Of a DNA stretch of 64,000 nt, positions 1 through 64,000 are shown one piece after another. Below the pieces are notes generated by a model. The model was not told the origin of the DNA. It saw only the letters and a list, made by a program, of their open reading frames with translations, and did not search any database. Position numbers and translations under genes: made by a program. How positions within the stretch are numbered: position 1 is the first letter of the stretch; every line of letters starts with the position of its first letter. The DNA is from Bugula neritina (lineage: Eukaryota; Animalia; Bryozoa), in NCBI GenBank assembly GCA_964035545.1, contig OZ037769.1:14104633-14168632 (forward strand), in the 5' to 3' direction.

Positions 1-1
1 A

Positions 2-952
2 AATACCCTCCCAACAAGAATAAAACCAGAAATCGGAAATGGAAATTCTATACATACTGAAATACAGATGATGTACAAACACACTAAATCTATTTTGAAA
101 GAAAAAAAATATAAAAATAGAATAATATTGGTTTACTCTACATACATTCCTTGCTCTCAGAATCAGTTTCACAATGGTGGTGTTTTTCTAGAATGCGCAG
201 GAGAAATGGCAAATTTTGTTGTAGATAAAACTGTAAATGAAGGGAACAATCGATTTATTGTTTTTTATGAAACTGTACATAAGAAGAAGAACACAGTAAT
301 TGAGGTATCGCAGCTCTACATGGAACTGAGTGGGATAATAGCTCTAAAGTACAACCCAAACACCGGTGACTTACGGAGAGATAAAAGACTTTTGCCAGAA
401 TTCACAGACCACTTGAGAGATCAGCCAATGTTTCTAAGACTAAGCCGCCCTCTGTTGAATAGTACTTACCAAGCGACTGGTACTCAACTGTTTGTTGACT
501 GTTTGGCTCGTAATAGTGTTAAAAATCATCCGCCAGAAAAAAACGTGCAATTCACAGTTGCAAAGTACCAACTCTACCACGATTTTTCTATGGGCACGAA
601 CAAAATTGTAGATGAAAATGAAATGGACAAAGCTTTAATAGCAGCTTTGAAGAATACAGATCAATCCAAAACGCAAAAGGCTTATGCTTTAAGTTGTGGT
701 GTGTTTGCTAAAGCTATGTTTAAAGACAAAATTAAACATGATTCGATTATAGTTGAAAAGCAGACGACTGACTATTTTTCATTTGACTCTATAAATATTG
801 CTGCATTGACGCCTAATGAACAAATTCAAGAAAATAAATTTACTTTTAACACAAAAGATGAAATGAAAGCATGCGTTATTTCTCTTCGTAGAGCTAGAAA
901 CCGTTTCGGATTTGACAAAACAGATCAGCTAAGTTGTAAACTTAAATCTTAA
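2..952 (+). CDS. AID/APOBEC/SNAD-like zinc-dependent deaminase paralog 1 (5' end outside window)
   Basis: Frame is open from position 2 (NTLPTRIKPEIGNGNSI-HTEIQMM; HTE at 53-61), so the ORF-track Met at 68 is internal. Motifs: HTE, ILVYSTYIPC-x13-C (PCSQNQFHNGGVFLEC), RFIVFYE, LYMELSGIIALKY. Clear paralog of the minus-strand gene (28/34 identical residues across the PC..C block). Confidence 0.75.
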   Translation, partial: NTLPTRIKPEIGNGNSIHTEIQMMYKHTKSILKEKKYKNRIILVYSTYIPCSQNQFHNGGVFLECAGEMANFVVDKTVNEGNNRFIVFYETVHKKKNTVIEVSQLYMELSGIIALKYNPNTGDLRRDKRLLPEFTDHLRDQPMFLRLSRPLLNSTYQATGTQLFVDCLARNSVKNHPPEKNVQFTVAKYQLYHDFSMGTNKIVDENEMDKALIAALKNTDQSKTQKAYALSCGVFAKAMFKDKIKHDSIIVEKQTTDYFSFDSINIAALTPNEQIQENKFTFNTKDEMKACVISLRRARNRFGFDKTDQLSCKLKS

Positions 953-1005
953 TTTTTTTTATTTTAATTGGATAAACCAACTGATTGTTTTTACCTGGTA
1001 TAATT

Positions 1006-1007
<2 letters not shown>

Positions 1008-1069
<62 letters not shown>
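1008..1069. repeat. (TA)n microsatellite
   Basis: Pure TA dinucleotide run. Confidence 0.95.
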
Positions 1070-1071
<2 letters not shown>

Positions 1072-1149
1072 AATATTACGTAAAATTACAAAATATGTCT
1101 CTTTTGTGCGCAAATAAACGTAAAATACTAAAAATAATTTTGATATGTA

Positions 1150-2030
1150 ATAATTATTGTTTGTTTTCCTTTAAACTGATCTTTTTGGATTTTGAAAAGC
1201 TATTGTTGCTTTTTCTAACTTGTTTCTATATTTCAATTTTTTTCAAAATAATTATTAAAATGTATGCTGGTTTTGAGGAGTTTAATTGCTATATATAATA
1301 CCTTTAACAGATAACTGTGTGCTATATGCACAATTTATTATGTCATCTATAGTTATTAAAACTTTTTTGCTACTGCATGTTGACAACTTTTATAGAAACT
1401 TATTATAGAGCCTATATATAGCAAAAATTATTATTAGAAATTTTCTTTGTTTTATAACACTCATAAGTTCATTTCAAATGACATTGTTATATATGCTAAG
1501 GTATCTAGAATTTTTTCAATAAGTTTATATGATCTTGAAAATAGCAGCAAAATTTTGACCTATATGTATTAGCAACAAAGATTTATTCTATAATGTAAGT
1601 CTCCTCAGTATATAGAGAAATATCAATGTTTTGTTCTTCTTGCAACAAATTTGTTGATTTTCCTAACTTGTTTTTATGTTTCAAATATTTTCAAAGTATT
1701 AAAAAATTATGCTGGTTTTGATGAACTTGGTATATAATCATCTTTTATAACGCAATTATGTGCTACATGTGTAATATGTAATGGAGTTTTGTTATTAAAA
1801 CTTGGTTTCTGAATACTGGTGACTGTGGTATTGTTGTAAATAAATGTTTCAGGAAACCTAGCAAAAATTATTGTTATTATTTTCTTTATTTCTACGCACT
1901 CACGCAAATATTTCAAATGAGCTCATTGTACTAAAGCTCCTAGGACTTTTGGTAATAAGTTTATAGAAAATATAAGCAGTAATTGTTTATCCTAATAATT
2001 ATATCATTAACAATCATTCATTCTATAATT
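1150..2030 (+). repeat. Degenerate ~450-bp direct tandem duplication
   Basis: Matching blocks: ttttctaacttgttt..tatgctggttttga (~1210-1275 vs ~1660-1720); gcaaaaattatt..acactca..tttcaaatga (~1420-1480 vs ~1860-1920); aataagtttata (~1518 vs ~1954). Boundaries approximate. Confidence 0.6.
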
Positions 2031-4987
2031 CCAGTAAAGATAAATTATTATTTTGATGTATGCAGAAACTTCAAAGTTCAAGTCATTCATACAATAGCAA
2101 CGTTTTCAAATGACTTGAAATAAAAAATTATCGTTTGATAGCTTCAAAGTCATACAATTATAAGCATGATAATGCTGACGTAATTGTTGGTTGCGAAATG
2201 TTTCATCAAAAGACGTAAAATTTAAAAATAATCAACAAATAGATGTGAAGCTAATTAGCTAAGTACTATTTAGTGAGTTCATGTTTTGAGTTTCAGTTTT
2301 GCAATTTTGTTCCAATCAATCAGGCAACATGTTAGTTCAGATGATGAATAAAATATCAAAATAAAATAATTTATAACCCGGGCCGGGCAGCAAAACATTT
2401 GTCAAGTGCCATTGATCACTAGAGTTATGCCCTCACTGGTAACTCCTGCGTTCAATTTTGCACTAGTAATTTGGTTCAATTACTGCATGAGTGCTCAAAC
2501 CAGTGTTACGTGACACAGTTATGTATTCAAGTTAAATTTTTTTTGTTTTTAGAATTTATACTGCTGTTTTAAAAAACAATTGATTAATATCAAAATATAT
2601 GTTAGCAGCTTATGCGCAATGCAATCAAAAATTTTCTCTTGATCATTGCTATATAATATAGGAATCACCTTTTTTAGCTACTGAATTTAGCAAATACTAT
2701 TCTGTTTTGTGTAAACTTTAAAGATGAATATACTTCGACACAAATTTGGTTGTGTTCATTTTGTAAGCCAATACAATATTATGTCAATAATGCCTTAATG
2801 ATCTTTTGAATTACAAAAAACATTTAAATTATTTAGCATTATATCTGAGTCACAAATTAAACTGCTATCTTATAGTTTTTGAAACTGATGCTCTGTTGAA
2901 GCAAAAGAAAATTGCTGACTTCTTAATGAGGGCTATTGCTCTAGCATAATACGCCAACTTTATATAACAGTACAGCAAAAATGGGTAGCTAGTTTTATTT
3001 TCTAGACTGACAACTCCATATTCCCACATAACTTTGCTCTGTCCTGTGCAAAAAATATAATATTATACTAAGTACACAGGGAGTTGTTCGTCCACAAGAC
3101 AACACTAGCTATATCAGCTTTGCCTATTATGGCCTGCACTGTTATAAATTAGTTTCACCATAACAATTTAATTTCATAAAAATAAAAATGAAATATTATA
3201 AAATTGTATCATTATATAAAATGCACAACAGTTACCAGGGCTTCCAATTAAATATAGATTCTTTTGGGAGTTAAACTATTATATTCTAGTATAAAAAATT
3301 AAATATCTATATATACTCCACAAAGCAGTAATTAGGAAATGATTGAGTAGTGAAGCCTCTAAGCTCTGTAAATGGTTTCAGAATGTTTTGTTATTACAAA
3401 CTTTTTTGCAATGTTAATTCCTAAACAAATAAAATAGAAATTCAAATTCTAATATATACTCCCCACAATATATACTATATTGAATAGGCTAGAACCTTAA
3501 AAAATTTGCACCTCGTCAACTAAGCATTATTTAGCAGAGTGCTATATTGAAATATGGGAGTTAGAGCTGCTAAAAATATCGTAGTACATTTTTAGTTGCC
3601 ATGGTTGAATAATGCAAATAGCAAGCTTTGTGTTGCTTAAATAATTGGTATAATCTCATGCACAACTTAAAATTTTAAATAACTATATCGGAGCCTATTT
3701 ATTTGATCATATAAAATACTTCTTACCTTTCTCCAACATATCCTGATCGGACAACTATAATATGAATCATTTATGAAACATATATGTAAGCTATACAACA
3801 TTCTCTCTTTTATCTTAGCCTCTTAATATTATTTTGAGATTTATTCAAATAGTATAAAATGTCATCAATTTGTAAATCATTGACGTTATTTGCCACAATT
3901 TAATGATCTAAAATATGTCATTATATTTGAATGCTAGAAGGCTCTCAGCTGTTGAAGGAGTGTCTATTATGTAAAACAAAATCCTTAGTACGTTTGTTGC
4001 AAAATTGTGAATATCTTCAGTATAGCTATACTTATATTTTGCTAATATTCATTGTAAACCTTATTTAGGTCCAGCTTTCTTTTGTTATAAGTATATACTA
4101 AACAGTACTATAGACAACTGAAAGGCTTAGAGTCATGTTTTAGACGCTTTAAGTTACTATTAAGTCTGAATCATACTTGAATTTTATATAATAAATGATT
4201 AGTAGCCTTGACCTATAAATAATTACAAGAGATGCCATACCATATAGTATTATAAAAAAAAACCAACTCCGTTTGATTAAACATGTGACACTAAGCAAAC
4301 AGTTAGCACCAAATGTCTTATTTTAATTAATTAGGCCTAATCATTGCAGCATTTCTTCACAATTCCAACAGCAAAAACAAGAAAAATGTCTTTTAGTTTT
4401 TTTTTTCATGCTATAACACGCCAGTAAAATGTTTTAAAAATAAGTTTTTACATAGCGTTTGGCATTGATTGTGTATATTTGTTCGTTGTACGCTAGCATT
4501 TGCTTTTTGGAAAAAGTGTTTTATTGCATCGCTGGAATTTTAAATAAGCAGCTTTCATATCTGAACAAGTGTTGAATTGAAGAGAGCAATACTTATATTT
4601 ATACAGCTTGGGCTGCGTCTAGGGAATATGGAATATAAGGTTTCTATAGTAATAAATATCAGTATAAATTATAGTATTCAGACTGCTCACAATATTTATT
4701 ATTCAACTTATCAAAATTGAATGCTACATTAAATACACCAATTAAAAGGAGACACATAAATTAGACAAACAACTTCTAATGGGCTAGATAATTGCATGGT
4801 AGCAATTAAAATTCAATATTTTCAAATAGTGCTTAGAATTTTGTATAATAGAGAAAGATAAAACTTTTTAGTTCATAGAAATTGACGCAAAATATTTTCA
4901 ATTGGAAGGAAAATTATTGCTTTCTATAAAATCAAGTTTGCAAAAAGGGATTAAAAACAACTTTTGATAAAACATGATATTAGTGAT

Positions 4988-7900
4988 TTATGAAACTAGG
5001 CCACAAACTTCTTGTTTTTCTCGTGGAACCTGGAAGTGTGCTATGAATTCGGGAAGGAAAGCCCTACAGGATTCTTGTTTTGTAATACGATCAAATTTCA
5101 CCCTCTCCATCTCCCTGTTTGATTTCGGAGAACCATTAAACGAAAGAAACGCTGTGGTTTTCTTTTCCACCGCAATTGCATTTGTTTTTTGGTTCCCATA
5201 CATTATTTGGGCATATCTATAGCAGCCTAATACTTTAGATCTTTGTTTTCTTGTCATGTCATTAACTCGATAAGCTGCTTTGTGAAGAGTTTTCAAATTA
5301 TCGGAATCCATTGAAAAAGCTTTATAAAGTTGACATTTTGCTGCAATAAACTGCACTTCTTGTGTTGTCATTGAATCTGATCTGGCTGTTATAAAATTGT
5401 TACGTGCAATACAATCAACATACAGTTGGGTAGAAGTAGTTTTATACGCATCACTCAACAGGGGGCGCCCTAGTCTAATGAACTTTGGAAAATTTCGAAA
5501 ATAAGTTGCAAACGTAGGAAATATTCTGGCAATCCGCTTTAATTTGTTGGTGCCTGGAGTGTATTTAAGGGCTATAATACCACTCATTTCCATGTAGAGC
5601 TTTGCTACTGGTGAAATTGTCTGCTCATGAATTTCTTCATAAAACACAATAAACCGAATTCTTCTCGGGTTGTTATTGACGATGAAGTTAGCCATCTCCC
5701 CAGCACATTCTAAAAACACTCCACCTTCTGCCCCTTGATTTTGTGCGCAGGGAATGTATTTAGAGTAGACTAAAATTATTTTATCTTCGTTTTCTTGTTT
5801 GGTAAGAATATTGTTACCCTGTCGGTGCATCATTTGTATTTCAGTGTGTATCACATGGTCACCACGCAATTCAAAAAAGTTTTTAATTTTGGTTGGAAGA
5901 GCTTCAATATTTTGCAAGCATTCTCTGTTGCACACACCTCTTCCTCTTTGACTATTCGCTGCAAAGTTACTGTAGATCTGATCTCCACTTACAGGCTCTT
6001 TTGTTAAAACCAGAGGTTCAGCAGCCCCTTCTCTTGCTTTCTCAATTTGCAGAGGAGTGGCCACAACCCATTGTACGTAGCCTTTGTCTGGACGAGCATC
6101 ATAGAATTCTCGCAGTTCACCAGCAATTCTCGCTAACTGTGTCCTTAGTGTGTCCCGAATATCAGAATCTTTTTTCTTACCGAGTTCTGTCATCAACAAA
6201 TCCGCCTTCTGCTTTTCTTCTTCAGTTGCCTGAGCATGTTTCACAAGAGCAAGAGTGGATATTAGAGCCAAAGATATCTAAAAATACGTAACAATTTTGC
6301 AAATGTGACTGTATGATTATAACTTCCAATGTCACAGCAAAAATCGTAAAGTTTTTTAAGTTTCTTATATTCCCTGATATAATTCACACAGCAACTTGAA
6401 AAGACAAATGCAACTATATATGTATAGCTGCAGTGTCGAGTGTTTAAAAGGAGCAATATTCGTCAACGAATCTAAAAGTTTTGTTTGCGTTTATTAATGT
6501 GATTCAAAGATTTGTATTCAAAATAACACCAGATGCGTCTATAATAATGGCTTAAGACTAAAAGAAAAGAATAGCATCTTTATTTTTTATCAAAGCAGCC
6601 GTGATTTAGGGGTTAGAGGTTTTGCCTAGTAAGCACGAGGTCATAGGTTCTATAACCCCGACAAAGGCCATATTGGTGATTTTGGGAAGAGCATCCAGTC
6701 ATAACTGCTCTTGTGCCCCGTTTGAACAAGCCCTTAGCCTGATTTAACAAAAACCCCTTTTATTCAAGGGTTTTTTACAGGGAGAACTACTGTAAACTTG
6801 CGTAAGTTTTTTTTAAATTTTCTATCAAAATATTATTTGCTATTGACAAAGTTAAAATTCAATATTATAAATGACTTCATATATATAGGGCAAACTTCCT
6901 AATATAGTTATTGGGCAGATGTTGGCAACTAAATGCTGTTGCTTATAAGTAATGTGACTAACTTGTTGTAACCCAAATAACTTTCTTAATTTATTTTAAT
7001 GCGCAAATTATGTATACCCATATGCACTCGATTTACATTATTTTTTTAAATCAATAATTTTTATTTTCTATCCGCTTGTTTACTTTTATTTCAAAAATAA
7101 AACATCAAACTTGTGTAAATACAACCTTTGTTTTTAAACAATTATTTTACTATAAATACTATTTTGTTTTTCATATCTTTCTACTATATATATTCGAAAT
7201 AACTAATAAATTATTAGTAAGCTGGAATTTGCAGTATTTTTTCCTCAAGCAAATCCTGTATACAACTAGTTTTCAATGTTTTCAACTGTTACAAATTAGT
7301 CTCAAATTTGATTTCTTATAAGAAAATATATTTGAGGTAGGTGCAGTAAAGGAAAAGCTGATAAAATGCAACAAAAGAAATTATGTTTTCATACTTATGT
7401 GAAGAAATCAAAATTCATTAAAAAAAATTAGGAAACTCAAGTTATTGAAAGTTGATTTTTTACTGCAGTTGAATATATTTACTTTGAAATGAATTAAGTT
7501 CTTGTATTGAATTTTTTCTGCAGATTTCAAAATAACCAACTGTCATGAAGTCAAGCATGAGCCTCAGAAGCCAATAACATATTTAATAGTAAATAAAACA
7601 TTCAACTAAAAATCGCATGTGCCTCAAACTCTATGGGCGATTGAAATATTTTTTTATTTAAATAATTTATCTGTTTTCAAGAGAGATTTTTGTCTGTAAA
7701 TTAAAATACTTTAAATACACCATGCATGCATATTTAACTACTGCTTGAGGAACTTCATCAATAACTATTTTGTTACAATATTGAAATTAAGTTTCACATC
7801 ACTGCTGTATATTATAGTAAGCATAATTTAGTGCCTGTTATTTAAGATTTTGTTTAACATTCACAAAACTTTGAAAAAAATAACTGAACTCCTTAACTCA

Positions 7901-8536
7901 TCAAAGTATGTATCAGTAATACTCATGAAGTCATTTAATTATATACTTAATGTACGAATTGTGTTGATTATGCAGTCAATTATGCAAATCTATTAATTGA
8001 TCATGCATTTCCTATATAACATCTATGAAACAGGTATTAAAATATATACCAAGTATGGTTCTATTATTAACTTCGAAATTAAGACCATTCAGGATAAAAA
8101 CAAAGCAATTAGATTAAGTTTCTCAGCTTCTAATTCTAATCAATGCCAGAAAGTTTTCAAGTATTTGTATTTTAGCAAACAATAATAGTATCATAGCAAT
8201 AGAACTAGAAAAATATTTAAAAACCTGATAGGTCAAAAATAATATTTTGTTTCTATAATGATTTATTATGCCATAATTATTTTCCCTACCTGATCAGGAA
8301 ATGGCGGTGAAAGTTTATTATAATTATTATATATTTTCTATATAATAATCTATAGGGTTCATATAATCAAAACCCCTATTGGCTTATCTAATTTGCATGC
8401 AGGAAATTTAACTATTCTATCATTTATCAGATGTTTTTCTCCAACTATATAATATATTTAATTAATTGAGCAATCACTACTGTATATGAGAAAAATAATA
8501 ATTAGTTATACTTACAGAAAAAGTAGATAACTTCAT
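4988..8536 (-). CDS. Secreted AID/APOBEC/SNAD-like zinc-dependent deaminase paralog 2 (~436 aa, 2 coding exons)
   Basis: Exon 1 8536..8516 (gcagcaATG, MKLSTFS, donor GTAAGT). Exon 2 6277..4988 follows acceptor tatttttAG in phase 0. Joined N-terminus MKLSTFSISLALISTLALVKHAQA-TEEE is a typical signal peptide. HTEIQMM (HTE 5848..5840), YSKYIPC-x13-C, RFIVFYE, then a ~190-aa Cys-containing C-terminal extension. Confidence 0.8.
6595..6805 (+). mobile_element. tRNA-derived SINE, family A
   Basis: gcagccgtgatttaggggttagag..ggtcataggttc..aaaggcc..tggtga..ggaagagcatccagtcataa; the same sequence recurs at least 6 times in the window. Confidence 0.8.
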
Positions 8537-8593
8537 TGCTGCCACAAGTTCTACGAACTCTACCGAAAGTGACACTTGCTAGAAAAAGGCGAT

Positions 8594-8600
8594 TTTTATA
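8594..8600 (-). promoter_or_regulatory. Candidate TATA box of deaminase paralog 2
   Basis: TATAAAA on the minus strand about 60 bp upstream of the ATG at 8536. Confidence 0.45.
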
Positions 8601-9543
8601 TGCTATAGTAATGCATTACACGTAACACCCAGTATAATATATGCCTACATAATGTGAGGCTTTGTAATGCCAAACCTAAACAAGTTTTATGAGGTTCTTG
8701 CGTCATGCCTGTTTCATTATTACATATCAAATATTAATTACAGTTGTATATACAGCTGTGGGTTGTTTTTCTACTAAAAACTATTCGAGCATTTATTAGA
8801 AATTGTTATTAAGAGGGTGAAATCGAATGGAACCATATATTACCAATATTGTTATAGGTTCGGGAAAATAAGGCATTCAGCATTGCACATATATAAACAC
8901 TGTAATTAATACAGTTTAAAACTGAGATTTAAAACTGGTTTTGTAATTATTATATTATTATACAGTGTGGTTTAGCTTAGAAAATTATGAATTTCATTTA
9001 TGATTGGAGGTTGAAAAAACACTTATTAATGTTAAAATGTCAAAAACGTTTCCATTTAAATTAGTTTATTAGAATTTTGTATATTGACTTGATAATTTTA
9101 TTGATACAATTTTAAACAGTTAAGCAGTAATATTTTATGCTGGAATGAAAGTTTTACTCAGAACTATAAATAGGTTTATAATAGCAAACAACTTTGAATT
9201 ACTTTCATTCTATTTTGATGCATGTTGGTACTTATGGTATATATCTCAAGGACTTGAGTGGTTTCTGGTTGTTGACACTAATTCAGCTAGATATAGATTT
9301 TAGATAGTCAAGAGTGTCTTAAGAAGGTATTAAGTTAAAACACCACTTTATTCTTGCACCATCTTACCTGCTACAAGTATACATTGTATGTCAATATAGC
9401 ACCTGGCAGCTCATAAATATTTATTTCAGTAAAAGGGTATAACTGGGTTCATCTACAGCCATTAGTTTTAAAATATGCTGAAACAGTCAGTCATTTCATA
9501 TCTAAGTCTTGTTTAGTTTTCTGCAATATACAGCATCATTAGA

Positions 9544-12656
<3,113 letters not shown>

Positions 12657-14211
12657 CTGGCTGAAACACTATAACATTAAGAAATATTTTACATCATGTA
12701 TGTACTTATACTCATATCGCTTAGCTTCATTTCATTGCTCTATTCTATAACTTCATTACATCACTGTATAAGATAACTTTTTCTTTTATCAAAATATTGC
12801 TCATTATTTCCATTGTCGTTTTATATAATGTTTTGATCTCAGTGTTACTACAGATTTATACAATCAAATTAACAAAAACCGAAAAGTTTTAGTGGATCAT
12901 CCCACATTAAAACATTGTGACTCTAAAGGTATATTAGAGTTTACTGTTATCACTTAAGTAAATTTGTAAAAGCCAAAGTATAGTATCATATTCTTATTAA
13001 TGTATTGATGACACTAATTATAGTTTGTAAATTATATATTTGAGGAAAAGAACTCAAGTAAATACTTTTTAGAAAGCAAATTTAGTTTTAAAGATGCTTA
13101 AAAACTTTTCAAAATCATTAATGGGCTTCTTAATTTCTACTTCAGTATTCAGTTTCTAATTCTGATACCAGTCATTATAATTTTCAAAGCTTATAACACT
13201 TTTCTTTTATGATTACAATGCAATTATTGGAAACATTTGCTAAATTCTGCAGTGAAGACAGAAATTAAATCATGTCTTCATATTCTATTCTCAGTATTTT
13301 TTGCGTTCTGGGACTCTGCCTGCAGGTTTTGGAAAACATAGCTAAATTGTTTGTAAATCTTTGTTTTGCTTTTAAATTTATAAAATATGCTGTTGTTATG
13401 TGTCACTAGTAATTATTACACATGTCCTTATTTATTATTGTTTTCTTTTCTTATTATTTTTATTGTGTTGCTTATTTCTATTATATATCATTGTTAGTTA
13501 CTGCTATATTACTTATATTATCACTGATATACTTATCAAACATTATGTTGTTTAACATCTTGAGCCAATACATATAGTTAAAAATATAAAGTTAAACTAA
13601 CTAAATACCTATAGAAATTAAAAGTACATTTTCCTAATCTTCATTTCCGAAAATTTTATTTTGCGTTTAAATGAAAAGGAAAGAATGGCTAATATTTATG
13701 TTTTAAGTGTTTATCAAAAGAGCAATAACTAAATATTTTGTGTAAGCCCTTCTGTATATCAGTAACTTATTTGTATACAACTACGATATTATAGTGTAAT
13801 ATCAGTGTTTTAAAAACATGCTATGTTATTCATAATATGCTTTTTCTATTGCTTTACATATTTGTTGTAAGTATTTTTACACATTTGTATAAAATATAAT
13901 CATTATCAAAGTAATTATGGGTTACTGGAGTTACTGAGAAGTAACATGATATCTCGATGCCAAGAATAATCTGGTAGTACAGCACATGTGAAAGCAGATG
14001 CTGCATTTCAATAAATTTTCTGGTTTAGTGCCAAGTTAATAGAGGAGACAACTGCCATTCATGCAACTGCTACATACTCAAAGCATCCTTTGGCAAAATG
14101 TTGAATACCTCATATAATATCAGTTAGTTTCAGCAACCTATATTGAACAAACAACACAAAACTAAATAAAAAATGTTGCTTGCAGCTTTTATCACCAGAA
14201 ACTCTTCCAGG

Positions 14212-14644
14212 AGCTGGGTCATTTTACTTAATTTAGTATACACACTGGATATCTTCAGTTTTTAGCTATTTTTCACAATTTGAATGGTAATGAACACGAC
14301 TTTTTGCCAAAAACTAGTGATCAAACACCAATAAATACACCAAAATAATTAGGGTTCTTCTTAATTTTGCTTTATTTCCCATGATTTTTCTTATTTATTT
14401 AGCTTCTTAGGAGTGCTGACCGTTACGGAAAACCGTAATGGTCCATAACCAAAAGTAGCTGAATAATTAGGAAAAAACATGGGAAATGAAGCAAAATTAA
14501 AAAGAACTTTGATTATTTAGGTGTATTTATTAGTGTTTTACTAGTTTCCATTAAAAACCTGTGTTTATTAGCAGTTAAATGGTAAGAAATAGCTAAAAAC
14601 TGAAGATATTCAGAGTGTACTAAATTAAGTAGAATAACCCAGCT
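14212..14644. mobile_element. Fold-back MITE (near-complete ~430-bp palindrome)
   Basis: Ends agctgggtcattttacttaatttagta / tactaaattaagtagaataacccagct; arms stay complementary up to a central hairpin gaccgttacgg-aaaa-ccgtaatggtc. Related copies at 51178-51472 and 62303-62678. Confidence 0.8.
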
Positions 14645-15103
14645 TCAATAATCAAATCATGAAAAATTATATGATAGTATGTTCCTCGATTAGAAGTTGC
14701 ACTATAAACCACAATGAATATAACATATATATTTGCACAGAGATATATTTTGCTTCACCAATTCTGATAGCATGTTCTAAATTAATAATTACAAAGTAAT
14801 TATACATTCAATACATGAACATATACCTACATTATAGTATTATAAGAACAGACATCAGTTCAGTAAAATGTTGAGTTATGAAGATACAAGTTCAGATAGT
14901 GAAGCAGTTGCTTAGCAACATAGCAACTGTGACACCCTTGTGTGTAGAATAGGAAAATATGATTGTCATGAAAGTAATACAAAATAATAATATAAGCAAT
15001 GAATAATTATAGTATGGAAAATAATATTATTGGACAGTCTTAAATCAAATTGCAAAATAATATAAATATATACTTTGTAAAGAATACACACAGCAGGTGC
15101 ATA

Positions 15104-15237
<134 letters not shown>

Positions 15238-15647
15238 GCATATATATTACATATAACCTTACAAAATAAAATAAATTATTTTAATAAAATACTCAACACC
15301 ATATATAACATAACATATATACTAAAATCTACTTAACAATAGATCACGTCAAATAAGAAAAACAGCAGAAGATGCATTACATTACACAGCTTGAAAATGG
15401 CTAAAATTGAATCCCTAACATACAGCATACATTATAAGTGCATAGAAGGGAATCCTTCAGAGCAAATAGTAAGATAACTCCTGAGTTATGACATAAAGTT
15501 AATGAGCTATTGAGTGATGCATAAGTTCCCAAGAGTGGATGATGAGCTATGTGGAGGTAGAGGTATGCCCCCGTAAAACTGGATAGGAAGAACTGAAACT
15601 ATACTAATAGAAGATCCTTGGTCGAGGAGGGAGAAAGTAAGAGCAGA

Positions 15648-18600
15648 TTACCGATGCCTTTTAGACTCCCAAAAGGACTTTAACCTCTTCATCTTATCTT
15701 CTGTAAATATTATTTCCTTCTATTAATAATTGATGAAATGTGAGTAGATATCAATGAGCAAATAATGTATGGAAAAACCAAAGAAATCATAAACTAGAAA
15801 CATTTAACAAAACACAATATAAATTAGAGATTATAAATTTATATAACACTACACAAGCTTATATTGTGCTCACGCACGCAAGTTTATAATCACTATCCCT
15901 GTGAGAACCCCTGGTGGAAGAATTTTCTGTTAAATCGGGCTAAGGACTTATCTAGATGGGGCACACGAGAAATTATGACTGGATGCTCTTCCTAACATCA
16001 CCAATGGCCTTTACTGGGGTTTGAACCCATGACTTCATGTTTACTATAGGCAAATGCTCTAACCCCTATACCATGGCTGCTTCCACATGGTTATATAGTA
16101 CAACATATGGTTACATAGTACTATGTAGTAGAAACAGTAGCCAAAGAATATTTCAATAATAAAGTAAACTTTACGAAATATTATGTAATTTATATAAAAA
16201 TAAATATTATGAAGAAATTTCAGGAGTGGTGAGAGTACAGGTTGAGTAGGACACAGGTGATAGGGCGATAGGCCACAGTAAAAGCCCTAAAACCATGTTG
16301 CCAGCATGGTAAGGGACACTGTATAGAGCCCCTTTCCAAATTCTTGTAGTCAGGAGTTTTCACAGGGGTGAAACCAAAGTGAGTTAGTCTATCATTATAA
16401 ACAAACTTCCGCTCACATACCAACAACGACAGGAGTGGAGGGCTTCGGTTCTGGCGGTAAACTTCGGCTCCGAGTTCGACTAATAGGAGTCTTCGGACGT
16501 TTACTGCTCTCCCACTCTTTCTCGGTTTTAGAGTTGGGCTCTTCTTCTCGGTCTAGCAGGTCACATGATTGCTCTCGCTCGCCTCTCTTCTCGTCATCCG
16601 AGGCAGCATTCAAGTTCCACCAATCCCAGCATTGCCGATTCCTCTGCAAAGAATGATTGTTTTCAATTCAAAATGTCTGCCATTAAATGAGAAAATGTAA
16701 AAAAGTTTATTAAAAATACAGAAACTACCAACATCTGATATAACGGGTTCACAAAATCTAATATAATATATCAGGAGCCTTCAAACCAGCTCAGTGATTA
16801 AGTTGTGTGTTGCAGCAGCTAAAAATACCGTACAAAAGTCCGTAATAATTAGTATTAGTTTTAAAATGTCATCATCAGCATGGGCACACAATTTCTTATA
16901 AAACAAAATTGTTTGAGCATTCAACCCTCAAACAATCTGTAGATGATAGCTAAGATATATATATGCATACTTTAATACTGGATACTTTATTACACAATGT
17001 ATGTCTCAAATATTTTATCATTACAAGAAGAGAATAAAATTAAGGGTTGGTAATTAAGTAGTTCTTCATTTACTCTGCTGCAGTGTAGAGAACGTAATTA
17101 TTGAGAGACCGCTGTGAAATCTCTATCACTTGAAGAACTGAAACTACAGGGATTAGCTACTGGAGAGCAATAAGTCAGCATGTTAATGATACAAGAGCTT
17201 ATAAGATGTGTGTTGGGTAGTGGAAAGTCGGGCAATGTACAATTAATAGGGTGTATGTAGACTATTGCAGTGTCTAGCCAGTTAAATGATAAACTAGAGT
17301 AGAGTAGGGTAGAGTAGAGTAGAGTAGATTAGATTAGTATAGAGTAGAGTAGAGTAGAGTAGTACAAAGTAGAGTAGAGTAGAGTAGAGTAGAGTAAAGT
17401 AGAGTAGTGTAGAGTAGAGTAGAGTAGTGTAGGGTAGGGTAGAGTAGAGTAGAGTAGAGTAGAGTAAAGTAGAGTAGAGTAGAGTAGAGTAGAGTAGAGT
17501 AGAGTAGGGTAGAGTAGAGTAGAGTAGAGTAGTATAGAGTAGAGTAGAGCAGAGCAGAGCAGAATAGGGTAGATTAGAGTGGAATAGAGTAGAGCAGGTT
17601 TAGGAGAGGAGAATATAGAATAGGGTAGGCAGGTTGGAAAAGGAAGCCCATGCATGTATAAGCAGGTATTTATATGGATTAACAGAGCCATGATATCATA
17701 CATGTTTGGAATGCAGTATTTACAAACTCTAGAGGCACAGTTGGTTTAAGCAGTCACACATTGCATGCCTGACCTTCAAATACACAGACAGCTAGTCGGC
17801 AGCGTTACACAGGAAAGAGAGGCGAAGAAGATTGGCAGCAAATCAGCAAGAGAAAGTCAAATAGAACTAAACACCATGTAAAGCTGTCTAGAAACAGCTG
17901 CTACTTGTTTTGCAAAAATAAAAAACAAGCGAATTTGTTATGAAACTTGAGCAAACCAAAATGAAATAGATGAATTTCATTAAAATGAGTGGAAAATTTA
18001 TACTCTTATGATAGTTTGTTAATTCATCCTTAAAATAAGTGTCGAAAAATGATTAGGATATTATAATAAAACTTATTATAAAGTACACCCAGTGTCCTAA
18101 ATTATGGCCTTAGGCAAAATAAAAAAGCCTTAAAAACTCAAGCTGAAACAAGCCAATAGTAAGTAGAAGTTTCACAGCCCACATGGTATAGTTATGTTTA
18201 GATAAATATAATTAGTTAATTGAGTTAGCTAAGTGGATGTGTATTTCCTACACACTGCAAGTGAGAGCACAGCAGAAGCACTAATTGTAGGTGGAGACGA
18301 TACCCAAATATAAACGATCAGAATGTGTAAACAATTTATGTAAAGCAGTGAAACAAATACGGAGCAAGATATAGGAAGCTGGATTATACTGCGTCTGTTT
18401 ATGTTACGAGATATTTACCCTCCAAACTAAATGCTAATTTTGTTTTTCAATTAGTTGAGCAAACAAAAATATAAATACATTCGTAACTCCATTTTGTCCT
18501 ACACTTTGCAACTGAAAAAAAACTGATCATACAAATCATTGCTCTGTTTCTCCATACAACTAAAATTTCCTCTACTGGCATTAACACCATCTGGCGGAAA

Positions 18601-21600
18601 TACAAAGGAATTACAATGCTTGAGAAACCATTGAGATCTTCTAACTCCAGATGTCTGGCGTGTTGCCAAATATTAAAGGGATACAGGGAAGCATAATTCC
18701 TAACAAATTTTGTAAAAGCTTTAATCTCAGCACATCAAAGACAAATTTGCCATCGACCAAAAAATAAATTTTAGATAAATAAATGGATGCTGTCATGTGT
18801 TGGTTGAGCTGAAATATGTGCAACATAACGGAGTTATTCCCCCTCCGTCTGTTGGAATGCAAAGAATAGACACTGTACCCCTTGCAGTAGAATAATACCT
18901 GGTAAACTCCAGCTGAGTTGTGGAGTCTGTAAACACCAGGGGAGATAATTACCTAATATTGGCTGGCTTTGACTTGAAATAGCATATTATGCTTCTCTAC
19001 GTAGAAGGTTGGCAAACAGCCAATCTAAACTTTAGTTACAAATTCCTAAAACTGTGCCAGCAGCTTAGTACAAAGTTTCCAATTGGGTGAGACAAATGAA
19101 AATTCAAAGTAGGACAATCCCTAAAAGCACCAATTTCCTAAAGCTAAACAATTGATAGTTGCTCTGGGTGGGTTAAAACATAGGCAAGTATCTCAACAAG
19201 AACCAGGCTTACATTAACACTGAGGAGTCTAAACCCCCCCCTCCCATTCCAGCACAGATCTGCCTAAGGAAAACAAGCTACATAGCGTGAGTTCTTCACT
19301 ACTAGATCTGGGCTAGTAACATTGCCTAAAACACTGCTAGCTTACTTCAGTGTCACCAGCAAATCCCAGCCCTATCACCATCATTATTCTCACCCACTGG
19401 GAAACCCTGTGTATGAGTAAAGCAATTTATAAAGTATTTGCCATACATTAGGCTCTTTTATTATCATGAATGCGGTTATGCATCTAATTAGCCAACCATT
19501 AAGGCAAAACTGGTGTAAATAACTTCTAAATTGCTGCTGGAATGTGATAGCATATAATATCAATGGATCCATAATACACACATCATTGTGTCTGCTGTAC
19601 TGTTGCTAAACTCATTAAATATTGCACTGCACTATCTTGTTTATTTTTATTCAGTGATTCAAGAAGTCTCAGTATGGTAGAGTGTAAACATTTCCGCTCC
19701 CGGAAAGAGAAAATGAGATCCCGCAAGGCAACAGGAAAGCATGGTGAGAAAATAACATTCCTAGAATAATTATTCAGCTTACCAGTAGGAGGCGCTCTTC
19801 TTTAGGATCTAAGTCTAGCTTTTCAGCGTCTTCCCGGGATCTGCACTCTCGGATGGTGGAGATATGCGGCCTTTGTGAGACGCTCCTTTTTCTTCTCTGA
19901 CGGCTTGTGTCTGTCAATAAAATGAAACTACTGAGTGGAGACAAAGTGAAACTACTGAGTGGAGACAAAGTGAAACTACTGAGTGGAGACAAAGTGAAAC
20001 TACTGAGTGGAGACAAAGTGAAACTACTGAGTGGAGACAAAGTGAAACTACTGAGTGGAGACAAAGTGAAACTACTGAGTGGGACAAAGTGAAACTACTG
20101 AGTGGAGACAAAGTGAAACTACTGAGTGGAGACAAAGTGAAACTACTGAGTGAAGACAAAGAGGAACTACTGAGTAGAGACAAAGTGAAACTACAGAATA
20201 AAGAAAAAACAAAAAAAAAAGAAATTTTTAAATGAGAAAAACATGAAACTACTAAACATAAGTAAAGAAAAACTGCCAAATATAAACAAAATAAACATTT
20301 AAAATTCAAAAACAGACATTAACAATGTCATTGTTGAGTTTTGTCAATTTATTTGTTCAACAATGACAATAGGTTAAGATATATTAATATAAAACATTTA
20401 TACAATGCTCATGGCCTAATTTTAGATATAGCAACACATTTCAAACGACTTGAAATTAGTAACTTTACTCATATTTCCTTAACGTAAAATACACAAAGTT
20501 GAAGAACAGTACAGCCACGAATGAAACTGCGTCACACCTTTCACGGAGATGAAGGCGAGAGTTCGGTCGGCACCTTCGGAGTTCTCAGCCCGACATTGAT
20601 AGCAGCCGGCCTCGTACGAAGAGATCTGTGAGATTATGAGAGAGTATGTGTTGTCTTTTTCATTGCTCTCTACAGTAAACTTTGCGTCATCCTCCAGTTC
20701 CTATACATACACAATGGACTAGTACTATACAGTAATATACACAATAGAGTAATACTATACAGTAATATAGACAATAGAGTAATACTACGCAGTAATATAG
20801 ACAATAGAGTAATACTATACGGTCATACCGCATACATATATACAGTAATGCATCAAATCGAACAATTTCTTGTTACTTTGAGTTAATTGACATTTAATGA
20901 AACATTATGTAACTTCACACAGAACTAAAAATATGCCACTTCAAAGAACATTATAGTTTTTAGGTGGTTTTATTTTGCACGTGTGATTGTATATATACAC
21001 ATGTATACAGGCGTGTGTGTATATACATCTGTATACAGAGACATACACCTGTATACAGAGATGTACACCTCTATACAGGTGTATACGACTGCATAGCTGC
21101 CTTCTACTGCTGCCGTAGCACTTCCTGTTAACTGCAATACAGCAACTCTAATTGCAGTGTAAGTGGCTCACCCATCATAATGTGAGGAAAGTGATGAAAA
21201 GGCCCAGGAGGGTTAATTACTCTTACATCACCCTTCTTAATGATTTGTTCATCAAAACAGAAAGTATGTACTATAACATATAATGGATCAGCTAAGTTAT
21301 GCCTTATAATTGGGCTCTCCTGGCTTTTATTGCAGCTTCAGAATTCTGGGATTGTGACTCAAACATGAAATGTTTGCCAACATTGGGCTGTTTGGAAGAC
21401 AGATTTATCTTATAGTTACGGTAAACCATCTGGCAATAAAACTTCATAAATTGCTTTTTACTATCAACAGAAGTTATATATTACTCTGTCAATGGCTACA
21501 AACATATATCGCGCTCTGTGATTGGTCACAGATCAATAAAGACATGTATCATGCTTTACGATTGGCTAGAAGCAACCTACCTCATTGTCCAAGTACCATG

Positions 21601-22071
21601 TGACCAGAGGTTGTGGGTAGCCTGTAATCTCCACTGTTAGCTTGATGGAATATCCAGGTTGGACTTGCATCGACTCCAGCCTGGTTTTGCATACAGGGGC
21701 TAAAGAAAAAGAAAACAGGCTATGTTTAGATGAACCACAAAGCAAAATTCTGCTGTTAAATAGAAATCAAATTATAATCCTACTGAGATGTTTTATAATG
21801 ATAATTTATACCACATAAAATGTAAACGGCTGTGAATTCTTACTTTGAAACTGTAATCGCGATGACTAGTATATATTCAAAACATAATATATATATAAAA
21901 ATATATATATATATATATACCTTTATAAAGGAGTTTTCTCCTCCGTCTAATATTCCGCCACTCATTGTATGTCATGGTTGTCTGCTCGGAGTCATCTGAA
22001 AGATTCGGTTCCCGAATCAAGTCGGTCACTGAAGTTATTTTATTAACGGGTGATTCCTCTAATAGCACCAT
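15648..22071 (-). CDS. Small intracellular single Ig I-set domain protein (titin/MLCK-type Ig; ~278 aa, at least 6 coding exons)
   Basis: Exons 22071-21921, 21699-21581, 20700-20538, 19910-19783, 16643-16421, 15700-15648; GT-AG with consistent phases. I-set domain APVCKTRLESMQVQPGYSIKLTVEITGYPQPLVTWYLDNE..YSLIISQISSYEAGCYQCRAENSEGADRTLAFISVK; ends EDKMKRLKSFWESKRHR*. Confidence 0.75.
15876..16080 (-). mobile_element. tRNA-derived SINE, family A
   Basis: Reverse complement of the family A sequence (tgactggatgctcttcctaacatcaccaatggcctt..ttgaacccatgac..ctctaacccct..ccatggctgc). Confidence 0.85.
17294..17600. repeat. (TAGAG)n pentanucleotide satellite
   Basis: Read directly; explains the LLYST ORF 17329..17703. 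Confidence 0.95.
19921..20192. repeat. 24-bp minisatellite (aaagtgaaactactgagtggagac) beside an Ig-gene splice acceptor
   Basis: About 11 near-identical units with no spacers, starting ~10 bp from the acceptor at 19911. Confidence 0.95.
20701..20820. repeat. 30-bp minisatellite (~4 units) starting at an Ig-gene splice acceptor
   Basis: acaatagagtaatactatacagtaatatac at 30-bp spacing; the ctatac of each unit matches the acceptor gtatAG at 20706-20701. Confidence 0.85.
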
Positions 22072-24609
22072 TATTATATACGAAGTAGAAACTAGCACAC
22101 AATATCAATATAGTCTTTATACGGCAGCAGCTAAGTATATGAGTGAGTGTGTCGGCAGCAGCACTAGAAAATTGGCAGCACTAGAAAACCTTTGCGTCTT
22201 TCTTATAGCAAGTGTCTGAGTATTTGAATGAACCTGAAAAGTAAAGTATATATCATTGAGGCAGTGAGCATGAATATAAACAACTTAACGAGTGCAAGAA
22301 ATATATATACACATAGTAAATGCTACATTATTTTATGCTAATGATATAATTAACCAATGATATTCATAGTTGGAAATTTAGAATTTACACAGCAAAGAAG
22401 GGTGGGTACGCAAGGGTCGAGTGAAGAGTGAGGTAGGAAACCAAAGGCTAGATATGATAAGGTTGTACAAAATATTAATTAATGAATTGCATAATTAAAG
22501 AAATGCGAACAATGAATCAGCTGTGATATTAGCTAGCCGTTACATTGCAACTGGCATAACTCAAATTTCGTTTGCTTTTCTCTGTAAACAACAGGTGTGT
22601 GCTCATAGGTGAGGAATGTTTGAGCTGAAGGCCAAACACAAGTATTCAATAGATAGACAAAATGATTCCCTCTCATGTCTATGCGTGTAAAAGTGCAACA
22701 TATTTTGATAAACAGTTGCCTTATTATAAGGTAGAGTTGAAAAAACTGCAAATAATAAAAATTATGATGTAAAAATGTTTATGAAACGTGGGAGGGGATA
22801 TGTTAGATCAGCTTCAGAAATCATCAAGTTTAGAAGGTGCAATAACAGAGAATTTCAACCCTGACCTCAAACCAAAATTTACTATAAAAGCTAAATAATT
22901 TAGGCTATAAAAATGTGTCCACTATTGTATGAAATTTGTGATTTTTAATGTGGCACAAGAGATTTGTAGAAAACATGGAGTGCTATATGCAGCTGAATAG
23001 ACTATCTACATAATATACTCTGTAGACTTTTAGATATAGCATTAGTTTTAAACCATATAGATAACACTTGAATAAGTTCATTATACAAACTATAGATATA
23101 ACATCCACTGATGGTATAGCTTTTGGTAGAATCACACCTACGGGGGGGGGGGGGGGGGGTGTTGGGGGGTGTTGAAAATGTGTGGCTAACCATGTGCGAA
23201 GACTCGAGCCTCCCCCGGCAGCACCAACATTTTGAATAATACAGCCGCTGCCAATGTGTATTCCAAAAAGGTACACAATAAGTTAATTTGCCCCGGTCAT
23301 AATAACAGTAAAATATCCAAACATTTGCAAGAAATTATTTGCTTTCTCAAGGTGCATGTAAGGAGCACATACCTATATAATTCAGTGCACGCTCAATACT
23401 TATAGATGCTGTATTATCTACACCTATATAAATATCACTTGAGTAAGTGTGCAAGATGTTTGTTAGTATATTTTCTCTTCAAATGAGTAAACAAAATGGT
23501 AAACACTCTTTCCTGTTACAGAGTTTAACTAAACATGTTCTGCTCATGTTGCTTTCTTACCCGCTACACTATACTCGCCAAATAAAAACAAGTCAATAAA
23601 AGTAAACTCCCAGTAAATCAAAATATTCAACTGCAAGATGTTACAAGCAGCACAAGAGTTGGTGGTCACTTAGTGCAATAGTTTGAAGTCTCAGGTTTGC
23701 AGTTAGGAATTCAAAGTTCTAACCCCAAACTTAAGACTCATGAACTACTGCACTCAATGACTGTCAACTTAGTGCTGTTTCTAGCATTTTTTTCTAATTG
23801 CAAAGATTATCTGCTAAAAGTTGACAAAAAATACTTTTAGAATTTAAGAGTTGTGGCACCATTTTAAAAACGACAAGTCAGTTTAAGTTAATAGATTCTT
23901 CAAAATTTAAAACATGAATGTTAAGCAACAACTTTCATTTAATCTTTCAAACTTCACAGTGAGGCTAATTCTGTACAATTACGATTGTTATAACAACCCT
24001 TACACAAGAACTAACATTGGAACAAGCTACACATACATTATTAGAAATAGGTTTTACCATGTTGTACCCTGAATTTCAACACATTTTCATAAAAGTTCCC
24101 AGTTTCCTTCAGGTAACAAACTTATTGTCAAACTCTAAGCTTTTTAAATTCAACTAATATATTAATACAAACTGCAGGATCTAGCAAGAAAGGCCACATA
24201 ACCAAAAATTGTGAAAATTTAACCCTAGTCAAACCCTTGTACAGTTTTTTGTCAAAATAGAATGATAGCAATTGGAATTACTGGTGTAAATAATACATAT
24301 TATTGTAGTCACTCATAACCTTTAGCATAGACACATCGTGTGATATATTCCTTGGAATAATGGCTCAGTTGTAAGATATATTGCTGTTACTAAGAAATAA
24401 TGATGCTATGACAGACTTAGTGTTTGCTGCTGGTGTATTTTGAGACAAGTAGAATATCTCCACTAATATATCATTCATCTTCATGAATATTTCGACAGTT
24501 GAAACTGCTTTTAATTTAATATAACATTTTGCTTCTAATTCAGTCAATAAAATGTCATTTTTTTGTTACTTCTTTGTATTATTGTGTTGTTATATTAGGC
24601 ACATAACAA

Positions 24610-24809
24610 GGGAGCAGGCTTGGTCTAGGGGTTAGAGCGTTTGCCTAGTAAACACGAAGGTCATGGGTTCGAACCCAGACAAAAGCCATTGGTGATGTTA
24701 GGAAGAGCATCCAGTCACAATTGCTCCTGCGCTTCATCTGAATAAGTCCGATTGACCAAAAAATCCTTCCACCAGGGGTTTCTCACGGGATAGTGACTAT
24801 AAACTTAAG
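24610..24809 (+). mobile_element. tRNA-derived SINE, family A (best-preserved copy)
   Basis: A box tggtctaggggttagagc, anticodon-like ct-agt-aa, B box ggttcgaaccc, followed by the shared body. Confidence 0.85.
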
Positions 24810-26863
24810 TTAGATATGAGGTACATATCACATAATATCAACTGTATTGAATGTTATTACACATGCAGCACCTGAAAGGCCTTACGTTCACAAACAACAA
24901 TTTGTTAAGTGGAAATTACACATTGTTGCAACTAAGTTAACATTTACTTCAGCATGTAATGACGCTCGGCCCAAATGCTAAATCTAAATGCTACAGATTT
25001 GCTGAAATTAAAATAGCACCAGGTCTTGCAACATGCAGGCTATATTAGTGAAGGAATTTTGGATATTTTTTTCTCTATAATATATGATGCAAAATATTTA
25101 AGGTATTCGTATTTAGTCTAAATAAAATTATATGGTTAAATATAAACAGCAAGTCAAGGGAATGAAATCTAAATCTGAAAGCAAGAAGAAAGCATTAAGC
25201 ATACCAAAGTTTAACAGGAAACCAAACTACAATTAGCTAATTATTATGTAATGCACTAACAGATGTAATTCTTCTCATCTTAAACCAAGATATGAGGTCA
25301 CAAATTAAGGACAGCAGTGGTATTGACTGAAAGTGACTACATATAACCATAGTTATAAGAAGTTATAGAAAATAACATGCTATTTAGGGTTGAGTGGTGA
25401 CAACCCTTACTGGAATAGAAGTTCAAAGTGTTAAGTCCACTATGCTAATTCCATATATTGTTTATATTATCTAAATTATATTATAGATATAAAGTATGTG
25501 AGATGTATTATGTACATAAAGTACATTATTTACACTGTGTATTATATTATCTCTACTACATATAGCTTAAGCCTTACAACATATTAATATTATGTATTTA
25601 TAAGCAATATATTATAGTTTTAAATTTATTTGGGTTAAACTTAAGGTACCAACCAGATTTAGCCTGATTTCCACAGTCATATAATAAGTATTATAATAAT
25701 AATTATATTATCATACTATAAATTAGTAATCAAGAAAATTAATGTTACAGCTGAAATTGAATCAAATGAAATTATGCTGCTAGAACAACCTATCAAAAAG
25801 TAGGCAAATCATTTTGAAACTAAAGCAGTTCATTTGACTTCTAAATTTAACATTTTATTCAGATAGTTGAAGTGAAATATTTTTAAAACAACTTTATTAA
25901 ATATTAATTTACTAACTTAAAATAGATTGTTTATGTACCCACGTTGGCAAGGAATGTCTGGTGTACCCACGTACCCACTAATTATAACATTCCAAGTGCT
26001 AGAAACACACTCTATAAATATAGAATATTAGCTACAGCTATGCTAGATACGTTACGTTGGCTTAATCGGAGTTAATGGAAACACGTTTATTCCAAAAACA
26101 GATACTAGAAGCACAACATCGTTATGATTATATTATAAATCATACTTGTTAATAGTATAATTATTAAATGTTTTCAATTAGATATATCTTTATAATTACG
26201 TAATGGAAAGTTTCATCAAGGGTATATTTAAATAAAACATAACAAGAGTTATCAAGTGCTAGCCTCAGTGAAACTAAAGAAAGGTGTAACCTGCATAAAT
26301 AAGGGAAATAATACCCTATAACAACGTTTTATCGATTATGTTGCAATGGCTATCTGAAAACACCTAGAGTTTGCTTCCCATGTATAAATTGCAAGGAAAT
26401 CTCAAGAATTTTGGATGATAAAGTAAAATTCTTCACAGAAGAATTCATAGCCCACTCAGTTAGGTTAAAACTCTGCAAAATAACTTCGATGTTAAAATTT
26501 ACTCATCAAATGCAAGAAATACTAAAATTAGTCTTATTTGCAATTTCTTCGATTCTGCTATGCATTTTAACCGAAACTTCATCAATAAACACATAGTGCT
26601 GGTTGGAGTTGTCTTTTCTAATTTGATGGCGGTATAGAAAAGAGTACATAGAGAAAGTGAAAATTACAATCTACTCAATGAATTCTCTAAACGCTTCCAT
26701 CTAAATAGATTTACAAGGATGTCAGAAGAGTAGGAAAGATGTATTAAGGTTTGAAAAGGAAGCAACTAGAATATTGAAAAATGATGCAATTTTTTTCAAA
26801 TATTTCCAGAAAATTCTGTACAGAACTCCGATATTCGACTCACCTATGTTACTGAGTAGAGAA

Positions 26864-29800
26864 TTAGCAAATCACGCAAATCGAGCTTTTAGAAGTAACT
26901 TGAGAGGAGGATTTGAGATTGGCAGCGACGCGACGTAAAGCACGACGTTTTGCTGCTTCAATGTACACATCTCGTCGAAACTGACCACCTGACAGCGGAA
27001 TCGTATCTCTTCCAGGCTTCAAGTTGACCTGCAAAAGCAAAGAACGTAGACATCATATTCAAAGAGTATATGGACCTGAGGTAGAGAGTATATACACCTG
27101 AGGTAGAGAGCATATACACTTGAGGAAAAGAGTAAATATACCTGAGGTAGAGAGTATATACACCTGAGGTAGAGAGTATATATACCTGAGGTAGAGAGTA
27201 TATATATCTGAGGTAAAGAGTATATACACCTGAGGTAGAGAGTATATACACCTGAGGTAGAGAGTATATACACCTGGAGTACAGATTATATACACCTGAG
27301 GTAGAGAGTATATAGCCCTGAGGTAGAGAGTATATACACCTGAGGTAGAGAGTATATACACCTGGGGTGGAGAGTATATACACCTGGGGTGGAGAGTATA
27401 TACACCTGAGGTAGAGAGGATATATACCTGAGGTACAGAGTATATATACCTGAGGTAGAGAGTATATACACCTGGAGTACAGATAATACACACCTGATAA
27501 AGAGCATACACTGGTTTGTGATCTGAACACTTCACTTCAGGGGCAGACAAATATTTCTTGCAGACAATGCCGTGTTTCCTTTTAGATTTGAACAAGATCC
27601 TGTCAGTGTAGGAGGGGATGCGGCACTTCGCCGTCGTGTCGTACACGTCGGTGCCTATCAACAGCGAGCGATATGTATGATTGGTCAGTAGAGCAGTGAT
27701 AGGAAATCTAGGCTTGGAAAAAAAGGGCTGCAGTTGCATAAAAGTTTTAGCAAGTTTTACCCAACATCATGCACAATGACCGCCTTAAAACAGAGTCTTA
27801 TGTTCAGGAATTATTTAGAAAATTAAGTTTTAAAGCGTCTATATTCATACTCAGCTTTATCAAAATTAAATTTGAATATAACATCCATAGTAATCTTGCT
27901 TAGTATCAATTCAAAATTGGAGTTGTTTTCACAATCACTTTGTTTCAAATCATGCTATACATGTTACATCATCGACTTTTACAAGAGGAAACAATTCCAA
28001 CCCAGGCTATAGCCAGCTAAGCACCATGCTAGGTGAGTAGTAGCAACATATTAGTTTGCCTGAACACTTGAATTAAAGCCTTCAAAATGCAGGTACACGG
28101 CTCATGCATCTAAAGCATTATTTTGGAATAAATCATTTAAAACACGCAAGCGCATATGTTTTCTTTTCTACTCTATTATTTATAAAAAAATAGTGGAAGT
28201 ATGGCTTTTAGATTTATCTAAAAATTCAGCTAAAATAAGAAATATTAATAGAGAAGTCTAGAGAAAAGTTTGATTCAAATAAACACTTTGTAGCCATCAC
28301 TAAAGAATAAATAGAAGTAAGAGGGTAGAAGTGAATCTGCAGCCAATCAGTATGCAGTCTGCTGGTATCAACTAGCCAATCACAATTCAGAGCCCAATAA
28401 CACATGGAGTATATAGAGTAATTAGCCAATAAGAATAGTTTTACCACCACCAGTTTGAATGCCAACATCTAGCTTACTGGTGACAACTGATCACTAATGA
28501 ACACTATTAGTCACTACTGGTCACTACTGATCACTATTAGTCACTACTGATCACTATTAGTCACTACTACGCACTACTCGAGACTACTAGCAACTGCTAG
28601 ACATTATTGAATACTAGTAACCATTAGTGACTAATAATGACTCACTGCAAACAGCTAATGTACCAGAAAAAGATGGTTAGTCATTGAGCCAGAGAATACG
28701 AACATAGCAGACGGCAAGTACTAAAACCCGCAACTTACTTAAATCATCTATAACATACAAGCACAGGTAATTGAATTTAGTGAACTAATGAAAAAAATCA
28801 GTTGAAACAGAATAATGAAAAAGTTAGGAAAAGTATGCTTCATGAAAAATAGTGATAATTATGACATCATTGTGAAGAAACTCGAAGCATAATATCAGCG
28901 AGTAACAAAGTTAGTAAGTCCATAGCTCTTGTTTCCTGCTCAGTGATGACATGTTAGTGTAACTGTTTAGATGACCACAAACTTTGCTTACTAAGTCAGC
29001 ATCTACACAAAATCTAGTAAAAACCAAAGGCAGGTGACATACATGATACTCAGCAATACAACCCAATAATAGTTCAACTGATATTTTAAGAATAGTCTAA
29101 AAATTATTTTATACAAATAATAATTGGTTAAAGAATCGTGAAGACTTATTGGATGTTTAGAGTTGTAATCCCAATGATGAGAAGACAATTCCTTGCTGAG
29201 GCCATGAAATTTTCTTATGCTGATTATTAGCTACAAATTAATTCAAAATCTCACGAGGTAAGACCACAACAAATACAATCACAGCTGCTGACAAAAGCAT
29301 GACAATACCCTATGCAGATGAGGCAGAACCACCTTACCGGGATCAAACTTGTATGTTGGAGGGAAGTTTATTTGCCCTTCCTGGAAATCTTCAAATATTT
29401 CCCCGTTGGCCATGCCACGAGTCAGCTCCTCGTGTTCAAGCAAAGGTTCGTAGTTGGGATGATCTTTTAGCTGCACCGATTTTATCATTTTTATCACAGA
29501 TTCTCTATCTTTGTTGATTCTAAAGTTGAGGTCACCAGCCCAAAACACGCAGTCAAATCGGAGAGACGCAAGGGGCGGGGTTTGTTGTAACGGGTTATCT
29601 ACGACAGCGCGAGGTAACTTCAACGTCCTATTAATAGTCTTATAGTCAGATACTCTGGCTTTACCATTGCCCTCATCAGATTTAAAATGTGACCCGATAA
29701 ATACAAAAGATGTGCCAAACATAGTGAATGATAACGCCACAGCGCCTTTGGTTCGGATTTGTTTGAACACTCTCACAGTGACGGTGTCCGACTCCGGGAC

Positions 29801-32800
29801 GGAACAATACCAGATCAGCTCCCGTTTCATCAGCACAGCGATGTGTAGAGTTCCGTGCTGCACTGAGTGATACACAACATGGGAGGGGCCAACAGTTTCC
29901 TGTAACGTCAGCTCCCACTCACGTCTGTCCAGTTCGTTTTCCTGAGTCGTTATAACAAACATGTCCGGCACAAACTCGAGACTTTTGGGAAGGATAAAGT
30001 CTTCTATACTGTCATCCAACTGTTTCAACTCATAAATATTCCACGTGCCGACAAATATGTTGATGTTTCTATCGGGAAAAGTGCGATCAAGTTCGGTGGC
30101 GCCCATGACGCTAGAATGAGATTGTTTTTGACCCACAAGGAAATTCTTGTGTCTGGCCGTGGAAATTCTGAGTGACTGTATGCCGGGTGATGATGCTGTC
30201 GTATTCACACTCAAAGTGCTCGCTGACCTTCGCATTGTGTCGTCAGCCGAGGTGCCGATAGCTTCCAGCCCTGGAAACAAACACAATAATATATTACACA
30301 CAAATTGTAACCTAAAATCCATAAATGGGACGACTCCAAATTTCTAGATCAATAATAAAAACTGGTACGAATCAATTTTCTATCTAAACATTAGAACATG
30401 CTAGAATACTAGAACATAATATAGCACCTATTTTACTGCGTATGACTTCCCAGTTACGTTTGCTGGATCTCACGCTTTCACTGATGTTTGGCATGGAGTC
30501 AGATTTTGACATCTGGTTAGGTTTGGTGATGCTACTACTTCTATGGATTGTGTTTGAGGAGGGCTTCGGGCTGGGAAATGCAGGGGCACCACCTCGTCCA
30601 GGACTTGGGAATGCAAGCGCACCCCCTTTTTGAGGACTGGATAGAAGCTTTTCGTAATTGAGTGCCAGCTACAAAAATATGTTTAGTTACTATGAAATTA
30701 TTTATATTAATCAATGTTAAGGAAGACAATATGATATCAAGTTTGGTACATGAAGATGGACATACTGCATTAAATTGAGAAATAAACAGGAAAGAAGACA
30801 ACTCACACGTCCAAGTCAAATTATTTCATATATTCACAAATCATGGGCCTGGCAGCTCATTACTAAACACAAGCAATCAAAAGCAAACATCTGAATTCAC
30901 AATAAAATTCAAATTATATAATACAATATAAACACTAGAATGTTGTAGTGTCATCTGATCAACGACAAATTCTCACTTCATCATTATCTTCGGCATCTTC
31001 GTCCGTTTCCACGACGTCATTCATATCAATCTTGTCGAGAAGTCTGCCAGAAGCGGGAGCAATCGGCTTGAAACTGGTCTCCTCTATAAAGTAGAGAGTT
31101 ACAAATCTCAGAGAATATATACAGAACACAGTTGGCGTAGATATTCTGAATATTATGAGTTTCTGGTCACATGACGGCTTTCTCTACTGACCCATCGTAA
31201 AATGTAAAAAATTTTGCCGCTATTTTCTGCTTTGTGAACCTGACCATAAGCATTGGTCTAAGATTACTGAGGAGACATACTATTCAACTGACTGCAAATA
31301 AACACCAATCAAAACAATGATCATAATTATAATGGACTCGGCAGTTTTTCGCTTATTTACTTGTAAAATCACAAAAGTTCTTCACAAAGTACAGAATTTA
31401 TTATTCTATATATTAATTTAAAAGATGAATCCAACATTTTTTGAAACTCCTCAAATTAGTTAGAATTTATAAATCAATATGTATCATGTAAGCAAAGAGA
31501 TGCGGTATTATCTATTGCACTAAATAAGACTAGTCGCTTTCAGGCAGCTGAAGAAATGAGCTTCACTAGAGTACACCACTAAAGGTAACCTTACCAGAAG
31601 GTAGCCGAAGTTTATCCGTTACTTTGAGGGGTGAGGCGGGTTCGGTTACCACAGTCCCTTCTTCAGCAGAATTCTCATTCTGAGCATTTCTGGAAAGAAA
31701 GAACAAAAATTAGCTAATCCCACAAATGCATCTGGAAAAAGGGTCAGTAATTCTAAAAGTATCCAATATCTATAAACTAATAATAAGGCAATAAAACTAC
31801 TCATTAATTATATTCAGAATGTTGATGACACAAAGAGGAGAGTTAGTGGGCTTTACAATCTAGACCCTAGCATTGCCGAAGCTTAAGACGATTTCATCAA
31901 AACTCTAGCAGAAAAGAAACTGAAATCTTTCCTTTTTTTCTTACTACACTTGCTGTATAATGAATAAGTAAATTTTTTTTTTCATGAAACCACATATGCA
32001 ATCACAGTGTTCATTGGGTAACTTGCTGATCAATAAAATGCCTCAACATATTTACCATTACGCAGTTCACTACGGGCTTCAATTTACTCACTTAGGAGAC
32101 ACACCAGTGGGTTCTACAGCACCATCAGTACTTTTAGTTGGGGTGGGGGTAGACAACACCCCGCAATCATCTATGAGCCTAAGATCTGGAACTTCAGCAG
32201 ACCTGAGAGAGGAAAGAGATCCATTCAGGTTCTGCTTTTCCTTTAGACGGCTCAGGGCCCCTTTGTGTTTCTTCTTACGAGAACTTAACGGAGGTTCTGA
32301 GTCTATAAATATTGTTGAACTCAGGCTATCATTGTGTAAGCTAGTTAATCATCAAGTAACTAAGAACTCAGCTAAAATTGTTTATGAGTAGAAACTGTCA
32401 CAAAAATTCACCAAACACAGACAAAATTATGTTTCTATCGAAAAATGTATGGAAAACATGTACGTGTGGGATTTTAATTCAAAACGCAAATCATCTGTGG
32501 AGTAGAGCTAAAAATAAAATTACAAGTACAGCTAAGAGAATAATTTTAAATAAAATTTGGTAGCCTTGATATGATAGTAAAAGTTGGTGAGGCAGGGTAG
32601 TTATAAAAGTGGAGACATTTAAACTAAAAATAAACTGGATATACACGCAACAGGATGTATTGTAAAGTTTTTTTATTTTTATTACTAGTTTAATTACAAC
32701 ATATAGAGAGCAGTTACAAACTGACATGCAATATGTGCAAGGTCATGGGTTCAAACACGGCCATTTGTGATATCAGGGAGAGCATTAGTCATAATCGCCC

Positions 32801-33881
32801 CTATGCTAATTTGAAAATATCCAAACTATTTAAACTACAATTTTTAGCCAGCTTAAAAATCTTTACCATCTGACATCCTCATAGGGATGGAGAGTTAAAA
32901 CAAACAGACTTGAATCTAATTACACAACAAGCTATTAAATAACCTCAGTTCATAACAAACCTTCCACAGTAACTTCTCCATTTTTAAAAACACTGTCTAT
33001 TTTTTCAACCAGTTTGTCAGTGATCTCTCCATCATAATTTGGTGCCTTTTTAGTTTCTGAGTCATTGATGTCTTCAACATCCGAATCCTGTAGAACTTCC
33101 CTATCCTAATAAGAGGTTGTTATCAATCATCAAAAGAAATGATATCCATTGTACTTGTTTATCCACTACTTGAATGCAAGTGCATAGCAACCTTCCCACA
33201 CTCTATCTCATATTGTATTATACTTTCATATAACAATGCAAGTTGTCCAGCCTATCACAATTTGTAACAAGTATCACAAACAGGCTAAAAATGAAAGCTC
33301 AATCGGTCAATGGGTGCTGCACCATTGATCCTTGTGTTCACAAAGTGGTGTATTTTATATCATAGGCTACTGTATCTATTTAAGTCTTATATAGTGAGAG
33401 TTTACATCCAGTCAAAATCAGCTGCTTGTATTACCAAACAAATTGTTTTTTTAAATAAAAACTGGCTTTCGCACCGTAGTTACATCATATGTCAAAAACC
33501 GGAAAATCTCCAATAGAAGTATATAAACCCGTTGAACAGAAACAAAAGTGTTTTATTGTAAACAAACTCACAAAATTCAAATTAAAACTCAATTTTAAAA
33601 GAGAAACTTGTATAAGCACATGAGACAAAAATAAAGGCGCTAAAACTAACCTCGGGTGTGTGTGCGTCACCGGCAGCGGCATCAAGTATTACTTCATCTG
33701 CTCGTTTCCTGTCTTTAAGTCGAGAGAGACCTGATTTCTTCTTCCTTTTCGGGGTTCCTTCACCGACATCATCAACAGTTATAGGGCTGCCAGCATCAGC
33801 TGGTGCTACTTGATTGATACGTGGGCGTGGCTTAGGTATGGGGGAATCCCTTGGTTCATTGTGTCCATCATCCGACAGCAT
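26864..33881 (-). CDS. INPP5E: Phosphoinositide 5-phosphatase INPP5E (72-kDa type IV), ~762 aa, 9 coding exons
   Basis: Exons 33881-33651, 33105-32961, 32302-32092, 31689-31595, 31083-30977, 30668-30428, 30270-29338, 27654-27494, 27028-26864; phases consistent. 5-phosphatase motifs FVGTWN, FWAGDLNFR, FPPTYKFD, RIPSYTDRILF, SDHKPV. FRRDVYI resembles the FDRxLYL ciliary-targeting motif; C-terminal CaaX CVIC*. Confidence 0.92.
27063..27496. repeat. 22-bp minisatellite (~19-20 units) filling most of INPP5E intron 8
   Basis: Unit cctgaggtagagagtatataca; on the transcribed strand each unit reads pyrimidine tract-CAG|GT. Confidence 0.95.
28495..28625. repeat. Degenerate 10-bp tandem repeat (tcactactga/tcactattag)
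   Basis: Read directly; INPP5E intron 7. Confidence 0.8.
32738..32820 (+). mobile_element. Truncated SINE, family A
   Basis: ggtcatgggttcaaac..ggccatttgtgatatcagggagagcattagtcataat. Confidence 0.6.
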
Positions 33882-35870
33882 ACTTTAATACAAAATAGGA
33901 CGTGTCATATCAACTGTCCAATCAGCAGAAAACTCTCCACAAAGAACAGTAAGCAACGTTTGACACATTTGTTTCTTCAACTCATTAAGCTACCAGCTAC
34001 TAGCTTATAAACTACTAAAAAAGTTGAAATATTTAGTTGATTATTTCTACAGTTTTTGCAAAGCATATTGCCAAAAAATAAAAAAACTGTAACTTCAAAA
34101 CTAAACTACTATTACAACAAAGTGTAAACTTGCTGACTCAGCATACAGGTCATGATTCATTCAGCTTTAATAGCTGCTTCAACACCAGCTGAATGATATT
34201 TAAGAAATATGATTATGTTGTGTACACTGAAATTTTGCTTTGCAACACTTGGGTTATTATAAAAACATCATATTTTAACAATCAAAAGATGAGAAAATAA
34301 AATAACATGTGAACTCTAGTAAAAAAACAACGGGAAGCAAGTTTTTATCACAAGCACAAATACCAACCAAGCATGGCAACACCTAATCATGTTGGTAGAG
34401 GATTGAGTCAAACTAGTGTGTGAAGTGACTAAATAAAAATAATCGAGTTTAAATTCACAATGAGGTGCTCTTTAATAAGTAGTTGGAGGTTCCAAAATTT
34501 ATAGAAGTTTGATTGTTAACCTATTGGCTCAGTTTGTAAAGATCTTGTTTTTGGACTCTGTTTTACAAAGTGTTCAGTCAATAAAGAAGTTAGTTTATTT
34601 TAGAGTGTAGACAAACTTGGCAGACTTTAAACTGAAGACAAGCGAAAAGTTTCCGACTGAACAAAATATAATGTGGGTAGGAAATTTTCATTTTGAAGTT
34701 TAATTACCTAAATATTTATGTTAGTTTTATAACACACAATGACATTAATAAAAAATGTTTAAACAAATTATTATGTCCGTTACCATAATGACTGCAACTC
34801 GATTATTATTAGGAATAAAATCACAGGCAATTAACAACAAAAACAAGATTGTTATTTGTTCACAAATATATACATTACAACAATTAAAATTATATGTGAT
34901 ATTTTCAAGTAGAAATAAAAATAATTGAAAAAATCTAAAAGCAAATAAACATTCAAATTTATAATTTTTCACTACAAGTAGTAGTACTATAGATAAAAAA
35001 TGAAAATCACCATGCAAACCACAAATTGAAATTAGCCAAGTTCAAAATTTATTCCTGCTAGTTCAACTTTCACAAGTTTACTAGTACTAGTAGTAGTTGT
35101 AGTACGAGTAATACTAGTAGTAGTAGCAGAAGTCAATACCATTATGAGTATGCAAAGTTCAACACTATGATTATCATTATCGTTATGTCTGTCAGACTCA
35201 GTGTCACAGATATTGTTAAACTCAATTATGCTGTGAATCAGTTATGTAACTATGATTATCACTATGATATTGATTATTCATTATAATTTTTATAATATTA
35301 TCAATATAAAATTAAACCTGAAGCAAAAACTAAACGTTCAAAGAAAAAAACTATACCTATCACTATAAGTACGATGGTGACCATGGATGAGAATGAGTAT
35401 CAGTATGTGTATCAGTATCACTATGAGTATGATACTCTATGAATATCAACATGATATCGAACAAGTTAATAATGATATTCCGTTTATACTTTAAGTTTAT
35501 TATTCGCCAATCGAGAAACTTAAAGTTAAAGTATAGCTAATAGTAATACTAATAGTAATACTATTACTATTAGCAATACTTATTACTATAAATAGTATAA
35601 ACTTAACTTAAAGTAATAAACAATGTGAATATTCTTTTAACTTTTAAATTTTAAACAGATTATTTTACTACACTAGGTGATATAATTTCACTCAAAAGCA
35701 AAACATGACATTATGATTTTTGTGTAGAACATATACTTACACTGATACTTATATTCATAGATATTGGAATCAGACTGATAAAACACAGACCCTAACTTGA
35801 ATACTAGAGACTAAAGAGAAACAGATAATAAATATTATGAGGCGAAGTAAAAAATGCGAGAGAGCTTGAC

Positions 35871-35885
35871 GTAGCTAATGGCAAC
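35871..35885 (-). promoter_or_regulatory. Candidate RFX X-box upstream of INPP5E
   Basis: GTTGCCATTAGCTAC on the minus strand, about 130 bp upstream of a strong donor (GTAAGT at 35740) that probably ends a non-coding first exon; INPP5E is a ciliary gene. Confidence 0.45.
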
Positions 35886-37257
35886 AAACTTCACTTTGTA
35901 AAAAGTGAGTGACCTCTATACACTCTCCATAAAATGTAGACTGATAGTAAAAATTTAGAGCTTTGTCCGCGAGTCCACTAGTTCATTTAGTTTTTAGCAA
36001 AGTGACCAATCGAATGCTGGGGCTTTTTATCATGTGACCATTAAGCGCGTTATTTGATGGGGACAGGTGGCTCCCAAAACATAGGCGGATAATCACCATC
36101 GTTATGATAATCATATTAATATTCTCAATTCACTCGTTACGCATTTTTATCATTGCAGCAAATTAAAACACAAAATAATGCAAAATTAAATTATGCTAGT
36201 TATATAAGTTTAAATTTAGAAGCGGGAACTAGAAAATTTTAATCAAACTAAAAGACAAACTGAAACTCAAACTGAAAGAAAACTCAAACTGTAAATGTGA
36301 AATACTTAATCTTATACTTACAGTTATACTAATTAAAATACTATTGGTATTAGTTTTACTAATAGTGATAATAATACTAATAGGCTAGTAGTAGTACTAC
36401 TACTAATGGTTGTTATATTAGTATTTATAAGTATCAGTATCAGTATGAGTATGTAAATCACTAAATGTATTACTATTAGTATTAGTAATACTAATACTAA
36501 TAGTAATAGTAATTGTATATTTATACTTGTACTGTTATAGTTATAGTAATAATAATAATTAATAAAAATATTAATAATGAATTAATAAAATATTCATTAT
36601 GATTGTTCATTGAATAAGAATGATAATTTTTGTTGTAATTCTAAAAGTAGAACTAGTTGGTTTTCAAAGTAGAATATTCAACTAGTTAATGTTATTATTT
36701 ATCATTTTATGTTATTAATTAAATTAGAGTAAGAGTGTGTCAGCTATGTAATTTCAACAGGGAATATAATTGTATTTTCTAGTACTGCTTCACTACCAAT
36801 TAATACTATTACTAAGGCAGTTATTGTTAATGTTGCAATATCAATTATAAATACTAATACTAATAGTATTACAGTAATAACTATAAGGTCTCCATTCACC
36901 AGGTAAATAACTAAATTCGTTGCAATGATGATTAATCTTATTAAATTTAATGCTCAAACCCAAATCAAAACTAGGGCATCTACTTGTAATTTTTTATATA
37001 ACAACACTTAAACTTTTGTATCGCAGTTTCAAAACACAATGCATTGCTCAAATTTTCAATAGTATGATACTGATTGTGCTACACTTGTACTTCGAGCTCA
37101 ACTGCCAGTAGTTTAAAAATGTTATAATAAATCTAGCATTATCATTATGATTTGTAGTGTAACTATTAACTATTTCGAGGCTTATTGTAGTCAAAATCCA
37201 ATGCCCTGAACCTGAGGCTTTTAAAAGATACTCCATGCGGCTAATGAATAAAGTTCA

Positions 37258-40200
37258 ATGGCAAGGCGACTTCAATTTACCAGGTTAGTATACACTGTGC
37301 ATTACACTGCATTCATCATTCCCCATCTATTTAACCAACACAATTATGTAACAATTTGATAGCATTTCTGTCAGAATAGTTTTAGTTCTTTGCTTGAATG
37401 TTGTCAGTAGGTTTCAGTCATCAATCATCTTCTTTATTTTTAATCAATTTATTTGGGAGATTTTGTGATCTATGGGTTAGAGCACTAGCTTAGTAGTCAC
37501 GGGTTCAATCTCCAGTAAAGGCCATTGGTTATGTTAGGAAAACGGATCCTTAGCCGGCATAAAAACCTTTCTATCAAGGCTTCTCGTAGGGATGGTGACC
37601 GTAAACTCACGGGATCTTTTTTTATCAATTTATTATATCCAGTTTTACTGGACAATATTTTTCGTCTGCATTGCTTTAGTCCTACGACTGACAGTTCCAA
37701 CGCAGTGCAGACCATGCTGCTAGATCTGGAACATGGCACTCCTACCGCAGTGTACCAACTACACTTTCAGCCTGACCCAGTCTTTCACACTGCTGTCAAG
37801 TCAAACTACGCCAATGGAAAGAGAGCTTGGACTAAAGAAGAAGTAAGTTTTATATTGAAAGGACAACTCCTTATCTTGGAATATTCTTGCCATTTCCGTA
37901 AAGGCTGGCACATTTTGACTAAACGTCAAATGTCAGCCATTTTTAAAAGCATTTGGGGCTGAACCTTGCTACGTGGCACTGCACGATTCAAATAGTTTTG
38001 TCATGCTCCTATTGGACAACGAGTTAGTCTCAAACTCTGCTATTGGTTAAAATCCATGTCATCTTATTGGATATTTATATCGAGTAGGTTAACAATTTCA
38101 TAGCCTCAAAAGATTAACAAATATTTATTAGGCTTTAACTTAAACCTAGCTTATAAAAGTCTAGCTTTCAGCAATTACAAAAACACGCAAACCAACAACC
38201 TAAAGATTAAAAGGGTAGTTTAAATATTTATTTTTCAAATTAGTTTGCATAGTTTTTTAGTAATATATATTTAAAAGAGATTTTTCTTTTAATTGATTCT
38301 ATCTAGTCAATAACATTTATGTCATGCCTTCAGAGAAGAGTGTTGTGACAAATTTGTGAATATTATCCAAAAATATACAAGTCACCTCGGAATAGAAGTT
38401 GCTTAATTCTTGATTGGTTACAATCCAATTTCCAACATTATTTCTGTTCAGTGTGTGACTGTGTATTAAAATTGCTTTGACATTTTATTTTTTACTTTAC
38501 GTTTGCTGTTTAGTCAGTGTGCCCGGGCCTTAAACATATGATTTTGGCATGTTTATTTGTTGATTGAAAAGCGGTCAATGTGATATTGTATGAAGCATGG
38601 CCTTGTCTAAATAGTGAAGGATATCAGGGTGTAGTAATATCCTGTACGTCTGCATTGTGAAGGACAAGCTGCTGTCGAAGGCTGTAGGAGAAACGAGTCC
38701 AGAGGATATAGACTGGAGGAAAGTCAGCGAGCTGTTTCTGTCGAGGAATGCTGGACAGTGTCAGAATCGGTGGGAGAATCACCTTGACCCAGATATCGTG
38801 AAAGGCCCTTGGACTAAGGAGGTGGGTGTAAAATGTCATATAATGTAATATACTCTGTCATATAATATAATATAGTCTGTCATATAATATAATATAGTCT
38901 GTCATATAATATAGTATAGTCTGTCATATAATATAGTATAGTCTGTCATATAATGTAATATAATATAAATATTGCCTGTCATATAATGTAATAATATAGT
39001 CTGTCATATATGTTATGTATCATATAGTATGTGAGATATATGTAATGTTTATTGTATATATGTAATATGGACTATGTTATGTATTATATAATACATTAGC
39101 TCATTTATTATGAAATACCGTATATTATGTAATTTTGTATGTCATATGTGTTCTGCATTATGTAATGTGGTAGGTCGTAATATATAATGTAACATATAAT
39201 ATATATATATATAATACATATTATATATATATATATATATATATATGCTTTAGTAAAACTACAAGTTTTACTATTGCGAAGGTGTACTCTGTTCTGTGCT
39301 GATGAGGGGACAAATCCCGAAACAGCTGCTGTCCACAGATTGAGATATATATATATATAATACATATTATATTATACATATTATATTATACATATTATAT
39401 TATACATAATTATTATATTATACATATTATATTATACAGTATATAATGTTGAAGTGTACATACACCTACTTAAAGTTACAGTCTAGTTAGAGATATCTTA
39501 GCCATAACTGTGGCTGCCTCAACTTAAAATGACAGCATATTGATTAGATAGGGCTGCTTTGTTTCAGCTGTGAATACCCGTTGACTGTCACTGTTTGTCA
39601 ACTCTTGCCATTACAATGGGATGTGTAATGAGTAAACAGTCCCCTTTCTCCATTGTTTTCTCAATGCCTGGGGAATGTATAGTTATAAGATACACATTAT
39701 AATACATCAACAAGGCTTGTGATAACAATAGTATACATATGTAGGATAGGTAGACTATATGTTGGAAAATCGTGCATCCTCTTTGAATAGTGAAATATTA
39801 TATTATGTTTACAAAATAAAAAATGCATCATCAATTTAAGAAAGCAGATTGTATGAGCAACTTGCTGTGTAGTGTGTACTACATTTTTGATATGATGACT
39901 ACATTTCACTTTAGCTGCACTGAGAATATTTGAATAAACTCATTTTTCACTCAAAATTTAACTATTATATTATTTCATTTGTTGAAAAAGTATGGAGTGA
40001 TTTTGCTGTAATTTGCTATAATTTGGAGTTTTCTCCCCTCTTAGTCCAGTGTATTATGGTACCGTGTGGTTATGTTTGCAGGAGGATGAAACAGTGAGCT
40101 CTCTAGTGACGGAGCACGGTGCCAAACGCTGGACGGTGATAGCCAAACATCTCAAGGGTAGAACCGGCAAGCAATGTCGGGAGAGGTTGGTACCCGCCCC

Positions 40201-43200
40201 TCCCTCCCAGCATCTGCTTCTGTGGCTCTCAGTCTACTTAATTACAGAGCAGTATCTTGTCTGCAGCTATTTCAACTAAACTATTGAACAGTTACTGATT
40301 ATTAGATGATGATTAAATGGAACGTATACTGTAGTACTGTACATATGCAGTAGTATAGTTTAGTAAAATATAAACCTCTGGTTAAAGTCTAAAAATTATG
40401 TTTTTTTTCCCATAATTATTACTAGACAACTGAAAATTCTGCAAACACTGCTATTGGTCAATTGAATATGCAAATGAGGCTGTTGGGCGTGTAACAAGGC
40501 TATTTGTCGATTGTGTTTTTAACGGGAGCCGCTATTGGCTGACGTCATGTCACAGTGATTTACAGACTAGCATTACCTCCAGGTGGCACAACCATCTTAA
40601 TCCGGACATTAACAAGTCAGCGTGGACAGACGAGGAGGACAGACTCATCTTTCAGTTGCAGCAGCAGCACGGCAACAGATGGGCTGAGATTGCTAAATAC
40701 TTACCTGGCAGGTGAGTTCTGCACTATTTCATTACTCTAGATCTCACTGTTGGTATCTCTAGATCTCACTGTGGGTATCTCTAGATCTCACTGTGAGTAT
40801 CTCTAAATCTCATTGCCCATTCTCTTCTCTCCGTAGAACCGACAATGCTATCAAGAATCACTGGAACTCCTACCTGAAGAAGAAGAGTGAAGACGAATCC
40901 GGCTACAGGTCCATGTTCACGGATCCTGGTAGCACAGACATGGATACAGACAGCTCTAGCGTGAGTACTTTGTCGTAGGCGGGGTGGGTATGCTACCGCC
41001 CGCATATTCTACTTCCGCTGCAGTGGGATTTCAGGCTACTGAAAGCAATCCAGTTTTAAGTACTAGAGAAGTAGTTAAGTCCATTATTTGTAGAGAAGGA
41101 AGGATTTTTCATTATAACATAATTATTATAGCGTAGACAAAGGGCTGTAATGTTTTTATAAGGTGATACATTGCTAGAACTTTCTACTGCAAATTTTCCT
41201 CATATAGCAATAGTTGTAGTCAAATAGTTAGTTTGAAAAAATTACTGCATGGCATTCCTACTTGTGACAACTTTTCTCTTTGTAAGTTAATTTCCATTGG
41301 CTGCTTTTCTTCTTAGATTATTGTTTTTTTCAACATATAGACTAGTATACAGGGAGACTGGTGTATCCAGAGACTGGTATACATTGTTTTCAGTTTCAAG
41401 TCTTATAAAAACTGATGCTAATTTATAGTCCCCATTCCTGTGAGAAATGGAAAGGTTTTAGTTAAAGTGAGCTAAGGACTTATCTAAATGTGGCACAGGA
41501 ACAATTATGACTGGTTGCTCTTCCTAACATCACCAGTGGCCTTTATTGGGGTTCGAACCCATGACGAGCAAACGCTCTAACTCCTAGACCACGGCTGCTC
41601 CCTTCACATTGCTCTTATCCAATACAATAACTCATTTTGTTATATATTCCCAGTGTTACACTCCCGTATTCAATCACACCTTAACCAACACATCCGGTTA
41701 CAACACTGTCCTCAACCCTATGGCGACTCCGTTCACCCCCCGAGTCAGTGTCCCACACGCCGACACCCCCTTCACGTCCACCAATGACCTCTCCACATCA
41801 GGTAATGTATTTCAGGACCAGTTTGTCTTTGAGATGTTTAATGATTTGTATATCTCTTATGGCAAGTTGTGTTTGTTAAAATAGCAGTTGTTTACAGGCT
41901 GCCATGGTTACGAGCTTTATTATTTTGAAGAATACTCAGCCTATTATACATCATGAAGCAAGTCTAATGGCAATGATAGTTTGCAATAAGGATTTTAATA
42001 AGAGCATTCAGTAATAACATAAAAGTTATTCATAATTTATTGCATGATAATGAATTATATGTAGTAATATGTGACTAAGTACGTTGTGTTAACTGTAGAA
42101 TTGTATGAATGATTTGATTGGTTGTAAATTTCTACGGATGATTTGATTGGCTGTAGACTTCTATGCGAGGATAGACAGCTACTCGCTGTCGACCTTGAAA
42201 AACCGGAAAGGGTTAATACCCCTGACCTCACCGTCCCTCAAACAGCCCTCTATCCTCAAGACGAAACACAAAAAGAGTCGAGCGTCCAAACCGTACGACG
42301 GCAAAAGGGCCGCTAGTTCGAGTGATCGAGTCGAGGGTTCGAGTCATCAAGTCGCTGGTTTAAGTAGTCAAGTTGAGAGCTCGGTTGAGTGTAAAACGTT
42401 GAGTGACTCTGCAGAACTAAACTGCAGCTCACTGGAGTCTCCGCTGCTGTTTAGAGTCAGCAAGAGTGAGAGTTCGTCTTTCTCCCCCTCTCAGGTATTC
42501 AGCTCTATTAGATAACATCTCATCATGTATGACATATGTAGTATCACTGAAGAGTTAGTGCTGAATAACTTGCAAATATACAGTGAATCTTGTCTCCACT
42601 TGCTTCAATTTTAGCAACTGTTGTATGGAGGGAAATGTTTTCTTCGGCGCAGGTTTTCATCAAACAGAGACCTAGCCATGTATCATTAACAAAAGAATTT
42701 CACATTATCACCTCAATTTTTCAAGATTTTCTTTTGAGAGATCATAAATTATGACTTGCCATGACAATTTTTGTTGCCCTGGCTACTGCCTGTAGCCGTG
42801 AAAACATGTTGAATTGGTGTAATTTTGTGTTGTAGTTCTTGAAGACCCCCATAATGGGACGGCAGGCACAACCCCTCCAGGCATTTACATCCACCCCTGT
42901 CTGCAGCAGCGTAGCGCGACCTTTGACACCCGTTAGTGATGCCGACACCGGAATAGATGAGAACACAGACTCTAAATCTCGTATCGACTTCAGGACGCCC
43001 GTCATTAACCGCTCCATGATTCAACAACTTCAGCCCCGCACACCCACGCCCTTTAAAAACCACCTGGCAAGTTTAGAGAAGAAAAGTGGAGTCGTTAAAC
43101 TGGAAGTACGTCCTGTTTCCTGTACTCATTCTTCTGTTCAAACTTTGCAGAGATTTGTCTTGTTTTCTATATACTCGTCAGACTTTGATTGTTTGCTGCG

Positions 43201-44982
43201 TACAGAAGTGACTCTCCACTCTTTCCAGTTCATTCTAACGAAGTCATCTACCCAAAATCTATCTCATTGATTGCAACTTTAATAAGTTGCTCTCTCTAAA
43301 TTTGAACAATTATTATCTGTGTGATCTTTTATTGTGTAGAAACAGTCTTTTGAAAAAAATAAAATTTGTAATTGTTTTTTTTCAAGTCTTGAAATGTAGG
43401 AGAAACAATTCCTAAACACTATAATTATAATATTGGTTACACCAGCTCTCTGTTTACACAGAACCACACACCAGAGAACATTCACGACGACCTTCAAGAG
43501 TTGATAGCCCGTGATTCCTCGCCTCTGGCTCACCCGATGGACAGGGACACCCCTTACCCCTTCTTTCACACCAACATACCTTCGAAGTTCGGTTCCGTTC
43601 TACCAGGCGGCCCAAAAAAGTTCCACCCGAACCTTGACAAGCGGCTGACTGCCTGTCCCAAAAGTAGCAACGTCAAGTGTCTCTCTTTCAGCACTTCCCT
43701 TCCAGAGAGTCCCGGCATCGATAATGACACCCCTGTAAGTGTACTGTTGCACCCCTGTAAGTGTACTGTTGCACCCCTGTGAGTGTACTGTTGCACCCAT
43801 GTACTGTTACACCCCTGTACTGTTGCACCCCTGTGAGTTTATTTATACACCCCTGTACAGTTACACCCCTGCAAGTGCACTGTTGCACCCCTTTGACTAC
43901 GTTGTTACACCTCTGTAGCGTTGCACCCCTGTAGGCGTATAGTTACACCCCCTGTGGATCTCTTATCATATTACATAAACATGCTGATTTTTTGTTTCCT
44001 CAGAGCAAAGCTTTGGACGGAACTTCTGTGATATTCACTCCGCCGTCCATACTCAAACAGACAGCAATCTCTCCTCTCAATTCTTCTACAGACAGCTCTT
44101 TGGGTTTGAAGGTGAGATTTCCGTCTCTTACCAGCTAATGGCTAGTAACGTTAAACTAGCATCTGTATATTCTGGTGTAATTTCTTAAGTCTTGTTTGAA
44201 GTTGTCTCCTTTCTGTAGAACTACAGAAGTTGTAACTGTCGAATGAATCTAGTTGAAATCTTTTGTTGAAAATTTGATAAGATTTCTCGTAATAAGTCTA
44301 CTAGCTTGTGTTGTCTTGTAGAGTCAGAGAAAGGCTGCAATGAGAATACCGTTTGAAAACATCTCCAACACAGTGAGTGTATAACTTTTACTGAACACAT
44401 CATTGTGATGCAAACAGGCTTCTTATGAGATCGTAGTAGTTATTTTTCGCCTGGCGCTTGATATGGTTACCTATTCGTAGACTTGGTTTAAATGTAAAAT
44501 GCTTCAGCTCCTGTTTGATGTTATTTATTATCACTGCGTAATACTCTGTTCTGTATCACACACACGCACACACACACATACCCACGCACACCCACCCACG
44601 TGCACACACACATGTGTTTGTGTAGTAATAACATTGGTTTGGTCTAGTAACGTGTTGGTTTATTAGGTCTGATATGAGCTTTAATTGATACCTTGATTCA
44701 TATGTTGTACATATGAAGTAATAAACATTTTCCGCTCTGCAGTAATAATGATTACAGTAGTTTTTTATTTTGCCATGTTCATTTTTGTCACACTGCCCCC
44801 TAGTTTCCTTGAGCCCATGACCTCGGGCAAGGTCTAAATATTCACACATCCTTCTGCAGGATGATAAGTTTGCATACAGTAAGATCTCAGTTGGCAAGAC
44901 GGAGGACCAGAAAGAGCTCACTCGGATGGCCAAGGATTGGTTCACCAGTCGGAACTTGAAGCCGAGAGCTTTGATCCTTTAG
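37258..44982 (+). CDS. Myb: Three-repeat (R1R2R3) Myb transcription factor, B-Myb/invertebrate Myb-like, ~654 aa, 12 exons
   Basis: Exons 37258-37283, 37680-37842, 38663-38821, 40082-40185, 40583-40711, 40837-40960, 41654-41801, 42157-42494, 42836-43105, 43462-43734, 44004-44111, 44860-44982; phases consistent. [51 protein letters not shown]; conserved FSPSQF, PRTPTPFK and C-terminal GKTEDQ..PRALIL*. Exon 1 is the least certain (alternative ATG at 37714). Confidence 0.92.
37465..37610 (+). mobile_element. SINE, family A (internally deleted), in Myb intron 1
   Basis: gtgatctatgggttagagc..gggttcaatc..aaaggccattggttatgttaggaa. Confidence 0.7.
38833..39012. repeat. 22-bp minisatellite (ctgtcatataatataatatagt) just after the Myb exon 3 donor
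   Basis: Units at 38855, 38877, 38899, 38921, 38943. Confidence 0.9.
39293..39339 (+). ncRNA. Minimal type I hammerhead ribozyme in Myb intron 3 (sense strand)
   Basis: Stem I tctgtg/cacaga; core CTGATGA; stem II gggg-acaaa-tccc; GAAA; stem III cag-ctg-ctg; cleavage triplet GTC (cut after 39333). Lies in a ~98-bp insert (39247-39344) flanked by (TA)n. Confidence 0.85.
40735..40815. repeat. 22-bp minisatellite (ctctagatctcactgtgggtat) x~4 in short Myb intron 5
   Basis: Units at 40735, 40757, 40779, 40801. Confidence 0.9.
41420..41602 (-). mobile_element. tRNA-derived SINE, family A
   Basis: Reverse complement of family A, ending ctcctagaccacggctgctccc. Confidence 0.85.
43727..43955. repeat. 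22-bp minisatellite (gtaagtgtactgttgcacccct) seeded on the Myb exon 10 donor
   Basis: cacccct|GTAAGT at 43735 and 43757, cacccct|GTGAGT at 43779, then decaying copies. Confidence 0.92.
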
Positions 44983-47129
44983 CTGTGTAAGTTTACTCTG
45001 GTTGGTGAAAGTTGAGTCCGTGATACTTATACACAACATGTTTGTTTAATAAGGTTTGCTATCCTCCCCCCTAATAAAAATAATCATTGAAAATAGTTGG
45101 GTATTCAGAAGTGTGTCTTTTGGCGTTACCAGCAAAACTTGTTGTAGGAATTACTTTTAGTTTGTTAACTTTAGCGCATTCAGCCACATTTTTGCTCTTG
45201 AAAACTAACTAACCAGGAATGCACAACTCCTCTGTGTTCAAATTGACATTTTTTGTGGTAATTAATTTTTTAGTGAGAAATTTAGTAGTTCAGGCTCCTT
45301 TTTAACAACCAAACACATGATGTAATCACAGTATAACTTGATAATATTTGTACCGCTACTATGATTGGTCGAATGTTGGCAAGTTTATTTACTCTGCAAA
45401 TTATGGAGTTTTCTTTTTTTTATAACTGATACATGCAGTTGATGTCAGCAGCTCAATAAAAATATCTAATAGTTGGTTTGTTTCAGAAGTTTATACAGGT
45501 GTTTGCTGGAGCACCTGCTGACAGTCCCTGTTGGCAGGTGCTCCGGTGTTGATCAATTTATACATCAATTCAGTTACTCTGTTTTTGTTGTAGAATTGTG
45601 ATTCCAACAGCATTAGAAGTGCTGCTTCTCTCTGCTGGAATAAATTCCGTTGTGTAAAATGATGACAAGCAATGTCTGTTTTATGTTTTAGTATATCATT
45701 GTGATAATATATTGTTTTATTTATTTCATGCTGCACCTCATGTTTTCAGTGATTATTTTTTAGTTTTTCATTGCGAAGGTGTTATAATTTATAATTACAC
45801 ATTTTCTATGATTTTTACTCTGAGCCGAGTAGCTCTTAATTGTGAAGATTTTTAATTGTATTATTTATTATTATTCCTTCGTGAGTAAATGAGGAGATGC
45901 TTCAACTTTACTGCAATAATCAGCTAAACTGGGAGACATAGTATGTTCACTCATTTTACGCATCGAAAAATTCTTTCGTTCATTTTAAAATAAATGTATA
46001 TAGAAATGAAAAATCTTATAGCTGTTGATTAGCTTATCATTACTTTGCTTTAACTCAAACTACATCTTATTATATGTCAGCTGTAGAGGTTAATAGGATA
46101 TAATTACAATTTACAGTTACCTAATGATTAGGCAGAAATCATGAAAATTGTGTAAAAATTGTACAAGAGATGTAAATTATTAGCGAAGGTAAAATACATT
46201 ATGTAACCCAAAAATGGGTGATGTCACAAGGTTGTAGTTCAAAACGCAGTAATATGAACCATGGGTATTAGTTTGTAGTTGGAAAGCACATAGATGTCGC
46301 TATACCGTTCTAATATTTTGAATTATATTAGAACAATAATTGGCTAAGACCTAGCTGTTGCTGTAACTCATTTTGATTATGTGGTAATAAAATGTTACAT
46401 TTTCCTAAGAATGAATCGAGAGCACAACTTGTCATTAAAATAACATCCTGCAAAAATACCAAAAATGTCAATTTTTGCTATATGTAATGTATTAGCAAAA
46501 GTAGAAATTGAAATAAAGCACCATAAATTGAATCTTTCTGGAGCATGCAATAAAAATCACAAAATATAATTATCTACACAGCATAAAAGTTATATAGGTT
46601 ATATAAATCAAGATTTTAGACATATGCCTATACATGTATATCAATAAACTAAATATAAATGTATCCATAATTGTCACCCTGATGCATTCTAAACTAACAG
46701 TTTGGGTGTAAAAATACAAGTAAATAACCGCCCACAGTCTCATAAAATTGTTTAAGGGCCAACTCAAAATTGATAACCTGCTGAGTTATACTTAAGTAGA
46801 GTTGAATTTGAGGAATTATACTTAAGTAGAGTTGGAGCTTGTAGAATTACAATTGTGTAAGGCTGATCGAGTTACCCATGGACTGAATATTTAATTTTGT
46901 TTTACAAACTTTTATCAAATCACTGAGCATATTTCTGATCTACTTGAATAATTTTCTTTCATTTTAATCAACATGTGCAATTTTATGTCACTGGAGGTGA
47001 TTGGAAGAGAGATTGTAAACTTGATCTTCATTGGCTGCAAGAACTTGACAAAGATGGGAATAATAAATATTTTGTGTTTTTTCACATATGACATTGTCTG
47101 TAGTTGTTCCGTGAAAAACATTTCTTTTA

Positions 47130-48850
47130 CCGTAAAATGGGGTAACATTGGCCGTTTTGAGACTTATTTTGGGTGTCATATGAAAGGATTACAATATTCT
47201 TTAAAATTTTTGGATGCTAAATGAAGCTTATCAACATATGCACTAAATGAAAGAACCATTTGCAGTTTGGGACTGCTAGATCTCCTGTGGTATTAAAAAA
47301 AGTAGGTGGCCAAAGTTACCCTATTTTCGGGGTAACTTTGGCCGGTGTCGTTATTCTCCATGTAGCTAAAGTTAGCAGCACTTGGAGCTTTTTTAGCCAG
47401 TTAGAAATTAAAGAACAACATTATTCAACTTCATTACTACAAAAAAAAAATTATTTTAGACAAAATGCAAGCTATAATAGTGTAATTATTGCATTGAAAC
47501 CACAGCTATTCGAGGTACATTGTTAATAAGTGTAAAAACTTTTGTATATGTATAAAAAATCATGTATTTTGCTGGCAACATTGAATAAATCACTGTACAA
47601 GTTCAAATTCCATTGAATTTAATCTTAAATTCAAGTATGCCCTTTCAAACTATAGGCTGTGGCAGTTGTCTGTAGATTTTTTAAATAATGCGTAATGTCT
47701 TCAGAATTAACTGTTGCCCATTCCGGTGCTATGTTTTGGCACAACCTGTGAGACAAGCTATCTTTATGTCTTGACATAAAACTGAGACTCCAGAGATCTT
47801 GAGGGTAGTTGCTTTTGAAATGTTGCACTCTTCTTTCACATTTGTCAAAATAGGTCTTGACTATTATTCGAAAGTCTGTTTTATCTAATGGAAAGCCCCA
47901 TTGAGCCAGCTTTGTAGTAGGTATGGTCAACAATGGCTACCTCCTCTACTTGTGATAACACAGTTTGGTGTCCAGGCTTCAGCTTGTGTCTTCATGCGGC
48001 TCTGTTTTGTAGTGTTCCTTTGGTAATATCATATTTCTAGCCACTTCTTGTCAAGACTTTCCAGCTGTCAATTCTTGTGAATAAAGCAAAACCAATGATC
48101 TCCTCAGATATACCATATCTTGGAGATGTTACTTTTCTTTAATATTTTCTGAGTATAATTGTCTTGAAAAATACATTTTACAATGCATGGTCAAATTATT
48201 ATATAAAAAAAAACATTTTAAACACAAAATTGCTGTCTGGGAACAAAAATGCATAATTCCCCATGTAATTATTTCATATTTCGGACTCTAAGTTGTTTCA
48301 AATATATAACTAAAGCATTGGGTATAGGTAAATCAAATGATTGTGCCTTTAGAGAGTAATGTACTATGTGTCTGAAGTAACAAAAAATTCGCAGCGCTGC
48401 CAGAAACCTACTTTGGAGTACCATTTAGTCATGGCCAAAGTTACCCCAAATTCGTCAAAAATTGTACACAGTGAATTCAAGACACATATTTTGATTTTGG
48501 ATTTCAATTTATTTACCTAAATTACAAATATCCTGGTTAAAAACTTACCAAAGTTCTTTAATACAAAAAAGAAAATGAGTCCAGCTTTTCTAATGCCTTC
48601 AAATAGATTAAAGTTGGACAGCGCTGAAAATCTTGTTGTCAAACAGGAAACTGAAAATGGCTGACAGCAAGAAGCAGCAAATAAGTATATCAATTATTTT
48701 TCAGGAATAGGATGCACCAATCTACAGTCAGTGCATATATACAATTAAAATATCTTTAGACTCCATAGATATAGCACCAGCTACATTTTAAACATTTTTT
48801 CCAAAGTGGCCAAAGTTACCCCAAGTGGCTAAAGTTACCCCATTTTACGG
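47130..48850 (-). mobile_element. Non-autonomous pogo/Tigger-like (Tc1/mariner superfamily) DNA transposon, 1721 bp
   Basis: TIRs ccgtaaaatggggtaac / gttaccccattttacgg; TA TSD (47128-9, 48851-2); subterminal ggccaaagttacccc repeats; degenerate CENP-B-type HTH fragment 47631..47933 (WGFPLD..W..F..RH..LS.R.CQNI); no DDE domain seen; empty site in paralog near 59947. Confidence 0.9.
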
Positions 48851-48913
48851 TATCTGTAAAGAGACTTTCTGTACAAGCTCCAATTCTTAGTTGTTTTGTC
48901 CGTTAGTTATAGC

Positions 48914-51900
48914 CTACTGACCACGCCTATTTAGTCGGTGGTTCCTTATTGCAACCGGGACGAGTATCACACTGCCCAACATTCCTAAGCATCCCGCAAA
49001 CACTAATGCATATTTCTCCTCAGTTAGCACCCCAATAAATGCTACAAAATAAAATATATGTGTAAATATTATATCATTATATTATATAGGTAGTAGAACA
49101 TGTTATAAAAGCATTTTGTTGTTTGAAGCATAATACTTATACTAAACACAAGTTATGGTACATAGCAAAATGGCATGAATAGAAAACTCCTACAATAATC
49201 AGAGAAGTATGTGCAGCAATAGGAAAAATTGGAAAGCCCTAGCTTTAAAGCAACAATATAACAGAAGAAATTATTTTTACCCTACATTTTTAACTTGAAC
49301 CCGAACATGCATCAAAGTAATTAAATTATTTAGGCTATTCAAATGTTTAATCTTACCCCGGCTGAATTATCAACCACAGGCTGTAAAATTTTAAATACTT
49401 TAGATTTATTAATTTTCTTGTATGCTATATAAATTACAAACATAATATGCTCTTCACCAGAGCTCACGAGGCATATTTCTAACTTGTCTAGCCAAAGTTT
49501 AGTCAAGTTATTTAAAATTGCTTAAAAATGAAAAAGTTGGTGAAATCCAAGCAGTGCAATGAATAAATTGAGCTCAATCAGTAAATGTGAATCGACTTGA
49601 AAAGTTTTCCATGTGTGCATAAACCAGAGAGATCCAGTTTGAAATGTTTGCAAATTAATATTAATTTGCATAAAAATAAGCTGTAATTGAGCCAAAACTG
49701 ATTAAATGATAAATGTTCGAACGTTACAGTTACATCACCCACTTAATTTTTCTCCTGGCACTAAAATGACAGTTGAGTGTCCAATTAAGTTTGAATAATC
49801 TACCTGAATACACTTTTTATATCCTTATTATACAAAAAATTTATATTGATGGTTTTAGCAACTTCATCACAAGAATGTTAGCCACTCAATTGCCAAGTAT
49901 TCCCGTTGGCATGACTTGAACTCTGCTCTAATGCCTCGTGATTTAGGAACTATTGCACGTTTAGTCAGACATAAAACTTGCGCCTTCATGGTACCATGCA
50001 TTTAATAGACTAGCAGAAATTAAGGACACCTTAGTAACTGCAACATGAAATAAACCCGGCAATGAAGTATGGGACTCTCAACACCCACCCATCTTTTATT
50101 AGATTTTATTCTTGTGGTGCAGTTGCAAAATTGTAAGTTGGCGATGAAAGTTTTGAAATGCCTTGATGTGCAAAACTTTGCAGAAAAAGAAATTTAAAAA
50201 ATTTCATTTTTCACAACTTTATGAAAGATAATTTTTTATGCTTTAGATTGAAAATATTGAAACTATTGAGATTAAAAGTTACTTGCTAGTGGAGTCAAGG
50301 CCATACTGCCAAATGCCTCAAAGAACAGCTCCACTCCAAAAAGCACCGCCAGAAGGTGTTGCTCACAGAAAGAGTTTACTGCGGAGACGAGATTAGCAAG
50401 GGAGGCTCCTTGAAAGATGCCCCAGAGAGCTACACACATGTAGTAAGTCATCTACAATATATAAACAAAAGTGCTGCCCGCTTTCCATTCTTATAAACTT
50501 TAATTTTTATGAGTTTCGGGTTATATTAAAATTAGGTATATATAAACATGTTTTAGTATTTTTTATTCTAATCTTTTTATCCACTCATTGAAAAAGAACG
50601 ATCATTTTGTTTCTATTTTAGGAAACTTTAAATTCTAAGTATGCAAATATCCTATTTTGGTTGCTATAGTCTACTAGAAATTAAGATTCTAAATATTGGG
50701 TATAGAGAGTTTTGATTAACGGGATTTCACTGCATTGATAACACAATTCCAGATGCTAAATTTGACATAGTGATTGACCAGCTCAAAAAGTCTTAATCAA
50801 TGCTTATCACGTAATGAATCATTCAACTCTCTTTTTATATAATAGATATTAGCTGATATATGGCACTCATACAATTTCAAAAGTTGTATTTTATTGCAAA
50901 GTAGTAGTTATTTTATGAATTTTAATAGCTATAGTAATTTAGCCTAAATTACGAACCTTGTTTTCTGCAAAAATAATAAAAATGGTGACTAGGCTGTATC
51001 CTGCGATGGCAGCGATGTGAAGCAACAGTCTGTCATATTTTAAAAAGCTGGTGGCAGCCACGACAATACCTGCTGCTAACCTTGCCAACCCTGTACAACA
51101 TACATGTGTAGTGTAGAGATTACCTAGTAGCCCCTGTGGTGGGATGGTTACATCTCACTTTTTCATCAACCCTGCACATGGGTCATTTAGTACACACTAT
51201 AATATATTATATCTCTGATTTTTAGCTATTTTTTACAGCTTAACAGCTAATGTATACATCAAATTCCTTGCAATAAACTGATGAAATATTAACAAATACA
51301 GCTGAATATAATCAAGACTTTTTAATTTTGCTTGATTGTCTATGTTTTTTTCCTGATTTTTTTAGTCTATTTAGGTGTGCAGCCTGCATACATAAATTTA
51401 TAAAAAATATATACACATTAGTGGCTTAATTTTTGAAAACAGCCACAAACTGAATTGAGTAAAATGACCCATTATAGCTATGTCTCAAAACTATGCTTTA
51501 AAATTTTTTAATATAAGTATACTGGATAAAAATATATTCTAAAATTCAAACTAGTCAATTGATTGATATATTTTTAAATAGATTATAATGAGGGTGAAAT
51601 TTCTAAAGTTTATACTTTACTGCTGTTATTGTAGACACACTCTCTGTAAAGTATTTAAATATTGAGTATTACTTAAGGCTAATAAAACAAGATAGTTCTT
51701 AATAAAATCACAGGCTGTTGGTTATATATTCACAAAATAAAAATTCAAAACCAAATTCATTTATAAAAATTGCTGTATAGGAAACTACTTGCCAGGTAAC
51801 ACGAGAGCCTTTGTGATTGTAAAATGTAAATGATAAGTATATTACCTGATATAGTCACTCCAAAAGCCACTTCATCACCATTCATGTTTGTCTTTTTTAG

Positions 51901-54840
51901 CATATAATCATTGATCAATACATAAAACACTGTGTTGTTTGCATTCCACAGCATAGCATTGATAAGCAAGGCCCAAATCTATCCAAAAAAACATTTTTAT
52001 ATTTTGATAGCAATTTTTGTAAGCGCAATACATCTATAAATAGTTCTGCTTATTCACCTACTCACTCACTCACCAACCCACCCACTCACTCACTCACTCA
52101 CTCACTCACTCACTCACTCACTCACTCACTCACTCACTCACTCACTCACTCACTCACTCACTCACTCACTCACTCTCTCTCTCCCTCTCTCTCTCTCTCT
52201 CTAATTAACTGATTTACACGTTCATCTTGCAACAACTTACCTTTATATCTCTAAATAAGACCTTGAATGTGTCTTTAAGCGAGATGGATTGCTTTTCCTT
52301 CATATCTCTGTCCTCCAAAATATTTGCTTTAGAACTGCATTTTATTTCAACCTAAAGTTATTTTTTTGAAGTTCAGGCATTTTTTCAAACAATTTCTATA
52401 CACCACGTGCAGTACTACATGTAGTTTTCTAACTATATGAAAATTACTACTAAGAACACTACATACAGTTTTCTAACTATATAAAAACTACTACTAAAAA
52501 AACTGGATGTAGTTTTCTTCAACATCTCTAATAATTATTAGATGCATTTTAAAGCAAAAGCAAATAAAATAACTTGAGAAAAAGCCTGTACTTAATTGAT
52601 CGCTATAGTATGCCACTATATACCACTAATTGCCACTATAATATCAGTATGATAGAAATATGATATACCAATAACAATTTCTTTCAATAAACATTGAGTG
52701 AAGCTTTTTTTATGTTGTGCTCAAATAAAGCTGAAAGCTTATTATCATATAATTCATTGTATGTAGTAAAGTGTTTTATGCCTCTTTAATGTTGTGTTTC
52801 ACTTCCTCAATCGTCTGCTCTTCATCTCCACCACCATCTTTGCATCGGTCAGCTGATTCTTCACCAATGCTATCGTCACCCACAGAAACCTTGTCATCAC
52901 TTACATCTGACTCCGAGTCTATTTTCTGGTCTACATTGATTGATATATACCAGCTTATTACGTAATATATGCAGCAGAAGTTCAACCCAACTCCCACTCA
53001 CAAACAGGCCAAAGTATATAGAATATAATGAGGTTTATAGAACTGATAGATTAGTGACTAAACTTGATATGATTGGCTGATTACAATGAATGCCATGGAA
53101 GCAATCGGATTATCTGCCAGCTGGTAGGGCTTGGCTATTGGCTATTAGATAAAAAGTATAGAACCAGCAGCCAAATACATTGAACTTGCATATTCAAAGC
53201 TACAGGTACTCTGATAATGTTTTTACAAATATGAGCAGCAATTAGTTATTGGTCTATACTGTCTATGTTCAGTTCTTTGAAGAGAGAGCCTTTGAATTTT
53301 AATGAGCTTAGGCAGGTATTAGAACAACTTCATTCTTACCTTCTGTCTTATCCTCCTGATCATTTGGAGGAATGTAGAAAACACCGGCAATGATGTGGAT
53401 AAAATGTGGAAAACTCATAAACAACATAGCTTTAGAGTAGCCATATTTATCCAACAGAAACTGGGATCCCATTGGCCAAATACTTTTGCCAATAAAGTTG
53501 CCGATTACAGCCAGTGAAAATGCCAAATGCTTTCTTTTCTCAAAGTGTTGGGAGAGAATTTCAGCACTTGCTACGTAACCAAACGATAGTCCAGTGGCTG
53601 CAAATAACATCTTGAAAGTGTAAGAAATTGTTGAATAAAGTATACAATTTACCTACTTTGCTCATTATGCTTTTATATTTTGTAAATAATATTCAAAACA
53701 TGATTTTTACCTTTCTTTCACGTATCTTCACCAGAATATTATAATATATAGTGATAAAAGTATATTATTTTGAGTTTTGTGCAAATAGCCTTCTCATATG
53801 TCAATGAACAAAGAAAGGGTAAGTATTTTATTTGTTTGCTTTTTTGTAGAATCAAATTAGGTTTTATTTGATAATAGTAGCATTCCAGCTATTCAACATA
53901 CTTGTGTAAAACTATTTCAGCAAATCTGTTTTGTTGCAAAGCACAGGGTTAGTTGCTGACACTGTAATCTTGAAATGGATGAAGCAAAACAAAGCTAAAT
54001 TTTATTTTTCTAAAACATAAACGTGTCTGAGTAGACATCATTGTTAGTTTTGACACAGTTACATGATATAAATTAGGCCGTTTTTATTTATTTTGAGCTA
54101 CATTAGATTTATAATTGTATAGTTCTCACCAGTCAATACACTGAATAAAATGTACACGTGCCATACTTGTGTAGAAAAGTACGATAGACCAACTCCCAAC
54201 ACCATTAGAATTCCAGCTAGAGTTTGTGTGAATCTGCTACCCAACTTCTTTATCAGAATTGAACCCAGGAGTCCTGCAATTTTATAGTAACAATTTATAG
54301 GAGCAGAAGAAAACAATATAGGGGTTAATTGCCTTACTTTCGTCAACTTTATACACGATAGAAATTTCAACTGGTAAAAAAAGATTGCATACAAGTATAT
54401 GACGTATGATATACGTAAGAGAGAATTATAGTTTGATTCAAGTTAAATTATAGTGCTAAAAATAATAAAAATAACGCAGCTTGGACACAAATTTTAAAAG
54501 AATAAATAAATGACTCTTTTTTCTTCAATTTATTGTCATCTGTCCAATAATGTTTTATAGCAAAAACATAAAGCAATAAAAAATTAAAGTAAAATAATAT
54601 TATCAAATAATACACACCCAACATAAACATCAGGCCTGTATGCACAGAGCATATTAGACTACTGGCTTGAAGGTCAATGCCAAAGTAACTTTGCTGAGCT
54701 ACGGTGAGATTTCCAACCACAGAAGTAGAAAAGCCTTGACAAGCCATGTGGGAGAGAAAGGACATGAAAAGTACAACCCACGCATATCCTCTGTCTTTTT
54801 GACGCTTTAGTGTGCAGCAGTGGAGCTTCATGTCCAACAT
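48914..54840 (-). CDS. Monocarboxylate transporter-like MFS protein (SLC16 family), copy A, ~482 aa, 9 exons
   Basis: Exons 54840-54618, 54273-54130, 53597-53340, 52930-52782 (GC donor; uncertain), 52351-52241, 51978-51846, 51090-50957, 50451-50283, 49041-48914. SLC16 motifs DRGYAWVVLF, LGSR, HFEKRKHLAFSL; acidic central loop; hydrophobic TM segments. Confidence 0.85.
51178..51472. mobile_element. MITE related to 14212..14644 (TIR atgggtcattt..aaatgacccat)
   Basis: Terminal inverted repeats plus shared tttttagctatttt body. Confidence 0.65.
52058..52202. repeat. (TCAC)n/(TC)n microsatellite
   Basis: Read directly; the paralogous position (63275-63470) is mostly (TC)n. Confidence 0.95.
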
Positions 54841-56843
54841 ATTAACAGCTTATGAACGAAATGCTGCCCTGTTAATATATATATGCATATCACTGCGTGG
54901 AAGGTGGTAATATTTGCTATATTTGTCTAAAGACATGACATAAATCAGGATGACAAATTAATTATTTACTTTTTTAAAGACAGACGCTATCGCCTCGTGA
55001 CTTGCCTTTACCTGAACCTGTATTGCAGGTTTATATAAGCTCACGCAAAATGCCACGTTTGCATGACGTACTGAGCATGCAAGCCAATATGCCTTCAATA
55101 TCCCAATGATAATTTTGACATTTGCCTTTAAAAAGCAATTTATCATTAATTTTGCAATAATTTCTGAAATTTGCCAAATGAATTTGCACCTATTAATTAT
55201 AGATTCAACAATAGTTTTCAGCACAACCAAATAAAACCTGCATGAACTTTTAGCTAAATATACTACCTTTCCTGATGTGTGCATACTATAGGAGTGGAAT
55301 TATCATAAACTACTACCTCGCAATAAGCATGCTAAGCTGCATCCTGTTTACTTATTATTACAATTGTAGAACTTAGTATTACAATCGAATGTAGAATTAA
55401 TCAATAGACTAATTGTAAAGTATTGAAATATTATAAGTAATCACCTACTAGCTACCTTATTATAGCACACAGTAATAGCCTCTACCATGCTTTAAGATGT
55501 AATTAAAGTCTCTATGGTTATGTAACCTTGCCCAGAATAAAACCTCCATATCAAAATTGCTGAGTTTGAATAGCTATCGAGTTGAAATACCTAATTTCTT
55601 TAAGGGTAATTCAAAATCATTTATATAAGAAACATATATTTATATGAAGGCATTTTACAGCTAAATTATAGGCAATTGAGGCAGAATAAACGTATTTGAT
55701 ATATAATAGGCTTAGTTTCTTCAAAGTTTGGAGCATTTACTTATAAAGTTCTAGCAACAATAATAATAATAATATTGTAGAAGCCATGCAATCATATATA
55801 TATTGAATTTCAATCATAACATAATTTGGCTAAATTGTAGGCTCTTATAGGTTTATACCAGCAATCTAAACTCTTTAGCATTAATTGGTTCCAAATATTG
55901 TAGGAAATTCTTAAGAGCTCGTGTAATAATTTATGCGTGGAATGTTATTATTCGCTCCATGAAACTATAGGTGTGAGATTTTAGCTGATGAGAAAACAGT
56001 GACTTTTTGTCAAGAATAATTATTAACAATAAACCAGAATATTTATACTTACTACCCTTCATTTCGTTTCCAAATTACATTTAAATAAAAAGAGAGTTTG
56101 AGGGGATAACTCCATACATCAAGAGGAAAACTATCTATCAATAACAATCTAAGTATAAAAGTATATCTAGGTAACTATGTATATAAATGTCCTTGGTGCG
56201 TAGCTTCTTGATGTGTCCTCCTTCAGCACTGGCAGCAGACTGAATCCACTGGTTTGTTATCCTCCTTTTATATGTTGGAGGTAGCTGGATCCAGAATGTT
56301 CCATGCAAACTCCGAAAGAGTTATATAACTCGAATCGAAGGGATTTGCAGGAGTTCGCAGAGTAATAACAAGCAACTTACACTTTTTAACCAGGTTAAGC
56401 ATATAACAGCTTAAAGGACAAACTATGCAAAAAAGGGTGGAAAACATTCAAAAAATGCTTCACCTTTAAGCATGGACAGTATGACTTTTATTAAATGTAG
56501 GCCTACTGTTTTATCATATCAAATGCGATATGTTATCCTAAAATGGTAAAAGTTACATGTGTCCCTTATATATCTCAACTGTATATAGTGTAATAATATT
56601 GTATATTTGTTGTGAATATTCACTGTATATAATGTATACTAATACAATATGTGTATCTTATACTAAAATTATTAAAATTCTCATGTTTGATAAACCATCT
56701 TAATAGTTCTAATACAGGCAGTAGCACTGGTAGTCTGGTACCATGTTGAGAAGGACATGAATAATAAATCTGCTCTTCGAAATCTAGCTCAAAACACAAT
56801 AGTATCAACATGAAACAAGAACCTTGTAGAAATATAGTATACT

Positions 56844-57087
<244 letters not shown>

Positions 57088-57123
57088 AAAACAACATCTA
57101 TATAATTAAATTGCTCTTTTCCT

Positions 57124-57221
<98 letters not shown>

Positions 57222-57265
57222 TATTATTGAGGAAAAGAGCAATTTAATTATATAGATGTTGTTTT

Positions 57266-57314
57266 ATTGTACTACTAATAGTTTCATGCCTCTTCGGCAC
57301 TCCTCAGGCACAAT
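57266..57314 (-). ncRNA. Minimal type I hammerhead ribozyme in the Penelope pLTR
   Basis: Exact reverse complement of 57039..57087. Confidence 0.85.
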
Positions 57315-57564
57315 ATTGACAAATTTAAATTTTTACATTAAGAAAATCAAAATGCTAAACACAAGGTAAAACGTAACAAAAACATAGCAGTGGCTGTATT
57401 GTTATATAGGTTTGTAGGTGTAAATTAATAAAAAAAAAACCATAATGTAATGTAAAAACATAATTTATAGCAGATGCATGAAGTTTTTGTTGGGTGACTA
57501 TTCTCTATGGCTATTTGTATATTATTTACTATAGTACTTAAAATATAAATAGACTACAGAGTTT

Positions 57565-59033
<1,469 letters not shown>

Positions 59034-60001
59034 GAAAAACCTTATAGCTGTTGATTAGCTTATCATTACTTTGCACCAACTCAAACTGCATCTTATTTTA
59101 TTTTGACTGTAGAAACTAATAGTATATATTTACAGTTACCTAATGATTAGACAAAAATTATATCGAAACTTGTATAAATTGTGTAAGATATCTAAATTAT
59201 TAACGAAGGAAAAATGCAATCTGTAACTCAAAAATGGGTGATGTCACTAGGTAATAAAATGTTATATTTTCCTTTTAATGAACAGAGAGAACAACTTATT
59301 AAAATAACATCCTGCAAAGATATCAAAAAAGTCAATTATTTTCTGCATGTGATGTATTAGCAAAAATAGAAATTGAAATAAAGCACCATCGATAGAATCT
59401 TTCTAGAGCAGGTAGTCACTACACAGCATAAAATTTATATAGATTATATAAATCAAGATTTTAGGCATATATATATAAATAAACCAAATAAAAAAATTAT
59501 CCAGAATTGTCAGTCTGGTGCATTCTAAATTAAATTGAGTGTAAAAATAAAAGTAAATAACCACCCACAGTCCCATTGAGTTGTTTTAGGGCCCACTCAA
59601 AAATTGAGAGCTTGTTGAGTTATACTTAAGTAGAGTTGAGTTTGAAGAACTATACTTAAGTAGAGTTGGGGTTTGTAGAATTACAATTGTGTAAGGCTGA
59701 GTTACCCAAACTGAATATTTAATTTTGTTTTACAAACTTTTATCAAATCACTGAGCCTATCTCTGATCTACTTGAATAATTTTCTTTTATTTTAACTAAC
59801 AATTTTATGCCACCAGAGGCGATTGGAAGAGAGATTGTAAACTCGATCTTCATTGGCTGCACAAACTTGACACAAATGGGATTAATAAATATTTGCATTA
59901 TTTCATATATTACATTGTTTTTAGTTGTTTTGTGAAAAACATCTTTTATCTGTAAAAAGACTCTGCTCCAATTCTTAGTTGGTTTGTCCGTTAGTTATAG
60001 C

Positions 60002-64000
<3,999 letters not shown>

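Follow-up and report, generated by a model that had tools for sequence, protein, structure and literature searches.

The reading that best accounts for our data, to which we assign a probability of about 0.6, is that two genes of the bryozoan Bugula neritina are intact members of a family whose products would combine a signal peptide split by an intron, an AID/APOBEC-like zinc deaminase domain, and a C-terminal module, and would edit foreign nucleic acids. Direct support comes from paralogy, sequence conservation, gene structure, the expansion of the family, purifying selection, and the predicted fold. The genes lie on contig OZ037769.1 within a 64,000-nt stretch (14,104,633 to 14,168,632) that is referred to here as the window; coordinates given without a contig name are positions within it.

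The two genes are arranged tail to tail on opposite strands, with their stop codons 4,036 nt apart. On the forward strand, positions 2 to 952 hold the C-terminal 316 codons of the large exon of paralog 1, in a frame that stays open from the window edge to the stop codon at 950 to 952; this exon starts 383 nt upstream of the window, and the complete frame comprises 444 codons (L007:1462-2793). Paralog 2 occupies the reverse strand, where its second exon (4988 to 6277), a 429-codon open frame closed by the stop codon at 4988 to 4990, encodes the end of the signal peptide and the whole of the mature protein. The proteins are 42% identical over 321 residues (BLASTP E value of 2e-77), and the genes are therefore true paralogs and not carriers of chance motifs, in agreement with a first-pass annotation of this DNA that had proposed paralogs on opposite strands with stop codons about 4 kb apart. 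The annotation was also right that the track of open reading frames omits the H-T-E motif of paralog 1, because the listed ATG-started frame begins only at the methionine at position 68 and the motif lies at 53 to 61. Each gene of the family consists of a tiny first exon (ATG plus six or seven codons) and one large exon. The neighboring genes had been described as intron rich; in a loose check limited to the neighboring Exo_endo_phos2 gene, that gene was indeed split across separate open reading frames. Public database entries for both genes (B. neritina EB796_007869 and EB796_007870) read only "hypothetical protein."

The first exon of paralog 2 (8516 to 8536, reverse strand) contributes the ATG and six codons (M-K-L-S-T-F-S) in phase 0 and is followed by the donor GTAAGT; the 2,238-nt intron (6278 to 8515, reverse strand) splits the signal peptide, harbors a SINE-like repeat of very high copy number at approximately 6551 to 6804, and ends with the acceptor TTTTTAG immediately before 6277. 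Exon 2 opens with the remainder of the signal peptide (6227 to 6277, reverse strand), a hydrophobic core followed by A-Q-A before the predicted cleavage site, and the joined product of the two exons reads by eye as a basic n-region, a hydrophobic core, and an A-x-A site. All 21 nucleotides of the first exon, together with its donor, are identical in a diverged ortholog-like contig (L045) whose identity in the coding sequence is only 79% and whose intron cannot be aligned, and the acceptor is likewise kept in a diverged relative. The earlier proposal that a 21-nt exon at 8536 to 8516 completes the signal peptide is thus borne out by the sequence and by the conservation of exon, donor, and acceptor. 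The large exon of every paralog in the array opens with the same half signal peptide, and many remote relatives carry N-terminal signal peptides without interruption. For paralog 1, a mini-exon at L019:3213-3236, approximately 1.2 kb upstream of the window, is followed by gtaagt, with an acceptor before L019:4051; because paralog 1 shares the upstream mini-exon design, secretion is predicted for both proteins, and the claim that at least one of them is secreted was an understatement.

Upstream of the first exon of paralog 2 lies a candidate promoter and 5' untranslated region (8537 to 8700, reverse strand) that is approximately 90% conserved with L045 and carries a TATAAAAA box at 8593 to 8600, 64 nt upstream of the ATG. 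Contigs from a run recorded as RNA-Seq, and from two others presumed to be RNA, span the exon and not the unique parts of the intron, which hints weakly at transcription of paralog 2; the contigs are about 7% diverged, and it is uncertain whether the runs represent RNA. No spliced read over the 8516/6277 junction was found in these RNA-Seq-labeled or presumed RNA runs.

Both proteins carry motifs predicted to bind zinc. In paralog 1, H-T-E, with the putative zinc-binding histidine and catalytic glutamate, is encoded at 53 to 61 and the second zinc-ligand motif (PC-x13-C) at 149 to 196, both on the forward strand; in paralog 2, the alignment and an AlphaFold2 model place H144-T145-E146 at 5840 to 5848 and P176-C177...C191 at 5705 to 5752, both on the reverse strand, with a 13-residue insert in loop 5 that is modeled with low confidence at residues 183 to 186. 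The first-pass annotation had read H-T-E and PC..C as lying in the spacing of the cytidine deaminases; the motifs and their canonical positions stand, but the spacing is PC-x13-C and not PCxxC. Inserts in loop 5 between the two cysteines are known from SNAD3 and from nematode and cnidarian-algal AADs (PMC5889660). The H-T-E motif, YSxYIPC, and E-C with the second cysteine 13 residues on are kept in all 21 close relatives, save for a single proline-to-leucine change at residue 176. In a core alignment of 40 sequences, very remote members among them, the histidine and both cysteines are invariant, and the threonine and glutamate of H-T-E reach a conservation of at least 90%; the glutamate is present in 47 of 50 aligned relatives, and the one clear pseudogene of the array has H-T-K and stop codons. 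In the same 40 sequences, conservation of at least 90% extends to N104 (just past the strand at 101 to 103) and Y213 (at the end of strand 4), which fall by position where AADs have the loop-3 asparagine and the loop-7 aromatic residue; the AAD cytosine pocket is formed by the catalytic histidine, a loop-3 asparagine (or small residue), and a loop-7 aromatic residue (PMC5889660). The conserved cysteine pattern of the family comprises C116, C120, C289, C350, and two C-terminal cysteines.

The AlphaFold2 model of paralog 2 (pLDDT of 83.3, pTM of 0.86) predicts a deaminase core at residues 40 to 262, approximately (5492 to 6160, reverse strand), in which the elements run helix 1, strands 1 and 2, a long cysteine-containing loop-3 insert, helix 2, strand 3, the loop-5 insert, helix 3, strand 4, helix 4, strand 5, and an extra short strand. 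H144 sits at the N terminus of helix 2 (145 to 151), C177 of the P-C pair follows strand 3 (167 to 174), and C191 is at the N terminus of helix 3 (191 to 201); these are the canonical zinc-ligand positions, and their convergence on one site is suggested by secondary-structure position. The DSSP order (strand 4, 208 to 215; helix 4, 222 to 231; strand 5, 235 to 240) puts helix 4 of the model between strands 4 and 5, as in the helix-4 division (Tad2/TadA, ADAR, dCMP deaminase, and AID/APOBEC-like proteins), in which this helix makes strand 5 parallel to the sheet (PMC5889660). The top 50 Foldseek matches in the PDB were nearly all APOBEC3A/B/C/F/G/H, AID, APOBEC1, or dCMP deaminase, with probabilities of 0.7 to 1.0, mostly at least 0.9. 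An independent all-against-48k aligner returned deaminase-fold families, counting the sister FdhD, AICAR-transformylase, LpxI, and Tm1506 groups, in 41 of its 42 top rows (Z scores of 9.5 to 4.6; AID, 8.6). When the Foldseek matches were realigned, 107 chains had Z scores of at least 8, with APOBEC3A/B/G matching over 130 to 147 residues, the whole domain, at 9.0 to 9.7, human dCMP deaminase at 9.9, the highest value, and Rib2/RibD at 9.5 to 9.6. By fold and by zinc-ligand positions, the modeled domain belongs to the cytidine-deaminase-like fold superfamily, and the expectation of a deaminase fold was upheld by both aligners. The superfamily is characterized by a five-stranded sheet (order 2-1-3-4-5) interleaved with helices and by zinc ligands in the form of H/C/D-x-E at helix 2 and C-xn-C (n >= 2) in loop 5 and at the beginning of helix 3. 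The core is followed by a conserved, cysteine-containing helical module of about 170 residues (263 to 429; 4991 to 5491, reverse strand), which has invariant cysteines and a near-invariant Q-x3-D-C-x-A-R-N motif and gave no match to a known fold.

Sequence profiles placed neither protein in a described family. Pfam AID/APOBEC models (APOBEC_N, APOBEC3, NAD1/2, Inv-AAD, and APOBEC4_like) and other deaminase models, PF00383 (dCMP_cyt_deam_1) among them, gave no match to either paralog even at an E value of 10 or below; the SNAD models PF18744, PF18749, and PF18750 matched neither the proteins nor the loci; none of the AID/APOBEC-type and SNAD models run against the genome matched these loci; and profile searches of PDB sequences produced only an insignificant match to helix 3 of APOBEC3G (E values of 1.6 to 1.7). 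The proteins likewise matched no unrelated family. Remote relatives gave subthreshold Pfam matches, of which the best was to APOBEC3 (1.3e-4; 22.5 bits against a cutoff of 27), with others to SNAD4 (4.7e-3), SNAD1 (2e-3 and 8.8e-3), NAD1, NAD2, APOBEC_N, and Inv-AAD; such matches to deaminase families were nearly all to AID/APOBEC-type models and lay over the motif region. In the ESM Atlas, language-model features gave matches to SNAD1/2 (0.88 and 0.87), SNAD3 (0.79), and APOBEC4-like (0.76) clusters, and the matches by shape included a SNAD1/2 cluster (TM of 0.67) and a dCMP_cyt_deam_1 cluster (TM of 0.62).

Because no Pfam AID/APOBEC model reaches threshold, we regard the family as an undescribed clade, AID/APOBEC-like in its predicted fold and matching no described family, rather than as part of SNAD1-4. 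Membership in SNAD1-4 was rejected, as no SNAD model matched and the cysteine pattern is unlike the four-cysteine cluster of SNAD1/2 (strands 5 to 7); a loop-9 helical insert characterizes SNAD3. Of the earlier reading as AID/APOBEC/SNAD-like deaminases and possibly a new clade, the new clade and the likeness in shape and features survive, and membership in SNAD1-4 or the Pfam AID/APOBEC families does not. The SNADs (PMC5889660; PF18744, PF18745, PF18749, and PF18750) are nevertheless the best named matches by both features and shape, and they share with the bryozoan proteins an N-terminal signal peptide, here predicted from sequence, an AID/APOBEC-like core, additional conserved cysteines that could form disulfides, and lineage-specific tandem expansions. 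The insert between the zinc cysteines is held in common with SNAD3 and the long loop-3 inserts with SNAD2, and the extra short strand after strand 5 recalls the SNAD1/2 hairpin. Vertebrates (SNAD1-3) and sponges (SNAD4) are the only animals from which SNADs have been described, and there is no such description from bryozoans or other lophotrochozoans (PMC5889660), and the catalytic activity of the named SNADs was still undemonstrated as of a 2024 paper (PMC11004436). The classical AID/APOBEC proteins (APOBEC3A/B/G/H, AID, APOBEC1, and invertebrate AADs) have the same fold and helix-4 topology, S-x-x-P-C after strand 3, and a conserved tyrosine at the end of strand 4, and the helix-3 motif of the bryozoan proteins, of the form C-A-x-E-M-A-x-F, is similar to that of APOBEC3G and accounts for the single, insignificant PDB sequence match; unlike the bryozoan proteins, to which they are 12 to 16% identical, they are cytosolic or nuclear, lack a signal peptide, and have PCxxC, and none of their models reaches the gathering score for the bryozoan proteins.

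This genome contains approximately 14 intact copies of the family and two with stop codons or frame breaks; eight copies form one array, of which the inverted pair is the end, and a lineage-specific expansion, as first proposed, is therefore evident. Gene-wide dN/dS is 0.2 to 0.56, which indicates purifying selection and does not show rapid adaptive diversification; for exon 2 of paralog 2 against two ortholog-like contigs, it is 0.21 to 0.33.

From these features, we infer zinc binding, catalysis, substrate, secretion, and a role in defense. The protein would enter the secretory pathway. His144, Cys177, and Cys191 would coordinate a zinc ion, the zinc would activate water, and Glu146 would shuttle a proton; within vesicles or extracellularly, the enzyme would deaminate the cytosines of foreign single-stranded DNA or RNA to uracil, a role also proposed for the SNADs of vertebrates and sponges. 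The C-terminal module would perhaps serve in target binding or delivery.

The fold alone leaves the choice between nucleic acid and nucleotide substrates unsettled, because the structural scores of dCMP deaminase and RibD/Rib2 equal those of the APOBECs. These ties, and the shape match to the dCMP_cyt_deam_1 cluster, would suit a secreted or lumenal enzyme that deaminates free nucleotides, nucleosides, or a small pyrimidine or pterin in the manner of dCMP deaminase, RibD, or blasticidin deaminase, with possible functions in salvage, in signaling, or, in an animal rich in symbionts, in the detoxification of natural products of the nucleoside type. We consider such an enzyme unlikely: the Foldseek E-value ranking, the language-model features, and nearly all of the subthreshold deaminase matches favor the AID/APOBEC type, N104 and Y213 would by position suit the cytosine pocket of AADs, and some 14 diverging, arrayed paralogs are typical of conflict genes rather than of housekeeping metabolism. 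Although they belong to the same fold division, dCMP deaminase and RibD/Rib2 are, moreover, intracellular, single-copy metabolic enzymes with PCxxC.

The signal peptide, the disulfide-type cysteines, the additional conserved module, and the tandem expansion would also suit an offensive toxin directed against competitors, fouling organisms, predators, or the larvae of other species, in which the C-terminal module would be the cell-entry or receptor-binding part; its biochemistry would be that of foreign-nucleic-acid editing, and only the biological role would differ. The bacterial polymorphic-toxin deaminases DddA and SsdA, which are used in conflicts, are likewise exported-type proteins of the deaminase fold, but their structural match (Z scores of 4.2 to 4.9) is much weaker than that of AID/APOBEC proteins, and we judge a toxin to be improbable. 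Unlike the bacterial genes, those of the family belong to an animal and have spliceosomal introns. Some AAD domains, such as the APOBEC3 N-terminal domains and urochordate AADs, are inactive (PMC5889660), and a catalytically dead protein that keeps its zinc site for stability and works by binding nucleic acid or a ligand is conceivable, but very improbable given that the catalytic glutamate, dispensable for zinc binding, is so widely retained and that H-T-K occurs together with stop codons in the array pseudogene. That the motifs are coincidental in a protein that is not a deaminase-fold enzyme is barely credible, since both structure aligners, which are independent of each other, and both Atlas searches led to the deaminase fold, and the motif residues lie in canonical positions, despite the lack of a significant sequence match to curated deaminase families.

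To our knowledge, vertebrates, sponges, and slime molds are the only organisms from which secreted AID/APOBEC-like deaminases have been described. If foreign-nucleic-acid editing is the correct reading, secreted editing-type enzymes would extend to a new animal phylum, and a large intact family under purifying selection, invisible to current family models, would fill a phyletic gap and support a split between secreted and classical deaminases dating to early animals. A more tentative and, on balance, doubtful extension is that the family represents a fifth, lophotrochozoan branch of an ancient secreted AID/APOBEC-like lineage, bridging sponge SNAD4 and vertebrate SNAD1-3, and has acquired a new C-terminal module; through this module, a mutator deaminase encoded by an animal may bind to foreign cells or virions or enter them, and it would then be an extracellular nucleic-acid-editing effector with its own delivery domain. 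The family would provide compact, essentially single-exon natural variants for probing the function of secreted deaminases, and its unusual loops 3 and 5 might offer new cytosine-deaminase scaffolds for base editing. The one relative with a recognizable animal gene in its flanks adjoins innexin genes.

We suggest, with a probability of roughly 0.6, that the two facing genes at the start of the window would encode zinc deaminases of the secretory pathway acting from C to U on foreign single-stranded nucleic acids, with catalysis, substrate and secretion alike predicted; this is the role proposed for the SNADs, the named secreted families of AID/APOBEC-like deaminases (AADs), whose activity was still uncharacterized in 2024 (PMC11004436). 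The window lies at C5:14,104,633-14,168,632 of a 216-Mb assembly (C5 being the contig) and is AT-rich eukaryotic DNA with a G+C content of about 30%. Paralog 1 is open for 316 codons on the plus strand (2-952), running off the window start, with its stop at 950-952, and paralog 2 for 429 codons on the minus strand (4988-6277), with its stop at 4988-4990; the first-pass annotation had placed them on opposite strands with stops about 4 kb apart, and 4,036 nt indeed separate the facing stops. They share 42% identity across 321 residues (E 2e-77). As had also been claimed, the ORF track omits the H-T-E of paralog 1 (53-61), the listed ORF beginning at a Met at position 68, and paralog 2 has a 21-nt first exon (8536-8516), consisting of ATG and six codons, followed by GTAAGT and, before 6277, a TTTTTAG acceptor. 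Right after the paralog 1 stop lies a TA-rich microsatellite (about 950-1100, plus strand), one frame of which reads as I and Y codons in lengthy alternation.

The pair belongs to an array at 14.06-14.11 Mb on C5, with seven intact copies and one pseudogene, as defined by a six-frame genome search that used first paralog 2 and afterwards a profile of the deaminase core from 40 sequences. The plus strand carries the pseudogene and six of the intact copies head-to-tail, paralog 1 being the last of them, and paralog 2, which closes the array, is alone in being inverted. The pseudogene (G000:C5:14069227-14070206, approximately 35 kb before the window, loci L008/L011) has H-T-K in place of H-T-E, together with several stop codons and frame breaks. 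The same search located two copies at 12.74 and 12.76 Mb and one at 9.04 Mb on C5, and, at 32.90-32.93 Mb on C2, four divergent copies of which one has a stop. A second, much more divergent subfamily comprises the separate small cluster on C2 (G000:C2:32904460-32928454, L038-L042) and the copy at C5:9036667-9037161 (L041), and is apparently the type in which fewer residues separate the zinc cysteines. Public protein searches, including word-indexed searches with two alignments aimed at named SNADs and named animals, returned only unnamed metagenome and Logan proteins and two Bugula neritina hypothetical proteins, EB796_007870 and EB796_007869, which resemble copies in this genome without matching them exactly. 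Searching 1.84 billion representative sequences with a profile gave 42 matches, and nearly all of the remote relatives among them (E 1e-26 to 5e-4) retain H-T-E, Y-S-x-P-C and the second Cys. Several come from metagenomes whose record names start with "BRYA16"; in one such metagenome two remote members of 367 and 439 amino acids stand in tandem (L020:2270-6006 and L021:3584-7320), and tandem arrays of the family thus exist beyond this genome. One of the remote relatives adjoins innexin genes, which marks at least that member as an animal gene.

In every array paralog the large exon opens with the latter half of a signal peptide, made up of a hydrophobic stretch and, after it, a small-x-small site. 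The mini-exon of paralog 2 supplies M-K and the start of the hydrophobic core, and the cleavage site, as read from the sequence, is predicted after A-Q-A, 17 codons into the large exon (exon 2). Comparison with L045, an ortholog-like JGI metagenome contig (79% identity in the coding region, 71% in the protein), supports this predicted gene structure: the 21-nt exon and its GTAAGTA donor are unchanged, about 165 nt upstream of exon 1 are approximately 90% identical, including a TATAAAAA box that precedes the ATG by 64 nt, and the similarity is lost about 40 nt inside an intron that is approximately 0.7 kb long in L045 versus 2.2 kb in paralog 2, to return at the TTTTTAG acceptor. Paralog 1 follows the same design outside the window, with an eight-codon exon at L019:3213-3236, then gtaagt, and an acceptor before L019:4051. 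The candidate promoter and exon 1 of paralog 2 matched only themselves in the genome, and exon 1 is therefore unalignable among paralogs at the DNA level; a strict scan for the mini-exon pattern found it only in the two window paralogs and the first array copy, and other copies may still carry one. Many remote relatives have N-terminal signal peptides without interruption. All family searches used exon 2 or parts of it rather than the joined protein. Within the paralog 2 intron, 6551-6804 is a SINE-like repeat of very high copy number, whose summed contig depth rises from about 75 to 34,000-228,000 in a DNA run and which is abundant in putative RNA runs too; an ARAGORN scan of window positions 1-10 kb found no tRNA there.

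Read evidence for the transcription and splicing of paralog 2 is weak. Contigs from one run recorded as RNA-Seq and from two whose RNA origin is a guess, taken at an 88% identity cut-off, share about 93% identity with the window (about 7% diverged) and cover exon 2 (approximately 4900-6094) without unique intron sequence, although a diverged intron could drop below that cut-off. One run faintly touches 8456-8700, and no contig in the three runs spans the 8516/6277 junction.

Exon 2 was modeled with AlphaFold2 on a 21-sequence alignment (mean pLDDT 83.3, pTM 0.86). The model has an N-terminal helix and a second helix (42-61), strands at 70-80 and 89-93 and a short one at 101-103, an insert of about 40 residues that contains a helix with an invariant C116-x3-C120, H144 just before a helix (145-151), a strand (167-174) leading to P176-C177, a 13-residue loop of low confidence, and a helix (191-201) starting at C191; a strand (208-215), a helix (222-231), a strand (235-240), a short strand (245-248) and helices up to residue 415 follow. 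The model thus corresponds to the helix-4 form of the deaminase fold and places the predicted zinc ligands at canonical positions (as defined in PMC5889660). The deaminase fold expected from the motifs was borne out by Foldseek against the PDB, where the top 50 matches were almost all APOBEC3A/B/C/F/G/H, AID, APOBEC1 and human dCMP deaminase (E 1e-3 to 2e-2; probability 0.7-1.0, mostly at least 0.9). An independent search of 48,161 chains placed deaminase-fold proteins in 41 of the 42 top rows (Rib2, Z 9.5; AID, 8.6; ADAT2/3, 8.5; T4 dCMP deaminase, 8.3). On re-alignment of the Foldseek matches, 107 chains reached a Z of at least 8; APOBEC3A/B/G aligned over 130-147 residues, spanning entire domains, at Z 9.0-9.7, and dCMP deaminase (9.9) and Rib2 (9.6) tied with them. 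Residues 263-429, conserved throughout the close family with a near-invariant Q-x3-D-C-x-A-R-N motif and three further invariant Cys, gave five helices when modeled alone (pLDDT 82); this module gave only noise against Pfam, a best Z of 4.1 and a Foldseek E of about 1 against the PDB, and no usable match in the ESM Atlas.

Pfam matched neither paralog, the SNAD1, SNAD3, SNAD4, Inv-AAD, APOBEC_N and APOBEC4_like models found nothing at these loci in a whole-genome search, and the full-length family profile found nothing among PDB sequences, where the core and short-subfamily profiles gave only an insignificant match to helix 3 of APOBEC3G (E 1.6-1.7). Membership of SNAD1-4, whose models lack a match here, was rejected. 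Weaker signals agree with one another. In language-model features the nearest group is an unnamed mollusc cluster (0.91), followed by SNAD1/2 (0.88 and 0.87), SNAD3 (0.79) and APOBEC4-like clusters, and a shape search gave a TM of 0.67 to a SNAD1/2 cluster. Among 30 relatives, sub-threshold deaminase-family Pfam matches over the motif region were nearly all of AID/APOBEC type (APOBEC3, 1.3e-4; SNAD1, 2e-3 and 8.8e-3; SNAD4, 4.7e-3; NAD1, NAD2, APOBEC_N, Inv-AAD and APOBEC2/4, 0.02-0.07), with one bacterial toxin-type model, XOO_2897-deam, at 0.11. N104 and Y213, whose conservation is close to that of the zinc ligands, lie where the loop-3 Asn and loop-7 aromatic residue that limit the AAD pocket to a pyrimidine would be expected, and inserts between the two Cys are known in SNAD3, as are long loop-3 inserts in SNAD2 (PMC5889660). 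Despite the null family models, we therefore read the proteins as AID/APOBEC-like deaminases of an undescribed clade, in keeping with the new clade tentatively raised in the first-pass annotation. SNADs have been reported from vertebrates and sponges only, and secreted AADs also from dictyosteliids, in a text without bryozoans (PMC5889660); full-text literature searches found no paper on secreted deaminases of bryozoans. A small-molecule or nucleotide deaminase, to which the ties with dCMP deaminase and Rib2 might lend themselves, is unlikely beside these AID/APOBEC-type signals, and a toxin with the same chemistry is rather improbable.

Paralog 2 and L044, a second ortholog-like JGI metagenome contig, gave a dN/dS of 0.21-0.26 (dS 0.22-0.24) in two segments of 88-91% protein identity, and paralog 2 and L045 gave 0.33 (dS 0.57). 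The youngest array duplicates, at 91% protein identity, gave 0.56 (dS 0.08), and older paralog pairs were either saturated or at 0.14-0.32. These values indicate functional, constrained genes, and positive selection was not seen in the gene-wide dN/dS of the compared pairs. An inactive binder is very unlikely beside the retained H-T-E, and a chance motif, set against the fold matches, is scarcely credible; a secreted, nucleic acid-directed deaminase is the reading we favor. In L044 (1-1100) gene calling divides the coding sequence into two overlapping ORFs. The frame is interrupted in the loop-5 insert between the zinc cysteines (approximately residues 183-187), which reflects either an error of assembly or a copy broken in that lineage. 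Elsewhere in the window, a single 508-codon ORF (57565-59091, minus strand) has no Pfam family at an E of 0.001 or below, and an Exo_endo_phos2 (Endonuclease/exonuclease/phosphatase family 2) gene (27059-30322, minus strand) is divided among at least two ORFs, so this neighbor contains introns.
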